Shown here in pieces: positions 1-64,000 of a stretch of 64,000 nucleotides of DNA (position 1 is the first letter of the stretch; every line of letters starts with the position of its first letter). The position numbers and the translations under genes are program-made. The stretch is from positions 358,117 through 422,116 of the forward strand of contig JBDRZU010000002.1 in NCBI GenBank assembly GCA_039804105.1. The letters are read 5' to 3'. The notes below the pieces were generated by a model. It made no database searches. It was not told the origin of the DNA and saw only the letters and a program-made list of their open reading frames with translations. The DNA comes from a candidate division WOR-3 bacterium (GTDB lineage Bacteria; Hydrothermota; 32-111).

Positions 1-1
1 C

Positions 2-343
2 AATGCAATAAAAAAACACAACGTTTGTATTGCACAACATGGAATAACCGGAACTCCTTTGAATATAATCGGTCAATTTGCTGATTGTGGAATAAGAAAA
101 GGTAATGTGGGAACAGAATGGCAAAACATAGCACACAGAAATCTTCCACCTGATCTTATGAATAAAATGAAAAATTGGGCTGAAAATAATGGTAAAGATA
201 TAAAATTTGCAACAAAGGAATTCAAAAATGAAATAGATTCTATTCCTTCAGAATATTCACAAAAGATAATGGATGAGGCATATTTAAAAGCAAAAGAGTT
301 CATACTTGCATTTAGAAGTAAAGATAGTGCAAACCTCTTATAA
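2..343 (+). CDS. class II fructose-bisphosphate aldolase family protein, 3' part only (5' end outside window)
   Basis: Frame is open from base 2: NAIKKHNVCIAQHGITG...IRKGNVGTEWQ, matching the class II aldolase HG(x)TG and KxNVxT motifs. Confidence 0.7.
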   Translation, partial: NAIKKHNVCIAQHGITGTPLNIIGQFADCGIRKGNVGTEWQNIAHRNLPPDLMNKMKNWAENNGKDIKFATKEFKNEIDSIPSEYSQKIMDEAYLKAKEFILAFRSKDSANLL

Positions 344-348
344 AAATT

Positions 349-1500
349 ATGAAAACGGTTGATCAGTTATTAGCAGAAGAAAAACAAATACTCGCTCCCT
401 ACGCTGTTCTTTCATCAGAATCTAAAGGGAGAAAGTATGATATCGGACAATCAAGACACCGAACACCTTTTCAAAGAGATAGAGATAGAATCATACATTC
501 TCAGGCATTCAGACGTCTTGAATACAAAACTCAGGTATTTGTCAACCATGAAGGTGATTACTATAGAACAAGGTTAACACATACGATCGAAGTTGCCCAG
601 ATCGCAAAATCGATCGCAAAATCTCTGAGGTTAAATGAGGATCTTGCTGAAGCTATCTCTCTTGCACATGATATAGGGCATACTCCCTTTGGTCATGCTG
701 GTGAAAAAGCGCTACATGAAATAATGGAAGATTTTGGTGGTTTTGAGCACAACTCACAATCTCTAAGAGTTGTTGATTTTCTTGAGGAAAGATATAACGA
801 TTACAGAGGTTTGAATTTAACATGGGAAGTGAGAGAGGGAATAATAAAACATCATACAAGTTATGATAATCCGAATTCGTCACTCCTACAAGAATTTCTA
901 CCAGATAAGACAAGTTCACTTGAAGCACAGATAGTTAATGTTGCCGATGAGATTGCTTACAACAACCATGATATAGACGATGGTCTCGAATCCGAACTCA
1001 TAAGTGTTAAAGATCTTCTCGATATCCAACTTTTTAAAGAATGTTATAACAAGTTTTATAAAAAAATAAAAAATGAAAAGATTCTAAGATACGAAATCGT
1101 AAGGGAACTTATCGGAGAACAGATAAACGATGTTATAACAACATCTCTTGAAAACATCAAAAAAAGAAACATAAAGACATTAGAAGATGTTCGAAATTCT
1201 CCAATACTTATAGATTATTCTGAAGAGATGAAAAAAAAGAACAGAGAGTTAAAGACCTTTCTTTATGAAAATCTTTATAAACACTATAAAGTTCTGAAAA
1301 TGCAACATAAAGCGGAAAGGTATGTGAAAAAGCTCTTTGAAGCGTATATTGAGGATGTTAAGCAACTTCCCCCAAAGTTTGTTGAACAGATAGAAACTGA
1401 AGGAAAGGAAAGAGTTATCTGCGATTACATCGCTGGTATGACCGATAGATATGCACAGGATGAATTTGCAAGATTGTTCCTTCCATATGAAAGAATGTGA
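349..1500 (+). CDS. dgt: deoxyguanosinetriphosphate triphosphohydrolase (dGTPase)
   Basis: FQRDRDRIIHS, RRLEYKTQVF, RTRLTHT, LAHDIGHTPFGHAGE and DYIAGMTD motifs. Confidence 0.95.
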   Translation: MKTVDQLLAEEKQILAPYAVLSSESKGRKYDIGQSRHRTPFQRDRDRIIHSQAFRRLEYKTQVFVNHEGDYYRTRLTHTIEVAQIAKSIAKSLRLNEDLAEAISLAHDIGHTPFGHAGEKALHEIMEDFGGFEHNSQSLRVVDFLEERYNDYRGLNLTWEVREGIIKHHTSYDNPNSSLLQEFLPDKTSSLEAQIVNVADEIAYNNHDIDDGLESELISVKDLLDIQLFKECYNKFYKKIKNEKILRYEIVRELIGEQINDVITTSLENIKKRNIKTLEDVRNSPILIDYSEEMKKKNRELKTFLYENLYKHYKVLKMQHKAERYVKKLFEAYIEDVKQLPPKFVEQIETEGKERVICDYIAGMTDRYAQDEFARLFLPYERM

Positions 1501-1925
1501 TGTTGCGAAAAATTAAAAGTGAAATAAAAAATCTAATTTATTCAAACCTTTCCGCAGACGAAATTGCCAACGGTTTTGCCATCGGTGTATTTATAGGTTT
1601 TTTACCACTCTATGGTTTTCAAACTTTACTTTCACTTTTTGCTGCTTTCCTTTTCAAAAAGGTAAACAAACTTGCCCTCATCATAGCGACACAACTGTTT
1701 CTGCCTCCAGTGATTCCTGTTGTCGTTTTTTTAAACTATCTGATAGGCTCTCTAATACTCTACAAAAAAATTTTTTTTCTAAAAGTAACATCACTTGAAG
1801 ATATAATAGTTTATATAAAACCCATCTTTCTCGGTTCAATATTTGTTGGACTATTTTTTGCCTTTTTATCAAAATATCTTTTAAAATTTGTAATAATCAA
1901 CCTCAGGAGAAAAAATGAAAAATGA
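1497..1925 (+). CDS. DUF2062-family membrane protein
   Basis: IANGFAIGVFIGFLPLYGFQT pattern, about 3 TM helices. Confidence 0.75.
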   Translation: MMLRKIKSEIKNLIYSNLSADEIANGFAIGVFIGFLPLYGFQTLLSLFAAFLFKKVNKLALIIATQLFLPPVIPVVVFLNYLIGSLILYKKIFFLKVTSLEDIIVYIKPIFLGSIFVGLFFAFLSKYLLKFVIINLRRKNEK

Positions 1926-2559
1926 TAACAGAGAGGAAATTTTTAAAATCATTGATCAAGAAAAGAAAAAAGAGAACTATTTAAAAGTTCTATCACTTTA
2001 TGGAGAACTTCTAAAAGAAAATACTTACGATTTTAATCTGTATGGTTCCATGGCAAAAATATATTACCTACTTGAAGATTACGATGCGAGTGTAAGGTTT
2101 AATCTGATCTCTATCCATCTTTCAATACTTGAATCAGAAGATGTATTGCAAACCAATTCAACTGTTGCAAAAGAGATGATTGAAATGATCAAAAATCTAA
2201 AGGGATTAACGGATCACCTTCAAAAAATTGATAAAATTTTAAAAAATCTTATTTTTTGTGAACCAACCGTTACACATCTTGGACATTCCCTTTTAGATTC
2301 TGGAATAGATAATGAATCCAAAAATCTTTACATAAAACTTCTCAAAGGTGAAAAAATCAACTTGAACGAAAAATATAAAAAAAGTGAAATGGAGTTCTAT
2401 TATCCAGTTGGAATTCTTTTCTCAGCTGTTATGATAGAGACCACACTAAAAAAAGAAGAAATCGTTGAATATTATTTATCTTACGATTCATCAGCGATGA
2501 GAACAGTTTATGAAAAGGTTTTAGAACTTTATGAAAATTACAAATTTGATCAAACTTGA
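1915..2559 (+). CDS. hypothetical protein with an N-terminal TPR-like segment
   Basis: 214-aa ORF in operon with an AGGAG SD; YGSMAKIYYLLEDYDAS is TPR-like. Confidence 0.55.
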   Translation: MKNDNREEIFKIIDQEKKKENYLKVLSLYGELLKENTYDFNLYGSMAKIYYLLEDYDASVRFNLISIHLSILESEDVLQTNSTVAKEMIEMIKNLKGLTDHLQKIDKILKNLIFCEPTVTHLGHSLLDSGIDNESKNLYIKLLKGEKINLNEKYKKSEMEFYYPVGILFSAVMIETTLKKEEIVEYYLSYDSSAMRTVYEKVLELYENYKFDQT

Positions 2560-3760
2560 TAAAAGGGAAAAACACACATTTTACCTGCTTTTGATAGGTT
2601 CTATTTTCAATGGAATCTCTCTGGGAGTTTTGCTTTTGCAAGAGTTCATCCTGAGAAAAACATTGTTTGGAAATCTTTTTGAGATAACGATCCTTGTTAT
2701 GATACAACCGGTTTCAAATCTTTTTTCGATCTTTTTTTATTTTTTAAGTAAATATTTTAAAAGAAAAAATGATTTTTTTCTCATCATCGCTTTCTTTGGA
2801 AAACTTATATTACTTTTTATGTTGATCACAAGAAGTTCAATCTTCTTTCTTTTAATAATCTCTGTTTTCTATATTTTCAACACTTTTATGAACCCTCTTT
2901 TTTCAAACATAATGCAGTTGAATTTTTCACCAAAAAACAGAGGCCTTGTTTATGGAATAGTTTCATCGGTATCCGTTCTTTCAACACTCATTGTTTCAAA
3001 CATCTCAGGAAAACTGTTGGATATAAATGATAATCTATACAAACTTTTATTCTCGATTTCAGCAATTTCTGGTTTTCTGTGTTGTTTCTTTTATTCAAGG
3101 ATCAAGATAAAAAAAATAAAACAGAAAAAAATCGAAGAAAAAATTTCTTTTTTACAGCCATTCAAAATAATTCTGAAAATATTGAAAGAAAATAGAGATT
3201 TTACAAAATATGAAATATTTTTTTTCATATATGGCATCGGTTATTTGATAATACTTCCTGCGATACCTGTATATTTCGTTGATGTTTTAAAACTTGATTA
3301 TTCAAAAATCTCATTCATAAGAGGCTTTCTTGGACAGTTGGGCTATATAATATTTTTTCCTTTCGTAGGATTCTTTCTTGATAGAATCAACCTTTTTATT
3401 TATTCATCTTTAACCTTTTTTTTACTTTCTTTCTATCCCCTTTTCCTTCTATTTTCAAGCATATTTCCAAATCCTTTAATTTTTGTATATATATCATTTC
3501 TCTTCTTTTCAATAAGTATGTCAGCTGTTTCTGTTATATGGGATCTATCTTCAATATATTTTGCAAAAGAAAACGATTCTTCACAATTTCAAAATGTTCA
3601 CATCTTTTTAACCGGAATCAGGGGAATGATTATTCCATCTTTAGGGTATCTGATATTAAAATTTTCATCTCCAAAACTATTATTTCTTTTATCAACAACT
3701 TTTTTTATTCTTTCGTCTCTGGGAATGGGTTACCTATTTTATAAATCTAAATCTTCTTGA
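2531..3760 (+). CDS. MFS transporter
   Basis: About 12 TM helices; SPKNRGLVYG and GFFLDRI loop motifs. Confidence 0.8.
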   Translation: MKITNLIKLDKREKHTFYLLLIGSIFNGISLGVLLLQEFILRKTLFGNLFEITILVMIQPVSNLFSIFFYFLSKYFKRKNDFFLIIAFFGKLILLFMLITRSSIFFLLIISVFYIFNTFMNPLFSNIMQLNFSPKNRGLVYGIVSSVSVLSTLIVSNISGKLLDINDNLYKLLFSISAISGFLCCFFYSRIKIKKIKQKKIEEKISFLQPFKIILKILKENRDFTKYEIFFFIYGIGYLIILPAIPVYFVDVLKLDYSKISFIRGFLGQLGYIIFFPFVGFFLDRINLFIYSSLTFFLLSFYPLFLLFSSIFPNPLIFVYISFLFFSISMSAVSVIWDLSSIYFAKENDSSQFQNVHIFLTGIRGMIIPSLGYLILKFSSPKLLFLLSTTFFILSSLGMGYLFYKSKSS

Positions 3761-3784
3761 CTTTTAATAATAAAATAGTATTAT
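3757..3784 (+). promoter_or_regulatory. predicted sigma70 promoter for trpS: TTGACT-N16-TATTAT
   Basis: Motif read directly upstream of the trpS SD. Confidence 0.6.
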
Positions 3785-3802
3785 AAAAAATTAAGGTGCT
3801 TT

Positions 3803-4816
3803 ATGAAAGGGATAATTTTATCAGGTTTTAGGCCAACAGGTAAAGTTCACATAGGAAATTTAAAAGGTGCTCTTGAAAACTGGGTGAATTTGCAGGATGA
3901 ATATACCTGTTTTTTTGAGATTGCCGACTGGCATCTTTTAACAACATCCTATGATGATGTAAATTCCATACAGGAAAACATTTTCCAGATGGTTGTTGAT
4001 TGGCTTGCAGCAGGGATCGATCCAAAAAAATCAACAATCTTTGTTCAATCATCAGTTAAAGAACATTCCGAACTTTATCTACTTTTTTCGATGATAACCC
4101 CATTATCATGGCTATACAGAAACCCAACATTAAAAGAACAGATAAGGGATCTTGAGATGACTTCTGAAAACAATTATGGACTTTTAGGATACCCAGTTTT
4201 ACAGGCAGCTGATATTTTATGTTACAAGGCAACCGCTGTTCCTGTTGGGGAAGATCAACTTCCACATCTTGAACTCACGCGAGAGATCGCAAGAAGGTTT
4301 AACAATCTTTACAAAGAAATCTTTCCTGAACCAAAATCGTTGATCACACAATTTCCAAGGGTTTTAGGGATAGATGGTAAAAAAATGTCAAAATCTTTAA
4401 ACAACGCTATATACATTGCGGATTCTGAAGAAGAGATTAAAAGAAAGGTAAAACTTTCAATTACGGATACTACAAAGATAAGAAAAAATGATCCTGGACA
4501 TCCTGATATCTGTAACATATTCTCCTACCATAAAATTTTTAATCTAACAGAAACAGAACAAATTAAAAACTCATGCGAAAAAGGCGATCTAGGTTGTGTT
4601 GATTGTAAAAATAGTTGTGCTGAAAAGATTATCGAATATTTAAAACCTTTACAGGAAAAAAGAAAAATCTTTGAAAGTGATCCAGATACAATTTATGATA
4701 TATTGGAAAATGGCAGCAAAAAAGCACAAACGATAGCGAAAAAAACTTTAAATGAGGTCAATGAAAGTATGAATTTAATAATAAACAGGAGGTTTTATGA
4801 TAAAACTTCACTATAA
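3803..4816 (+). CDS. trpS: tryptophan--tRNA ligase
   Basis: SGFRPTG-HIGN, YPVLQAADI, VPVGEDQ and KMSKS motifs. Confidence 0.97.
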   Translation: MKGIILSGFRPTGKVHIGNLKGALENWVNLQDEYTCFFEIADWHLLTTSYDDVNSIQENIFQMVVDWLAAGIDPKKSTIFVQSSVKEHSELYLLFSMITPLSWLYRNPTLKEQIRDLEMTSENNYGLLGYPVLQAADILCYKATAVPVGEDQLPHLELTREIARRFNNLYKEIFPEPKSLITQFPRVLGIDGKKMSKSLNNAIYIADSEEEIKRKVKLSITDTTKIRKNDPGHPDICNIFSYHKIFNLTETEQIKNSCEKGDLGCVDCKNSCAEKIIEYLKPLQEKRKIFESDPDTIYDILENGSKKAQTIAKKTLNEVNESMNLIINRRFYDKTSL

Positions 4817-5930
4817 CTACAAAGATCTCTTCAGATGTACAAGATTGGGACTATCGATCAAAAAGATGTTCGTTATGTTGTCAGCGATTTCTCTTGGGGC
4901 TTTAGTCTATACAATTTTTAGTTATCTTGCCTTCATAACAAACGGAACATCTTTCAAAACAATATGGGAAACATATAAATTTATCCCTGTACCGGTAATT
5001 GGTGTAACAACACTTGCATGGTATTCATGGTTAATCTGGATAATCGGAGTTGTTTTGTATTTTATATTTTTCATCTATGCACAAACTGCTGTCACAAAGA
5101 TCACTTTTGAGCAACTTAAAGGAAACGAATTCTATGAGATGAAAGAATCTTTAAAATACGCTTCCAAATTCTGGAAATCTTCTTTTCTCGCTCCCGTAAC
5201 ACTTTTAATACTAATCGTTTTCATGTTCATAGGTGCTTTCATTTTTGGTTTGATCGGAAGGATCCCATATTTCGGACCACTTTTCATAATACTTTTAATA
5301 GTTCCTATAATTTTTGGAGCGGTTTTTACAGTTTATCTGATAATAATTTTCTTTGTTTCACTTTTCATATCACCAGCGGTAGCTGGAACATCAAAATCTG
5401 ATACTTTTGATACACTATTTGAAATATTCTCTCTCGTATGGGATCATCCATGGAGACTTGTGGTTTGGGGCGGCTTAGTTGGTATAATGTCAACACTCGG
5501 GGGAGTGATACTTGGAATAATTTTAAAATATTCATTTGAACTCACAAGATGGGCACTATCCGTTTGGAACAATGGTTCATGGCTTAAAATTTGGTCAAAC
5601 GGTTTTTATTTCCTTCCTCCAGTCCCCGCATACGATTTTGCTGAAAAAATCGCTTCATATACAACACCATTCCTTTTCTCAATACATAACTTTACACCAG
5701 GTAACTGGGCAATAAATCTTTCTTCGTTCCTTTTTGGTATTCTACTTTATATTGCAGGTTTCACAGTAATTTCTTATATACTTGTTTGCTGGACTGCAGG
5801 ATTAACAATAATGTATGTTAACCTTGTAAAAATGAAAGATGATGTTAACCTTCTTGAAGAAAAAGATGAAGAGTTTGACGAAATAGAAGAAGAGGAAAAA
5901 GAGGAAAACAAAGAGGAGAAAAAAGAATAA
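4797..5930 (+). CDS. polytopic membrane protein of unknown function with an acidic tail
   Basis: 377 aa, about 6-7 TM helices, AGGAGG SD. Confidence 0.7.
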   Translation: MIKLHYNYKDLFRCTRLGLSIKKMFVMLSAISLGALVYTIFSYLAFITNGTSFKTIWETYKFIPVPVIGVTTLAWYSWLIWIIGVVLYFIFFIYAQTAVTKITFEQLKGNEFYEMKESLKYASKFWKSSFLAPVTLLILIVFMFIGAFIFGLIGRIPYFGPLFIILLIVPIIFGAVFTVYLIIIFFVSLFISPAVAGTSKSDTFDTLFEIFSLVWDHPWRLVVWGGLVGIMSTLGGVILGIILKYSFELTRWALSVWNNGSWLKIWSNGFYFLPPVPAYDFAEKIASYTTPFLFSIHNFTPGNWAINLSSFLFGILLYIAGFTVISYILVCWTAGLTIMYVNLVKMKDDVNLLEEKDEEFDEIEEEEKEENKEEKKE

Positions 5931-5957
5931 AAGGGAGTTTCTATACTCCCTTTTTTT
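5931..5957 (+). terminator. intrinsic terminator
   Basis: AAGGGAGT-TTCTAT-ACTCCCTT stem followed by a T tract. Confidence 0.75.
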
Positions 5958-5962
5958 AAAAG

Positions 5963-6667
5963 GTGGTGAATATGGGTCTTTTAATCTTTTTAATAATTGT
6001 TGGGGGACTAGGATTTACAGGATGGGCGATCTATACAAATAAAAAAAATGAAACACTTTCTGTTCCAGAAACTTTCAATATAAATAAAAAACCAACAATG
6101 CCTCTTGGAACTGATACTTCTTTCTTTCTCACAAAAACTAAGGAACTTACAAACAAAAAAATTGAAAAGATTGGAGAATTTTCTCTCGATAATTTTCCTT
6201 TTAAAAATTATTATTCAGCATTCTTTTCTCCTGAAAAGAATGTGTTTATAATTCTTGGCCAGAATATACCCGATAATATACAAAAATTGTTCGGTATATC
6301 AGAGAAACCTTTTATGAGTGTTATATCGATTTTTACAGATGGTTCAGATCTTGAAACAACAACAAGGGAAAATAGTGATAAAGAGATCAAAAGTGAATTT
6401 AGAAGGGTTACAAAAATAGAAAATGTCCCTCTCGAACTTATTATAAATAAACATAAAGAAAATGTTGACAAGATAGAGGTCAAAGGGATTCATGAAGTTG
6501 CACTTGTAAAAGAAGATTTCTTCAAGTATTTTGAAAGGGGATTGAGAATAGATTTGGTTCATAAATCAACAAGAGGTTTTGTCACAAAAGCGGATGTGGA
6601 AGAGATCTTAAAAAAACTTGATCTCAAACTTAAGGAAGTCGGTAAAAAGGAAGAAGAACGACCTTAA
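5963..6667 (+). CDS. hypothetical protein with an N-terminal membrane anchor (start may be ATG 5972)
   Basis: 234-aa ORF with one N-terminal TM helix. Confidence 0.65.
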   Translation: MVNMGLLIFLIIVGGLGFTGWAIYTNKKNETLSVPETFNINKKPTMPLGTDTSFFLTKTKELTNKKIEKIGEFSLDNFPFKNYYSAFFSPEKNVFIILGQNIPDNIQKLFGISEKPFMSVISIFTDGSDLETTTRENSDKEIKSEFRRVTKIENVPLELIINKHKENVDKIEVKGIHEVALVKEDFFKYFERGLRIDLVHKSTRGFVTKADVEEILKKLDLKLKEVGKKEEERP

Positions 6668-7019
6668 TTCTCCTCTTTCATCCTTTTCCAGTTGTCAAAC
6701 AATCTTCTGATATGGGGGATTGTAATTGATCCTCCAATTATCAACGCTATATCAACAACTTCAACGAGTTCTTCATCAGTAACATTTTCCTCAAAACATC
6801 TTATAAGATGATAGAGAATACAATCATCACATCTTAAAACGATCGATCCTACAAGCCCCATCAATTCCTTATATTTTGAAGGAATTTTTCCTTCAGAATA
6901 AACTTGAGAATCAAGTGCAAAAAACCTTTTCGTTGATGTTGTTGAAAAATCCATAATTATTTTGTTTAACCTTTCCCTTTCTTTTCTGAACTCTTCAACA
7001 TTTTTTTCTTTTCTTCCAT
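6664..7019 (-). CDS. carboxymuconolactone decarboxylase/AhpD-like protein; the SD-preceded ATG at 7019 is out of frame by one base in an A7 run (in-frame ATG at 6954)
   Basis: KYKELMGLVGSIVLRCDDCILYH (CxxC...H); the conserved-looking N-terminal helix VEEFRKERERLNKII lies upstream of 6954. Confidence 0.75.
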
Positions 7020-7026
7020 AAACACC

Positions 7027-8781
7027 TCATTTTATTTTTTTAAAAGTAAAAGTTCCATTTGGTTGTATAATATCAACATTTAAAATCTTTTTACCTTTTT
7101 CATTGAATCTGACGAAGAAACCTTTAAGTTCTTTAAACTCAAAGTAGTTTTTACTTTTAGGAACTATTTTCATCGATTGCTGGTCTTTTAAATTCAAGGT
7201 TAAAAATTGATCTTTGGTTAACAATATTTTAAGTGTGTCGTTCTCAAATATATATTCTCCTTCAAACCTTTTTAAATAAGAAATTGAAGAAAGATTCTCT
7301 TCTATCACCCTTTCAAATACTATATCATCCGTTAACGGTTCTATCGGAAAATAAAGTTTTGTTATGATACCATTTTTATCTGTTTCAAACGAAATTTTAG
7401 TATCCATCTCAAACATTCCATCAGATTTTGCTGTAAAAACATCATAATGAAAATGTGTTAATTTCATTTCCATTTCATTGAATTTAAGACTAAGTTTATT
7501 TTTTTTATATTCAACTTTTAATTTACCATAACCTTTGTTCTCATAAACTCCAGCATATTCTTTTAAAGGATGCGAAGGTTTTGTTTCCTTTTTTCCATAT
7601 TCATTTTTTTTCGATTTACTCACATTCATATTTTCAAACTCTTTTAACCTATCACTCCATGGTGTGGGATCAAGTCCAAGCATCAATTCTGAAACAAACA
7701 TTTCTACGAGAAAAGGAATATTGCTATTGTTCGAGTTTGTAAGCACAACCACACCAAAAGAATCTTCCGGGAATATTCCCATATATGCTGAAAAACCATC
7801 TATATTTCCCCCATGGAATATATGATATTTCCCTCTATAATATTCGATGAACCAACCCATACCATAGGTCCTAAAACTCCTTTCAGGATAATTTGATCTT
7901 TCAGAAACTATCATTTTTGGAGTTATCATTTTATCTATATAATCTGATGATAATATATCATAGCCCCTTCCCTTATTCAAAATAAAAATCAACCACTTTG
8001 ACATATCGATAGCATTTGAATTTATCGTTCCAGCAGGACCCATAGCTGGAAACTCTCTGAAATTCATTTTAACAATTTTTTTACCATCAAAATAGTATGG
8101 GTAAGCAAAATCATCCTCTTTTCTCATCACTTCTGTTGAAAAATTCGTTTTTTCCATCTTTAAAGGTTTCAAAATTTTTTCTTTAACAAAATTTTCCCAA
8201 CTTTCTCCTGAAACTTTTTCAACAAGATATCCTGCAACAAGATACATATGGTTTTGGTATTGAAATTTTGTTCTTATCGAACAGTTTGGTTTCAAATATT
8301 TCAATCTTCCATATATATCCTCTCTTGAAAAATCTGAACCATACCACATAAAATCATGCCTTGGAAGACCTATTCTGTGAGTTAAAATATCAAGTGGTGT
8401 TGCAACCCTTTCCGATATCTCATCGTAGAGTTGAAAATCTGGTAAATAATCTTTCAAAGGTCTGTCAAAATCTATTTTACCCTCCTGTACAAGCATCGAT
8501 ATCGCTGTTGCTGTAAAAGATTTTGTACACGAACCTATTGCAAAAAGTGTATTCTCCGTTACTTCTTTTTTTTTCTCATAATCTGAATAACCATAACCTT
8601 TTGCATATATCAAAGAGTCCCTGTAAACTATTCCTATCGAAAGCCCTACCCCATTATGAATTGTTAACATTGAATCTATAAAAAGATCTATCTTTTCAAA
8701 TTTTCCGGTAAAATCTTTAGAATAAGAAATCAGAAACAAGATTAGAGTTGATATAAAAATCAAACATTTTAAAAATTTCAT
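7027..8781 (-). CDS. secreted serine hydrolase, beta-lactamase/AmpC-like, with a DUF3471-type C-terminal domain
   Basis: Signal peptide; SCTK (SxxK), LTHRIG, FQYQN (YxN) and HGG motifs; start taken at ATG 8781. Confidence 0.85.
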   Translation of the reverse strand: MKFLKCLIFISTLILFLISYSKDFTGKFEKIDLFIDSMLTIHNGVGLSIGIVYRDSLIYAKGYGYSDYEKKKEVTENTLFAIGSCTKSFTATAISMLVQEGKIDFDRPLKDYLPDFQLYDEISERVATPLDILTHRIGLPRHDFMWYGSDFSREDIYGRLKYLKPNCSIRTKFQYQNHMYLVAGYLVEKVSGESWENFVKEKILKPLKMEKTNFSTEVMRKEDDFAYPYYFDGKKIVKMNFREFPAMGPAGTINSNAIDMSKWLIFILNKGRGYDILSSDYIDKMITPKMIVSERSNYPERSFRTYGMGWFIEYYRGKYHIFHGGNIDGFSAYMGIFPEDSFGVVVLTNSNNSNIPFLVEMFVSELMLGLDPTPWSDRLKEFENMNVSKSKKNEYGKKETKPSHPLKEYAGVYENKGYGKLKVEYKKNKLSLKFNEMEMKLTHFHYDVFTAKSDGMFEMDTKISFETDKNGIITKLYFPIEPLTDDIVFERVIEENLSSISYLKRFEGEYIFENDTLKILLTKDQFLTLNLKDQQSMKIVPKSKNYFEFKELKGFFVRFNEKGKKILNVDIIQPNGTFTFKKIK

Positions 8782-8809
8782 AATCTTGCTCCCCTTGATA
8801 ATTTTATAA

Positions 8810-8837
8810 ATCATAGATTAACAATTTTTAAAGTCAA
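8810..8837 (-). promoter_or_regulatory. predicted promoter TTGACT-N16-TATGAT for the serine hydrolase
   Basis: Motif on the minus strand. Confidence 0.55.
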
Positions 8838-8848
8838 CAAATATTTGG

Positions 8849-8876
8849 TTGAAATTGGTTTTATTTGTTATATAAT
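8849..8876 (+). promoter_or_regulatory. predicted promoter TTGAAA-N16-TATAAT; probably a leaderless phoP mRNA
   Basis: -10 ends 6 nt before ATG 8883; no SD. Confidence 0.6.
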
Positions 8877-8882
8877 TTTTTT

Positions 8883-9569
8883 ATGGAAAGATTCAAAATT
8901 GTGATTCTTGAAGATGAACAGGATATAAACGATCTGATCTCTATCCATTTGAAACAGAACAATTTTGACTTTGTTCAATTTTTTTCTGGAAGAGATTTTC
9001 TAAAATTTTTATCAAACAATAACACTTTCCATTTACTTATACTCGATCTCATGTTACCTGAAATAGATGGAATTGAAATTTTGAAAAGATTAAAAAATGA
9101 TCCCTTATATAAAAACACTCCAGTTATCATTCTTACAGCAAAATCTGAAGAGAGCGATAAACTCGTTGGACTTGAACTTGGAAGTGACGATTATTTAACA
9201 AAACCTTTTTCGGTTAAGGAACTGATAGCAAGAATCAAGATTATACTTAAAAGATATTATTCTGAAAAAGATGAAAATGTTATTCGAATCGGAAAGGATA
9301 TAGTTATAGATATAAACAGAGCTGAATGTCTGTACAAAAATAAACCTATTAATTTAACTTCAACTGAATTTAAAATTTTAACCACACTTGCAAAAAGAAA
9401 AGGTTGGATCTTTTCAAGAGAAAAGATTTTGATGGCGATCTGGGGCAATGATAAAATAGTTACGAAAAGGAGTGTTGATGTTCACATAAAAAGCATCAGG
9501 GACAAAATTGACAAAGAAGGAAAACATATCAAAAACATAAGAGGAATGGGATACAAAATTGAAGATTAA
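8883..9569 (+). CDS. phoP: OmpR/PhoB-family response regulator (PhoP/PhoB-like)
   Basis: REC (ED, LDLMLP, TAK, KPF) plus winged helix (RSVDVHIKSIRDK, IRGMGY); next to a PhoR-like kinase. Confidence 0.8.
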   Translation: MERFKIVILEDEQDINDLISIHLKQNNFDFVQFFSGRDFLKFLSNNNTFHLLILDLMLPEIDGIEILKRLKNDPLYKNTPVIILTAKSEESDKLVGLELGSDDYLTKPFSVKELIARIKIILKRYYSEKDENVIRIGKDIVIDINRAECLYKNKPINLTSTEFKILTTLAKRKGWIFSREKILMAIWGNDKIVTKRSVDVHIKSIRDKIDKEGKHIKNIRGMGYKIED

Positions 9570-11271
9570 ACCTTTTTCCAAAGTCAAAGCGATAATTTAT
9601 TTACTCATTTTCATCTTGATAGTAGTAAACTCTTTTTCATTCTATTTTACAAGCAAAATGATTAAAAGAACCTACATCTATTCAAATTCAAAAAACCTGG
9701 AATCTATCTCAAAACTACTTCTTGAAAATTTTAATGAATTTTTCAATGATTTAGACATTTTGAACCAGAAAGTGAAAGAAAAAAGTCAGGAAACTGGACT
9801 CAGGATAACGATTGTTGACAAAAACGGAAAGGTTATTGCTGATTCCCATGAGGACTATAGATTGATGGAAAACCATAAGGGAAGAATAGATATTGATGAA
9901 GCACTCGAAGGGAAAAATATAACTGTTGAAAGGTATAGTAAAACTTTAAAAAATAAGATGATATATTTTTCTATGCCAATAAATGAAGAAAATGAAATCA
10001 TCGGTGTTATAAGATTGAGTTCCTTTTCAAAGGATATAGACAGAATAATCTTTAATATTTTCCGAGATTATATTTTCGTTTTCGTTTTGAATCTTTTAAT
10101 AATCTTTTCTATCTTTTACTTTTTAAACAAAAAAATAACCTACCCTTTAAATCTGATCTTAAAAAATCTTGAAAAATTTGGAAGGGGAGAATTCGATACT
10201 AAAATAATTTTAAAAGATGAGGATGAATTCAAAAAAATTGGAAAAACCTTTAACGATATGGTTGAGAGCATTAAAAATTTGATCATGAATACCGAACAAA
10301 AAAATAGAGAATTCGAAACACTTTTGAAAACCATCGATGAGGGAATAATCATCGTTGATAACGAGTTCAACATTATCTATTCAAACCAAAAGATCGAAAA
10401 CCTTCTTTCCTCCAATCAGAAAAATTTGAAAAAAATAACCGATATTTTTTTAAACTATGATTTCATAAAGGCGTTGAAGGATTCACAGAATCAAACAATA
10501 AAAATTGAAAGTGAATTAAATTCAAAAATTTTCCTTATCAACATATCTTTCATAAAAGAGGATAATAAATACATTTTAACATTCTTTGATATCTCTGATC
10601 TAAAAAATGTTGATCGGATGAGAAAAGATTTTATTTCAAACATTTCCCATGAGTTGAAAACTCCTTTGACAGCAATATATGGTTATCTTGAAACTTTAGA
10701 AATGGAATATCAAGATATCAAATATGTCCCAATAATCAAAAAACATGTTGAAAGTATGAACAAACTCGTTGAAGAGATTTTAACATTATCATATCTTGAA
10801 ACTTCACCAAAGATAAAAATTGAAAACTTCATTTTAAACGATTCTATAAAAAATGTTGTTAACACATTTTACGAAGAGATAAACAAGAAAAAACTGCAAT
10901 TCGATTTTATCTCTTCTGATGAGAAAATCCTTTTTTCTGGTGATAGAGAAAAGATCGAAAGGATGATAAAAAACCTTATAGAAAATTCTATAAAGTATAC
11001 AGACAAAGGTTACATTAAAATTCACCTTAACAAAAATGTTAAAAATATAAGAATCATTGTGGAAGATACGGGGATTGGTATTCCTGAAAAGGATAAGGAA
11101 AGAATATTTGAAAGATTCTATACTGTTGACAAATCAAGATCAAAGAAGTATGGCGGATTTGGACTCGGATTATCAATCGTAAAACATATAGTCAAACTAC
11201 ATAATGGTAAAATCGAAGTTCAGAGTGAAGAAGGGAAAGGAACAAAAATAATTATAACCTTTGAAAGTTAA
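9559..11271 (+). CDS. phoR: PhoR-like sensor histidine kinase (sCache-like, HAMP, PAS, HisKA, HATPase)
   Basis: MENHKGRIDI sensor motif, DFISNISHELKTPLT, RIFERFYTVDKSRS, GLGLSIVKH. Confidence 0.85.
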   Translation: MKIKPFSKVKAIIYLLIFILIVVNSFSFYFTSKMIKRTYIYSNSKNLESISKLLLENFNEFFNDLDILNQKVKEKSQETGLRITIVDKNGKVIADSHEDYRLMENHKGRIDIDEALEGKNITVERYSKTLKNKMIYFSMPINEENEIIGVIRLSSFSKDIDRIIFNIFRDYIFVFVLNLLIIFSIFYFLNKKITYPLNLILKNLEKFGRGEFDTKIILKDEDEFKKIGKTFNDMVESIKNLIMNTEQKNREFETLLKTIDEGIIIVDNEFNIIYSNQKIENLLSSNQKNLKKITDIFLNYDFIKALKDSQNQTIKIESELNSKIFLINISFIKEDNKYILTFFDISDLKNVDRMRKDFISNISHELKTPLTAIYGYLETLEMEYQDIKYVPIIKKHVESMNKLVEEILTLSYLETSPKIKIENFILNDSIKNVVNTFYEEINKKKLQFDFISSDEKILFSGDREKIERMIKNLIENSIKYTDKGYIKIHLNKNVKNIRIIVEDTGIGIPEKDKERIFERFYTVDKSRSKKYGGFGLGLSIVKHIVKLHNGKIEVQSEEGKGTKIIITFES

Positions 11272-12125
11272 ACTTTTATTTTTTTTATAGTGTTCAAAAA
11301 AATTTTTCTGTTTGTTTTTGGAATCTTATTTTTTTGAGGGAATTTACCATTTTTCACATCTTTAGCATACCTGTTTAAAGCATCAGAAATTCTTTTTGAA
11401 ATATTTTCATATCTTTTTATAAATCTTGGTGTGAACCTTGAATATAATCCAATTATATCATTTATAACAACGATCTGTCCATCACTATCAACACCAGAAC
11501 CAATAGAATAAACAGGAATTTTTAAATTTTCCTTTAAAAATTTTACAACAAGATCTGTTGTGTTTTCAACGATAACCATCAAAACACCTGCTTTTTCAAG
11601 TTCAAAACCATCCTCTATTATTTTGGTTATCTCTTCCTCATCATTTCCAAGAATTGGATATCCTCCATATTTTTTGTAACTCTGTGGTTTCATTCCGATA
11701 TGTCCACAGACAGGTATTCCAGCATCAACAACAGCTTTTATTCTATCGATTATCTCTTTTCCTCCCTCCATTTTAACAGCATCAGATCTTGTTTCCTTTA
11801 ATGCTTTTCCACAATTTTTTATCGCTTCACTTTTTGAAATCTGGTATGTTAAAAAAGGCATATCGAATATCAGGTACTGTTTTTTTATTGCCTTCCTCAC
11901 CGATTTTCCAAAAACGATCATCTCATCAAGTCCTATATCAAGAGTTGATGGATTACCCATCATTACCATAGATGCTGAATCTCCAACAAGTACAACATCA
12001 ACAAGAGAATCGTTTACGACAGATGCTATTGAATAATCATAGGCAGTCACAAGGACTGCCTTCTCATTGTTTTTCTTTTTTCTTAAAAGTTCTTTATAGG
12101 TTATCTTTCCCAGTTTATTCTTCAA
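11268..12125 (-). CDS. panB: 3-methyl-2-oxobutanoate hydroxymethyltransferase
   Basis: TAYDY, LVGDS, DMPF, VKMEGG and GHIG motifs. Confidence 0.95.
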   Translation of the reverse strand: MKNKLGKITYKELLRKKKNNEKAVLVTAYDYSIASVVNDSLVDVVLVGDSASMVMMGNPSTLDIGLDEMIVFGKSVRKAIKKQYLIFDMPFLTYQISKSEAIKNCGKALKETRSDAVKMEGGKEIIDRIKAVVDAGIPVCGHIGMKPQSYKKYGGYPILGNDEEEITKIIEDGFELEKAGVLMVIVENTTDLVVKFLKENLKIPVYSIGSGVDSDGQIVVINDIIGLYSRFTPRFIKRYENISKRISDALNRYAKDVKNGKFPQKNKIPKTNRKIFLNTIKKIKV

Positions 12126-13560
12126 TTATTATTATCTCCTCTTCACCTTTTACAGTATCTTTGGGAGTTGTATCCTTCTTTTCTTCCTCAATTATAAAAG
12201 TGGCCTCTTCTTTTTTCTCTTTAGTTGGAGTTTGTTGATTTGGAGTTTCAACCTTGTTTTCAACCACTGGCTTTTCCTCTTTTACAACAGGCTGAGGTGT
12301 TATTTGTTTCTGTTCAACAACTGGAACAACCTGCTCCTCTTTAACCTCTTCTATAACCGGTTCAGGTGTTACAACCTGTTCTTTTACTTCCTCTTTTATA
12401 ACATTCGTTTCACCGGTTATATTCATGAGTTCACCATATTTTTTCATAAGATATTCTGTCTTATTCCTATATGAAAGTTTTATCTCTTCGTATGGTTTTA
12501 TATCTATATTTCCTTTTATTGAAATAATCGTTGCTGTTGAATATTTTTCATAAGGAACGAGAACCTGCAAAGCCCCTGCTGCAAAATATTTTCCTGTTTT
12601 GTCCTTTCTAACGACTGTAAAAACATCTCCTGTATTGATTCCATCGTTTTTACCAAGGTTTATAAAAACTATTGTGAATTCATTCGTTCTTGTTTTAGGA
12701 TTTTCAGTTCCTATGAGTGACCCATAGATATCCTCTGAAACCTTCAAATAGGAAGAGTTTGGATTTATCTGTGGTTCCTCATATGTTGAAACAAAATCAC
12801 CTTTGTTGATCTCATCGTATGATGCTGTTATCGTTCCATAGGCAAAATTGTTTTCATAACCATCTATTCGAACTTTTCCAATTATTCTGACATGTTTTCC
12901 AAGATTTTCACCACTTTTATTATCCTTTACTTTATTGTTCCATTTAAATATTATCAGTTCCTTTCCTATCAAATTCTTATTTTCCGAATTCAATTTTAAA
13001 TAAACTTTTTCATTTGTAACCATCTGATAAGAATTTTTATATAATCCATCTATCTTTCCGATCTGAGGATTCTGTAAAGAAAGGTATCCCGCTTTAAAAG
13101 CCAATTTTTTTGCAACAGCATATTCAACCGCATTTTTTATAGTATAACTTTTTGTTCTTTCAATCTTTTTAATATCTTCCCTTATCTGTTTCACTTTACC
13201 TATCTGTTCGTCCATTCCCATTGAAGTTGTATATTCCATCTCTTTTTCCTGAATCTCTTTTTCGAAACCTATTTCTTCCTCTTTTTTTGTTATCTCTTTC
13301 TCCTCAACAGGTTGTTCTTGCAAAGTTGCATCGGCAGCAACATCAGGTATAACAAACTCTTGACCTGGATATATCCAGTGAGGATCTTTAATCTTTTCTA
13401 TATTTGCATTGTAAATATTTCTCCAGATAAATGGATTATTGTAATAATAACCAGCAAGATCCCATAAAGTATCTCCCTTTTTAACAACATGGATCTTTTG
13501 TCCGAAAACTGCAAGGGATAACATTATGGCTATCAATAAGAGGAATAACCACTTCTTCAC
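12115..13560 (-). CDS. exported LysM peptidoglycan-binding protein with a low-complexity E/K/P tail
   Basis: Signal peptide; HVVKKGDTLWDLA...IKDPHWIYPGQ. Confidence 0.85.
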   Translation of the reverse strand: MKKWLFLLLIAIMLSLAVFGQKIHVVKKGDTLWDLAGYYYNNPFIWRNIYNANIEKIKDPHWIYPGQEFVIPDVAADATLQEQPVEEKEITKKEEEIGFEKEIQEKEMEYTTSMGMDEQIGKVKQIREDIKKIERTKSYTIKNAVEYAVAKKLAFKAGYLSLQNPQIGKIDGLYKNSYQMVTNEKVYLKLNSENKNLIGKELIIFKWNNKVKDNKSGENLGKHVRIIGKVRIDGYENNFAYGTITASYDEINKGDFVSTYEEPQINPNSSYLKVSEDIYGSLIGTENPKTRTNEFTIVFINLGKNDGINTGDVFTVVRKDKTGKYFAAGALQVLVPYEKYSTATIISIKGNIDIKPYEEIKLSYRNKTEYLMKKYGELMNITGETNVIKEEVKEQVVTPEPVIEEVKEEQVVPVVEQKQITPQPVVKEEKPVVENKVETPNQQTPTKEKKEEATFIIEEEKKDTTPKDTVKGEEEIIIIEE

Positions 13561-13826
13561 TTCTCCTCCTTTTTAGATTGATTTTTAACCTGAATGAACT
13601 GGTATTTCAAAATACCTAAAATTTCATCGAACACTTTTTTTTCTTCAACAGTAAGTCCATTTTCCATTTTTTTATAAATGAACTCAAGGATATCGATAGA
13701 GTGTGAAACACTTTCAAGATCGAGTTTTGTTTCAACACCAGGTATCTCAACAAGTTTCATATTCGCAAGGGCTTGAATATAGAATGGATTTATAACATCC
13801 ATAATCTCAATCTTTTTATTAGACAA
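13557..13826 (-). CDS. DUF1844-like small protein
   Basis: QALANM...SIDILEFIYKKMENGLTVEEKKV pattern; TTG start after a GGGGGG SD. Confidence 0.6.
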   Translation of the reverse strand: MSNKKIEIMDVINPFYIQALANMKLVEIPGVETKLDLESVSHSIDILEFIYKKMENGLTVEEKKVFDEILGILKYQFIQVKNQSKKEEK

Positions 13827-14976
13827 GGTTCCCCCCATTTGTTGCAAGAATATTTTTCTGATAGTATATGTTACCATTCTTAACAAATATTCTTGGAACT
13901 CTCGGCCCTATTCCCGTTAATATTTCATAGTTCAAAAGACCTGAAAGTTTTGCGAGTTCATTTATAGAAATGTTATCTCCAAAAATCTCAACTTCATCAC
14001 CAACTTTTACATTTTCAACATCTGAAATATCAATCATCGTAAGATCCATACATACGTTTCCAACAACTTTGACCCTTTTCCCTTTCAAAAACATATAAGA
14101 TTTGTTTGAGAGCAACCTTGAATATCCATCTCCGTAACCTATCAGAACTGTTGCTATCTTCATCTTTTTTTCAGCAACAAAATTTCTACCGTAAGAAACA
14201 GTGTCTCCCTTTTTTAAGTTTTTGATCTGACATATTCTCGATTTTAAAAACATAACCGGTTTAACCTTTATAAATTCTTTTAATCTCTCATCTGTATATT
14301 GTCCATAAAGCATTATTCCAGGTCTTACAAGATTGTATAAACTACCTTTGATGTTTACTATTCCCGATGAGTTTGCAAGATGTCTATATTTAAAATTTAT
14401 ACCCTTTTCTTTCAGCTTTTTGATAATTATATCATATCTTCTTTTTTGTTCAATAGAAAAACCTTTATCCTCTTTTTCCGCTTCAGCAAAATGAGAAAAA
14501 ACACCTGTAACATGGATATTTTTTAGTTCCAAAATTTTCGGGATCTCTCTTTCAGCATCCCTATAGGATATACCCGTTCTATTCATACCTGTATCGATTT
14601 CTATATGCGCTTCGGTGATCCGATTTTTTCTTTTTGACTCCCTATCTATGCTTTTCGCATAGGAGTATGATACAAGATTTGGCATTATATTGTAATCAAC
14701 AATTTTGGGAGCATCCTTTTCAAGTGTTGGGCTTAAAATCAATATTTGATTGGGAATCCTGTGTATTCTCAATTCTATGGCTTCATCGATCGAAGCAACT
14801 CCAAAAATTTCAATATATGGTGATAAAACTCTTGTGATCTCTATACTATCGTGACCATAAGCGTTCGCCTTAACCGCAGCGAGTATCTTTACATCTTTCC
14901 CTATAACTCTTTTTATAGTTTTAACATTGTAAAGAAGATTATCTATGTTGATTTCAGCCCAGGTTCTATTTTTCAT
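13819..14976 (-). CDS. alr: alanine racemase
   Basis: VKANAYGH (PLP Lys), DTGMNRTG, VRPGIMLYG, GYGDGY, CMDLTM. Confidence 0.96.
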   Translation of the reverse strand: MKNRTWAEINIDNLLYNVKTIKRVIGKDVKILAAVKANAYGHDSIEITRVLSPYIEIFGVASIDEAIELRIHRIPNQILILSPTLEKDAPKIVDYNIMPNLVSYSYAKSIDRESKRKNRITEAHIEIDTGMNRTGISYRDAEREIPKILELKNIHVTGVFSHFAEAEKEDKGFSIEQKRRYDIIIKKLKEKGINFKYRHLANSSGIVNIKGSLYNLVRPGIMLYGQYTDERLKEFIKVKPVMFLKSRICQIKNLKKGDTVSYGRNFVAEKKMKIATVLIGYGDGYSRLLSNKSYMFLKGKRVKVVGNVCMDLTMIDISDVENVKVGDEVEIFGDNISINELAKLSGLLNYEILTGIGPRVPRIFVKNGNIYYQKNILATNGGNLV

Positions 14977-15322
14977 AAACCTCTTTCATTATTGAATCTT
15001 TTGTAAAAATTAAAAATGTATCATCAAAAGAATATTTCAATTTCAATTTGTAATCTTTAAAAGAACTCTCATATTCAAAAAAAGAATCAAGTGTGATATC
15101 AAAATATCTTTGAAAAACTTTAAGTTCGTAAGGAAAATAGTTTTCCTTTCCATAAAACCCATCAATACGATTTTTCAGGGATAAGGTTTTTAAAAGTATC
15201 TCCTCTTTTGTCATCAACTTTTTACTTTGTAAATTGAAAACTGGAGGTTTTAAAAACAAACCAAGTAATATGGAAACAAAAATTAAAAGCGTTAAAAGTT
15301 TATAGAATCTGTTATTTTTCAT
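14966..15322 (-). CDS. hypothetical membrane-anchored protein
   Basis: 118-aa ORF in operon with an N-terminal TM helix. Confidence 0.55.
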   Translation of the reverse strand: MKNNRFYKLLTLLIFVSILLGLFLKPPVFNLQSKKLMTKEEILLKTLSLKNRIDGFYGKENYFPYELKVFQRYFDITLDSFFEYESSFKDYKLKLKYSFDDTFLIFTKDSIMKEVYEK

Positions 15323-15614
15323 CCTCTATTAAACTCAAATGGTTTTCGTCTGAAATCATCTTCTGATTCCATTTAGGTTCAAATACAAGGTTTATATTAA
15401 CATTCCCTTCTCCAGCAATCTCTTCTATTTTCTGTTTCAATTCACTTATCATCATCGAAGCAAGTGGACATCCAGGGAAAGTTAGTGTCATATCTATAAA
15501 AACTTTGTCATTTTCGATTTTAAAGCCATATATCAATCCAAGAGTTACAATATCCATACCTATTTCTGGATCTATAACCTCACGCATCTTTTCAACAATC
15601 ATCTTTCTATCCAT
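15312..15614 (-). CDS. DUF59/SufT-like metal-sulfur cluster assembly protein
   Basis: VIDPEIG..IVTLGLIY, MTLTFPGCP and VFEPKW motifs. Confidence 0.9.
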   Translation of the reverse strand: MDRKMIVEKMREVIDPEIGMDIVTLGLIYGFKIENDKVFIDMTLTFPGCPLASMMISELKQKIEEIAGEGNVNINLVFEPKWNQKMISDENHLSLIEDEK

Positions 15615-15665
15615 AAAACCTCCATAAATTTTAAATTTATCATATAGTTAAAATAAATCAATAGT

Positions 15666-16634
15666 TTAATTCAAAATGTTCCTATATCTCAAAAAGAATT
15701 TTTCATCCGTTCCATAAATAGTGTCATATTTTTTTACAAGATCGTCATACATTTTTTCATCAAGAACAACTTTTCCTATACAGAAAGGTTTACTTTTGGT
15801 CGTGAAAGACCTTTTAAATTCACTCAATCCATCTTTTCCATCCTTTATTCCACCACCGAGAATCATAATTTTACTCCCAAGATTTTTTGCGAATTCGCAT
15901 CCTTTATACAATAAAAGGTTTGAAAGACCTTTACTCATTTCATTTTTTAACACTGTTGAAAGATGGTAGTAAGAATTGAATCCCTCTTCGATCAAAAACA
16001 ATGATCCGCCAAAATATTCCTCATTTTTATATGAGTTGAAAAGATATGAAAATTTTAAATTTTTTAAATCCAGAAAATATTTTTCGTTGAATTTTAAAAA
16101 CTCCCTACCTTTTTTTTCCTCGATCATATTTTTATAAAGTTTATAAAATTTTAAGAACTCTTCTTCATTCTTTTCTCGAGATATACAAAAATTTTTCCTT
16201 TCAGCCAATCTTATCTTATTCCTTACTGAACTTTTAAACTCTTTCGTGTATCCATCGAAAAGATCAATATAGAAAACTTCTCTTACATACTCTATCTTGA
16301 AAAGATTTGTTTCTGGAAGAGGGAAGAAAGGGTTGAATCTTATGAATCCAGCTATAAGATTCTCCTTTTTTAAAAGGTTAAAAAGTTCTTCAAAAAATGG
16401 TTCTGTAAAATCTTTATCAGGGTTTGATGTATAAAAAGAAGAGTATCCATATGGAGTTTCAAAATCTCTATATTCTTTGTTTATCAACAGGATCAAAAAA
16501 ATCAGATCACCATTTTTTTCTTTAAAATATAATTTTGCATCACCATAAAGTTTTGCGTATTCCTCTAAAAACTCTAAATCTTTGATATTATAATCTTTTA
16601 GAAGATTGTTCCAATTATCACTTATTCTAATCAA
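15666..16634 (-). CDS. GNAT/FemAB-like acyltransferase
   Basis: TPYGY, FIRFNPF, YYHLS and LGGG...GLSEFK motifs. Confidence 0.7.
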   Translation of the reverse strand: MIRISDNWNNLLKDYNIKDLEFLEEYAKLYGDAKLYFKEKNGDLIFLILLINKEYRDFETPYGYSSFYTSNPDKDFTEPFFEELFNLLKKENLIAGFIRFNPFFPLPETNLFKIEYVREVFYIDLFDGYTKEFKSSVRNKIRLAERKNFCISREKNEEEFLKFYKLYKNMIEEKKGREFLKFNEKYFLDLKNLKFSYLFNSYKNEEYFGGSLFLIEEGFNSYYHLSTVLKNEMSKGLSNLLLYKGCEFAKNLGSKIMILGGGIKDGKDGLSEFKRSFTTKSKPFCIGKVVLDEKMYDDLVKKYDTIYGTDEKFFLRYRNILN

Positions 16635-16640
16635 AATCTC

Positions 16641-18173
16641 TCACAGGTTATAAAAATATTTGTTATCGAGAATCCTGTATTGGATCGCTTCAGATATATG
16701 TTCATCCTTGATATTCTCTTCTCCTGCAAGATCTGCTATAGTTCTTGCAATTTTTATGATTTTTGTTATCGATCTTGGAGAGAATGAATAATGTTTTATC
16801 GCCGTTTCAAGTAAAAGTTTAGAATCGGAGTCGAGTTTACAAAAGATTTTCAAATATTTTGAAGTTAAATGTCCATTTCTTCTTATATTTTTTAGATCTT
16901 TATACCTTTCTTTCTGTTTGTAAACAACATTTTGGACTCTTTTTCTAATATCTTTTGATCTCTCGACTTCCTCTCCATCAGATTCATTCAAAAAATCTAT
17001 TCTTGGAACTTCAATATGAATATCGATTCTATCGAGTATAGGTCCTGAAATTTTTGAAAGGTATTTTTGAATATCAAAAGGAGTACATTTACATATATGA
17101 TTGGGATCAGAATAATATCCACATCTGCACGGATTCATCGCTGCAATCAAAGTGAATCTTGAAGGATAAACAAATGTGTTTTGTGCTCTTGATACTGTTA
17201 CATATCCATCTTCAAGTGGTTGCCTTAACGATTCTATTATATTCTTTGAAAACTCAGGGAATTCATCAAGAAATAAAACACCGTTGTGTGCAAGTGAGAC
17301 CTCTCCCGGATGCGAGTCCTGTCCACCACCTATGAGAGCAACATCCGAAATAGTATGGTGCGGACTTCTGAACGGTCTTTCCTTTATTATTCCTTCGTTA
17401 TCTTTTAAAAGTCCCCTTATCGAATATATTTTTGTTGTTTCAAGTGACTCCTCATCCGTCATTTCAGGTAAAATCGTTACAAACCTTTTTGCAAGCATCG
17501 TTTTTCCAGTGCCGGGTGGTCCTATCATCAAAACATTGTGTCCTCCAGATGCTGCTATCTCAAGTGCTCTTTTCTGTAACAAAAGACCTTTAACATCCTC
17601 AAAACCAAAATCGTATTCAAAATTCTCCTCCACCTGGTCTCTGTTTTCATAAGGTTTTATTTCTTTTATACCTGACAAGAATTCAACAACTTCTCTAAGA
17701 TCTTTAACAGGATAAACCTTCATACCTTGTACAACGGATGCCTCTTTTCTATTAGAATATGGTAAAATGATTTTTCTTTCGCCCTTCTCATAGATAGACG
17801 AAACTATTGCAAGAATACCATTAACACCTCTCACTTTTCCATCGAGAGCAAGTTCTCCTACGAAAATATAATCATCAGAAAAATCTTTAACTATGCCCAA
17901 AGATTTCAAAAGTGAAACAGCAATTGGAAGATCAAAATATGAACCCTCTTTTTTTATATCCGCAGGAGCAAGGTTTACTGTTATTCTTCTATCGGGGAAC
18001 GGGAAATTTGAGTTTTTTATAGCGCTTCTAATCCTTTCTTTTGATTCTTTAACAGTCCTTTCAGCAAGCCCAACTATGTTGAAAGCAGGTAATCCATTTT
18101 GAAGATCAGTTTCAACTTCAACAACATAACCTTCAATTCCCCTTATCCCTGCTGATTTGAGCATTGAGATCAT
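16641..18173 (-). CDS. comM: YifB/ComM Mg-chelatase-like AAA ATPase
   Basis: NLAPADIKKEGS.FDLPIA, GPPGTGKT, RPFRSPHH, GEVSLAHNGVLFLDE. Confidence 0.93.
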   Translation of the reverse strand: MISMLKSAGIRGIEGYVVEVETDLQNGLPAFNIVGLAERTVKESKERIRSAIKNSNFPFPDRRITVNLAPADIKKEGSYFDLPIAVSLLKSLGIVKDFSDDYIFVGELALDGKVRGVNGILAIVSSIYEKGERKIILPYSNRKEASVVQGMKVYPVKDLREVVEFLSGIKEIKPYENRDQVEENFEYDFGFEDVKGLLLQKRALEIAASGGHNVLMIGPPGTGKTMLAKRFVTILPEMTDEESLETTKIYSIRGLLKDNEGIIKERPFRSPHHTISDVALIGGGQDSHPGEVSLAHNGVLFLDEFPEFSKNIIESLRQPLEDGYVTVSRAQNTFVYPSRFTLIAAMNPCRCGYYSDPNHICKCTPFDIQKYLSKISGPILDRIDIHIEVPRIDFLNESDGEEVERSKDIRKRVQNVVYKQKERYKDLKNIRRNGHLTSKYLKIFCKLDSDSKLLLETAIKHYSFSPRSITKIIKIARTIADLAGEENIKDEHISEAIQYRILDNKYFYNL

Positions 18174-20046
18174 AAATCTTTTCCAACCTCCTCCTTACAA
18201 CCCCATCAGAAACTGGCCTTATAACTTTTGGAATCTCTTTTACTTTTTCATAATATTTTTCTTTATTATTTTTTTTCAAAAATTTTAGATAGTTATAAAA
18301 AAGTTTTGCATATTCCAATAATCTGTAAGAAGTTTTCAACCTTTCACAACTTCTTTCAAAAATCTTTTCTCTCTCTTTTAGATCTACACTTTTTTCACCC
18401 TTTATATAATGAAACATTATCCCATTGTTTCTATCTTTATTTATCAAACTTTCATATTTTTTAACAATCTCTTTTTTCTTTTTTTCACTTTTCAAAAATC
18501 TTGTTAAAAAGAAAACGGATTCTGTTAAAAGATAACCGTTTCCAATCTGAACTCCAATGTTGTACGCTTTAAGATAATAATCTTTTGATTGTTTATAGTT
18601 TTTCTTCATTAGATACAATCTTCCAAGGTTGTTGTAAACCATCCATAGACCGAGTTTATTATTCAATTTTAACGCATTATCGAGTGATTCTAGAAGATTA
18701 TATTCAGCATCAAGAAATTTACCTTGTTCCATATAAACAAGTGCAATTCCACTCTGACTTCTTATGGAACCGTATAGATCATTGTAAAAATGTTTGATAT
18801 CAATCGATTTTAGATAACATTCCAAAGATCTTTCAAAATTACCCATATTCAGATAAACAAAACCTTTCGCATCATAATATTTTGCAAGATCAAGAGTCAT
18901 CTCTTTTTTAAAGTTAATCAATTGGTTATATTTAACAATTGAAAAATGTTTTTCTGCCAAAGTTTCCTTTTCCTTTTCAAAACTCTCTTCCATTCTGTTG
19001 TAGAACTCTCTCGATAGATCAAGGTATTTAAACACCTCATCAATATTTTTTCCCATCTTAAATGATACCATTCCTATATGTCTTGATGCTCTCGATTTTT
19101 CAAGAAGATTTGCATTTTTACTTTTTAAAACTTTGAAAGAATAATCTAAAGAATTTTCAAATTCGTTCAGATAATAGTATCCAGAAGAAAGTTCATTATA
19201 AAGTTCATATTTTGAAATCTTGGGATTCTTATCCTTTATTTTGTTTTCAACCTGTTTTAAAATTCTGATTCCATCCTTATTCTTACCGCCCTGAACAAAT
19301 ATTTTTCCGATATTCAAATCTATTAAAAGTTTATCATCTCTATTCCTCATCCTTTTCTTTGCATCCTTTAAAAATAGATAAGATTTTTCGAGTGAGTTTA
19401 TACTCTGCATCTTCAAAAGATGTAAACCTTTTTCAAGATGTATATAACCTTCTTTATAAAGTTGTATGAAAATTTCAACTATTTCAGGATCAAATTGGGA
19501 TTTTGAATTCTTTTTAATTTCCTTTATCGCATTCTCTTCACTTTTTATCTCTTTTTTATAACTTCTCCCTGAGGTCATAGCATCAAAAGAATCGGCAACT
19601 GCTATTATTCGTGAAAAGAGTGGAATACTTTTTCCTTTTAATCCATCAGGATAACCCTTACCATCATACCTTTCATGGTGATGTTTTATCGCTTCCTGTA
19701 GTCCATTAACATATTTGAAAGAACCGAGAAGATAAGCACCATAGATCGAATGCCTTTTGATTTCAGAAAATTGGAATCTGTTCAATTTTCTTTTGCTGTT
19801 AAGAATTGAGATTGGAACCTTAACTTTTCCGATATCATGTAGGATTGAAGCAAGATACAAAACATCAAGATCCTTTTTGGAAAGCCCCAACCTTTTCCCT
19901 ATAAGAATAGAATATCTTTGAACCCTTTCAGAATGACCTATTGTGTACTCATCTTTTGCATCTATAACATCTGATAGATACTTTATAGTGTTTAAAAAAA
20001 GTTCTTCATTTTCAAGCGAATTTGATAATTTCTTAATATCCTTCAT
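18133..20046 (-). CDS. HD-GYP cyclic-dinucleotide phosphodiesterase domain fused to C-terminal TPR repeats
   Basis: HSERV, LHDIGK, HHERYDGKGYP, ADSFDAM, then TPR-like helices; start taken at ATG 20046 because the longer ORF runs into tmRNA. Confidence 0.85.
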   Translation of the reverse strand: MKDIKKLSNSLENEELFLNTIKYLSDVIDAKDEYTIGHSERVQRYSILIGKRLGLSKKDLDVLYLASILHDIGKVKVPISILNSKRKLNRFQFSEIKRHSIYGAYLLGSFKYVNGLQEAIKHHHERYDGKGYPDGLKGKSIPLFSRIIAVADSFDAMTSGRSYKKEIKSEENAIKEIKKNSKSQFDPEIVEIFIQLYKEGYIHLEKGLHLLKMQSINSLEKSYLFLKDAKKRMRNRDDKLLIDLNIGKIFVQGGKNKDGIRILKQVENKIKDKNPKISKYELYNELSSGYYYLNEFENSLDYSFKVLKSKNANLLEKSRASRHIGMVSFKMGKNIDEVFKYLDLSREFYNRMEESFEKEKETLAEKHFSIVKYNQLINFKKEMTLDLAKYYDAKGFVYLNMGNFERSLECYLKSIDIKHFYNDLYGSIRSQSGIALVYMEQGKFLDAEYNLLESLDNALKLNNKLGLWMVYNNLGRLYLMKKNYKQSKDYYLKAYNIGVQIGNGYLLTESVFFLTRFLKSEKKKKEIVKKYESLINKDRNNGIMFHYIKGEKSVDLKEREKIFERSCERLKTSYRLLEYAKLFYNYLKFLKKNNKEKYYEKVKEIPKVIRPVSDGVVRRRLEKIYDLNAQISRDKGN

Positions 20047-20054
20047 AATAAAAA

Positions 20055-20388
20055 TGGAGGCGGCGGGAATCGAACCCGCGTCCAAAGATAGATGTTCAGT
20101 TCTTCTACATGCTTAGCATCCACAAAGTTATCCTGATCGGCTGGATGCTACCTTTCAGGACTTTTGCCCTTCTCTTTTGGTATGATTCGGGCAGATCATA
20201 CCAGCAGTCAGGATAGATGAAGGTCTTTTCAAAACCCCTGACTGGCTCCGAAAGACCCTGCCGCTAAATTATGCGGCTAAAGCGAAATTGTTGTCTTTTC
20301 TTTTTTGCCGGTTTTTTTACGAGACACCAGCAATCTCGGCATGCTTCCCCTGAACAAGATTATCCCTGTCGAGACCAATTTCGCCCCC
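20055..20388 (-). ncRNA. ssrA: tmRNA; tag (A)DNNFALAA* at 20295-20269; CCA not encoded
   Basis: GGGGGCG/CGCCTCC-A Ala acceptor stem with G3:U, GGTTCGATTCC T-arm, pk1 (CGAGA/TCTCG and TGCTGG/CCGGCA), ALAA tag. Confidence 0.95.
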
Positions 20389-20395
20389 CATTATT

Positions 20396-20423
20396 ATAAT
20401 AACTGAATTTTTGTTTTTTTCAA
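20396..20423 (-). promoter_or_regulatory. predicted ssrA promoter TTGAAA-N16-TATTAT
   Basis: -10 ends 7 nt before the tmRNA 5' end. Confidence 0.65.
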
Positions 20424-20438
20424 CTCAAAAATTTGTTA

Positions 20439-20466
20439 TTGAAAAAAAACTTGTTTTATATATACT
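20439..20466 (+). promoter_or_regulatory. predicted promoter TTGAAA-N16-TATACT for the hybrid kinase
   Basis: Motif divergent from ssrA. Confidence 0.55.
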
Positions 20467-20478
20467 ATAATTAGGGAA

Positions 20479-23400
20479 ATGAAAAATATTTTTCTAAATA
20501 GATCAAACCTTTTAAAATTTATTATCTTGATAAACTCTTTAATTTTGTTCATATTCATTTTGATATTTTTAAAACTGATAAATTTTGTCAAAGAGGAAGA
20601 GGATAAAAAGATCTTCAATTCTCTTGAACATAATTCTGAATTTTTTAAAATAAAAAGACAAAATCTATATGAAGATTTAAGATTTATAAGTTATCTATAT
20701 ACAATAAATGATTTTTTGAAAAACAGTTCAGATCCTTTAGTAAAAATAAGATTTTTAAACAAGGTAAAAGAAATACACAGTGCTTATTCCGAAATAATTT
20801 CAATAACTCTATTTGACAAAGATAGTAAAATAATTTTTAGTGAAAACTATAAAACAGTTTTCGATACAATACTTTTTTACAATTCAAAAATTGAAAAAAC
20901 AATAAAACTTTCACAGTTAAAACCTTATGGTGAACAAGTCATTTTTGATGCTTATATTCCTGTTTTAGATAAAATAACAGAAGAGTTTATTGGAACTATA
21001 AAACTCAATATTGATTTTTATAAATTCTATTCCTTTGAAAAGGGACATTTTTTTCCTTTTAAAGATATAAATACATTTTTTATTCAACTTGATAAAGAAT
21101 CTCTATATTTCTTTCAAATAACCGATTATAAACCTGAGATGAAATTTTACAAAATTTATGATTTTGAAAATATTTTTGAAAAATTTAACTCTCAAAACAC
21201 ATTCGTTTTATATTCAAAAAATGAAAATAAAAAATTTTACTGTTCAATCAAAAAAGTTGATGAGAATGAATATTTCATAGCTTATATTGATTATAAAAAG
21301 TATATATCAAATATAATAAGAGTAATATTATATACAATTATATTTGTTGTATTTGTAACAACATTTATCGATCTGATTTTAATTTTTATATATCTTTTGA
21401 TAAACAATCTTATCTACAAAAAAGAAATAGAAAACAAAAAAGAGATTGAGAAAACAAAAAAATATCTGGAAACTCTTTTAAATTCATCCCCTTTGTATAT
21501 ACTTGATATCACAAGAGATTTGAAAATCAATTTTTTCATCAACGATTCAGCGAAAATCTTTTTCAACTCCGATAAAAACAATTTTGATTTTAAAAATATT
21601 CTTTTTAAAGATGATTTTGTTAAGTTAAAAAATTGTATAGAAAATTTTTATGAAAATAAAGATAAAAATTTTGATTCTTTTGAAACAAAAGTAAAAGTTG
21701 ATCTTGATGAAAGATATTTAACATTTCTTCTTTCTCCCATAAAGGATCAGGATGGAGAGATTTTATCAATTCTTGTTATAATTTCTGACATTACCGATCT
21801 AAAAAATTATGAACTCGATCTTGAAGATAAAAACAAAAAACTTCTATTCACTTTACAACAACTTGAATCTACAAATGAAGAGTTGCAAACATCTGAGGAA
21901 GAACTCCTTGCTACAGAGGAAGAGTTAAAATACCAGATCGAGGAACTTGAAAAGAAGAGCAAAATTTTACACGAGACGGAAGAAAAATTCAAAATCGCTT
22001 TAAAAAACTCAAACATTTCAGTTTTCGTTCAGGATAGAGATTTAAAATACAACTATGGTTTCAACATTCCGGATAATATTCCATTTGAAATGCTTTTTGA
22101 AAAGGTTGATGATGATATTTTCAAAGGAAAAAATGTTGAAAAATTCATAAGGATGAAAAACCTTGCGATCACGAACGGAGAAAAATTTTCAGGTGAGATA
22201 GAACTGATATTTTTCAAAACAAAACATTACTTTTTATACACTATAGAACCTTTCTATTCAAAGGATGAAAAAATTTCCGGAGTTTTAACTGCATTACAGG
22301 ATATAAGTGAAAAAGTCGAGATGCAAAAGGAGTTGATGCAGGTTTTTAAACTTGAAGCGCTCGGAAATCTTGCTGGAGGTATAGCACACGATTTCAACAA
22401 TATTCTTGCAGGAATAATCGGAAACGCAGAGATACTCGATATGAGGATCGGTGAAGATCAAGAACTTTCAAAGTATATCAAAAGTATAATAAAAATTTCT
22501 GAAAGTGCTTCAAAACTCACAAAACAACTCTTATCATTCGCAAGAAAAGGTAAATATCAGAATGTCGATTTTTCAATACATAAAGTCATAAACGAAGTAT
22601 GTGATATACTTGAAAGAACGATAGACAGAAGAATAAGGATCGAACAACATCTGAAAGCGAAACCATCCTCAATAAAAGGCGATCCATCACAAATAGAGAC
22701 AGCGTTGATGAACCTCATAATAAATTCGAAAGATGCCATCATGGAAAAGGGTGGTGATGGTAGGATAGAGATCAGAACAGAATCCATAATCGTTGATGAA
22801 AATTTCAACAGGTTTTTGAACACTAAACTTGAGAACGGAACATATATACATATTTCTGTATCCGATGATGGAATCGGAATGGATGATGAAACAAAAAAAC
22901 ACATTTTTGAACCATTCTTTACAACAAAAGATGTTGGCAAGGGAACGGGACTTGGTTTAGCAAGTGTTTACGGAACGATAAAAAATCATAAAGGATATAT
23001 CGATTTTTACTCCGAGAGATTCAAAGGAACAACCTTTAACATCTATCTTCCTTTATCGACCACAGAGATCGAAGAGGAAGTTGAAAAGGAAGGTGAAACA
23101 ACATTGAGTTTGAACATAAAAAAATCGATACTAATAATAGATGATGAGGAATCGATAAGAAACAGTTGTAAAGAGATTTTCGAAAAAGAAGGACTTAAAG
23201 TTCTAACAGCAAAGGATGGAATTGAAGGAATAGAGATCTTTGAAAAAAATAAAGAAGAAATCGATCTTATAATTTTGGATATGATCATGCCAAAAATGTC
23301 AGGTAAAGAAACTTTTATAGGTCTCAAGAAGTTGGATAGGGATATACCGATTATACTCTGTTCAGGTTATTCGGAGGAGGGGGAAGCTGAAGAGATTATT

Positions 23401-23481
23401 AATATGGGAGTTGAAGCATTTTTGCAAAAACCATACAGGATGAAAACTTTAATAGAAACTATAAAAAAAATCTTGAAATGA
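20479..23481 (+). CDS. membrane hybrid sensor histidine kinase/response regulator (2 TM, PAS, coiled coil, PAS, HisKA, HATPase, REC)
   Basis: AGGIAHDFNNIL, FEPFFTTK, GTGLGL and a C-terminal receiver domain (LDMIMP, KPY). Confidence 0.9.
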   Translation: MKNIFLNRSNLLKFIILINSLILFIFILIFLKLINFVKEEEDKKIFNSLEHNSEFFKIKRQNLYEDLRFISYLYTINDFLKNSSDPLVKIRFLNKVKEIHSAYSEIISITLFDKDSKIIFSENYKTVFDTILFYNSKIEKTIKLSQLKPYGEQVIFDAYIPVLDKITEEFIGTIKLNIDFYKFYSFEKGHFFPFKDINTFFIQLDKESLYFFQITDYKPEMKFYKIYDFENIFEKFNSQNTFVLYSKNENKKFYCSIKKVDENEYFIAYIDYKKYISNIIRVILYTIIFVVFVTTFIDLILIFIYLLINNLIYKKEIENKKEIEKTKKYLETLLNSSPLYILDITRDLKINFFINDSAKIFFNSDKNNFDFKNILFKDDFVKLKNCIENFYENKDKNFDSFETKVKVDLDERYLTFLLSPIKDQDGEILSILVIISDITDLKNYELDLEDKNKKLLFTLQQLESTNEELQTSEEELLATEEELKYQIEELEKKSKILHETEEKFKIALKNSNISVFVQDRDLKYNYGFNIPDNIPFEMLFEKVDDDIFKGKNVEKFIRMKNLAITNGEKFSGEIELIFFKTKHYFLYTIEPFYSKDEKISGVLTALQDISEKVEMQKELMQVFKLEALGNLAGGIAHDFNNILAGIIGNAEILDMRIGEDQELSKYIKSIIKISESASKLTKQLLSFARKGKYQNVDFSIHKVINEVCDILERTIDRRIRIEQHLKAKPSSIKGDPSQIETALMNLIINSKDAIMEKGGDGRIEIRTESIIVDENFNRFLNTKLENGTYIHISVSDDGIGMDDETKKHIFEPFFTTKDVGKGTGLGLASVYGTIKNHKGYIDFYSERFKGTTFNIYLPLSTTEIEEEVEKEGETTLSLNIKKSILIIDDEESIRNSCKEIFEKEGLKVLTAKDGIEGIEIFEKNKEEIDLIILDMIMPKMSGKETFIGLKKLDRDIPIILCSGYSEEGEAEEIINMGVEAFLQKPYRMKTLIETIKKILK

Positions 23482-24138
23482 TCATATCTCGTTAAGATGG
23501 TGTTTGACACTTTTACCCGTTATCATAAAAATCGTATCCTCTGCAATATTCGTTGAAAGATCAGCGATCCTTTCAAGATTTTTTGCAACATCTATAACCG
23601 CGATCTCAATAAGAGAACTTTCCTGACACTTGTTGAGGCCAGAAATCATTTCCTCAACAATTTTGTTTCTTAAAAGGTCAACCTCATCATCCTGATTTAA
23701 AACTTCTTTTGCAAGAGTTATATCTCCATCTATAAAAGATTTTATACTCTTTTCAAACATCTTCTTTGCAACAGAACAGATTTTTTCAAGATCTTTATTT
23801 TTTTCAAAAATCTTTTCTCCTTGTAAACTATCGATCCTCGAAGAGATATTCACACAATGGTCTCCGATTCTTTCAAGATCATTGTTTATTTTCAAAACTG
23901 TAAAAAGTGCTCTCAGATCTGAAGCAACTGGTTGGTTTGTTGCTATTATTGAGACACATTCGTTTTCGATTTCTACCTCTTTTTTGTTCGCAAAGTCCTC
24001 CATCTCTTTGATAACCTTTTCCGCTATACTTTTATCGTTATTCTTTAAAGAAAGTATAGAATTTTCAAACATTTTTTCTATAAACAAAGAGTAGTCGATC
24101 AATTCCTTTTTCAAGTTTTCAATTCTCTCTTTTAGCAT
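23482..24138 (-). CDS. phoU: phosphate signalling protein PhoU
   Basis: QPVASDLR, DLERIGDH and LERIADLSTNIAE motifs. Confidence 0.95.
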   Translation of the reverse strand: MLKERIENLKKELIDYSLFIEKMFENSILSLKNNDKSIAEKVIKEMEDFANKKEVEIENECVSIIATNQPVASDLRALFTVLKINNDLERIGDHCVNISSRIDSLQGEKIFEKNKDLEKICSVAKKMFEKSIKSFIDGDITLAKEVLNQDDEVDLLRNKIVEEMISGLNKCQESSLIEIAVIDVAKNLERIADLSTNIAEDTIFMITGKSVKHHLNEI

Positions 24139-24147
24139 AAAAACTCC

Positions 24148-24903
24148 TTATCCAAAAATTCCTGTTATATATTCTTCTGTTCTCTTGTTTTCTGGTGCTG
24201 TAAACATTTTTTTTGTTTCTCCAAACTCAACTATTTCTCCAAGATATATAAAAAGTGTATAATCTGACACCCTGCCTGCCTGTGCTATATTGTGAGTTAC
24301 AATTATTATTGTAAGTTGTTCTTTCAAAACTTCAAGTAACTCTTCTATTTTTTGTGTTGATTTTGGGTCGAGTGCTGAAGTTGGTTCATCCAAGAGCAAA
24401 ACTTCTGGATCGTTTGCAAGAGCTCTTGCGATACATAATCTCTGTTGTTGTCCACCAGAAAGAGACAAAGCACTATCAAACAATCTATCTTTAACCTCAT
24501 CGTAAAGCCAGACATCTTTTAAACTTTTTACAACTTTTTGATCCAGAAAAGATTTATCTTTTATTCCTTTGACTCTCAGACCAAAAGCAACATTTTCGTA
24601 TATTGAAAATGGAAATGGGTTCGGTTTTTGAAAAACCATTCCTATCTTAGTTCTCAAAAGCGATAGATCAACATTTTTATCGTTGATGTTCATTCGATCA
24701 AAAATTATTTTCCCTTCAACCCTTGCATTATAAAAATCGTTCATCCTGTTAAAAGATCTTATAAGAGTTGATTTTCCACAACCAGAAGGACCAATTATCG
24801 CAGTGACTTTTTTTTCAAAAATCGAAAGGTTTATGTTTTTAAGAACCTGTTTTTCATTAAAATAAAGATTAAAATTTTCAACTTTAATTTTTTCATTCAC
24901 CAT
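24148..24903 (-). CDS. pstB: phosphate ABC transporter ATPase
   Basis: [31 protein letters not shown] and TEEYITG motifs. Confidence 0.96.
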
Positions 24904-25745
24904 TTTCTCTGCCTCCTGAGTTTCTGTCGTATAAGTATAGCCGAAAGATTCAAAATCAGCACAAGCAACAATAGAACGAACGCTGATTTATATGCTATTG
25001 GAACCTGTTTTTCTGGAGAAACTCCTTCGGTTACTAGCCCATAGATATGATATGGAATAGCCATAACTTCACTCGATAAAGATTTTGGTAGTTTCCTTGA
25101 ATACAATGTTGCTGCTGTAAACATTATTGGCGCGGTCTCTCCCGCTATTCTACCCACACTTAATATTAACGATGTTAGAATGTTTGGAAAAGCAATAGGA
25201 ATAGAAATTTTGTATATCGTTTCAAACTTCGAACAACCCAAAGAATATGCTGCTTCTTTAAAAGTTATTGGAACACTTTTTAACGATTCTTCAACAGATT
25301 TGATTATTATCGGTAAAGATAAAATTGCAAGAGTCAAACTTCCCGACAGAAGAGAAACTTCAAGAGAAAATTTTATCACAAAAAAAGATAATCCGAAAAG
25401 TCCAAAAATGATCGATGGTATACCGGAAAGTGTTGTTATAGAGGTTTTTAAAAGGTCAACTAAAAATTTTGGTTTTCCATATTCTGCCAAATAAACCGCT
25501 GTTATAACACCTACCGGAAAAGAGAATATTATTGAAAGGATCGTAAGATAAAATGTACCAACTATTGCTGGGAATATGCCACCTTCCGTCATTCCATTCT
25601 TAGGAAATGTAAACAAAAATTCTGGAAAAATACCTTTATATCCATTTTTAAAAATCGGTACAAGAAAAATCAAGAGTGAAGATATTGTTAAAATTGTTGT
25701 AACATATATAACTATCTCAAAACCTTTTTCTTTAATTTTTTTCAT
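24897..25745 (-). CDS. pstA: phosphate ABC transporter permease
   Basis: [18 protein letters not shown] and RIAGETAP motifs. Confidence 0.93.
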
Positions 25746-25746
25746 T

Positions 25747-26622
25747 CTATTCTCTTTTCAAATTTTTTATGAATTTATTTGATACCAATGTTAAAAAAAG
25801 TGTTAAAAACAAAAGAACAAGTGCTATACCATAGAGAACATAAAAATGTGTCGTTCCAACCGCTGTTTCTCCCATCTCAGCAGCAATCGTTGCAGTCAAA
25901 GGTCTTACTGGAGAAAAAATCGAATTTGGAAAATTCATTGCACCACCAGCAACCATAAGAACTATCATCGTTTCACCTATCGATCTTCCTATTCCCAAAA
26001 GGAGCGCTGAAACAAGCGCTCCTTTTGTATAAGGTATAACAACTCTTGTGATAGTATCAAATTTGGTTCCACCAAGAGCATAAGATGCTTCTTTCAAAGT
26101 TGATGGAACTGTTGAGAGCGCATCCTCAGTTAAACTTGAAATTATTGGAATGATCACTATACCGAGTATAAACGATGCTGTGAAAAGGTTTAACCCAGTT
26201 GGAATATTAAAGAATTTCCTGATGAAGGGACCAATGAAAACTATACCAATAAATCCAAATATCACAGATGGTATTGAAGATAAAATTTCGATGAAGGGCT
26301 TTAAAATTTCTTTTGTTTTCAGATTAGCATACTCTGAAAGAAAAATCGCAGAACCAACACCAAGGGGTAAACCAATAAGTATTGATCCTAAAGTCACAAA
26401 AATTGATGAGACGATAAAATTGAATATCCCAAACAATGGAGGATCCATCGTGGGATAATATTTTCTTCCAAAAATGAAGTTTGTAAATCCAACCTCTTTA
26501 AAAGCGATATAACCTTTTGTAAATATATCATAAACTATCAACCCAAGAATTATAATCGAAATCAAAGAGATCGTGTGTATCAAAAATGTTGCAAGACCGT
26601 CTCTTAATTTTCTTTTTTTCAT
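25747..26622 (-). CDS. pstC: phosphate ABC transporter permease
   Basis: SIPSVIFG, GRSIGETMIV and TATIAAEMGE motifs. Confidence 0.93.
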   Translation of the reverse strand: MKKRKLRDGLATFLIHTISLISIIILGLIVYDIFTKGYIAFKEVGFTNFIFGRKYYPTMDPPLFGIFNFIVSSIFVTLGSILIGLPLGVGSAIFLSEYANLKTKEILKPFIEILSSIPSVIFGFIGIVFIGPFIRKFFNIPTGLNLFTASFILGIVIIPIISSLTEDALSTVPSTLKEASYALGGTKFDTITRVVIPYTKGALVSALLLGIGRSIGETMIVLMVAGGAMNFPNSIFSPVRPLTATIAAEMGETAVGTTHFYVLYGIALVLLFLTLFLTLVSNKFIKNLKRE

Positions 26623-26623
26623 A

Positions 26624-27433
26624 TTACTTCAAAGGTATATATCCGGTTTCCTCAACTATTTTTTGACCTTCATCTGAAAGGATAAAATCTATAAATTTTC
26701 CAACATTACCTTTTGGTTTTCCATTCGTATAAAGATACAAATTTCTTGCAATTTTGTATGTTTTGTTGTTAACACTCTCTTTTGAAGGATAAACACCTTC
26801 AACCTTTAGTGCTTTTACACTTTCGTTAACAAATCCGATTCCAAGATAACCTATTGCACCTGGGGTATCCTTTACAGTTGATAGAACCGAATTGTTTGAA
26901 GCAAGAAGGAGAGCATCCTCTCTATATTTCGCATTCTCCAGAACCTTTTCATTAAAAACCTCAAATGTTCCTGATGAAACATCTCTTGAAATCACAACTA
27001 TTGACATATCCTTTCCACCCAACTCTTTCCAGTTTTTTATTTTACCAGTGTAAATATCTTTCAATGTTTTCAAACTGATTTCAGAAACAGGATTTGAAGG
27101 ATGAACAACTATCGAAAGAGCATCGTTTGCGATTATCGTTTCATAAACATTGATTCCATTTTCTTTTGCCTGATAAATTTCTTTCTCTTTAATTTTTCTT
27201 GATGAATTTGCGATATCCACTTTTCCCTCTATAAGGTTTGATATACCAACACCACTTCCTCCACCTCTTACAGTTATGTTTATTGAAGGATTTTTATCCA
27301 TAAACACTTCTGATGCTTTTTGAACGATTGGAAAAACTGTTGTTGAACCAGACACTGTTATCTCATTACCTTTTGGGAAAATCGATAGAATTGATATCAA
27401 TAAGATTAAAATTAAAGTTAATATTTTTTTCAT
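26624..27433 (-). CDS. pstS: phosphate ABC transporter substrate-binding protein
   Basis: GSTTVFP, GGGSGVG, SRDVSSGT and IARNLYLY motifs. Confidence 0.93.
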   Translation of the reverse strand: MKKILTLILILLISILSIFPKGNEITVSGSTTVFPIVQKASEVFMDKNPSINITVRGGGSGVGISNLIEGKVDIANSSRKIKEKEIYQAKENGINVYETIIANDALSIVVHPSNPVSEISLKTLKDIYTGKIKNWKELGGKDMSIVVISRDVSSGTFEVFNEKVLENAKYREDALLLASNNSVLSTVKDTPGAIGYLGIGFVNESVKALKVEGVYPSKESVNNKTYKIARNLYLYTNGKPKGNVGKFIDFILSDEGQKIVEETGYIPLK

Positions 27434-27443
27434 CTTTCACCTC

Positions 27444-28475
27444 CTATTGTAAAGTATTTGAAAATTTCCATTTCATCTGGAAAACTATACCATTTATATC
27501 AACTTTCGTTGTATCTTCATACATCACTCTATCGTATGAAAGTTGCATTATAATTCCATTATCTTTAAAGAAATTGAGATTTGTCCCTGCAATGATCCTT
27601 TGATGTCCATCATTATCAACATCGATGTTTTTGTCCCATTTATCATACCTTACAACAAACTCAACAGGAAGATTTATAAGTTTTTTTGTGTTTATAAGTC
27701 CTATTCCTGAATATCCATTACTGGAAACACTATCAATTCTATTTGAAACATATTCAAAAGATAATGAAAGGAAATTATAATTGAATTTTACAAGTCCAAC
27801 ATAAGCCATTCTCAAACTATCTGAAATTAATGTGTCAACACTTTCAGGGGAGAGTAATGTTTTATCTTCATAGAGTATTGAACCCCCTAAAGTTAAACCA
27901 GCAAAAGGAACAACTCTAAGATTTACAAGAAATGCAGGATTAAGATCAACAGAAGAATCGGTTTTCTTATAACCTTCACCGTTCATAATGGAAAGTGCAT
28001 AAAAGCCAAAACCACTCGGTAAGAGACCATTGAAAGAAACTCCATAATCAGCAGAGTTTACAACTTTTTCCTTATCACTCAACTCTGTTTCATAGACTGG
28101 ATATTCATAATCATACACTGTTCCAAAAAAATTCTTTATCAAACCAAAATTTATCGTGCTGTTCTTTAATGGAAGATTTGAAAAATCAAGATACGCATAT
28201 TTTAAACGAACAGATGCTCCCTCAACACCATCTTTTAATGAAACAAAATCAAGGGTGAATCTTCCCTTTATATCATCACGAAATTTTGGTTCAACTGTAA
28301 AATAACCTCTTGGAGAATAGATCTGGTTTTTTGTTAATACGAATTCACCTTCATTTTCAAAAGTTGCCTGATATCTACTCCAGATTTCAAAACTATATTT
28401 GGTTTCTCCAGCAAAAATAGTTGAAAAAATCAATATAAGCAAGAACAGCAGTGAAAGTTTTTTTATTTTCATCAT
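27444..28475 (-). CDS. putative phosphate-starvation outer-membrane porin, first gene of the pst operon
   Basis: Signal peptide, alternating beta-strand pattern, RLKYAY motif, preceded by a Pho box. Confidence 0.65.
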   Translation of the reverse strand: MMKIKKLSLLFLLILIFSTIFAGETKYSFEIWSRYQATFENEGEFVLTKNQIYSPRGYFTVEPKFRDDIKGRFTLDFVSLKDGVEGASVRLKYAYLDFSNLPLKNSTINFGLIKNFFGTVYDYEYPVYETELSDKEKVVNSADYGVSFNGLLPSGFGFYALSIMNGEGYKKTDSSVDLNPAFLVNLRVVPFAGLTLGGSILYEDKTLLSPESVDTLISDSLRMAYVGLVKFNYNFLSLSFEYVSNRIDSVSSNGYSGIGLINTKKLINLPVEFVVRYDKWDKNIDVDNDGHQRIIAGTNLNFFKDNGIIMQLSYDRVMYEDTTKVDINGIVFQMKWKFSNTLQ

Positions 28476-28501
28476 ACCTCCTTTTTGTTATTTTCAATTG
28501 G

Positions 28502-28544
28502 AATATAAAATAGAATTGTTAATTTTCTGTTAAGATTATGTTAA
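28502..28544 (-). promoter_or_regulatory. Pho box: three TTAACA direct repeats at 11-bp period, plus a -10 TATATT
   Basis: Plus-strand TGTTAA at 28517, 28528 and 28539; -10 at 28502-28507. Confidence 0.8.
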
Positions 28545-28547
28545 ATT

Positions 28548-29609
28548 TTATTTTCGAGATTTGTAAAGAAGAAAGATACTTACAAATAAAAACAAAAAAT
28601 TTGGATAGAGAAATATTAAAAAAGGATTCCCTTCGCTATTCGATGCAGCAGATCTAAATCCCTGTAGAACACCCCAGTATAAAAATGAAAGGAGAACACT
28701 TATTGAAAGTCCAAAAATTATACCTGTATTTTTTGTATTTACAACAAAACTTGCGGATATTATGGATATAATAATGTTAATAAATAAGAAGTAAAATCTA
28801 TATGAAATTTCTGTTTCCTGTTTTGATGGATCACCTTTACTTTTTAAAATTCTCTTCCTTATTTTTAAAAGTTCCGATATCTTATAAATTTCAACATTTT
28901 CTCTATCAAAGATCATTTCATCAGGTTTTACATTCAAAATATCAAACATCTCTCTGCTTTCAAAAGTTTCAAAACGATTTTTTTCAAGATCATAAATTTG
29001 ACAACTCTCGAATATCCACTTGTCATCCCGAAAAACTCCTCTTTTTGCTTGGATGTATACTTTCAAATTTTTCTGATCATCGATCTTGAATATTTCCGGA
29101 TTTCTTATAAGTTTATTTTTAACTGAAAAATATTCTCCCTTTAAGATTGTTTTTTCATCCTGTACAAATATAAAATCCTCTCTGTTGATCTGATCAAACT
29201 CTTTCGATTCCTTTATCTCCTTATATCTTTTTGTTGAATATGTTTCTACATTCTCTTTTAAAAAGAACTGTATGAAAGATAAAATGATTACCAGAAAGAA
29301 TAACGGCAGAAGGTATCTGTAAACCGAGATCCCGCTTGCTTTTATCGCCAAAAGTTCATTATTTTTGATCATAATTCCAACAGTTATAAAAATTGAGACA
29401 AGTATCCCTAAAGGAAAAAGAAGTGTTAAAAGTGATGGTATATAAAAAAGGTATAGAAAAAATATTTCTTTTAATGTTTTTCCCGATTGAATGTAACCTG
29501 AAAGGTTATCAGATATATCAACTATTAAAAATATGAATATGAAGAGAAACAAAACTATAGATAAAAATAAAATAAAATTCTTTAAAAGGTATCTATCAAG
29601 TATCTTCAT
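28548..29609 (-). CDS. lptG: LPS export ABC permease LptG-like
   Basis: MKILDRY, NELLAIKASGIS and YPNFLF motifs; tandem with lptF. Confidence 0.8.
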   Translation of the reverse strand: MKILDRYLLKNFILFLSIVLFLFIFIFLIVDISDNLSGYIQSGKTLKEIFFLYLFYIPSLLTLLFPLGILVSIFITVGIMIKNNELLAIKASGISVYRYLLPLFFLVIILSFIQFFLKENVETYSTKRYKEIKESKEFDQINREDFIFVQDEKTILKGEYFSVKNKLIRNPEIFKIDDQKNLKVYIQAKRGVFRDDKWIFESCQIYDLEKNRFETFESREMFDILNVKPDEMIFDRENVEIYKISELLKIRKRILKSKGDPSKQETEISYRFYFLFINIIISIISASFVVNTKNTGIIFGLSISVLLSFLYWGVLQGFRSAASNSEGNPFLIFLYPNFLFLFVSIFLLYKSRK

Positions 29610-30736
29610 TTTTTAAAAACCTTTAAATCTTTGAAAATAAAATAAAAACAAAAAATCAAAGTCAAAATGTTGGGGAACCAGATCGTTATTACTGGATTTA
29701 AAAATCCGTTATCCGACAGTTGTTCTCCAAGAACAAGTAAAACATAATAGAAGACGAAAAGCATCGTAGAAATCGTAAAACCTATTGCAAGAGAAGATCT
29801 TTTCAACCTTATACCGATTATTCCTCCAAGCAACACGAAAGCAAAAACTCCAAAAGATATTGAAAATTTTTTATGTATCTCAACAAGATATCTGTATACA
29901 GATTTTTTTCTTCTGATATCATATTCTCTTCCCTTCTTGTTATCATAACTCTTATTTAAGTTTTTGATACTTTCTACAAGCATTTTAACACTCATCTCTC
30001 GATCACCTCTTACATCAAATCCACCCTCAACTATATCACCTGAAACTTTGATACTTTGAACGAAAGTGGAAAAAGAGCTCTTTTTATATTTCCCATCGGA
30101 AACGATTTCAAAAATTTCTCCGTTTTTCATATACACTGAGATTTTATTAGCACCCTTTAACATCGAGATATGACCACTATCAGCTTTTATAAAAATTCTA
30201 TCTTTTATGATATTACAACCCAAAAATGAGTTATCATTTTTTATATCATCAAAATAAAAGTGGACTTCATTATCATAACTTTTTTTGAATATCCCTTTTT
30301 CGACATTAACAGCAGGTCTTAGATTCAATACTTGAATGAACAACTGTTTTACCTTATGGTTTGAATATGGAACAACAACATCTGATATTAAGAATGTTAA
30401 AATAAAAAGTATTATCGAAAAAAAAGTTAAATTGATTATGAATCTATAAGGATTTATTCCGGATGATTTCAATGCTATTATCTCAAGATCAGCAGACATT
30501 CTTCCAAAAGTCATAATCGTTGATACGAGCACTGACATCGGTATTGATAAAAATATTATGAATGGAAGGTTGTAAATGAAAAGTTTTAAAACTATCAAAA
30601 AAGGAATACCTTTTCCTATCAAAAGGTTTACAAGTTCAAAAATCCTGTTTACGAGAAGAACAAAAATTATTAAAGATAGTGCAAGAAAAAATGATGGGAA
30701 AAAATCTTTCAAAACCATTCTATCGATAATTTTCAT
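29606..30736 (-). CDS. lptF: LPS export ABC permease LptF-like
   Basis: GRMSADLEIIALKSSG, EIHKKFS and WFPN motifs. Confidence 0.82.
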   Translation of the reverse strand: MKIIDRMVLKDFFPSFFLALSLIIFVLLVNRIFELVNLLIGKGIPFLIVLKLFIYNLPFIIFLSIPMSVLVSTIMTFGRMSADLEIIALKSSGINPYRFIINLTFFSIILFILTFLISDVVVPYSNHKVKQLFIQVLNLRPAVNVEKGIFKKSYDNEVHFYFDDIKNDNSFLGCNIIKDRIFIKADSGHISMLKGANKISVYMKNGEIFEIVSDGKYKKSSFSTFVQSIKVSGDIVEGGFDVRGDREMSVKMLVESIKNLNKSYDNKKGREYDIRRKKSVYRYLVEIHKKFSISFGVFAFVLLGGIIGIRLKRSSLAIGFTISTMLFVFYYVLLVLGEQLSDNGFLNPVITIWFPNILTLIFCFYFIFKDLKVFKK

Positions 30737-30743
30737 AACAAAT

Positions 30744-30771
30744 ATAATATCTTAAAAATTTTCTAAGTAAA
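30744..30771 (-). promoter_or_regulatory. predicted promoter TTTACT-N16-TATTAT; leaderless lptF mRNA likely
   Basis: -10 ends 7 nt before ATG 30736; no SD. Confidence 0.45.
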
Positions 30772-30774
30772 CAA

Positions 30775-31374
30775 TCATCTAAAAATTTCAGGTCTTTTTT
30801 CTTTATAACTATAATAGGATTCCTTTGAAAGGATCACATGATCGTACATTTCTATTCCCAGTATCTTTCCTGCTTCTATAAGGCGTGTTGTCACAAGATC
30901 ATCTTCATCAGAAGGATCAACATTGTTCGAAGGATGATTATGAGCGACTATAATTCCACATGCCCTGTCAACAATAGGATCAGAAAAAACCTCTCTTGGA
31001 TGAACGAATGTTGTATTAAGAGTTCCAATAAAAACGGTTCTTTTCTGTATAACCTTCATCGAGGAATCCAAACTGATAACTATAAAATTCTCTTGTCGTC
31101 TTTTTGAAATCTCTTTTAAGAATAAAAATACATCTTTTGGTGAAGTGATCCTTCTTTCCTTTTCCCTTAATCTCCTGAATAGTTCAAAAATAGAGCAGAT
31201 TCTTATTTTATCATCGTTTTCAAGTTCTGTTAAAGAATCGTATGAAACTTCCGGAAAATCTGTATAGAGTTTTTCAACAGTTTTTATAAGATTGTCTTCG
31301 CTATAATTTTTTTTTAGAATATTTTTTAAAATATCAACATCTCTCAAACTCTTATACTCTATATTTCCCGCCAT
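30775..31374 (-). CDS. radC: RadC/JAB-domain protein
   Basis: GTLN..VHPREVF, AHNHPS...PS.ED and DHVI motifs. Confidence 0.9.
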   Translation of the reverse strand: MAGNIEYKSLRDVDILKNILKKNYSEDNLIKTVEKLYTDFPEVSYDSLTELENDDKIRICSIFELFRRLREKERRITSPKDVFLFLKEISKRRQENFIVISLDSSMKVIQKRTVFIGTLNTTFVHPREVFSDPIVDRACGIIVAHNHPSNNVDPSDEDDLVTTRLIEAGKILGIEMYDHVILSKESYYSYKEKRPEIFR

Positions 31375-31385
31375 AGATCCCCTCC

Positions 31386-32198
31386 TTAAAAAACTTTTTT
31401 TATTTCATAATCGTAATCTTTTTCTAACAGATTTTTTTCCCAGAAAAACTTTTTTAACTTCACTTTCATATTTTCTTGAATTTTTTCTTCAGTCCCTTTA
31501 TAAAAAGAGATTTTCAAATTTTTATCATCGATTAGTTTCACATTAAAAACACCTTCAACATTTTTTTCCAAAAAAATCTCAAAACATCTCACAGGATATG
31601 CATACTTTTTAGCATTTTTTGTTTCAAAAATCGTAAATTTATCAAAAGAATAATATGGATATGAGAATATTTCGAATCTATCGCACTCTCCCTTTTTAAT
31701 GAAAAACATTTTAAAATCGTTGTCCTGATACGAATAAAGATTAAGAAAAGTTTCAAGATTTTTTAGAAAACCTTTTTTAACAAAACAGTTTCCTTTATAG
31801 TCCATAAAATAAAACCTTTCGATATAAGGGTTTTCCGGATATACATAAGAGTTGAAAGCAGACCTGTAAAAAGATATCTCTTCGATATCATCAACTAAAA
31901 ATGGAACAACTATATCGGTTCTATATTTGAAAAAAACTTCAAGTGGAGATAACCTTTTAAAAAACTCTCTATTACCCAAAATTATGTTGTAAGGTTTTGA
32001 TACAAAAATATCAATAATTTTTTTGTTAGGGATTTTTTCATCAAAAAAATTTATTTCAAAATTTTTATTCACTTTTTTATAATATTCAAAATCACTAAAA
32101 ACAATCACAGATCTTTTTCTCTTCCTCATATAACCTGGGTACACATTTTTTTCTATAATTTTTTTGATATTTTCAAAAAATTTTTCAAACTCTTTCAT
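31386..32198 (-). CDS. hypothetical protein
   Basis: 270-aa ORF in operon; no confident motif. Confidence 0.55.
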   Translation of the reverse strand: MKEFEKFFENIKKIIEKNVYPGYMRKRKRSVIVFSDFEYYKKVNKNFEINFFDEKIPNKKIIDIFVSKPYNIILGNREFFKRLSPLEVFFKYRTDIVVPFLVDDIEEISFYRSAFNSYVYPENPYIERFYFMDYKGNCFVKKGFLKNLETFLNLYSYQDNDFKMFFIKKGECDRFEIFSYPYYSFDKFTIFETKNAKKYAYPVRCFEIFLEKNVEGVFNVKLIDDKNLKISFYKGTEEKIQENMKVKLKKFFWEKNLLEKDYDYEIKKVF

Positions 32199-33504
32199 AA
32201 TACTTTTTTGTTTCCCTGTTGAAACTTCTAATTAGATTTTTAAGATTCTGTATCTCCTCTTCCGAGTATTTATAATAAGATGAAAAAACACTTTTGTTCG
32301 TAAGTAGTGGATCTTTTAGTATATCCTCATACTTGATGTAAAAATCTGTTCTGGGAACAGGTGTAAATTCATTCAAAACAATCCTTACCCTCTTTTCTTT
32401 TAAAAATTTTGCTGTTTTAATAACATCATCCAAATTTTCATTCGGAAGTCCCACAAGTATATAACAAAAAATTTTTCTTCCATCAAAACCATTTTTTAAT
32501 AACAAATCCAAAGCATTTTCAATCTCATCAATGTTCGTTTTATTTCCGGTCTTTGATAGAATATCTTCTGATATCGTCTCTATTGAAAGGGAGATCATTC
32601 CAAGATTTATTCTCTTAAAAATATCCATAACATCTTTTTCTATAAACTTTACATGTAAGCCATTTGAAAAGTTGAATCTGAAACTGTATTTTTTTTCAAT
32701 TATCTTTTCAAATAAAGGTAAGAAATGTTTCTCCTTTTTAAAAAGTAGAGCATCATCATAAAATGTGATATCTTTAACTTTTAACCTTTCGAGAAGATCG
32801 AGTTGCCCTAATATATTATCAAAAGGTAAACAGGAAAAATTTTTATACAGAACAGAAACAGCACAATAACTACATCTATAAGGGCAACCCCTTTGAGTTA
32901 AAACCGCTGCTGATTCGAGTTCAGGATAAAGATCATATGCAGGAATAAGATCCTCAAGAGAAAAATTTTTTTTCAATTTTATATCAGTATTTTCAATTAG
33001 AAATTGATATAAATCATCCACATCGGAAGTAAAAACATAAGATACACCGAGTTCTTTTGCATGCTCAGGTAAAAGTTTCGTATAGACACCACCAACTATT
33101 ATTTTTGTATTCGGGTTTTTTTCCTTAACACTTTCAATCACCTCTTTTACACCCTCATACCAGTATGTCATCATCGATGTGATAAAAACATAATCATAGT
33201 TTTTGTTTGAGATGAACTCTAAAAATTTTTCCTTTGCAACACCATATCTATAATAAGGTCTTTTGAACCATTCAAAAACCTCACTTTTTTTCACCTTTTC
33301 CTTTCTGAACTTTCCTGTTGAAAAGAATTTACTTTTATATTTTTTTTCTAGAAAAATAGATTTTCTATCCATAAAATCAAAATAGTCAAAGTCGATCGTG
33401 TTACCTCTTAAAAATGATGCAACATACAAAAGTCCAAGAGGTTTTAACCAGTAATCGTAACAGGTGAAATCATATATTGGGGGATTTACTAAGAGTATTT
33501 GCAT
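32185..33504 (-). CDS. B12-binding-domain radical SAM protein
   Basis: ILLVNPP, KPLGLLY, IVGGVY and RGCPYRCSYC (CxxxCxxC); start taken at ATG 33504. Confidence 0.88.
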   Translation of the reverse strand: MQILLVNPPIYDFTCYDYWLKPLGLLYVASFLRGNTIDFDYFDFMDRKSIFLEKKYKSKFFSTGKFRKEKVKKSEVFEWFKRPYYRYGVAKEKFLEFISNKNYDYVFITSMMTYWYEGVKEVIESVKEKNPNTKIIVGGVYTKLLPEHAKELGVSYVFTSDVDDLYQFLIENTDIKLKKNFSLEDLIPAYDLYPELESAAVLTQRGCPYRCSYCAVSVLYKNFSCLPFDNILGQLDLLERLKVKDITFYDDALLFKKEKHFLPLFEKIIEKKYSFRFNFSNGLHVKFIEKDVMDIFKRINLGMISLSIETISEDILSKTGNKTNIDEIENALDLLLKNGFDGRKIFCYILVGLPNENLDDVIKTAKFLKEKRVRIVLNEFTPVPRTDFYIKYEDILKDPLLTNKSVFSSYYKYSEEEIQNLKNLIRSFNRETKKYYERV

Positions 33505-34738
33505 ATTTGAAGATAAAATCACTCTTTGAAAACATTGAAGGAAAATTTTTATAGGACTTTATTCCAAGGATAAGAGTTCGTATGTTATCAACATAGGTTA
33601 AATAATTTTCCAATTTTGCAGGATCTATCGAAACATTCTTTTCGTTTTTAATCTTTAAAGGATTTATAAACTTGTCATTTTTTTTCACCGCAAAATGTAG
33701 ATGGTATCCTGTTGCATAACCTGTTTTTCCAACATAACCTATAACTTCACCCTGTTTCACAAACTTCCCAACCTTGATATCTTTCGCATACGAATGAAGA
33801 TGACAGTACTCACTCTGATATCCATTTTCATGATCTATTCTTACCGTTTTTCCACCGATATAGTTGTATCCAACAAAAATTATATAACCATCTGTAGCAG
33901 CGTACACAGGAGTTTTCTTTGGAGCAGAATAATCAACAGCATAATGGGGAATGTATCTTTTTAAAATCGGATGATACCTTTTCGAAGTGAAAGTGGATGA
34001 TATTCTGTAATAGGTTGCAAGAGGTGATTTTAAAAATGTTCCTTCAAGAGAGTTGCCATTCTGATCGTAATAAATCTTTCCATTTCCATCATCATACAAA
34101 AATGCTTCATACAGATTCTCATCGTTTTCAAAAGATGCGTATATTATATCTCCATACTGATAGAATTCATCATCTATATATTTTTTTTCAAAAAGTATTA
34201 CAAATTTATCACCCTTTTTTACTTCTGAAAAGACATCTAATCTCCAGTCAAAGATTTTTGTAAATTTCAAAGCCAATTTTTCAGTTTCACCTTTTTGTTT
34301 GATAGCATTTACAATGTTATCCTCAACTTCACCCTCTATAAACTCTATAGAAACAGTTGGCTCATTGCTTAAAATATAAGAATTATATTTTGAAGTATAT
34401 TCAACGATGTATGTTTTTGAGAGATCATTTTTGTATTCAAGCCTTCTAAAGTTAAAATTTTCATCAGTAAAAATGAATATCTGATCATTTACATCAATTT
34501 TTTTGGGAGGATAAATTTTAGAAAAATATTTTATTATGGAATCGATAACATCATTTTTAAGATGAGATCTTCTTAAGATACCAATAAAAGTTTCTCCTTT
34601 GGTGAATTCATATTTTACACCAACATAATCTTTTCTTTGATTTTCAACATCTTTTGTTATCTCACCTTTTAGAAACTTTACATAAACAAAAGATGTCAGC
34701 AGAAAAATTAAAAATGAAAGATAGAAAATCTTCTTCAA
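33470..34738 (-). CDS. M23 peptidoglycan DD-endopeptidase (MepM/Csd3-like)
   Basis: RYHPIL, HYAVD (HxxxD), YCHL and TGYHLHF (HxH) motifs. Confidence 0.88.
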   Translation of the reverse strand: MKKIFYLSFLIFLLTSFVYVKFLKGEITKDVENQRKDYVGVKYEFTKGETFIGILRRSHLKNDVIDSIIKYFSKIYPPKKIDVNDQIFIFTDENFNFRRLEYKNDLSKTYIVEYTSKYNSYILSNEPTVSIEFIEGEVEDNIVNAIKQKGETEKLALKFTKIFDWRLDVFSEVKKGDKFVILFEKKYIDDEFYQYGDIIYASFENDENLYEAFLYDDGNGKIYYDQNGNSLEGTFLKSPLATYYRISSTFTSKRYHPILKRYIPHYAVDYSAPKKTPVYAATDGYIIFVGYNYIGGKTVRIDHENGYQSEYCHLHSYAKDIKVGKFVKQGEVIGYVGKTGYATGYHLHFAVKKNDKFINPLKIKNEKNVSIDPAKLENYLTYVDNIRTLILGIKSYKNFPSMFSKSDFIFKYANTLSKSPNI

Positions 34739-35589
34739 TCTTTTAAACCACTCCTTGAATAACTTTCTATTATCTGTCTCTGAGCGATGAAAAACATTAT
34801 GATAAGTGGTAAAACCACAAATGTTGATGCAGCCATAAGTAAGGTATAATTTGTTGATTGTTCCTGAATAAAATACGCGAGTCCAACCTGAACCGGTCTT
34901 ATTGAATCAGAGTTTGTCACAACAAGTGGCCAGATAAAAGAATTCCATGAAGAGAGAATTGAAAATATCGATATAGTTGTTAAAGCTGGCTTTGAAAGGG
35001 GAACTACAACTTTAAACAAAAAACCGATATCAGAGTATCCATCAATCACAGCAGCATCATAAAGATCCCTTGGTATAGTTTTGAAATGTTGTCTTAAAAG
35101 GAAAATTGAGAAAACATTTGCCATCCATGGTACAATCTGAGCATAGTAAGTATCAATCCACCCCATCTTTTGCAAAATCATATACCCTGGAACTATGTAA
35201 ACAGGCATAGGAATCATCATAAGACCAAGTAAAGAAACAAAAAGAATCTCACGACCTTTAAAATCCAGTCTTGCAAAAGCATAAGCAGCAAGTATCGATG
35301 TGAAGAGTGTTCCAGCAAGTTGCGCAAGAGCGATAAAGATAGTATTCAGAAAATATCTTGTAAAATTAACCTTGTTCCATGCTGTAACATAATTTTTCAG
35401 TTGGGGATTTTTGGGTAAGATGGATGGTGGAAATTTAACAGCTTCAACAGGAGTTTTCAAAGATGTTGAAACCATCCAGAAAAATGGGAAAAGTATCGTT
35501 AACGCAATAATGATAAGAATAAGATAGGTAAAAAGCATTGAAAAATTTATTTTTTTTACTCTATTCATAAAAGACATTTTTTTCTCCAT
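34735..35589 (-). CDS. carbohydrate ABC transporter permease
   Basis: PFFWMVSTSLK, DAAVIDG (EAA-like loop) and WNSFIWP motifs. Confidence 0.9.
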   Translation of the reverse strand: MEKKMSFMNRVKKINFSMLFTYLILIIIALTILFPFFWMVSTSLKTPVEAVKFPPSILPKNPQLKNYVTAWNKVNFTRYFLNTIFIALAQLAGTLFTSILAAYAFARLDFKGREILFVSLLGLMMIPMPVYIVPGYMILQKMGWIDTYYAQIVPWMANVFSIFLLRQHFKTIPRDLYDAAVIDGYSDIGFLFKVVVPLSKPALTTISIFSILSSWNSFIWPLVVTNSDSIRPVQVGLAYFIQEQSTNYTLLMAASTFVVLPLIIMFFIAQRQIIESYSRSGLKD

Positions 35590-36499
35590 ATTTTTTCTGA
35601 ACTATAGTTAAAAAAAGTATTATCAAAAATAGAATAAAAGCTATAGCCGTGCCATAACCATACTTTCCATAGTTGAACGCCATATCGTAAAGATAATAAA
35701 CGATTACATTAGTCGTTCCAAGAGGTCCACCAGCGGGAGGTCCAGTCATCATCCATACTGGAGCGAAAACCTGAAAACTTGTTATCGTTGTCATTATAAA
35801 AACATAGAAAGTTGTTGGGGAAAGTAATGGTAATGTTATATGCCTGAAAGTTTGCCATTTTGATGCTCCATCAATTTTTGCTGATTCATAGTAATGTTCT
35901 GGTATATTCTGGAGTCCAGCAAGAAAAATGATCACATTGTATCCTATCGATTTCCAGATTGTCATGATTGATAAAGAAAAAAGAGCGAGAGAGGGACCTT
36001 CAAGAATCTTTGGTAGGTCGGTTTGAAAAATCATTTCAAAGATTCCCCTTGGTTCTTCAAGCCATTTTAATGGTGACATTCCAAGAGATGTCAGAATATA
36101 GTTAGCGATACCTATCTTTGGATGGTATATCCATTTCCATACAAAGGATATCGCAATTATCGATGTAACTTCTGGTAAAAAGTATGTTGTTCTGAAAAAT
36201 CCTTTAAATTTTATTTTTTGGTTTAAAAGAATTGCGATAAACATTGAGATGATGATAGTTCCTGGCAGAACCATTATAACATACCAGAGTGTATTCAATA
36301 ATGACTGGTAAAATTTTTCATCCTTAAAAATTTCCAGATAGTTTCCAAAACCAACAAAAGATCCTTTTCCAGCGATTCCCCAATTAAAAAAACTAATAAA
36401 AAAAGATAAGATTATAGGAAAAAACCTGAAAACAAGAAGAATTATTAGTGCAGGGGATAAAAAAAGGATTGCTTTAAAAAATTTTTTTCTTTCGTTCAT
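35561..36499 (-). CDS. carbohydrate ABC transporter permease
   Basis: FVGFGNY, GLQNIP..YESAKIDGA and SFQVF motifs; start taken at ATG 36499. Confidence 0.9.
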   Translation of the reverse strand: MNERKKFFKAILFLSPALIILLVFRFFPIILSFFISFFNWGIAGKGSFVGFGNYLEIFKDEKFYQSLLNTLWYVIMVLPGTIIISMFIAILLNQKIKFKGFFRTTYFLPEVTSIIAISFVWKWIYHPKIGIANYILTSLGMSPLKWLEEPRGIFEMIFQTDLPKILEGPSLALFSLSIMTIWKSIGYNVIIFLAGLQNIPEHYYESAKIDGASKWQTFRHITLPLLSPTTFYVFIMTTITSFQVFAPVWMMTGPPAGGPLGTTNVIVYYLYDMAFNYGKYGYGTAIAFILFLIILFLTIVQKKYGEKNVFYE

Positions 36500-36510
36500 A
36501 TTATATTTAG

Positions 36511-36538
36511 ATTTTATATTATCGAAACTTTTTGTCAA
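36511..36538 (-). promoter_or_regulatory. predicted promoter TTGACA-N16-TAAAAT for the permease operon
   Basis: Motif on the minus strand, very short leader. Confidence 0.6.
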
Positions 36539-36546
36539 CATTCTGG

Positions 36547-36575
36547 TTGACAAAATTTTATTGTATATATAGAAT
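36547..36575 (+). promoter_or_regulatory. predicted promoter TTGACA-N17-TAGAAT for the M20 peptidase
   Basis: Motif divergent from the previous promoter. Confidence 0.55.
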
Positions 36576-36603
36576 AGTTTTGTCAAATTAAAAAGGAGTG
36601 TTT

Positions 36604-37752
36604 ATGTTTAACATCAATAAGGAAAGGTTGATCAACGATTTTTTAAATATGGTTAAGATAAGTTCCGAATCCTATGATGAAAAATTGATGGGTGATTATT
36701 GTAAAAAAATTCTTAAGGATGAGTTCGGACTTGAAATATACGAAGATGATGCTTCGACAAAAATTGGATCGAATCAGTCCAACATAATTGCAAAATACAG
36801 AGGTAATCCTCGAAAAAAAACTTTACTTTTTTGTGCACATATTGATACTGTAAAACCCGGGAAAAATATTAATCCTATCTATGAAAATGGTAAAATATCA
36901 TCTGATGGAAAAACGGTTCTTGGTGCTGATGACAAATCAGGCATAGCATCACTTTTTGAGGCATTAAGAATAGTTAAAGAGAATGAACTCGATGTTCCCG
37001 ATATCGAAATAGTGTTAACCGTGGCTGAAGAGGTCGGCCTTAAGGGAGCAAAAAATCTTGACTTTTCAGTTTTGAAAGCAAAAGAAGGGTATGCTTTAGA
37101 CAGTGAAGATATAGAGGGAATCTTCAACAGAGCACCATCTCAAAATTTTATAGATATAACGGTTGAAGGTATAGAATCACATGCTGGAATGTCCCCCGAA
37201 AAGGGTATATCTGCGATTAAAGTTTTAAGTGATGCGATTTCAAACATGCCGTTTGGAAGGATCGATAGTGAAACAACTGCAAACATAGGAGTTATTGAGG
37301 GTGGACTCGCTTCAAATATAGTTGCAAAAAAATGTTCTGTTAAAGGAGAGGTTAGAAGTCACGATGAGGAAAGATTAAAATATTATACTGAAAAAATCAA
37401 AGAAGCGGTTTATAATGCGATAAGTAAAAATAGAATCACTTTACCTGATGGATCTGTAAAAACTGCAACATGTAAAATTGAAGTTGAAAAAGCATACTCT
37501 GCTATGTATGTGAAAGATGATGAACCTGTTTTACAGAGAGCGATAAATGTTTATAAGAATCTTAAAATTCCTTACAGAATTTTAACAGGTGGCGGTGGTT
37601 CTGATGCAAACATTTTTAATGAACATGGTATTAAAACGATAATCTTAGGTACCGGGATGAAAAATGTTCATACAGTCGATGAATATATTCTTGAAAACGA
37701 CCTTATCATGTTAACCAGAATAATTTTAGGTTTAATGACTTACGATCAATAG
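36604..37752 (+). CDS. M20 peptidase T-like protein
   Basis: AHIDTV, LGADDKSG, AEEVG, GGGSDAN and HTVDE motifs. Confidence 0.9.
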   Translation: MFNINKERLINDFLNMVKISSESYDEKLMGDYCKKILKDEFGLEIYEDDASTKIGSNQSNIIAKYRGNPRKKTLLFCAHIDTVKPGKNINPIYENGKISSDGKTVLGADDKSGIASLFEALRIVKENELDVPDIEIVLTVAEEVGLKGAKNLDFSVLKAKEGYALDSEDIEGIFNRAPSQNFIDITVEGIESHAGMSPEKGISAIKVLSDAISNMPFGRIDSETTANIGVIEGGLASNIVAKKCSVKGEVRSHDEERLKYYTEKIKEAVYNAISKNRITLPDGSVKTATCKIEVEKAYSAMYVKDDEPVLQRAINVYKNLKIPYRILTGGGGSDANIFNEHGIKTIILGTGMKNVHTVDEYILENDLIMLTRIILGLMTYDQ

Positions 37753-37769
37753 TTTTTGTTAAATTCTTA

Positions 37770-37797
37770 TTGACATTTTCTTGTAAATCTTTATTAT
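37770..37797 (+). promoter_or_regulatory. predicted promoter TTGACA-N16-TATTAT for EF-G2
   Basis: Motif upstream of an AGGAGG SD. Confidence 0.65.
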
Positions 37798-37836
37798 ATT
37801 AAATCTATTTTTTTATTAAACTAAAAGGAGGATATT

Positions 37837-39912
37837 TTGGCTGATATTAAAACAAATGACATCAGAAACATAGCAATCGTTGGACACAACGGAGCAGGTA
37901 AAACAAGTTTTGGTGAAACTATACTTTTTAATACAGGTTTCACAACAAGGTTGAATAAGGTTGATGAAAAAAATTCTATGCTTGACTATACAGATGAGGA
38001 AATGGCAAGAAGTATAACAATAGGACTCAAACTTGCGACCGTAAAATGGCAGGATAAAACTATCAATTTCATCGATACTCCCGGTTTCGTTGATTTCTTT
38101 GGTGAGGTTATATCAGCTTCAAAAGTTGTAGAATCTTTCATTTTTATTATCGATGGTTCAACCGGAGTAGATCTTGGAACTGAAAATGCGTGGGAATTGA
38201 GAAAGAAAGAAAAACTTGCAGGACTTTTTGTTATCAATAAGATGAAAAGAGAAAATGTTGATTATGAGAAAGTTTTTCAGGAAATAAAAAATTCACTCTC
38301 AGAAAGTGCAACCCTGATCCAACTTCCAATAGGAAGTGGGCCAAATTTTAAAGGAGTAGTTGATCTTATCACCGGTAAAGCATACATTTACGAGAATGGT
38401 AAAAAAAGTGAAACTCAGGTTCCAGGGGATATTAAAGATTTTGTTGAAAAGATGAAAAAAGAACTACTTGAACAGATTGCTTCATCCGATGAAACATTGA
38501 TGGAGAAGTTTTTCTCTGATAGTTTGTCTCAGGAAGACATAAATACTGGATTTTTAAACGCAATAAAAAATGGAACACTCTATCCTGTATGTTTTACAGA
38601 TTCTGTTGAAAACATTGGCGCTGATCTTGTGCTTGATTATATAATAAAATATCTTCCTTCCCCAGCAGACCTTAATATCAGAAGACCTCTTGAATCTGAA
38701 ACTTATCCTGAAAAGCCCGATCAGAATTCTCCTTTTGCAGGTTTTGTTTTTAAAACAAATGTTGAAAAACACTTGGGTGACATAAACTTTGTCAGGGTAT
38801 TTTCAGGTGTTTTGAAATCAGGGAGTGAAATTTACAACAGTTCAAAAAATGTCACCGAGAAGGTCAACCAGATGTATATAAACATTGGAAAAGAGAGAAA
38901 AGAGATAGATGAATTGACAACAGGAATGATAGGGGTTTTGGTAAAATTAAAATCAACAAAAACTTCTGATACAATATGTGATAAATCAATTAACATTAAA
39001 TTCCCACCTATAGAATTTCCTCATGCGAACGTTTCAATGGCGATAATTCCTCTTGCAAAAGGTGATGAAGAAAAAATTTCTAACGGATTATCAAAATTAC
39101 ATGAAGAGGATCCATCATTCTACTTTAAGTTTGACCCTGAAATCAAACAAACACTCATTCATGGACTTGGAACGATCCATCTTGAAGTTATAATAAACAA
39201 ATTAAAAGAAAAATTTGGAGTGAATGTTAATCTTGAAAAACCAAGGATCAAATACAGAGAAACGATTAAAAAGACAGCATCAGCAGAAGGAAAACATAAA
39301 AAACAATCTGGTGGAAGAGGACAGTTCGGTGTGTGTAATGTTAAATTTGAACCACTCCCAAGAGGAACTGGATTCCAGTTTGTTGATGAAATTTTTGGTG
39401 GTGCGATACCAGCAAAATTTGTCCCATCTGTTGAAAAAGGGATAAAGGATGCACTTGAAAAAGGAGTTGTTGCAGGTTATCCAATAGTTGATGTAAAAGC
39501 GGTCCTTTTTGATGGAAAATACCACGATGTTGATTCATCCGATATAGCGTTCCAGATCGCTGGATCACTTGCAGTAAAAGGTGCAATACCACAAGCAGAT
39601 CCTGTAATCCTTGAACCCATAATGAATGTTGAAATAACTGTCCCAGAAGAGTATATGGGTGATATCATGGGCGATATCAATGCCAGAAGGGGAAAAATTC
39701 TTGGAACAGAGCATGCTGGAAGATACCAAAAGATAAAAGCGTTGATACCTGAGGCTGAAATGTATCAATACTCTTCACAACTCAGATCGATGACACAGGG
39801 TAGAGGTACATTTAAGATGGAATTTGAGACATACGAAGAAGTTCCAAGAGAAAAGGTTGCGAAGATTATTGAGGAAGCGAAAAGATTTCAAGAGGAACAA
39901 CAGGAAAAATGA
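37837..39912 (+). CDS. fusA: elongation factor G paralogue (EF-G2 type)
   Basis: GHNGAGKT, DTPGF, KQSGGRGQFG, HDVDSS and LRSMTQGRG motifs; stand-alone, outside the str operon. Confidence 0.88.
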   Translation: MADIKTNDIRNIAIVGHNGAGKTSFGETILFNTGFTTRLNKVDEKNSMLDYTDEEMARSITIGLKLATVKWQDKTINFIDTPGFVDFFGEVISASKVVESFIFIIDGSTGVDLGTENAWELRKKEKLAGLFVINKMKRENVDYEKVFQEIKNSLSESATLIQLPIGSGPNFKGVVDLITGKAYIYENGKKSETQVPGDIKDFVEKMKKELLEQIASSDETLMEKFFSDSLSQEDINTGFLNAIKNGTLYPVCFTDSVENIGADLVLDYIIKYLPSPADLNIRRPLESETYPEKPDQNSPFAGFVFKTNVEKHLGDINFVRVFSGVLKSGSEIYNSSKNVTEKVNQMYINIGKERKEIDELTTGMIGVLVKLKSTKTSDTICDKSINIKFPPIEFPHANVSMAIIPLAKGDEEKISNGLSKLHEEDPSFYFKFDPEIKQTLIHGLGTIHLEVIINKLKEKFGVNVNLEKPRIKYRETIKKTASAEGKHKKQSGGRGQFGVCNVKFEPLPRGTGFQFVDEIFGGAIPAKFVPSVEKGIKDALEKGVVAGYPIVDVKAVLFDGKYHDVDSSDIAFQIAGSLAVKGAIPQADPVILEPIMNVEITVPEEYMGDIMGDINARRGKILGTEHAGRYQKIKALIPEAEMYQYSSQLRSMTQGRGTFKMEFETYEEVPREKVAKIIEEAKRFQEEQQEK

Positions 39913-40263
39913 TCATTTCAGATCATATCTGTTTTCAATATACTGTTTAAAATCCTTTAATCCTTCAGAAAATTTGATGAAGAGAGCATCAAGAGTGCTC
40001 TCTTCATCCTGTAATATTCTGTTTTTACCAAAAAGTTCAATCTTTTTGGCAAGTTCCATAAGATCAAAAAGATTAAAATTCCCAACAACACTTTTGAATG
40101 CATGCGACTGTTTTGCAATCTGTTCAAAATTTCGTTCTTTTATTGCCTTTTCAAGCAAAGGAAATCTCTGATTATAATCGAATACAAACGCTTTCAAAAT
40201 ATCCTTAAAATCATCGGAGTCCTTTCCAAAAAGTTCTTCAAGTGATGAAAGATCGTAATCCAT
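39913..40263 (-). CDS. stand-alone Hpt (histidine phosphotransfer) protein
   Basis: SHAFKSVVGNF (HxxKS) four-helix pattern. Confidence 0.75.
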   Translation of the reverse strand: MDYDLSSLEELFGKDSDDFKDILKAFVFDYNQRFPLLEKAIKERNFEQIAKQSHAFKSVVGNFNLFDLMELAKKIELFGKNRILQDEESTLDALFIKFSEGLKDFKQYIENRYDLK

Positions 40264-40267
40264 AAAT

Positions 40268-42379
40268 TTATGGTTTAAACCTGTAAGGTATCGTTGTCTT
40301 CATTTCTGCTGGAACTCCATCGATTGTTCCAGGATTGAATACAGCTTTGTATGCTGCTTCAACTGCTGCATTATCACATGCAGGGTTTAAGGATTTTATA
40401 ACCTTTGCTGAAACAACTTTTCCATCCTTACCAACAACGACCTCAACAAAAACTGTTCCTTCAGCACCTATCTTTCTTGCTGCTTCAGGATATGCTGGTT
40501 GAATAATCTGTTTTGGTGTTGGTTGTATCACAACAGAAGGTTTCTTTTCCTCTTCTTTTTTTACAGTATCAACTGTCTGCTGCTGTTGCTGTTGTTGAAC
40601 CTGCTGTGAAAGTAGTTGTGATGCTGTTGGAGTTTTTACCTGTGTTTCCTCTTTAGGTTTTGCTTCCTCTTTTACCTCTTTTTTAACATTTTTATTGGTT
40701 TCAACAGTTTTTGTTTCCGTTGTCTTGATGGTTTCTTCAACTTTTGGTGCAGGGAAAAGCAAAGCAAAATCTATTTTCTTCTGATTCTGTTTCTCCACAT
40801 AGAATATGTCAAGATTTGAAATCGGCTCAATATTCGAAGAGTAAACATTATCAAACGATTTCAAAACATTGTTCGCTACGATAACCCTGTTTGGAACAAA
40901 AAGGAAAGCATAAGGTTGATCATCAACGATTATCTGTTGGAACTCTTTCCAGTAATTTCTTGCTTCTTCTTTATCCATAGTTGTCATCGCAAGGTTAACA
41001 ATAGAATCAACCTTTGGATTTCTGTAATCAACAAAGTTAAACCTACCTGTCTCTTTTACTGAAGACCAGAAAGGTAGTGGATTGAAATCTTCGTTTACCT
41101 GCCATGAGAGTATATAAAGATCATAATCCTTCGAAAAGAGTTTCAAAATCAAGGAATCAGATGGTAACTCTTTTAAGTTAACATTCAAACCAGCATTTTT
41201 CAATTGATTCGTTACCTCTCGTGCAACTTTTACGATCATCACATCATTCTTATCAGTTATGATATTTAAAACGAATGGTTTGTTGTTGTAGAGGTATCCT
41301 TTTATAGGATCCTTTTTCAAAACCTTTTCGACAAGTTTTATTCCATCTTTGTTGTAAGCAACAGGTTTAATATCTTCAGAATAAGCCCAGAATGATGGAG
41401 TTATTGGACCGTTAGCAGGTATACCATTTTTTATTGTATTCTTTATCAAAAGATCTCTGTTTATAAGTTGTGAAACACCTACTCTGAAATCCTTTGAGTC
41501 AAACGGTTTTCTTGAAAGGTTGAATCCTATATATGTATATATGTTTCCTTTCTTCTGAATTCCTGTTACATTTTTTAACTTTGCTATCTCCTCTATGTTA
41601 TCAGGTGTTATATCATAAACAAGATCAAGTTTTCCCTCTTTAAGATCGTTAATAATCGATTGTTGGTCAGTGTATATTCTATAAACGATTTTATCTATGA
41701 ACGGTTTATCTTCCAGAGAATAATTTTCATTTTTAACGAGTGATACATATTTTCCATTTTCCCATTTTTCGAGTTTGTATGGCCCATTTCCAACAGGTCT
41801 TGTATTAAAATCTGAATACTGTATCTGATTCTTTTCCTTTTCAAGCAAATGTTTTGGAAGTGGTTTTATATTTGAATCAAAAAGTGCCATCGGATAAACT
41901 TTGTTACAATAAAAAACGATTTTATCATCCGATAATACCTTAACAGAATCTATATTCTGTAATTTTGTAAATAGTGGAGAATTGTTCTTTGGATCCTTAA
42001 TAAGGTTGAATGTAAATTCAACATCATACGCTGTTACAGGTTGACCATCCTGCCAGACAACATCCTTTCTGAGATAGTATGTTATCTTTTTCAAATCTTC
42101 TGAATATTCCCAAGAAGTTGCAAGCATTGGAACTATGTTTCCATTGATATCATTTTTATGAAGTGGAAGAAAGAGCATGTCAACTATTTCGTTATGTGCT
42201 ATGAATGATGGATAAATCGGTGAAAGGTTTTCGGGTTCTCCTACTATTCCAACAACTATCTCTCCTCCTGGTTCTCCAACCTGTGGTAATCTTGATATCT
42301 TTTTTTCACATGAAACAATTAGAATTATCGCCAATAAGATAAGAGCTATTTTAGATATTTTAGAAAATTGCCTCATCAA
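40268..42379 (-). CDS. peptide/nickel ABC substrate-binding lipoprotein (family 5) fused to a C-terminal TonB domain
   Basis: Lipobox IVSC; LRKDVVWQDGQPVTAYDV and PVGNGPY motifs; K/E/Q linker; PAYPEAARKIGAEGTVFVEVVVGKDGKV...F.PG..DG. Confidence 0.85.
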   Translation of the reverse strand: MMRQFSKISKIALILLAIILIVSCEKKISRLPQVGEPGGEIVVGIVGEPENLSPIYPSFIAHNEIVDMLFLPLHKNDINGNIVPMLATSWEYSEDLKKITYYLRKDVVWQDGQPVTAYDVEFTFNLIKDPKNNSPLFTKLQNIDSVKVLSDDKIVFYCNKVYPMALFDSNIKPLPKHLLEKEKNQIQYSDFNTRPVGNGPYKLEKWENGKYVSLVKNENYSLEDKPFIDKIVYRIYTDQQSIINDLKEGKLDLVYDITPDNIEEIAKLKNVTGIQKKGNIYTYIGFNLSRKPFDSKDFRVGVSQLINRDLLIKNTIKNGIPANGPITPSFWAYSEDIKPVAYNKDGIKLVEKVLKKDPIKGYLYNNKPFVLNIITDKNDVMIVKVAREVTNQLKNAGLNVNLKELPSDSLILKLFSKDYDLYILSWQVNEDFNPLPFWSSVKETGRFNFVDYRNPKVDSIVNLAMTTMDKEEARNYWKEFQQIIVDDQPYAFLFVPNRVIVANNVLKSFDNVYSSNIEPISNLDIFYVEKQNQKKIDFALLFPAPKVEETIKTTETKTVETNKNVKKEVKEEAKPKEETQVKTPTASQLLSQQVQQQQQQQTVDTVKKEEEKKPSVVIQPTPKQIIQPAYPEAARKIGAEGTVFVEVVVGKDGKVVSAKVIKSLNPACDNAAVEAAYKAVFNPGTIDGVPAEMKTTIPYRFKP

Positions 42380-42426
42380 TCCTCCTTTTATTTATTTAAA
42401 GATTATTATTTAAAATTTTGAATTTG

Positions 42427-43674
42427 TCAACCTGTTTGATTTTCTCCTGAAAGAGTTTGATCTATTATCATTTCAAGTTTATCTCCCAAACTCTGTTCAG
42501 AATAAAATTTTAAAATATAATCTCTCCCTCTTTTTCCCATCTCCTCCCTTTCTGATTTAGGCATATTGAATACTTTCATAATTATTGAAACGATTTCATC
42601 AAGATTTTCAGGATCAGCATAGAATCCACATCCAGAGTCTTTAACAAACTCTGAATATTCTGGTTTCGCTGTAATAAGAATCGGTTTCCCTGCAAGCATA
42701 TAGTCAAAAAGTTTGTTCGGACTTAATCCGTATTTGTAAAGTTCAGTTTTGTTAACTGTGATCAAACAAAGATCAACATTAGCAAGAAAATTTAAAATGT
42801 TTCTTTTCGGTATAGTTTTATATATTCTAACATTTTTTATTTTTTCATTCTCAATTCTTTTTTCAATATCTTCTCTTAAAGGCCCCTCTCCGAGTATTAA
42901 GAAATCTATCGGTTTATTTTCAAGTTTTTTGGCAATATCTAATATAAGATAAGGGTTGTTCGCAACACCTATCGCCCCCGTGTAAGCAACTGTAAATTTA
43001 TCGATTTTATATTTTTCTTTGTAAAACTCTTTTGGTTTATCGGGTGTAAAATGGTTTGGATATGTGCAATTCGATATAAAGTGTATTTTCTTTTCATCTA
43101 TGCCTTTTGAAACTATATGGTTTTTAAACTTTTCAACACAGACAATTATACTTTTACTTTTTTGATAAATTATTTTTTCCAGAAGATATAAAAACCATGT
43201 GTAAGGATTATTTTTCATCTCTGGTTTAAGTTGTATTAACGATTCAGGCCAGAGATCAAGTATATCTGATATGAATGGTTTTTTCAACTTTATCGACAGA
43301 AAAAGTGCGGATAGTGCTGTGATCAATTGTGGAGAAACCCCAATTATTATATCTGGCTTTTCGAGTATCCTTCCAACTCTGTACATTTCAACAGAAAAAA
43401 TTATCTGGTTTAACAATCTCTGTAAATCATTTTTTTTGTATGTGAAAGTTTTGACCCAGACAAAATTCACTCCGTTAATATTTTCGATTTTATAATACTC
43501 ATCCTTAGCGAGTTTCATATGCTGGAGTTTATGAACATTAAAATCGGACGAGATTATATAAACCTTATAACCTCTTTTTACAAGCTCGATTCCAAAATCA
43601 AGATGTCTTGTTCCACCTGTCATCTCATAGGTATGCGCATTCTGATAACATATCCAGATAACTTTCCTTTTCGT
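42427..43674 (-). CDS. GT4 glycosyltransferase (WbuB-like); apparent ACG start codon
   Basis: GGTRH, DLWPES, YTGAIG and SPNKLFDYMLAGKP motifs; the SD and N-terminal strand KVIWIC lie upstream of the first ATG (43623). Confidence 0.85.
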   Translation of the reverse strand, partial: TKRKVIWICYQNAHTYEMTGGTRHLDFGIELVKRGYKVYIISSDFNVHKLQHMKLAKDEYYKIENINGVNFVWVKTFTYKKNDLQRLLNQIIFSVEMYRVGRILEKPDIIIGVSPQLITALSALFLSIKLKKPFISDILDLWPESLIQLKPEMKNNPYTWFLYLLEKIIYQKSKSIIVCVEKFKNHIVSKGIDEKKIHFISNCTYPNHFTPDKPKEFYKEKYKIDKFTVAYTGAIGVANNPYLILDIAKKLENKPIDFLILGEGPLREDIEKRIENEKIKNVRIYKTIPKRNILNFLANVDLCLITVNKTELYKYGLSPNKLFDYMLAGKPILITAKPEYSEFVKDSGCGFYADPENLDEIVSIIMKVFNMPKSEREEMGKRGRDYILKFYSEQSLGDKLEMIIDQTLSGENQTG

Positions 43675-43699
43675 AAAAACTCCTTTTGTTGAATTTTTT

Positions 43700-43727
43700 A
43701 TTATATAAAAAGGGAATTGAAAGTCAA
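43700..43727 (-). promoter_or_regulatory. predicted promoter TTGACT-N16-TATAAT for the GT4 gene
   Basis: Motif on the minus strand. Confidence 0.6.
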
Positions 43728-43732
43728 CAATT

Positions 43733-44290
43733 TTAAAATATCCAGATACCTGTTGAAAGAGAAAAACCTGAAAAGATTATTCCTTTGTTCAAAGAAGGAT
43801 CCGAAAAGAAAAAATATGTATAACCTGCCTGAATCGAAAAACTCAAAGATAAATTTTCTCCCAGATAAAAAAGAAAACCGTTTTCGTTTGCTAATGTGAA
43901 TGCTGTATATGACTCTGATGGGTTGTAAACAAGTTTTGTATACCCTGAAGTGAAGTATCCAGAATAAGATCCATCTTTACTTCTTGCTTTTTGATATGTT
44001 GGGATTGAAAAAGATAGACCTAACTGTCCAAACCTTGCTCCATAGGAATAGAGTTTTAAACCAAATATCGGAGTGAATTTTATACCATTTTTTTCAGCAA
44101 AAGCAAGTTCTGATGAGAATGGAAAAAGGTTAATGTGGAATGTATTACTCTGTTCTATCGGTTCAAAATAAACCTGTGGAGAAAATGATATATTGAAAAT
44201 GTTGTTGATCTTAGTTTTCTTTTTGACTTTTGAGTATGAAGGGGTAAAAAAAAGTACTCCTATGACCAAAATAAAAATAAATCTTTTCAT
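43733..44290 (-). CDS. putative small outer-membrane beta-barrel protein
   Basis: Signal peptide, amphipathic strands, C-terminal aromatic (GIWIF). Confidence 0.55.
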   Translation of the reverse strand: MKRFIFILVIGVLFFTPSYSKVKKKTKINNIFNISFSPQVYFEPIEQSNTFHINLFPFSSELAFAEKNGIKFTPIFGLKLYSYGARFGQLGLSFSIPTYQKARSKDGSYSGYFTSGYTKLVYNPSESYTAFTLANENGFLFYLGENLSLSFSIQAGYTYFFFSDPSLNKGIIFSGFSLSTGIWIF

Positions 44291-44299
44291 TTATAAAAG

Positions 44300-44327
44300 A
44301 TAATACTATAAAAATTGATTTTTTCAA
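44300..44327 (-). promoter_or_regulatory. predicted promoter TTGAAA-N16-TATTAT
   Basis: -10 ends 9 nt before ATG 44290. Confidence 0.5.
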
Positions 44328-44348
44328 TGAAAATGAATGTTATTTATC

Positions 44349-44376
44349 TTGACAAATACCAATAAAAGATTATTAT
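44349..44376 (+). promoter_or_regulatory. predicted promoter TTGACA-N16-TATTAT; near-leaderless mRNA
   Basis: -10 ends 8 nt before ATG 44385; no SD. Confidence 0.6.
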
Positions 44377-44384
44377 AAAAAATT

Positions 44385-45338
44385 ATGAATCGTTTAAAAA
44401 ATATAAAGTTTTTTATAATTTTGCAGATAATTTTCTTTTTAAACATAAACGGATCGAATATATTAACTGATTTTTTGTTTTCGAAATCATCGAATGTTGG
44501 ATTTTCAATTCTTAAAATAACTCCTGATGCATTTTCATCAGCACTTTCTGGAGGTGTAACTACTGGTTATAACTCTCCCTCTTCATTTCTTATAAATCCA
44601 GCATCTTCATCATTCTATAAAGAAAAAGGAATGGTAGTTTCAACGATTTACTCGTCTGGATTTTCAAATATCTATTCTGGAGCGATAAAATATCCTTTTT
44701 TCTTTGGAACATTTTCTTTTTCAGCAACTTCTTCAATATCGGATACAATTCAATTAAGAAATGAAGATCCTACTGAAAATCCTCTTGGATATTACAGATT
44801 CAACTCATATTCTTTTTCGCTTGGTTATTCAAACACTATAACGGAAGGGATTTTTGTTGGTTTATCATCCTCAGCGATAAATGAAAATTCTTTTCTGTTA
44901 AATAAAACTTCTTTTGTCGCAAGTGCTGGAGTTTTATTGGTCTTTGAACGATTTTTTAATTTTAAAGTTGGTGTATCCACTTTGAATGTTGGGTTTAAAA
45001 CGAGGTATGACCCAACTTCACTCGATTATATTATACCACCTTTTACTTTAAAAATTGGAAGTTCTTTCGATATAAAAATAAATGAAAATTTTACAAACAC
45101 GATATTCTCAGATTTCACAAAAGTGAATGATCAGGAGTTCAAGATATCTTTTGGATACGACGGAGAAATTTTGAAAACACTCTCGTTAAGAATAGGTTTT
45201 CTGATAAACGATCCTACAAAATTTTTATCTTTTGGAATCGGTGTTAGAAACAATAGTTTGTCTTTAAACTATTCTTTTGTTCCTTTCAACTATGGGCTTG
45301 GTTTTGAAAACTGTGTGAGTTTAAATTATAACTTTTAG
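44385..45338 (+). CDS. PorV/PorQ-like outer-membrane beta-barrel
   Basis: FSILKITPDAFSSALSG...INPAS N-terminal motif, NVG strand, C-terminal YNF. Confidence 0.65.
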   Translation: MNRLKNIKFFIILQIIFFLNINGSNILTDFLFSKSSNVGFSILKITPDAFSSALSGGVTTGYNSPSSFLINPASSSFYKEKGMVVSTIYSSGFSNIYSGAIKYPFFFGTFSFSATSSISDTIQLRNEDPTENPLGYYRFNSYSFSLGYSNTITEGIFVGLSSSAINENSFLLNKTSFVASAGVLLVFERFFNFKVGVSTLNVGFKTRYDPTSLDYIIPPFTLKIGSSFDIKINENFTNTIFSDFTKVNDQEFKISFGYDGEILKTLSLRIGFLINDPTKFLSFGIGVRNNSLSLNYSFVPFNYGLGFENCVSLNYNF

Positions 45339-45346
45339 GTGGAATA

Positions 45347-46024
45347 ATGGCAGGTCTACAGGGAAGTTTAAAAGATTTTGAAATCACAGATATACTCCAA
45401 CTGATAAACATGAATAAAAAGGACGGTTGTCTTGAAATAACAACAAAAGATAGTGTTGGAAGGATTTATTTTGAGGGAGGAAGTGTTACCCATGCAGAAA
45501 TAGATGATAGATTTGGAGAGAGTGCTATACATCAAATACTTGTTATAAACGATGGCAGCTTTAAATTCATTCCGGATGTAAAAACACCACGAAATACGAT
45601 AAGTTTACCAATACATCATTTGATGCTTGAAGCAGCGCGAAGTATTGATGAATGGAAACAGATCGAAAAACTTATACCTTCGTTAGATCTTGTTGTAAAG
45701 GTTGTCGAAAATCCAGATATCGACACTGACAACATAAAACTCTCAAGCGAAGAATGGAAGATGTTGACATTCGTTGACAATGTTTCAACGATAAAAGAGA
45801 TAGCAAAAAAGGTTAACCAATCTGAGTTTCAAACAGCAAAGACCATCTATGGTCTCATAACTAGTGGGCTTATAACTGTTGAGGAAAAAGAGGGACTCGA
45901 TGATATTTTAAAAGAAATAGATGCACAGATAACCGATGAAAAAAATGATAATGAAAATAAAAAGGATGAAAAAGTTGATGATAACAATAAAAAGGGTGGG
46001 ATAAAAAAATTCTTTTCAAGATAA
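45347..46024 (+). CDS. DUF4388-domain protein
   Basis: LQGSLKDFEITDILQLI..NKKDG.L and LMLEAARSIDEW motifs. Confidence 0.85.
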   Translation: MAGLQGSLKDFEITDILQLINMNKKDGCLEITTKDSVGRIYFEGGSVTHAEIDDRFGESAIHQILVINDGSFKFIPDVKTPRNTISLPIHHLMLEAARSIDEWKQIEKLIPSLDLVVKVVENPDIDTDNIKLSSEEWKMLTFVDNVSTIKEIAKKVNQSEFQTAKTIYGLITSGLITVEEKEGLDDILKEIDAQITDEKNDNENKKDEKVDDNNKKGGIKKFFSR

Positions 46025-46759
46025 GATCTTTAAATATTCTTCTCTCTTTTTTTCCAAAAAAATCGTTGTAAGTTTCTCAAGGTTGATAACATCAAACATG
46101 TTATACTCTATCAATGTGTTTAAAGAATCTTTTGAACCGTTCCTATATTCCTGCCACAATAAAACAGCATCATAACCTGTTAGATTTTTTACTCTTTTAG
46201 ATCTTTCGATCATAAATTTCTCTTCAAGTTTTTTTAAACCACCTTTCCATCCAATACTCTTTGATGCCCTGAAAAGATCAAAATGAAAATCTGGTAATGA
46301 TAGAAATGGAAACTCTTTTTTTATTCTTGGAATGTCAAATGTCTGTCCGTTGAACGAAACGAGTATGGATGGTATCGAAAACATCTTTTCAAGTTTTAAA
46401 TAGTCTTCACCATTTTTATACACATAAAAATTCCCTCCAACATAAAGTCCTATCAAAGTTATCTCTCCCTCAAAAGATGTTTCTATATCTATATAACCTA
46501 TCTCATTTTTATAATGTGTTAAAACTCTCCAGTAATCCCTATAGTTTAACCTTTTGAAAAAATATTTTATATCATCATTTTTAAAAGAATCTATCGATCT
46601 TTTTATCTCATTCAAAACTTGAATATTTTTTTTCTCGCCAAAAGGAAGTTTGTTCCAATTTTCAACAACATCCCACCAACTTTTGAAACCTTTTTTCCAG
46701 AGTTGTTCTTCTTTTTTATAACTTATCCCATCAATATGAACGAATGTATTGGTCAGCAT
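46016..46759 (-). CDS. YprB/RNase_H_2-like DEDD exonuclease
   Basis: IDIET, SFNGQTFDIP, GGLKKLE and YNMFDV motifs. Confidence 0.85.
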   Translation of the reverse strand: MLTNTFVHIDGISYKKEEQLWKKGFKSWWDVVENWNKLPFGEKKNIQVLNEIKRSIDSFKNDDIKYFFKRLNYRDYWRVLTHYKNEIGYIDIETSFEGEITLIGLYVGGNFYVYKNGEDYLKLEKMFSIPSILVSFNGQTFDIPRIKKEFPFLSLPDFHFDLFRASKSIGWKGGLKKLEEKFMIERSKRVKNLTGYDAVLLWQEYRNGSKDSLNTLIEYNMFDVINLEKLTTIFLEKKREEYLKILS

Positions 46760-47444
46760 AGATCTTTAAAATTTCCTCATAAGAAATAGTATATATTTTT
46801 TCGTTATTTTTGTTTTTAAAAAATTTGTTTATGTTCCTGTTCCTGTTCTGTGTTAAAAAATTTAAAAAATCCCAAAGTTTTTTATATTTTTTCTCATAAT
46901 CCTTTTTTCTTGAAATTAATATAAACGAAGAATCAACCTTCGGTGCAGGAGAAAAAGAGTTTTTTTTAATGTTAAAAAGGTTATGAACTTCGAAAAAAAT
47001 GTTAACATATATTGATATTGGAACGAACAACCTTTTCACAATTTTTTCCTGAAACTCCTTTTGAACTATAAAATAACCGATTTTTATATTTTCTGATTCA
47101 ACAACCTTTCTAAAAATCTCTTTTGTCAAACTGTATGGTATACTTGAAACTGTTATCTCTTCTTTTATTTTATAATCAAGACAACTCATGTTTAAAATTT
47201 TTACATTTTCATTTTTTGAAAATTTTCTTTTCAATATTTCAAAATATTTTTTATCAAGTTCAAGTATCACAAGTGTTTCAGGTTTTTTTGACAGGATGAT
47301 TTGACTTATTCTACCATCCCCTCCACCGATTTCAAGAATCCTTTTTCCCTCAAGATCCAACAGAGAATCTTCTATTTTTTTAAGCACATTTTTATCAGTC
47401 AAAAAATTTTGTGATAGTTTAACTCTTTTTGCCGATGAATTCAT
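46731..47444 (-). CDS. rsmA: 16S rRNA adenine dimethyltransferase (divergent)
   Basis: SQNFL, EIGGGDG, ELD, VQKE and FSPAPKVDS motifs. Confidence 0.85.
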   Translation of the reverse strand: MNSSAKRVKLSQNFLTDKNVLKKIEDSLLDLEGKRILEIGGGDGRISQIILSKKPETLVILELDKKYFEILKRKFSKNENVKILNMSCLDYKIKEEITVSSIPYSLTKEIFRKVVESENIKIGYFIVQKEFQEKIVKRLFVPISIYVNIFFEVHNLFNIKKNSFSPAPKVDSSFILISRKKDYEKKYKKLWDFLNFLTQNRNRNINKFFKNKNNEKIYTISYEEILKIYADQYIRSY

Positions 47445-48201
47445 AAAAATTTTTTTTAACTATTTTTTTCAATTCTTCAACATCAATACCAGATAATTCG
47501 GAAATTTTTTTATATATATAAACAACATACTCAGGGCGATTCCTTTTGCCTCTGAAGGGAACAGGCGAAAGATAAGGGGAATCCGTCTCTATAAGCATTC
47601 TTTCAATATGATCTTTTTTGATAATATTTTTTAAATCGTTGTTTTTAAAAGTTATGATTCCGTTTATTCCAAAAAAACATCCTCTTGAAACTATATTTTC
47701 AAGATCCTCTTTTGTGCCTGAAAAACTATGGAATTCAAACTTTAAATCTCTATAATCGTTGATTATTTTTAAAACCTCATCGTATCCATTTCTCACATGT
47801 AACATTACAGGTTTTTGTTTTTTTCTTGCAAGGTCCAACTGTTTTATAAAAAGTTCCTTCTGTTGTCTTAATTCATCTTTTTTGTGCCAGAAAAGGTCAA
47901 TTCCTATTTCCCCGATTCCCGAACAATCTTTTTCATCAAGCAATTTTTCTATTTCGTGAATATCTTTATCAGTGTAATTTGAAGCGTAGTGTGGATGTAT
48001 TCCAACAAAATGATACACTTCAAAATCATCCGGGAATTTTATTGAAAAAGATTTTTTGCTACTGTCAACATCGTATCCAACTATGTTTAAAATTCTGACA
48101 TTGTTTTCCCTCAAACTTGAGGTAAAAACATTGAGATTTTTTTCAAACTCAAACTCCTCCATCTGAAGATGAAGGTGAGAATCAAGAAAAGGTTCAGCCA
48201 A
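47419..48201 (-). CDS. tatD: TatD-family DNase
   Basis: DSHLH, GIHPH, GEIGID and ETDSPYLSP motifs; TTG start after an AGGGG SD. Confidence 0.9.
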   Translation of the reverse strand: MAEPFLDSHLHLQMEEFEFEKNLNVFTSSLRENNVRILNIVGYDVDSSKKSFSIKFPDDFEVYHFVGIHPHYASNYTDKDIHEIEKLLDEKDCSGIGEIGIDLFWHKKDELRQQKELFIKQLDLARKKQKPVMLHVRNGYDEVLKIINDYRDLKFEFHSFSGTKEDLENIVSRGCFFGINGIITFKNNDLKNIIKKDHIERMLIETDSPYLSPVPFRGKRNRPEYVVYIYKKISELSGIDVEELKKIVKKNFYEFIGKKS

Positions 48202-50230
48202 CAGTATCCCCTGCTTCACAACTCTCATCAGCAAAAAGAACTTTTACTCTCGTTTTATCCTTATTGGAAGCTGCAAGAAGCATACCAAAAGATTTGTTTC
48301 CCCTTATCGTTGCAGGTTCAAGATTTTTTACAATAACGATCTTTTTACCAATAAGATCTTCAGGTTTATAGAACAACGCAACTCCTGCAACAATATCTCT
48401 TATTTCATCTTTAACATCAATTTTTAACTTCAAAAGTTTATCTGAGTTTTCAACCTTTTCACATGAAAGAACTTTTGCAACAACAAGTTGAACTTTTTTG
48501 AAATAATCTATAGAGATATAATTTTTTTCTTCATCCTTTTTTTCTCCCGAACCGATTTCAGTTGAAACCTTTTGCCCCATCCTTTTTCTTTCTTCTTCTA
48601 TAACTTTATCCTCTATCTTTGAGAAAAGTATATCAAGTTTTTTATTTTTAAACTCATGTATCGGTTCTAAATCTTTTATATTATCCCATCTAAAATCTTT
48701 TATCTCCAAAAAATCTCTCAACTTTTTCGATGTGAATGGAATAAAAGGATCACCAACACATGATAGAACAACAACTGCCTTCATACAAACATATAAAACA
48801 GTATCAAGATAATCCCTATCATTTTTTGCAAGAACCCATGGTTCTTTTGAAGCAAAATATTTGTTCGACTCTCTTGCTATATCCATAAACTCATATGTGG
48901 CTTTTCTCAACTGATAGGTCTCTATATATTCTCCGACCTTCTGAACCTTTTCATATATTGTTTTCAAAAACTCTCTATCATCATCTTTTAACTCTTTTCC
49001 TTTTCTAACCTTACCATCGTTGTATTTTAAAACGAATTGAACTGTTCTATTAACAAAGTTTCCATATATATCGGCAAGTTCACCGTTGTTTCTGTTCTGA
49101 AACTCTGTCCATGAAAAATCTGTATCTTTGTTTTCTGGGAGTATTGAGGCAAGAACATATCTTAAAATATCAGGTGGAAACCTTTTGAGATAATCGTCAA
49201 GCCAAACAGCCCAGTTCCTTGATGTTGAAAGTTTTTTACCTTCAATATTTAAATACTCGTTTGCAGGAATATCGTAAGGTAGATTGTAACCTTCCTCAAC
49301 TCCCATGAGTATTGATGGCCAGATCACAGAATGAAAAACTATGTTATCTTTTCCCAAAAAGTGGATGATTCTTGTATCTTTATCCTTCCACCATTTTTCC
49401 CATCCATTCTTATCACCTTTTTTTTCAAAATACTCCATCGTTGAAGATATGTATCCTATTGGTGCATCAAACCAGACATAAAGAACTTTGTTTTCAAATC
49501 CTTCGATTGGAACTTTCACACCCCAATCAAGGTCTCTTGTTATAGCTCTTGGTTTCAAACCTTCTTTGATCCATCCAAGAGAGAACTCCTTAACATTATC
49601 TTTCCACCATGTACGGGAATTTATATACTCCTTCAATCTATCCTGAAACTTATCAAGGTCAAGATAAAAATGTTCTGTTTCTTTTACAACAGGTGTAGCA
49701 CCACAGATTTTACATTTTGGATCTATCAAAGAAACATTATCTATTGGCTTTCCACATGTATCACATTGATCACCTCTTGCTCCCTCTGCTTTACAATGTG
49801 GACAGATACCTTCAACATATCTATCTGGTAAAAATCTTTTACAGTTTTCACAGTAGTACTGTTTTTCAACCTTTTTTGAAACATATCCATTTTTATAAAG
49901 TTTCAAAAAGAAATGTTTTGCATTCTCATGATGTATTGGCCTTGAAGTTCCCGAAAAATTATCGAAAACGATTCCGAATTTCTCAAAAGAATCTTTCATA
50001 ACTTTATGGTAATAATCAACTATCTCTTTTGGAGTTTTCTTCATCTCGTCCGCTTTGATCGTTATTGGAACACCATGTTCATCACTTCCACAGATAAAAC
50101 AAACTTCCTCTCCTTTGAGTTTCAAATATCTCACAAATATATCAGCAGGAAGATAACATCCTGCAAGGTGTCCTATATGGATTGGACCGTTTGCATAAGG
50201 TAAAGCAGCGGTAACGAGATATCTTGTCAT
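48194..50230 (-). CDS. metG: methionine--tRNA ligase with a C-terminal tRNA-binding domain
   Basis: ALPYANG.IHIGH, zinc knuckle, YVWFDA and KLSTS motifs. Confidence 0.97.
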   Translation of the reverse strand: MTRYLVTAALPYANGPIHIGHLAGCYLPADIFVRYLKLKGEEVCFICGSDEHGVPITIKADEMKKTPKEIVDYYHKVMKDSFEKFGIVFDNFSGTSRPIHHENAKHFFLKLYKNGYVSKKVEKQYYCENCKRFLPDRYVEGICPHCKAEGARGDQCDTCGKPIDNVSLIDPKCKICGATPVVKETEHFYLDLDKFQDRLKEYINSRTWWKDNVKEFSLGWIKEGLKPRAITRDLDWGVKVPIEGFENKVLYVWFDAPIGYISSTMEYFEKKGDKNGWEKWWKDKDTRIIHFLGKDNIVFHSVIWPSILMGVEEGYNLPYDIPANEYLNIEGKKLSTSRNWAVWLDDYLKRFPPDILRYVLASILPENKDTDFSWTEFQNRNNGELADIYGNFVNRTVQFVLKYNDGKVRKGKELKDDDREFLKTIYEKVQKVGEYIETYQLRKATYEFMDIARESNKYFASKEPWVLAKNDRDYLDTVLYVCMKAVVVLSCVGDPFIPFTSKKLRDFLEIKDFRWDNIKDLEPIHEFKNKKLDILFSKIEDKVIEEERKRMGQKVSTEIGSGEKKDEEKNYISIDYFKKVQLVVAKVLSCEKVENSDKLLKLKIDVKDEIRDIVAGVALFYKPEDLIGKKIVIVKNLEPATIRGNKSFGMLLAASNKDKTRVKVLFADESCEAGDTVG

Positions 50231-51072
50231 CAATCCTCCTTTGTTTTGTTGAGGTTTGGAACGAATTTCCATTTCTTTTTTTTGATTTTATTAAACTCTT
50301 CAAGTGTATGTGTTATGAGTCCACCATTCTCTTCAACATCTTTGTATTGTATTGTTACAAGATCATTGTATATATCAAGTTTTACGATTTTTCCCTCACC
50401 CAAACTTGTTATGACATTTGAATTAACAGGAGGGAATCTCTTGTAAACATCTTCGTAAAAATCCATTTCGTACATAAGACAACACATCAACCTTCCACAC
50501 ATACCTGAAACTTTTTGAGGTGTTACAGAAAGCCCCTGATCTTTTAGTGTTTGTAAAGTTATCGCTTCAAAATCTTTTAAAAATCTTCTACAACACAACT
50601 CTTCCCCACATGCTCCAAAACCTCCCAATCTTTTAGCATAATCCCTTACACCTATCTGTTTCATTTGGATCCTTGCATGAAAGAATGAAGCGAGTTGTTT
50701 TACAAGATTTCTAAAATCGACCCTTTTTTCAGAAATAAAATAGAATGTTATATGTTGACCATCAAAATGTATCTCTATATCAACAAGTTTTATATTGAGT
50801 CCATTCTCTTTTATGAATTTCAAAGTTGGCTCATAAGCATCTTTTTCTTTCATCTCATTTGATTTTTTCAACCTTATATCATCTTCCGTTGCCTTTCTTA
50901 TTATTTTTCCCACAGATTTCTCAAATTCGTATGGAAAGATTTTTAAAAGAATGCCTATATCAAGTCCCTGATCATGTTGACATATAACATATTTCCCTTC
51001 CTCAACATCTATGTTGGTCGGGATTTCAAACATTTTTCTCTCAGCACCTCTGAACTCAACTCTTCCAAACAT
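50230..51072 (-). CDS. ricT: PSP1-domain RicT/YaaT protein
   Basis: RVDFR.LVK.LA, CGEELCC and SGMCGRLMCCLMYE motifs. Confidence 0.88.
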   Translation of the reverse strand: MFGRVEFRGAERKMFEIPTNIDVEEGKYVICQHDQGLDIGILLKIFPYEFEKSVGKIIRKATEDDIRLKKSNEMKEKDAYEPTLKFIKENGLNIKLVDIEIHFDGQHITFYFISEKRVDFRNLVKQLASFFHARIQMKQIGVRDYAKRLGGFGACGEELCCRRFLKDFEAITLQTLKDQGLSVTPQKVSGMCGRLMCCLMYEMDFYEDVYKRFPPVNSNVITSLGEGKIVKLDIYNDLVTIQYKDVEENGGLITHTLEEFNKIKKKKWKFVPNLNKTKED

Positions 51073-52081
51073 TATCTTTAACTCCTTCGTTTAAATCAAA
51101 GAGGTGATTTATTATATGAACAGTTTGAAAGTTCACCTTTATATCCTGCTCAATACTCACCAACTCTTCAAGCATATCTGACATATTCTCAACAGTTTTT
51201 ACATTTTCACTTTCAAGTATTTTTTCGTTCAAATATTTAGATAGGACCTTTAAAAAAAGTTTTAAAAAATATTTTTCTTCTCCCTTTTTCGAAAGAGTTG
51301 AAAAATATTTTAAAAATCCATCCCTATCTCCTGAAAGAAACATATTCAAACTCTTATGGGAATCAAAAGATGTTTCAAGATCGATCTCTGGACTTATATA
51401 ACCATCAAAAATATAAAGATAGTTCTCTATCTTCTTTTCATCGTATCCGAGTTCTCTATATATTCTATAAAAATCATCTTTTGTAAGATAACCAAATTTT
51501 AAAACCTGACATCTTGAAACTATAGTTGGTAAAACACCGTTTAAATTGTCTGTTGTTAGAATAAACATTGTGGATTTTGGTGGTTCTTCAAGTATTTTCA
51601 AAAAAGTGTTCGCTGATTCTTTTCTCATCATCTCAATGTTTCTAACGATAAATATTCTCTTTTCACCCAAATATGGTTTTGTCGAAGATTCAACTATAAT
51701 CTCTCGTACAAGATCAACAGGAATATTTTCGTTTCCAGAGAATGAAAAAAAGTTTAGAAAAAACAAATACCTTTCTCTTTTGGTTGTTTTATCTTTTATA
51801 CCTTCCTGTAAGGCATCATTTATCGACTTTAAAATAGAATCTGAACTTATAATATCCTTTTTCAAAAAAGGATATACGATAAACAGATCTGGATGTTTAA
51901 ACTCTTCAACATATTTTCTATATTTTTCTCCAAAAATCTGTATAGCAAATTCTAAAGCAAGTGAGAATTTCCCGACTCCTTTGTTTCCAGTAAAAAGGTA
52001 AGCGTTAGCTACCCTTTTTTCAAGAATAGATTTTTCAAGTATACTTTTTACTTTTGAATGACCAACGATATTTTCAAACAT
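51056..52081 (-). CDS. holB: DNA polymerase III delta' subunit
   Basis: NAYLFTG..GVGK, HPD, ANTFLKILEEPP and TIVSRC motifs. Confidence 0.85.
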   Translation of the reverse strand: MFENIVGHSKVKSILEKSILEKRVANAYLFTGNKGVGKFSLALEFAIQIFGEKYRKYVEEFKHPDLFIVYPFLKKDIISSDSILKSINDALQEGIKDKTTKRERYLFFLNFFSFSGNENIPVDLVREIIVESSTKPYLGEKRIFIVRNIEMMRKESANTFLKILEEPPKSTMFILTTDNLNGVLPTIVSRCQVLKFGYLTKDDFYRIYRELGYDEKKIENYLYIFDGYISPEIDLETSFDSHKSLNMFLSGDRDGFLKYFSTLSKKGEEKYFLKLFLKVLSKYLNEKILESENVKTVENMSDMLEELVSIEQDIKVNFQTVHIINHLFDLNEGVKDNVWKS

Positions 52082-52082
52082 A

Positions 52083-53270
52083 CTATTTCTTTTTCAGATA
52101 CTGCAAAGGATTTATCGGCTTCCCATCCTTCCTCATCTCAAAATGTAAAACTGGTCCTTCAAGCGAACCCGTATCACCACCTTTTCCTATAATTTCACCT
52201 GCAAGAACCGGCTGGTTTAGCACCACATCTATTTCAGAAAGATGAGCATACAATGTATAATAACCGTTTCCATGATCTATCATCACCACATTTCCATACC
52301 CAAGAAATTTGTCAGCATAGATTATATCACCATCATAAACAGCATATATTGGATCTCCTATATTAACCTTTATGTCTATTCCATTATTTATCGTTTTTGT
52401 TCCATACTTTGGATGCATAACTGAACCATACGATGAAATCACTTTTCCATTTGCAGGCCAGATCACTTTACCTTTGTTCAGGTCAAAATAATGTTTCCCT
52501 TCTGAAACATCTCTTTTCTTATCAATCTTTTTCTGAGCGATCCTCAATTTGTTTATAAGGTATTGCAACGATTCTTGTGATTTGATCAACTCTTTTTCGA
52601 TATCTGTCTGTTTTTTTTGTTCGGTCTGTAAACCTTTCAAAAATTGCTTTTTTTGCTCAATTTTATTCTGGAGTTCTTGTTTTTCTTTTTCAACTTCAAT
52701 TTTCACAACAAGCAGTTGCTCTTTACTCTGATTGTACTCTTTAAGTTTTGTCTGATATAACACATGTAACTTTTTAACTTTATCGTAAAGTTTTTTATCC
52801 TGTTTTGCTAAAAGCAAAAGGTACCTTATCCTTTTTGCAAGATCTGCAAAAGATTTTGAGGTAAATACAACTTCAAATGTATGTATTTTTCCTTTTTTGT
52901 ATATGTTTACCACTCTTGTTTTCAGTTTCGATCTTCTATCGTTCAACTCGTTTTGAACTTTTACAAGTTCTTTTTCTGTTGTATCTATTTTTAAAGTCAA
53001 AAGTTTATCTTTTGTTTCAAGTTGTTTTATCAGAAGATCTGTTAAATATATCTCTTCATCCATCTTATTCAAACTGTAAAGTGTTTTTGTCTCCTCAAGT
53101 TTTAACGAGTCCTTTCTCTCTTTGATCTGATTCAACTGTTTTTTCAGGTCATTTAACTTTTTCTCATTCTCACTAATCTTTTTATCAATATCATTATCAG
53201 CAAAAATACTTATAAAAATTATAAAAAAAAGTAAAAAACTAAAAACAACTTTTTTTGATGATACTATCAA
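52083..53270 (-). CDS. envC: EnvC-like coiled-coil/M23 murein hydrolase activator
   Basis: Long coiled coil followed by WPANG, NNGID (degenerate HxxxD), YAHL and LHFE; start uncertain. Confidence 0.75.
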   Translation of the reverse strand: MIVSSKKVVFSFLLFFIIFISIFADNDIDKKISENEKKLNDLKKQLNQIKERKDSLKLEETKTLYSLNKMDEEIYLTDLLIKQLETKDKLLTLKIDTTEKELVKVQNELNDRRSKLKTRVVNIYKKGKIHTFEVVFTSKSFADLAKRIRYLLLLAKQDKKLYDKVKKLHVLYQTKLKEYNQSKEQLLVVKIEVEKEKQELQNKIEQKKQFLKGLQTEQKKQTDIEKELIKSQESLQYLINKLRIAQKKIDKKRDVSEGKHYFDLNKGKVIWPANGKVISSYGSVMHPKYGTKTINNGIDIKVNIGDPIYAVYDGDIIYADKFLGYGNVVMIDHGNGYYTLYAHLSEIDVVLNQPVLAGEIIGKGGDTGSLEGPVLHFEMRKDGKPINPLQYLKKK

Positions 53271-54207
53271 CGATATCTTCCTTTTTAACATTTTCCATCT
53301 CACCTTTAAATGATAAAATCAACCTGTGTTTCAAAACATAAGGTGCAACCTTTACAACATCATCTATATCCGGTGTAACTCTTCCATCCATCAGTGCATA
53401 TCCTTTTGCTGCAGCAATGATAAAAATTCCCGCTCTTGGACTTGCTCCCCATTTGATATATTCTTTTACAAGCTCAACTTCACTCGTTTCAGGTCTTGAG
53501 TTTCTTAAAATTTTCGATACAGTTTCAACAATGTTCGATCCAACAGGTATATTTTTAACATATTCTTGAATCTTTATTATCTCTTCTTTTCTTACTATAC
53601 TTTCATCTATTTTAAAATTTTCGTTCACAATTCTCTGTTTTAAAATCTCCATTTCATACCGTTTTTCAGGGTAATTTATTTCTATCATAAACATGAATCT
53701 ATCAAGTTCCGCTTCAGGTAAAGGATATGTGCCTTCCTGTTCGATCGGGTTTTGAGTAGCAAAAACATTGAAGGGCTTTTCGAGTTGATAATCAACACCT
53801 TCATTTGTGACCATTCTTTCTTCCATCGATTGTAAAAGTGCTGCCTGAGTTTTGGGAGGTGTTCTATTTATCTCATCAGCAAGTATTATATTTGCAAACA
53901 CAGGACCTTTTATGAATTTATACAAAGTTTCATTTCCATCTTTTCTTAGAACTGTAGTTCCCGTTATATCTGAAGGCATAAGGTCGGGAGTAAACTGGAT
54001 TCTGCTGTATTTACAATCTATACTCCTTGCGATAAGTTTTATTATCAATGTTTTTGCAAGACCAGGAACACCAACTATTATGGAATGTGAATCACATATC
54101 AATGTCAGAAATACCATCTTTATTATCTGATCCTGTCCTACAACAACTTTTTTAACATTATTTTCTATTCTGTTATAAATTTTTGAAACATCAATAATTT
54201 CATTCAT
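53239..54207 (-). CDS. moxR: MoxR-family AAA+ ATPase
   Basis: [25 protein letters not shown] and EGTYPLPEA motifs. Confidence 0.92.
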
Positions 54208-56731
54208 CTTTTTCCTCTAAATTCTGTTCTTCATCTGTTCCTTCATCCTCTTCTTCATTTTGTTGTTCATCAGCATTTTTTTCTGTTCCATTTCCATTCT
54301 CGTTGTATTCGTGTGCTATTATCGCAACATCGACAAGTTTATCACCTTCAGCAAGGTTCATCAATCTAACACCAGCAGTGTTTCTTCCAATAACTCTTAT
54401 ATCTGATACCGCAATCCTTACTATCTGTCCCGATTCTGCTATCAAAAGAAGTTCATCTTTATCAAGAACTTCAATCGCATCAACAACAGCACCATTCCTT
54501 TCATGTGTTTTTATAGCGATAACCCCTTTTCCACCTCTGTGTGTCTTTCTATATTCCTGCATCTCTGATCTTTTCCCATATCCATTTTCAGTCGCGATAA
54601 ACAATGTCGATTCTCTTTTGACAACAACCATACTCACAACTTCATCATCCTCTTCAAGAGTAACACCTTTAACACCGGTTGCACCTCTTCCCATATCTCT
54701 CACTTCATTTTCTTCAAATCTTATAGCCATTCCCCACTTTGTTACTATGATAACATCGTTTGTTCCATCAGTTAAAGCAACATCTGCAACATTATCATTT
54801 TCATTGAGATTCAATGCTATTATCCCACCTTTTCGTGGGTTACTGAATGCAGAAAGTTCTGTTTTCTTTGCTATACCATTTTTTGTGATTATGAAAACAA
54901 AATGTTTATCATCAAACTCTCTTACAGGAACAGTTCCTCTGATCTCTTCATCCTTTTCAAGTTCAAGAAGATTAACTATCGCTCTTCCTTTTGATGTTCT
55001 ACCACCTTCAGGTATCTGGAAAACTTTTAACCAGTAGACCTTTCCTTTATTCGTGAAGAAGAGAATATACTGGTGTGTTGATGCGATAAAAATCTTTTCA
55101 GCGAAATCATCATCTTTTGTTGTTAACCCGATTATACCCTTTCCACCTCTATTCTGTTTCCTGTATGAAGAGATCGATTGTCTTTTAATATATCCCTGAT
55201 GTGTTATCGTAACTATAACATTCTCATCAGCGATAAGATCCTCTATTTCAAGTTCCTCATCCTCATTTGGAACTATTTCTGTTAATCTTCCATCTCCATA
55301 CTCTTTTTTGATTTCAAGAAGTTCTTCTTTCACAACATTTAAAATATTTTTCTCAGATGAAAGGATGAATTTCAACCTTTCAATAAGTTTTATCAACTCC
55401 TCATATTCCTGATCAAGTTTCTCTCTTTCAAGACCTGTCAACCTTGCAAGTTTCATTTCAAGAATAGCGTTTGCCTGTATTTCTGAGAGTTTAAATTTTT
55501 TCTGAAGTTTTTCTGAAGCATCTTGAACATTCTCTGATGTTTTTATTATCTTTACAACCTCATCGATATTTGAAACAGCGATTTTGAGTCCTTCAACTAT
55601 GTGTGCTCTTTCCTCTGCTTTTTTCAAATCAAATTCTGTTCTCCTTCTGACAACCTCTTCCCTATGTTTTATATAATGATGGATAATATCCTTTAACCCT
55701 AAAACTTTCGGTTCATTGTTTACAAGACAGATAAACATTATCGAATATGAAGTTTTCAGTTGAGTGTGCTTGTAAAGTTGATTCAGAACAACTCTTTTTT
55801 CTGCACCTCTTTTGAGTTCAAGCACTATCCTCATCCCATCTCTATCACTTTCATCTCTTATATCTGAAATATCTTCTATGACTTTATTGTTAACAAGTTC
55901 AGCAATCTTTTCGATCAACTTTGCTTTGTTTGTCTGATAAGGGATTTCAGTTATTATGATCTGTTCTTTTTCATTCTTTTTTGTTTCAAACTTAACTTTT
56001 CCTTTTAAAATTATCTGTCCTTTACCTGTTTCATACGCTTTTTTTATTCCACTGACTCCCTGAATTATTCCGCCTGTTGGAAAATCAGGTCCTTTTATAT
56101 ATTTCATCAATTTATCAACAGAGATTTCAGGATTATCTATATATGCAACCATTCCATCAACAAGTTCTGTTATATTGTGTGGTGGTATATTTGTTGCCAT
56201 TCCAACAGCGATTCCTGATGTTCCATTTGCAAGTATATTTGGGAATTTTGAAGGAAGCACAACAGGTTCTTTATATGAACCATCAAAGTTAGGCATAAAA
56301 TTAACAGTATCCTTGTCTATATCAACAAGCATCTCCTCTGCGATTTTCGAGAGTTTTGCTTCAGTATACCTGTAAGCAGCAGCAGAATCACCATCTATTG
56401 AACCAAAGTTACCCTGCCCTTTTACAAGAGGATATCTCAAAGAAAAATCCTGTACCATCCTGACAAGTGTTTCATAAACAGCCATATCACCATGTGGATG
56501 GTATTTTCCAAGAACATCTCCAACAACTGTTGCTGACTTCTTGAATGGCTTGTTATGGTAAAGTCCAAGTTCCTTCATCGCATAAAGTATTCTACGATGA
56601 ACCGGTTTCAAACCATCTCGAACATCAGGTAAAGCCCTGCTTATGATTACAGACATAGCGTAATCAAGATAAGAGGACTTCATTTCATCTTCAATCGTTA
56701 CATCTACAATTCTCTGTCTATTGATATCCAT
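54200..56731 (-). CDS. gyrA: DNA gyrase subunit A
   Basis: [27 protein letters not shown], GyrA-box QNRGGKG and an acidic tail. Confidence 0.97.
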
Positions 56732-56743
56732 TTACAAAACTCC

Positions 56744-57046
56744 TTAGTATTGTGGATAATTTTTGTTTTTTACATTCCCATTGTTTTTGTTATAAACAAA
56801 ATCTTCTAAAGGATTTTCAAGTGTTAGATTGAGCTCTGAAAGATCATCAGGATACCTTCCATAGTTCATATAAAAGGATGCTATGCCATTTCTCAACTTG
56901 TTAAGGTCAGATAACACTTTTGTTTTATCAGGAAGTTGTAATACTTTTTCAGTTGTTTTTACCGTTTCTTTCTTTGTCTCACAAGCGTTAAACAATATCA
57001 GGATAAATAAACTTAAAATAAAAATATATAATATTTTTTTTGCCAT
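56744..57046 (-). CDS. small lipoprotein with a GspG/pilin-like core
   Basis: Lipobox FNAC; LRNGIASFYMNYGRYPDDLSEL. Confidence 0.55.
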   Translation of the reverse strand: MAKKILYIFILSLFILILFNACETKKETVKTTEKVLQLPDKTKVLSDLNKLRNGIASFYMNYGRYPDDLSELNLTLENPLEDFVYNKNNGNVKNKNYPQY

Positions 57047-57071
57047 AAGAACTCCTAAAATTTAACATTTT

Positions 57072-57100
57072 ATTATAACAAAAAATTGGAAATCTTTCAA
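57072..57100 (-). promoter_or_regulatory. predicted promoter TTGAAA-N17-TATAAT (extended TG) for the gyrA operon
   Basis: Motif on the minus strand. Confidence 0.5.
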
Positions 57101-57123
57101 CTAAAATCATTACATCTTAAAAT

Positions 57124-57150
57124 AAAAATGGGCAGATATTGAATCTGCCC
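57124..57150 (-). terminator. tracrRNA intrinsic terminator
   Basis: GGGCAGAT/ATCTGCCC 8-bp stem plus a U tract on the minus strand. Confidence 0.8.
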
Positions 57151-57197
57151 GCTGAGCCCCGTAGGGCTTAACAGTTCGGCTTTCGCCTTACTGGGAC

Positions 57198-57225
57198 TTG
57201 ACTACAAAAACATTTTAAGTAGAAT
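57198..57225 (+). promoter_or_regulatory. predicted cas9-operon promoter TTGACT-N16-TAGAAT embedded in the anti-repeat
   Basis: Motif ends 46 nt before the cas9 ATG. Confidence 0.6.
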
Positions 57226-57232
57226 TGTAAAT

Positions 57233-57260
57233 ATTTTAACTAATTAAAAATTTTTGTCAA
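57233..57260 (-). promoter_or_regulatory. predicted tracrRNA promoter TTGACA-N16-TAAAAT
   Basis: Predicted start of about 57226 coincides with the anti-repeat 5' end. Confidence 0.7.
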
Positions 57261-57271
57261 GGGGGAATTTT

Positions 57272-60200
57272 ATGAAGTATGTTCTTGGTCTTGATCTTGG
57301 ATACAACTCGATCGGTTGGGCTATGGTTGAACAGGATGAGAATGGTAATCCCATAAAACTTATAAATACAGGGGTTCGTTTGTTTGATCCTTCAGTTGAA
57401 GATATGGAAAAGGATGGAAAGGGCAAAACAAAAAATGTCACAAGAAGAGAAGCAAGGTTAAGAAGAAGACAACTTTTCAGAAAAACAAAGCGACTTGAAA
57501 AACTGTTGAATTTTTTTATAGAAAATAATTTTTTCGAAGATCAAAAAAGCAAGATATATGATTCTTTTGAAAGGGATGAATTTTTATCCAAACTTGATAA
57601 AGAATTGTTAAATCCTTACCTCTTAAGGAGAAAAGGCCTTGACGAAAAACTTGAATTGAAAGAACTCGCAAGGATATTTTACCATATTGCACAACATAGA
57701 GGATTTAAAACAACAAAAAGAGAACTTGCAAAAATGGAAGATAATAGTGAAAAGAAAAAAGAATCAGGTATAGTACAGAGTGAAATAAATTCACTTGCTG
57801 AACAAATAAAACAATCTGGCAGTAGAACCTTGGGAGAATATTTTGCAACACTATTTGAAAAAGGCGAAAGAATCAGAGGAAAACATACAAGTAGAAAAAT
57901 GTATGAAGAAGAGTTTGAGCAAATTTTCAAAAAACAAAAAGAGTTTTATCCTGAAATTCTAACAGATGATTTCAAGAAAAAACTTTATAAACTAATATTC
58001 TTTCAGAGAGAATTGAAAAGCCAGAAAGATAAAGTTGGAGAATGTATTCTTGAAAAAGGGAAAAAAAGAGCACCACTTGCTCTCCTTGATTCTCAAAGAT
58101 TCAGATATATGTGTAAGGTGAACAATTTGAAACTGATCGATAAAGATACTGGAGAAATCACAGAATTAACAAAAGAAGAAAAACAAAAAATTTTCAAAGA
58201 ACTCGAAAACAACGAAAAACTTTCTTTTGATAAAATTAAAAAACTTCTTGGGATAAAAGATAAAAAAAGATTCATTTTCAATATTGAAAAAGGAGGAGAA
58301 AAAGATATCACAGGAAACAGAACAAATGTTAAGATGAAAAAGGTTTTTGATGATTGGGACAATTTTGATGAAGAGAAAAAGAATTCCCTGATAAATGAAA
58401 TTCGAACAATTGTGAAAATCGACGCACTTGAAAGAAGAGGGTTAAAACTTGGATTTTCTCCTGAACAGGCAAAAAAATTTTCACAGGTTGTTTTTGAAGA
58501 TGGATATTTAAGTTATTCCAAAAAGGCGATAGAAAAACTTTTACCATTTTTAAAAGAAGGTGATAAAGAGTATGATGCGATAAAAAAAGTTTACTCTGTT
58601 GAACTTGATAATCCGATACACGAAGAATTCGATTTTCTTCCTGAGATAGAAGATGTTATTCAGGTCAGAAATCCACTCGTTGAAAGAACACTTTCTGAAA
58701 CAAGATATCTTGTAAACTTTTTAATAAAAAAATATGGTAAACCAGAAACAATAAAGATAGAACTTGCGCGAGAGTTGAAACTTTCAAACAAACAAAAAGA
58801 ACAAAAAGTAAAAGAGAACAGAGAAAATCGAAAAAAAAGAGAGGATGCAATTGAGAAAATAAAAAATGATTTGAACATAACAGAACCAACAGAGGATCAG
58901 ATTTTAAGATATCTTCTTGCTGAAGAATGCAGCCGGCATTGTCCTTATACAGGGAAATCTATTAATATGAACGATCTGTTGGGTCCTCATCCTTTATTTG
59001 ATATAGAGCATATAATTCCATTTGATCGTTCTCTTGATAACTCTTTTTTAAACAAAACTCTTTGTTATTCAGAAGAAAATAGAAATATAAAACACAATAA
59101 AACACCGTATGAAGCATATTTTGGAACAGACAAATGGGAAGGAATAATTGAAAGAGTTAAAAAATTCAACGGAAATGCCCGACTTGAAAAATTGAGAAGA
59201 TTTCAGATGACACCTGAACAGGTTGAAAAACATTTTGAAAATTTTTCATCTCAATATTTAAACGATACAAGATACGCTTCAAAAGAAGCAAAAAAATATC
59301 TTGGTTTACTCTATGGTGGAATAAAAGATGATGGAATGGACAAAAACAAGATCAGAAGAGTTATTGCAACTTCTGGCTCTGTTACAGCAACATTAAGAAA
59401 AGCCCTTGGATTGAATACAGTTTTGAATGAAGAAAATTTCAAAATAAGAGATGATCACCGACAGCATGCTATCGATGCTATAACAATAGCGTTAACTGAT
59501 AACTCAACTATCAAAAAAATTTCAGATGCAGCAAAAAAAGAAAAATCTTTAGAAAAACTTTTCAAAAACTATCCTCTTCCTTGGGAAAATTTCAGACAGG
59601 AGGTTCAAGAAAAAATTACAAACCTCCTTGTTTCAAGAAAAGTTAATAAAAAGGTCTCAGGACAGATTCATGATGAAACATATTACAAAAAACCTTTTGA
59701 AGAGAATGGTCAATCTTATACACATAAAAGAGTTAATCTTGAAAATTTAAGTGAAAAAGATATTGAAAATATTGTTGATCCAAAAATAAAAGAGATTATA
59801 AAATCATCCTTGAATGGAGAAGATCCAAAAATCAAATTCAAAGATCCAAAAAATCATCCTTATATCGAACAAAAAGAGGGAAGAAAAGTTCAAATACATA
59901 AGGTTACAATAAAAATTAAATTTGAAACATATAATGAAATCGGACCAGAAAAAGCCAAAAGATATGTTCAATCTGCAGATAGCCATCACATTGAAATCTT
60001 TGAGGACTTACAAACAGGAAAATGGGATGGATATGTTGTTTCTCTCCTTGAGGCATATAAAAGAAAAAAAGATAATCTTCCAATCGTAAACAGAGAATTT
60101 GGAGAGAACAAAAAATTCTTATTTTCACTTGCAAAAGGAGAGATCATTGAACTTGACACTGAAGATGGGAAAAGAGAATTGTTTGTGGTGCGAAGAATAG

Positions 60201-60370
60201 CAGGTAACAATAAACAATTATTATTTTCTAAAATCAATGATGCAAGGAAATCTGATGAAATTAATAAAAATTCAAAAGGTTTGACTGCTGTTCCATCTGG
60301 ACTAAAAGAAAGAAATTGTAGAAAAGTTGTTATAAACATTCTTGGAGAAAAACATTACGCAAATGATTGA
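57272..60370 (+). CDS. cas9: type II-C Cas9, 1032 aa
   Basis: RuvC-I GLDLGYNSIGWA, Arg-rich bridge helix, IELARE, HNH DIEHIIPF...N, RuvC-III HAIDA. Confidence 0.97.
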   Translation: MKYVLGLDLGYNSIGWAMVEQDENGNPIKLINTGVRLFDPSVEDMEKDGKGKTKNVTRREARLRRRQLFRKTKRLEKLLNFFIENNFFEDQKSKIYDSFERDEFLSKLDKELLNPYLLRRKGLDEKLELKELARIFYHIAQHRGFKTTKRELAKMEDNSEKKKESGIVQSEINSLAEQIKQSGSRTLGEYFATLFEKGERIRGKHTSRKMYEEEFEQIFKKQKEFYPEILTDDFKKKLYKLIFFQRELKSQKDKVGECILEKGKKRAPLALLDSQRFRYMCKVNNLKLIDKDTGEITELTKEEKQKIFKELENNEKLSFDKIKKLLGIKDKKRFIFNIEKGGEKDITGNRTNVKMKKVFDDWDNFDEEKKNSLINEIRTIVKIDALERRGLKLGFSPEQAKKFSQVVFEDGYLSYSKKAIEKLLPFLKEGDKEYDAIKKVYSVELDNPIHEEFDFLPEIEDVIQVRNPLVERTLSETRYLVNFLIKKYGKPETIKIELARELKLSNKQKEQKVKENRENRKKREDAIEKIKNDLNITEPTEDQILRYLLAEECSRHCPYTGKSINMNDLLGPHPLFDIEHIIPFDRSLDNSFLNKTLCYSEENRNIKHNKTPYEAYFGTDKWEGIIERVKKFNGNARLEKLRRFQMTPEQVEKHFENFSSQYLNDTRYASKEAKKYLGLLYGGIKDDGMDKNKIRRVIATSGSVTATLRKALGLNTVLNEENFKIRDDHRQHAIDAITIALTDNSTIKKISDAAKKEKSLEKLFKNYPLPWENFRQEVQEKITNLLVSRKVNKKVSGQIHDETYYKKPFEENGQSYTHKRVNLENLSEKDIENIVDPKIKEIIKSSLNGEDPKIKFKDPKNHPYIEQKEGRKVQIHKVTIKIKFETYNEIGPEKAKRYVQSADSHHIEIFEDLQTGKWDGYVVSLLEAYKRKKDNLPIVNREFGENKKFLFSLAKGEIIELDTEDGKRELFVVRRIAGNNKQLLFSKINDARKSDEINKNSKGLTAVPSGLKERNCRKVVINILGEKHYAND

Positions 60371-61283
60371 AAAAATAATTGAGATTTCAGAAGGACCTGT
60401 AAAACTTTCTTCAGAATATGAACAACTTATAGTTACAAAAAATGGAACAGAAATTTTAAAAACTCCTTTGAATGAAATTGCTGTTCTTCTGATTTCAACA
60501 CCTTTTGCTTCAATATCAACAAATGTAATTTCTTTGATAACAAAAAATAAAGGGATGATTATTATATGTGATCAATTTTATCTACCTGTTGGTGTTTTTT
60601 TACCTTATGAACTCAATTATATTCAATATGAAAGAATTCAAAAACAGATTAATGCTTCTTTACCATTAAAAAAACAACTCTGGAAACAGATTATTTCCGA
60701 GAAAATAAATTCTCAAGCATCTGTTTTAAAAAAATTAAAAGGGAGCGATTTTGGGCTTTATTATATATCTGAAAAAGTTCAATCTGGTGATTCAACAAAT
60801 CTTGAAGCATATTCCTCAAAAATTTACTGGAAAGAACTTTTTGGAGAAAAATTTAAACGAGATAAAGATTTACCTGGTGTTAATTCTATTTTAAATTATG
60901 GATATACAATTTTAAGAGCAATGACAGCACGAGCGGTTTGTTGTTCAGGTTTAAACCCAACTCTTGGGATATTTCATCATAATAAATATAATTCATTCTG
61001 TCTTGCAGATGATCTGATGGAACCATATAGACCCATAGTTGATGAGTTAACTTATAGATTGATCATCCAATCGGGAATTCAACTTTTTTTAACAAAAGAG
61101 TTAAAAAAAGAAATCATTGAACATCTTTTGAATAAGAAATTTGAAGTTAAAAAAGAAAAGTTTTCACTGAATGAATCGTTGTTTAAACTTTCATCATCAC
61201 TTGTGAATGTTTATACAGGTAAAGAAAAAAAGTTAAATATTCCAACTCCTTATGAAAAGGAATACAACTCCAACACAAAATAA
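60363..61283 (+). CDS. cas1: CRISPR-associated endonuclease Cas1
   Basis: NLEA..S..YW, NSILNYGY.ILR, LGIFH and LADDLMEPYRP motifs. Confidence 0.95.
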   Translation: MIEKIIEISEGPVKLSSEYEQLIVTKNGTEILKTPLNEIAVLLISTPFASISTNVISLITKNKGMIIICDQFYLPVGVFLPYELNYIQYERIQKQINASLPLKKQLWKQIISEKINSQASVLKKLKGSDFGLYYISEKVQSGDSTNLEAYSSKIYWKELFGEKFKRDKDLPGVNSILNYGYTILRAMTARAVCCSGLNPTLGIFHHNKYNSFCLADDLMEPYRPIVDELTYRLIIQSGIQLFLTKELKKEIIEHLLNKKFEVKKEKFSLNESLFKLSSSLVNVYTGKEKKLNIPTPYEKEYNSNTK

Positions 61284-61602
61284 CAGATACCATTCGATGT
61301 GGATTTTAGCACTTTTCGATTTACCAACATTAACAAAAGAGGATAGAAAAAATTACAGGGATTTCAGAAAAGAACTTTTAAAATCTGGTTTTGAACAATT
61401 ACAATTTTCTGTGTATGCAAGATATGTTGGTGATGAAAAAAGAGCAGATACTTTTAAAAACAAAATAAAATCGGTTGTTCCTCCAAAAGGTGAAGTCAGA
61501 ATAATCTGTTTAACAGATATCCAATTTGGAAAGATGGAAGTGTATTACCAAAATTCCAAGAAAAAACCTGAAAAGAAACTTGAACAACTTCTACTTTTTT
61601 AA
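61252..61602 (+). CDS. cas2: CRISPR-associated Cas2
   Basis: MWILALFDLP, FRKELLKSGF..LQFSVY and EQLLLF motifs; no csn2 or cas4, so subtype II-C. Confidence 0.95.
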   Translation: MKRNTTPTQNNRYHSMWILALFDLPTLTKEDRKNYRDFRKELLKSGFEQLQFSVYARYVGDEKRADTFKNKIKSVVPPKGEVRIICLTDIQFGKMEVYYQNSKKKPEKKLEQLLLF

Positions 61603-61611
61603 TCCAATTTT

Positions 61612-61649
61612 AACAATAAACCCTCTCTTTGTGTTAACTTAAGAGAGGG
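61612..61649 (-). terminator. predicted terminator for minus-strand array transcripts, inside the 50-bp cas2-array spacer (putative leader)
   Basis: CCCTCTCTT/AAGAGAGGG 9-bp stem followed on the minus strand by UUUAUUGUU. Confidence 0.65.
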
Positions 61650-61652
61650 TCC

Positions 61653-63866
61653 ATTCTACTTGAAATGTTTTTGTGGTCAAGCCCCAGCGTTGTAGGTATG
61701 CAGGGAGCCAGCCCTTTTATTCTACTTGAAATGTTTTTGTGGTCAAGCCCCAGCTATCTTTTCTTTTCTGTGGTGGCGTTATGAATTCTACTTGAAATGT
61801 TTTTGTGGTCAAGCCCCAGCTTTAGCGCGAATGTTGTTTTACCAAGCCCTATTCTACTTGAAATGTTTTTGTGGTCAAGCCCCAGCTTACTAATACAATT
61901 TCCACCAATTCTTCAATTCTACTTGAAATGTTTTTGTGGTCAAGCCCCAGCACATCGTCAGACCACAAGGCGTCCGTTATATTCTACTTGAAATGTTTTT
62001 GTGGTCAAGCCCCAGCAACAAGTTCCAGAGTTTAACATAAAGAATGATTCTACTTGAAATGTTTTTGTGGTCAAGCCCCAGCACCTCGTCAGACCACAAG
62101 GCGTCCGTTATAATTCTACTTGAAATGTTTTTGTGGTCAAGCCCCAGCGAAGTTAAAAGAATTCAAAACGAATTTAAGATTCTACTTGAAATGTTTTTGT
62201 GGTCAAGCCCCAGCATACAACAATTGATAAACAAGAATTTAATAGATTCTACTTGAAATGTTTTTGTGGTCAAGCCCCAGCAAAAAGTTTCATAATAACA
62301 ATCAAAAAGGGATTCTACTTGAAATGTTTTTGTGGTCAAGCCCCAGCAAGCTTTCTATGACGAGAACGATGTGTTCTATTCTACTTGAAATGTTTTTGTG
62401 GTCAAGCCCCAGCATAATCAACCCACACAACACCATTCTCTAAATTCTACTTGAAATGTTTTTGTGGTCAAGCCCCAGCAAACATTTTACAATATATTAT
62501 AAAGAGAGGATTCTACTTGAAATGTTTTTGTGGTCAAGCCCCAGCCTCTTTTTTGGTTTTAGTATCCTCTTTTTCATTCTACTTGAAATGTTTTTGTGGT
62601 CAAGCCCCAGCTTATCTGTGTAATCGTCCGGGAAATCCGCATATTCTACTTGAAATGTTTTTGTGGTCAAGCCCCAGCATCATAATACGCTGGTTCTCCA
62701 CGAAAAGCATTCTACTTGAAATGTTTTTGTGGTCAAGCCCCAGCAGCAGTAAACGCTCTGTTAAGAATATTAGCATTCTACTTGAAATGTTTTTGTGGTC
62801 AAGCCCCAGCATATCCTCTGGTATATTTCTTATAAAATATATTCTACTTGAAATGTTTTTGTGGTCAAGCCCCAGCCTGCAAAGTTTAAAACAATTTAAA
62901 GATATTATTCTACTTGAAATGTTTTTGTGGTCAAGCCCCAGCTTAAAAAACTATCATAATGCAATATTGTCCATTCTACTTGAAATGTTTTTGTGGTCAA
63001 GCCCCAGCACAAATACTTCATCATTGTTACAAAATCTTATTCTACTTGAAATGTTTTTGTGGTCAAGCCCCAGCGGCTTCTATATCCATTATATATATAT
63101 TTTTATTCTACTTGAAATGTTTTTGTGGTCAAGCCCCAGCGTCATAATATGCCGGCTCATTGAGGAATGCATTCTACTTGAAATGTTTTTGTGGTCAAGC
63201 CCCAGCCAAATATTTCTTTTTTACAAAGGAAAACTTATTCTACTTGAAATGTTTTTGTGGTCAAGCCCCAGCTTAAAAAACTATCATAATGCAATATTGT
63301 CCATTCTACTTGAAATGTTTTTGTGGTCAAGCCCCAGCATTGTATCGTTGTAAATATGTAGATATCTAATTCTACTTGAAATGTTTTTGTGGTCAAGCCC
63401 CAGCAAGAAGATAAACCAGTGGATTCTACTTTAAATTCTACTTGAAATGTTTTTGTGGTCAAGCCCCAGCTTAAAAGTAGCGTAAACAAAACCAGCAGAA
63501 ATTCTACTTGAAATGTTTTTGTGGTCAAGCCCCAGCGGAGCGAGTACATAGAGGGAACCATTTGTAATTCTACTTGAAATGTTTTTGTGGTCAAGCCCCA
63601 GCTGATGGGACAAAAGCACTTTATCAGAGAATATTCTACTTGAAATGTTTTTGTGGTCAAGCCCCAGCTCTTTATTTGCAATTGAAGTAAAATCATTTAT
63701 TCTACTTGAAATGTTTTTGTGGTCAAGCCCCAGCCCTTCCTGTGGCAATAAAAATACATTAGTAATTCTACTTGAAATGTTTTTGTGGTCAAGCCCCAGC
63801 TTATTAAAGCATTACCACACCCCACAACAAATTCTACTTGAAATGTTTTTGTGGTCAAGCCCCAGT
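61653..63866 (-). CRISPR. CRISPR array: 34 repeats of 36 bp (crRNA sense GCTGGGGCTTGACCACAAAAACATTTCAAGTAGAAT) and 33 spacers of 29-31 bp
   Basis: Counted directly; the last repeat (63831-63866) has a terminal C>T variant; orientation inferred from tracrRNA complementarity. Confidence 0.98.
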
Positions 63867-64000
63867 AAATATAACTACTGGGGACGGTGCTTGACTTTTT
63901 GACATTTTTCGTAACTATATTTTTATACGAGATTTAAACTTAATATAAATTTTTAGTTTTTAAATTTTTTCAAAACTAAAAAATAACATTTTTTATTTAA

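Follow-up and report, generated by a model that had tools for sequence, protein, structure and literature searches.

The fusion gene and its layout

The window, by which we mean the whole 64,000-nt stretch of DNA analysed here, carries on its minus strand a single open frame of 703 codons in which a predicted lipid-anchored binding protein of peptide type is joined to a TonB docking end. The features of the locus are as follows.

40268..42379, minus strand: fusion lipoprotein ORF, 703 codons (702 from the likelier ATG at 42376)
42381..42387, minus strand: Shine-Dalgarno-like sequence, AAGGAGG
42402..42430, minus strand: candidate sigma-70-like promoter match, TTGACA-17-AATAAT, 11/12, 23 bases before the ORF
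42308..42379, minus strand: lipoprotein signal peptide and lipobox Cys24 (IVS-C24, conserved column), lipidation predicted
40745..42292, minus strand: complete family-5 (cluster C) solute-binding domain, AppA-like, residues about 30-545
40538..40744, minus strand: disordered K/E/T/Q linker, residues 546-614; family range 63-106 residues
40598..40627, minus strand: short linker helix motif TASQLLSQQV; family pattern small-E-x-[LI]-L
40577..40597, minus strand: run of seven Gln, confined to close relatives
40271..40525, minus strand: TonB C-terminal domain, residues 619-703; YP motif at 630-631, last strand intact
39913..40263, minus strand: stand-alone Hpt phosphotransfer protein, starting 4 bases past the fusion stop

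The ATG at 42376 is a likelier start than the TTG at 42379, because GGAGG (42381-42385) lies 4 bases from the former and 1 from the latter and because the Atlas record of the fusion starts at residue 2. Promoter-like matches in the region numbered 21, against 19.6 +/- 4.2 in shuffles, a count not above chance. An AlphaFold2 model built on 62 sequences (mean pLDDT 84.2; single-chain pTM 0.68) contained two folded domains, a disordered linker and a helix at residues 586-605. Profile matches and this model confirmed the original prediction of one uninterrupted ORF comprising a lipobox, a complete family-5 binding protein, a linker and a TonB C-terminal domain.

The linker comprises 69 residues, among them 14 Lys, 12 Glu, 11 Thr and 11 Gln, and measures 63-106 residues (median 77.5) across the 62 aligned rows. 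It is disordered. It contains poly-Gln, as had been noted, but poly-Gln is no feature of the family. Within an otherwise unconserved linker, L590 is kept in 61 of 62 rows, and a pattern written post hoc, after the alignment had been seen, finds 56 of the 62 linkers, compared with 8.1 after shuffling; similar helix-motif text is visible in the distant sequences P0052-P0055. Because the helix is conserved, yet was not predicted to pack on the TonB domain (pLDDT 54), it is a candidate for contact with a partner.

Authenticity and inheritance of the fusion

A different study yielded a contig (run X3) that covers 40456-40861, from the TonB domain through the linker to the binding domain, and agrees with the window at every base; run X1, which may be the source of the window, was left out of this comparison. 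Both domains are present in every one of the 13 homologues found with residues 500-703. Among 220 genomes from the window's phylum, representing 42 families, 77 contain the full-length fusion in one frame (668-737 codons). The independent contig thus supports the assembly across the linker and, together with the homologues and the 77 genomes, rules out an assembly chimera. A shortened gene, mostly at a contig end, is found in 8 further genomes; these carriers (77 + 8) fall in 14 of the 42 families, and none was found in the other 28. When 60 loci and the window were read as proteins, all ended in the TonB domain.

In a profile search of 1.84 billion representatives, 16 full-length fusions came out on top with unfused binding proteins below them (best 150), and in a second search both domains were present in 68 of the best 120 matches. 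Named members among the matches listed are WOR-3 or TA06, the exceptions there being single records labelled Cloacimonadota, Bacteroidales, Acetofilamentum and Pacearchaeota, which we take as loosely labelled bins. The view outside WOR-3 and TA06 rests on the best 150, 120 and 80 matches, and fusions of independent origin are possible there.

An RpoB tree of 50 genomes, which omits genome G019 because its gene is split over two contigs, places the fusion in each of the three main branches and shows 6 state changes. When only the binding domain was used to build a tree, the families clustered largely as they do with RpoB. These patterns suggest that the fusion gene is ancestral, vertically inherited and repeatedly lost, a direction of gain and loss that we can only infer because the RpoB tree is rooted at its midpoint. 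The ESM Atlas returned just plain SBP_bac_5 clusters. A literature search that went without most subscription journals found no paper on the SBP_bac_5 plus TonB_C architecture or on WOR-3 with TonB, and there is no mention of WOR-3, solute-binding or substrate-binding in the part of PMC12204202 available to us. The fusion, built from two known parts, is undescribed in the literature searched.

The binding domain resembles AppA

The binding domain matched SBP_bac_5 (PF00496) over residues 81-440 with 263 bits, against a cut-off of 32.4. Foldseek with the whole model placed Bacillus subtilis AppA at rank 1 and Campylobacter jejuni NikZ also among the first matches (TM to target of the top four, 0.78-0.88), and the family profile found AppA best (E 9e-106) with two NikZ proteins next; the top PDB match of the single sequence was C. 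jejuni NikZ (4oet/4oeu). With AppA (1xoc) and the Opp/Dpp lipoproteins the fusion shares the whole cluster C fold and the lipoprotein signal. Unlike them, it has no permease or ATPase in its operon, and mostly none in the genome, and has a linker and a TonB domain appended. Its nearest unfused relatives among the matches listed (best 80) come from Acidobacteriota and Planctomycetota, at 29-32% identity, and precede oppB-like permease genes in six opened loci; unfused relatives from Latescibacterota stand alone.

In AppA, chain positions 154 and 373 presumably hold the peptide ends. D168 of the fusion (47 of 62 rows) aligns with the first of these and position 382 with the second, where Arg stands in 37 of 62 rows, Lys in 6 and Ile in the window protein. 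In NikZ, Arg344 holds the ligand carboxylate, and a double-His prong is a feature of NikZ-type nickel binders (bioRxiv 10.1101/2022.10.03.510666, in the part available). The equivalent of Arg344 is again Arg in 37/62 rows, Lys in 6/62 and Ile in the window protein; the His480-His481 prong is absent from 62/62 rows; and His62, which aligns with NikZ His26, is present in just 11 of 62. C. jejuni NikZ therefore resembles the fusion as top PDB match and in His26/His62, whereas the prong and the Arg344 equivalent are lacking in the window protein. We rejected a role as nickel binder because the prong is missing; nikR and lar genes follow the fusion only in genus g17 (7 of 61 loci). By descent, peptides would be the likeliest cargo, and the family of the window protein may have shifted its specificity.

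No Opp-type importer accompanies the fusion in most carriers

The window genome (1.81 Mb on 2 contigs, 85% complete) gave no match to OppB or OppC with six queries by blastp and tblastn, and neither oligo_HPY nor OPT or PTR2 (POT) carriers were found in it. Its four BPD_transp_1 proteins are PstC/PstA and a UgpA/UgpE-like pair, the latter encoded at 34735-36586 on the same strand, 3.7 kb downstream of the fusion. The earlier observation that nothing relevant is adjacent is accurate for an Opp permease, exbB/D and a TonB-dependent receptor but passed over this sugar-type permease pair. The pair was rejected as an orphan partner, having its own family-1 binding lipoprotein and MalK-like ATPase elsewhere (distribution: 24 carrier genomes).

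Among the 220 genomes, oligo_HPY scored over the cut-off in 23 and OppC_N in 11; neither did so in 66 of the 77 full-length carriers. When genomes with a whole or contig-cut gene are counted, oligo_HPY is missing from 71 of 85, including relatives that are 99-100% complete. Opp-type operons were opened in 4 of the 11 carriers having signatures, and each of the four holds its own binding protein. No OppB/C homologue occurs in any of 61 fusion neighbourhoods (up to 8 kb a side). On the RpoB tree, the fusion and oligo_HPY changed the same way in 0.3, oppositely in 0.2 and not at all in 4.5 of 5 pairs. The motif-based ATPase list is incomplete, having missed two LolD-like proteins, and the importer argument is carried by oligo_HPY and tblastn.

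These results bear on the function originally proposed, in which the fusion would take substrate from an outer-membrane transporter and hand it directly to an ABC importer of the Opp/Dpp/Nik type. The descent of the binding domain from importer-linked binding proteins and the presence of oligo_HPY ATPases in 14 of the 85 genomes speak for such a hand-off. It cannot be the general function, because 66 of 77 carriers lack both the OppD/F and the OppC signatures, the opened operons are self-supplied and none of the 61 loci encodes OppB/C; nor do fusion and ATPase correlate on the tree. Hand-off is thus largely refuted for most carriers, and we consider it very unlikely.

The TonB domain and its possible docking

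TonB_C (PF03544) matched residues 627-702 with 68.4 bits (cut-off 24.6), and TIGR01352 scored 56.9 (cut-off 27.1). For a model of the C-terminal 124 residues, TonB-family chains took ranks 1-16 among the matches listed, with 9dc4_T (E 2e-5) and 6i97_D (E 4e-5) as top structural matches, and TolA appeared from rank 17, all of which bears out the TonB fold assigned to this domain. The YP motif, stated to be important for TonB (bioRxiv 10.1101/2023.07.07.548152, as far as the available text goes), is kept (Y630 in 61/62 rows, P631 in 62/62). The mean share of the majority residue is 0.57 in the TonB domain, 0.54 and 0.49 in the binding domain and 0.28 in the linker; in the alignment, the TonB domain matches the binding domain in conservation.

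The genome encodes a normal TonB apart from the fusion, in an exbB-exbD-exbD-tonB operon whose transmembrane TonB has 205 residues, together with four plug-domain transporters. At least one further TonB_C match was present in each of the 21 carrier genomes tested. Like TonB (6i97 FoxA, 2gsk BtuB, 9dc4 TbpA), the fusion has the C-terminal fold, the YP motif, the last strand and a long low-complexity spacer. Unlike TonB, it has a lipobox and a 520-residue binding domain, lacks an uncleaved transmembrane helix with the motor His and is not encoded with exbBD.

Asp does not occur at position +2 after the lipobox Cys in any of 61 rows. K-D/E-D/E after this Cys is the pattern of Bacteroidetes-type surface export signals; such export was rejected for the fusion, the pattern being present in only 13 of 61 rows and absent from the window protein. 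The lipobox column itself holds Cys in 61 of 62 aligned rows, and the remaining row starts late. With the canonical TonB-ExbBD operon located elsewhere, this agrees with the expectation that the fusion has no TonB-type transmembrane anchor. In TonB and TolA, a helix His provides coupling to the motor (PMC12204202, in the part available); no row has His in the hydrophobic part of the signal, and His at residue 2 occurs in only two rows. The fusion might nevertheless open plugs itself, as an unorthodox transducer, were its signal to stay uncleaved or its linker motif to engage ExbD, an idea suggested by a linker length resembling that of the TonB spacer and by the existence of uncharacterised TonB homologues with extra domains (bioRxiv 10.1101/2023.07.07.548152, in the portion available). 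The near-invariant lipobox and the missing His make this extremely unlikely, as do the occurrence of exbBD within 8 kb in only 1 of 61 loci and the bulky binding domain that would stand between anchor and linker.

Genus g17 offers a view of domain exchange. At six of its loci, a canonical TonB gene lies directly upstream of the fusion, and the TonB domain of the fusion is 61-66% identical to that of this transmembrane-anchored neighbour. Compared with the fusions of four other f11 genomes, it is only 29-37% identical, while the binding domains are 56-65% identical. On the simplest reading of these identities, the TonB domain was exchanged with that of the canonical protein and the fusion survived, which suggests that both have the same targets.

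The largest of the four transporters, of 1050 amino acids, carries, between the N-terminal extension and the plug, a TonB-box-like strand kept in 20 homologues. This family, the only one of the four profiled, is present in 48 of 51 genomes irrespective of the fusion, and the transporter was accordingly rejected as a specific partner. A complex predicted between residues 608-703 and the first 216 residues of the transporter scored 0.44 against 0.00 for the best of 3 controls; of 157 solved pairs 116 reach the mark, as do 2 of 215 mismatched ones, and scores up to 0.60 among those reaching it comprise only 18 of the 157 solved pairs and both mismatches. The runs gave at least 45% contact agreement and a partner pLDDT of at least 79 and returned no interface, and the pass may reflect likeness, as TonB-transporter complexes have already been solved. 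Taken with the conserved YP motif and the exchange in g17, this weak complex makes TonB-box docking by the fusion plausible, so that the docking half of the original proposal has some support, which the half concerning an ABC importer lacks.

From work with E. coli fragments, a motor-less TonB domain should compete with the real TonB for the box. The fusion might exploit this as an import brake, its unpowered domain blocking TonB boxes until ligand or the linker helix switches the block. A competent-looking TonB domain without a motor anchor, a conserved linker helix that could serve for regulatory contact and a single-copy gene with its own promoter-like site would fit such a role. However, the single-chain model, with its pTM of 0.68, disordered linker and unpacked helix, contains no docked, switchable state, and a floppy linker of 63-106 residues would transmit conformational change poorly; we therefore regard a brake as distinctly unlikely.

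Neighbouring genes

A TonB-dependent transporter lies within 8 kb of the fusion at only 7 of 61 loci. The Hpt neighbour recurs at 7 of 61 loci, all in family f1, and its link to the fusion is a candidate only; a response regulator-PglZ and kinase pair follows the fusion in 9 and 11 loci. Upstream, in separate lineages, are an M23 peptidase (8 loci) and genes for a GT2 glycosyltransferase, an LPG-synthase-like protein, UDP-glucose dehydrogenase and an epimerase (14-15 loci), with GT4 in the window; the nikR and lar genes of g17 lie downstream. A 400-aa membrane protein adjacent at 9 of 61 loci was rejected as a partner, being present in 211 of 220 genomes and hence unspecific. The neighbours are lineage-specific housekeeping and envelope genes.

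MppA holds murein peptides, and the fusion could by analogy form an envelope tether or wall-peptide binder whose binding domain holds murein peptides while its TonB domain holds an outer-membrane barrel. The recurrence of envelope genes upstream in separate lineages and the vertical, single-copy inheritance are compatible with this. MppA, however, ranks far below AppA in both sequence and structure, the gene was not found in 28 of 42 families, and OmpA-domain wall binders occur in 51 of 52 genomes, with four in the window genome, leaving no gap to fill. A replacement for Pal/OmpA was rejected on the same count, and we consider a tether of this kind very doubtful.

A chemoreceptor with a related domain

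The window genome encodes only two SBP_bac_5 proteins, the fusion and a 1112-residue MCP-SBP_bac_5 protein that heads a cluster of cheW-cheY-cheA-cheC, TPR, DUF4388 and three roadblock genes. Type IV pilus and MglA/MglB-like genes were also found in this genome by motif scan and reading. No signal peptide or membrane segment was seen in the receptor, which would place it and the fusion in different compartments. Of the 220 genomes, 74 have both proteins and 130 have neither; the fusion stands alone in 11 and the receptor in 5, of which 4 are 67-78% complete. Kinship leaves 5 independent pairs on the RpoB tree of 50 genomes, 3.3 changing the same way and 0 oppositely, so that the co-occurrence is not significant (median p 0.25). 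Three tested genomes that encode no CheW at all (G147, G143 and G189) retain the fusion, and one of these assemblies consists of a single contig.

Family-5 binding proteins stimulate receptors elsewhere (PMC8050422, whose available part does not mention 'TonB'). The fusion could be a sensor arm that reports transporter occupancy or periplasmic ligand, beside MCP-SBP_bac_5, Che, MglAB and the type IV pilus. The 74 genomes with both proteins against 11 and 5 with one, the status of the two as the only SBP_bac_5 proteins of the genome, and the Hpt, response regulator-PglZ and kinase genes that follow the fusion in some lineages all point that way. The five independent pairs, the CheW-less carriers and the separate compartments point against it, and we rate a sensory role as unlikely. 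The co-occurrence offers a lead but does not show that the two proteins share a pathway.

A proposed function

The explanation we favour, to which we would give a probability of roughly 0.45, is that the fusion is a lipid-anchored, motor-independent catcher tethered to TonB-dependent transporters. By gripping the TonB box of these outer-membrane transporters, its TonB domain would park the binding domain at their periplasmic exit. The normal TonB-ExbBD system would open the plug, and the parked binding domain would trap the incoming cargo, probably peptides. For periplasmic enzymes or another transport protein, the loaded catcher would then be a sink or buffer; in most carriers the unloader would not be OppBCDF, and the conserved linker helix would be the best candidate contact for the unloading partner. 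We infer the lipidation and membrane side of the protein, as we do TonB-box binding and the ligand. Against the catcher stand the negative searches for an unloading partner in the 85%-complete window genome (OppB/C, oligo_HPY, OPT and PTR2), the lack of a transporter gene that travels with the fusion, the cost of a motor-less domain competing with TonB, and a cleft that is not uniform by alignment (Arg, Lys or Ile at the position of NikZ Arg344).

FhuD and BtuF are binding proteins of cluster A type. That TonB touches binding proteins was described for both in work cited in PMC3813593, according to the part available; as in the fusion, a binding protein is there physically tied to TonB near a transporter. 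The E. coli pairs, however, consist of two proteins with a powered TonB and a cognate ABC importer, whereas the fusion is one chain with a family-5 domain and neither motor anchor nor importer. The Bacteroides TonB homologues (M56 peptidase, CarboxypepD_reg, DUF4488, double TonB_C) likewise have an appended TonB_C and an uncharacterised function; unlike the fusion, none of the 11 B. thetaiotaomicron TonB proteins is listed with a family-5 binding domain in the available part of bioRxiv 10.1101/2023.07.07.548152.

A catcher of this kind would be a natural one-chain version of the debated scaffold between TonB and binding proteins such as FhuD and BtuF, testable with one soluble construct, and would point to a periplasmic route for cargo or signal without Opp, OPT or POT carriers. 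To our knowledge, a TonB domain has been taken to function solely in connection with the ExbBD motor, and a family-5 binding protein solely alongside a permease or receptor; here one protein, inherited vertically through three main branches, would break both rules. A broader and, in our estimate, unlikely scheme is an importer-free branch of the Ton system, in which an ancestral binding protein, freed from its permease, would use the unpowered TonB domain to read loaded transporters. Cargo or signal would pass by way of the linker helix to a partner shared with the cytoplasmic MCP-SBP_bac_5 receptor, which would steer pilus motility. Databases annotate the fusion architecture automatically as 'TonB family protein'.

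Chemoreceptor and transporter modules

C1 and C2 are the two contigs of the genome holding the window.

C1:768968-772306 (L185:9972-13307), minus strand: MCP-SBP_bac_5 chemoreceptor, 1112 aa, with two MCPsignal stretches and SBP_bac_5 C-terminal
C1:1376477-1380978 (L188:1978-6476), plus strand: three consecutive genes, for a TonB-dependent transporter, an ABC_sub_bind protein and a HAMP-MCP receptor

The 1112-aa chemoreceptor, in which no signal peptide was seen, is present in 79 of the 220 phylum genomes, a set that almost matches the fusion carriers. From it the gene order runs cheW-cheY-cheA-cheC-TPR-DUF4388-roadblock x3. The second locus is a module from transporter to chemoreceptor, without a permease.

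C2:302525-318874 and C1:628698-631493: two MglA-like GTPases

One GTPase neighbours cheB/cheD/cheR, DUF4388, pilT-like and pilMNOPQ genes, and the other neighbours mglB and a membrane chemoreceptor; these sets resemble the polarity kit of Myxococcus.

Surroundings of the fusion

Window 39913-40263, minus strand: stand-alone Hpt protein, starting 4 bases past the fusion stop
Window 39976-40008: hairpin of 13 pairs with a T run, within the Hpt gene
Window 37837-39912, plus strand: elongation factor G-like protein
Window 34735-36586, minus strand: UgpA/UgpE-like permease pair
Window 44385-46024, plus strand: PorV/PorQ-family protein, then DUF4388 protein

The Hpt gene adjoins the fusion in 7/61 loci, every one from family f1, in which the elongation factor gene is convergent with the fusion; a divergent G1 motif suggests that its product is of EF-G2 type. 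The permease pair belongs to a scattered ABC importer, with its binding protein (C1:685989-687245) and MalK-like ATPase (C1:172547-173614) both distant. Further PorV-like and Por_Secre_tail proteins adjoin the 1050-aa TonB-dependent transporter (L187).

In genus g17 (L075, L093, L094, L095, L098, L103), a canonical TonB gene adjoins the fusion upstream, and nikR and larC/B/E-like genes lie downstream. The C-terminal domains of fusion and TonB are of near-identical type (61-66%), and their sequences point to a likely domain exchange. A separate protein, P0104 (643 aa), consists of five TonB C-terminal repeats after a signal-like N-terminus.

Uncharacterised membrane proteins

L050:6432-7742: multi-pass membrane protein with charged tail, about 380-430 aa
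C2:362913-364046 (window about 4797-5930), plus strand: its copy here
C1:737091-746798, minus strand: four uncharacterised membrane proteins, set duplicated

The multi-pass protein, for which Pfam gave no match, is near-universal in WOR-3 (211/220 genomes). The duplicated set lies between glycine-cleavage-like and lipoate-ligase-like genes and is preceded by what we take to be a glutamate-mutase-L-like gene; DUF4388 and exbB-exbD-exbD-tonB follow immediately downstream.

What the first reader, a model, noticed from the sequence alone, without database searches (positions are those of the whole stretch)
61653..63866. Each CRISPR repeat is a complete -35/-10 promoter tuned to the host's 16-bp architecture
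Seen: the crRNA-sense repeat is GCTGGGGC-TTGACC-ACAAAAACATTTCAAG (16 nt)-TAGAAT, with the -10 at the last six bases and no extended TG. Established: Neisseria and Campylobacter II-C repeats carry an extended -10 element that starts transcription within each spacer. Here a bipartite promoter occupies 28 of 36 bp and matches the spacing of the host's housekeeping promoters. Inference: 34 tandem promoters generate about 23-24-nt guides with unprocessed 5' ends, and repeat sequence is co-constrained by the host sigma, tracr pairing and the cas9 promoter.
Basis: partly seen in the sequence, partly recalled or inferred. Interest (0 to 1): 0.75.

Follow-up and report, generated by a model that had tools for sequence, protein, structure and literature searches.

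The report
CRISPR repeats carrying complete two-box promoters
Every repeat of this Cas9 CRISPR array contains both boxes of a standard bacterial promoter at the short 16-base spacing that this host's own predicted promoters favour, so each guide RNA is likely transcribed on its own, but the same spacing occurs in many Cas9 systems whose hosts lean to 17 bases, so it was likely inherited rather than tuned to this host.

Summary
Observation confirmed. A type II-C array has 34 repeats (33 identical) with TTGACC-16 nt-TAGAAT at repeat positions 9-14 and 31-36 and no extended TG. The host's predicted promoters favour 16 bp: 89 intergenic sites versus 29 at 17 bp. This scan noted that bias before, on other DNA of this genome.

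"Tuned to the host" is not supported. A -35-like box at this same register occurs in 11 of 28 other Cas1-selected II-C repeat clusters (2 at 17 bp; shuffle mean 1.0). Of 15 testable hosts with that register, 10 lean to 17 bp. The repeat is a below-median host promoter (12th percentile).

Best reading: an inherited two-box repeat promoter that suits this host and likely fires in every repeat, giving guides of about 24-26 nt. The tracrRNA anti-repeat, read on the other strand, is the only promoter-like site before cas9; the scan noted this layout in another genome. No RNA data exist here. This is a two-box variant of the known Neisseria/Campylobacter mechanism; I found it described only as a putative TTG in Flavobacterium.

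The parts
61653..63866 (-). CRISPR array, 34 repeats of 36 nt and 33 spacers, antisense to the cas genes
   Evidence: orientation from tracrRNA pairing
63765..63792 (-). Example repeat promoter (repeat 2): -35 TTGACC at 63792-63787, 16 nt, -10 TAGAAT at 63770-63765; same in all 34 repeats
   Evidence: host-matrix score 11.5 bits, 12th percentile of 111 host sites
61620..61652 (-). Hairpin right after the last repeat; likely array terminator, within the cas2-side leader region; present in all 5 genus loci
   Evidence: fold z -5.0; conservation; function inferred
57120..57226 (-). Predicted tracrRNA: full 36-nt anti-repeat at its 5' end, then hairpins and a terminator (stem 57150-57130)
57233..57260 (-). 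Predicted tracrRNA promoter, TTGACA-16-TAAAAT, lying in the predicted cas9 5' leader
   Evidence: (79th percentile)
57198..57225 (+). Anti-repeat read on the plus strand, TTGACT-16-TAGAAT, ending 46 nt before the cas9 ATG; predicted cas9-cas1-cas2 promoter
   Evidence: only host-type site scoring 5 bits or more on the plus strand of 57047-57271; both boxes kept in 5 of 5 genus loci
57272..60370 (+). cas9 (1032 aa from the ATG at 57272)
   Evidence: TIGR01865, E 1.6e-207
60342..61283 (+). cas1 (type II, NMENI family)
   Evidence: TIGR03639, E 4e-83, over cut-off
61252..61602 (+). cas2
   Evidence: TIGR01573, E 1.2e-17

Best explanation
Each repeat of this type II-C array likely acts as a two-box housekeeping promoter (-35 plus -10, no extended TG) that would start a guide RNA 5-7 nt into the next spacer, and its 16-bp spacing is likely an inherited feature of a broad II-C repeat lineage that happens to fit this host, not an adaptation to it. 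Shown: the boxes, their spacing, the host's 16-bp bias among predicted promoters, the wide spread of the register, and tracrRNA complementarity. Inferred: initiation in each spacer gives unprocessed 5' ends and guides of about 24-26 nt; tracrRNA plus RNase III trims the 3' ends; and the anti-repeat copy of the same promoter drives cas9-cas1-cas2 while overlapping the tracrRNA promoter.
For: Boxes and spacing; chance 0.005-0.016. Host sites are mostly two-box, with TG in only 16 of 113 sites at 16 bp, so a TG-less TAGAAT probably needs a -35 (inference). No other host-type site lies on either strand of the array, in the 134 nt upstream, or in 400 nt upstream in relative G001. Both boxes persist in repeat and anti-repeat of 5 of 5 genus loci; the only changes inside the boxes are at -35 position 6 and -10 position 3, the loosest positions of the host matrix. 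Inherited register: 11 of 28 other Cas1-selected clusters match 4 of 6 or better at 16 bp versus 1, 2 and 0 at 15, 17 and 18 (shuffle mean 1.0, max 6 in 5000); 13 of 16 usable pattern-selected clusters sit at 16; all TTG-type rows lie in one 45-row part of the Cas1 tree (support 91/75, not starred). Seven spirochaete genomes with TTGACY-16-TAWAAT repeats have 61 host sites at 16 versus 118 at 17. In 12 of 15 outside loci the anti-repeat does not keep the TTG, so pairing does not explain it. An RNase III match is present (E 2.9e-47). Repeat-driven initiation is established in C. jejuni and N. meningitidis (PMC3656092, PMC12477760).
Against: No transcript data. The repeat scores only at the 12th percentile of host sites. 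T9 and G11 are also kept in 11 of 13 distinct 47-nt II-C repeats, where they cannot be a -35 for a terminal -10, so part of the motif may be kept for another reason. The expected trade-off between -35 and extended TG was not seen (Fisher p 0.71). Of 5 variable repeat columns in the genus, 2 fall inside the boxes, too few to test. Clusters are kin, not independent; the TTG-at-9 state needs 8 changes on the tree. Host counts outside the genus are small: only 5 of the 10 hosts leaning to 17 are individually significant, and 4 of 15 lean to 16. The RNase III match is just under the family cut-off (160.8 versus 166.25 bits).
Confidence: 0.58

Rival explanations
1. One reading: selection in this lineage adjusted the repeat promoter to the host's 16-bp sigma architecture.
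For: The genus is 16-biased in 5 of 5 genomes (47:12, 39:11, 45:12, 46:16, 52:21). Three relatives carry TTGACT and one also TATAAT, scoring up to the 92nd percentile. The nearest Cas1 relatives have poorer -35 boxes (TTGTGG, TTGAAG, TTGCAG), so the AC may have been improved here. One 17-register repeat sits in a host with 22 sites at 17 versus 4 at 16 (G647).
Against: The register is the lineage default, also in 17-leaning hosts (10 of 15), including the host of the nearest Cas1 relative (G432, 61:119). The G647 bias vanishes with the stricter pattern (3:4). This repeat uses rare host variants of both boxes.
Confidence: 0.15
2. The TTGAC is incidental: positions 9-13 are kept for Cas9 binding of the repeat:anti-repeat duplex or for Cas1-Cas2 recognition of the repeat, and transcription depends on the -10 alone or is weak.
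For: T9 and G11 persist in 47-nt repeats that lack a terminal -10. No TG versus -35 trade-off. The register does not follow the host. Here CTTGA and TCAAG also form a short internal palindrome (though z 0.18).
Against: No 47-nt repeat has A at position 12 (0 of 13) whereas 7 of 12 TTG-at-9 36-nt clusters do. The host's sites are mostly two-box. The anti-repeat usually does not pair with these bases.
Confidence: 0.2
3. The array is transcribed as one precursor from a distal promoter and guides get both ends by processing, as in type II-A.
For: Only 134 nt upstream are available here because the contig ends. The dispersed repeat upstream can pair with repeat 1 (z -4.0), as expected if read-through RNA exists.
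Against: No host-type site within 134 nt here or 400 nt in G001. II-C architecture with a terminal -10, as in systems with shown internal starts.
Confidence: 0.07

Closest known systems
Neisseria meningitidis and Campylobacter jejuni type II-C repeat-embedded promoters (Dugar 2013, PMC3656092, passages read; Zhang 2013 not held, seen only through PMC5965381, PMC12477760 and PMC7038990 passages)
   Same: cas9-cas1-cas2 only, array antisense to the cas genes, 36-nt repeat ending in a -10 box, tracrRNA and RNase III for 3' ends, starts expected a few nt into each spacer.
   Different: Those are described as extended -10 elements; here there is no TG, and a 5-of-6 -35 box sits 16 bp upstream. Activity is shown there and untested here.
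Clostridium cellulolyticum H10 type II-C (PMC7038990, passages read)
   Same: Array transcribed opposite to the cas genes; repeat end resembles a promoter; crRNAs carry 23-26 nt of spacer in E. coli.
   Different: Extended -10 class; the passages read mention no -35.
Flavobacterium columnare and F. psychrophilum II-C repeats with a putative TTG promoter motif (PMC8092290, PMC10309648; passages read)
   Same: An upstream TTG in a II-C repeat was proposed as a promoter element (33-35 bp before each spacer), the closest precedent found for a -35-like element in repeats.
   Different: Proposed as a Flavobacterium -33 element in repeats said to lack the usual -10 sequence, supported by eight reads and not tested by mutation; no two-box 16-bp geometry described.
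Canonical sigma70 promoter, TTGACA-17-TATAAT (consensus as used by the scan tool; otherwise recalled)
   Same: Both boxes match at 5 of 6.
   Different: Spacer 16 bp, as in about three quarters of this host's predicted promoters.

Membership tests
Type II-C CRISPR-Cas9 | cas9, cas1, cas2 with no csn2 or cas4 in the operon | tested here: met
   the array ends 50 nt from the cas2 stop, leaving no room for another gene
Type II-C CRISPR-Cas9 | tracrRNA with anti-repeat complementary to the crRNA repeat | tested here: met
   34 of 36 repeat positions paired, -47.9 kcal/mol; 3' hairpins and terminator
Type II-C CRISPR-Cas9 | Array transcribed opposite to the cas genes | tested here: met
   inferred from tracrRNA strand and promoter orientation; rule stated in PMC6737040; no RNA data
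Neisseria/Campylobacter-type repeat promoter | [quoted passage not shown] | tested here: met
   TAGAAT at positions 31-36 in 34 of 34 repeats
Neisseria/Campylobacter-type repeat promoter | Extended -10 (TG one base before the hexamer) | tested here: not met
   AAG precedes the hexamer
Neisseria/Campylobacter-type repeat promoter | Primary 5' ends inside each spacer | not testable with these tools
   no RNA run holding the locus was listed; the one listed run does not cover it
Host housekeeping promoter class | TTGAC-type -35 and TAnAAT -10 at 16 bp | tested here: met
   host 89 sites at 16 versus 29 at 17; repeat within the host score range but at the 12th percentile
   10 of 15 hosts with 16-register repeats have more sites at 17; small counts, related genomes

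The most novel reading that the evidence does not exclude
A large branch of type II-C systems uses a second, largely undescribed class of repeat promoter: a two-box element locked at 16 bp by the 36-nt repeat. Guide output, and so the success of a horizontally moved Cas9 system, would then depend on the recipient's sigma spacing preference. This genus, where the same sequence would also drive cas9 through the anti-repeat, would be a case of ideal fit (system in 5 of 5 genus genomes and 0 of 266 other genomes of the phylum searched).
Probability: 0.25. Interest if true: 0.65.

Novelty: new variant of a known kind. Interest (0 to 1): 0.42.

Why it matters
Repeat-embedded promoters are known for II-C, but as extended -10 elements. 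If the -35 works, the picture covers only one branch: repeats from Akkermansia, Treponema, Opitutales, Desulfonatronum, Haematospirillum and this lineage carry a -35-like box at a fixed 16-bp register. That would affect how guide expression is predicted when II-C arrays move between hosts or into E. coli, and gives a simple orientation signal for such arrays. This host is a good test case, since its predicted promoters favour 16 bp and the same sequence may drive both guides and cas9. The stronger claim of host-specific tuning does not hold up.

Tried and rejected
RNA evidence: no RNA holder was listed; the one listed run matched only two stretches of 22 and 27 nt of one unrelated contig, so it says nothing on expression. 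Protospacers: no convincing match in 50,697 phage records or in the host genome. Spacer selection for a start purine: none seen in 70 distinct genus spacers; purine share at nt 5-8 was 0.49, 0.50, 0.30, 0.49. Trade-off of -35 against extended TG: not seen (p 0.71). Shared spacers among G000, G001 and G003: none, so acquisition polarity was not tested. Host spacing from five plasmid records was at background level; five Acidobacteriota genomes gave counts too small or inconsistent. Akkermansia and other metagenome records were not held, so their host spacing is untested. The genome-contig scan with Cas9 gave only 2 loci. The viral pattern scan was mostly chance: only 3 of its 31 loci gave an array call and 1 of those was a clear II-C-type array. 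The worry that the dispersed repeat or the array inflates the host's 16-bp peak was rejected by masking. Literature: searches returned 0 papers; some searches returned listings, and none of the passages I read describes a two-box repeat promoter. Zhang 2013 was not held, no supplements were read, and most subscription papers are not searched, so a prior mention cannot be excluded.

Full report
Locus. The finding is the array of a compact type II-C system: tracrRNA (minus strand, about 57226-57120), cas9 (57272-60370), cas1 and cas2 on the plus strand, then 34 repeats on the minus strand ending 134 nt from the contig end. The genome is 1.81 Mb at 30% G+C. A 77% identical Cas1 is named from candidate division TA06 bacterium 32_111. 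This Cas1 family was found in 5 of 271 genomes of the phylum, all in this genus, which suggests one horizontal acquisition (inference).

The observation. The repeat is GCTGGGGC-TTGACC-16 nt-TAGAAT with no TG before the -10, identical in 33 of 34 copies. The minus strand is crRNA sense: the tracrRNA gene has its own promoter and terminator and pairs with that strand at 34 of 36 positions. A -35 match this good arises in 0.5% of shuffles at 16 bp and 1.6% at 16-18 bp.

The host. In 470 upstream regions, two-box sites numbered 135 at 16 bp and 46 at 17 against shuffle means of 5-6. After masking the CRISPR locus and a 38-copy dispersed repeat the intergenic counts were 89 and 29, with at most 7 at other spacings. 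All five genus genomes agree. Two earlier notes of this scan report the same bias from other pieces of this genome. Among 113 host sites at 16 bp, TG occurs in 16, TTGACC in 3 and TAGAAT in 4. The repeat scores at the 12th percentile of 111 host sites, the anti-repeat at the 39th, the tracrRNA promoter at the 79th, and the repeat of relative G004 at the 92nd. So the repeat fits the host class but is not optimised.

Is the spacing tuned? I collected 94 loci by Cas1, without regard to the repeat: 30 of 38 spirochaete matches, 43 viral contigs, 12 Acidobacteriota and 9 of 16 plasmid hits. No array was found in 21. I dropped 26 more: 17 with repeats of the 47-nt class, 7 with a distant II-A-like array, 1 with the array upstream and 1 sense-oriented. 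The other 47 plus the window form 29 clusters. TTG starts at position 9 in 13 clusters and at position 8 in 2. Without the window, 11 of 28 match TTGACA at 4 of 6 or better at 16 bp, against 1, 2 and 0 at 15, 17 and 18 bp and a shuffle mean of 1.0. Two were not usable; of 16, 13 were at 16 bp, 2 at 17 and 1 at 18. Named hosts of 16-register repeats are Treponema, Akkermansia, Opitutales, Ca. Hydrogenedens and Desulfonatronum, Haematospirillum and Pigmentibacter. On a 57-row Cas1 tree all TTG-type rows fall in one 45-row group (91/75, not starred), while most repeats with only an extended -10 fall outside it. The TTG-at-9 state needs 8 changes, so the clusters are not independent.

Host test. 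Using TTGACA only, which excludes the arrays, 15 outside genomes with TTG-at-9 repeats gave more sites at 17 bp in 10, more at 16 in 4 and one tie; 5 of the 10 and 1 of the 4 are individually significant. Seven spirochaetes whose repeats read TTGACY-16-TAWAAT total 61 versus 118. The host of the nearest Cas1 relative has 61 versus 119. One 17-register repeat lies in a host with 22 versus 4 in favour of 17 by a wider pattern but 4 versus 3 by the strict one. The register is therefore best read as inherited. Local improvement of the box in this genus remains possible, as its nearest relatives have weaker boxes.

Is the -35 functional? For: no other host-type site lies in or just upstream of the array. 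The host rarely uses TG. Both boxes persist in repeat and anti-repeat of 5 of 5 genus loci, and changes inside the boxes hit only their loosest positions. In 12 of 15 comparable outside loci the anti-repeat does not keep the TTG, so base pairing does not explain it (15 counts the loci with alignment score 39.5 or more and a TTG- or TxG-type repeat). Against: T9 and G11 are also kept in 11 of 13 distinct 47-nt repeats that have no terminal -10, though none has A12; there is no trade-off with TG (p 0.71); and there is no RNA evidence.

Mechanism (inferred). Holoenzyme binds each repeat and starts 5-7 nt into the next spacer, by analogy with C. jejuni (position five; PMC3656092) and N. meningitidis (sixth nt; PMC12477760), giving about 24-26 nt guides with triphosphate ends. 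Transcripts run on to the hairpin after the last repeat. tracrRNA and RNase III (just under cut-off) would set the 3' ends. The anti-repeat read on the plus strand is the only host-type site before cas9, whose upstream neighbour is divergent. Its -10 lies 7-8 nt from the tracrRNA -10 in all five genus loci, so each promoter sits in the other's transcribed region and the two probably compete. Outside the genus both boxes survive in only 2 of 15 anti-repeats, so this is a local arrangement; an earlier scan note reached a similar view for another genome.

Known versus new. Repeat-embedded II-C promoters are established as extended -10 elements (passages of PMC5965381, PMC3656092, PMC7038990, PMC12477760). 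A TTG motif in Flavobacterium repeats was proposed as a -33 element without a test (PMC8092290, PMC10309648). Passages of PMC10281378, PMC5006608, PMC6737040, PMC3737331, PMC7708072 and bioRxiv 10.64898/2026.06.01.729453 showed no -35 in repeats. Searches were empty. Zhang 2013 was not available and no supplements were read. Interest 0.42.

Noticed in passing
window 63881-63909 (+) and genome-wide: A 29-nt dispersed repeat holding two TTGAC words has 38 copies in the genome. One copy abuts the distal end of the array here and in G001; read on the minus strand it can pair with repeat 1 (z -4.0), which could block an extraneous guide from read-through RNA.
   Followed up: partly
phylum genomes G032, G046, G036, G023 and others: Promoter spacer preference flips within the phylum: G032 has 313 sites at 16 versus 29 at 17, G046 6 versus 302, G036 12 versus 216, family f8 1-7 versus 36-54. 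The listed sites in G032 and G046 are dispersed, not arrays. Already noted by earlier scan reports.
   Followed up: partly
window spacers 9 and 14; 27 and 29: Spacer 9 is duplicated as spacer 14; spacers 27 and 29 are nearly identical with a one-base shift.
   Followed up: no
L211, L212, L219, L228, L246 and related loci: 6 of 13 distinct 47-nt II-C repeats contain TAnnTTTG at positions 24-25, the Bacteroidetes promoter motif named in PMC10309648, on the strand opposite the cas genes; possibly a third class of repeat promoter.
   Followed up: partly
L208 and L209, upstream of cas9: The anti-repeat keeps both boxes but with a one-base insertion, giving 17 bp, while the repeat has 16 bp.
   Followed up: no
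G001:C3:171676-174770: cas9 of the closest relative reads in two frames with stops, so it appears broken; an earlier scan note says the same.
   Followed up: no
window 57072-57100 (-): The promoter-like site of the small upstream gene is of the minority type, 17 bp with an extended TG.
   Followed up: no
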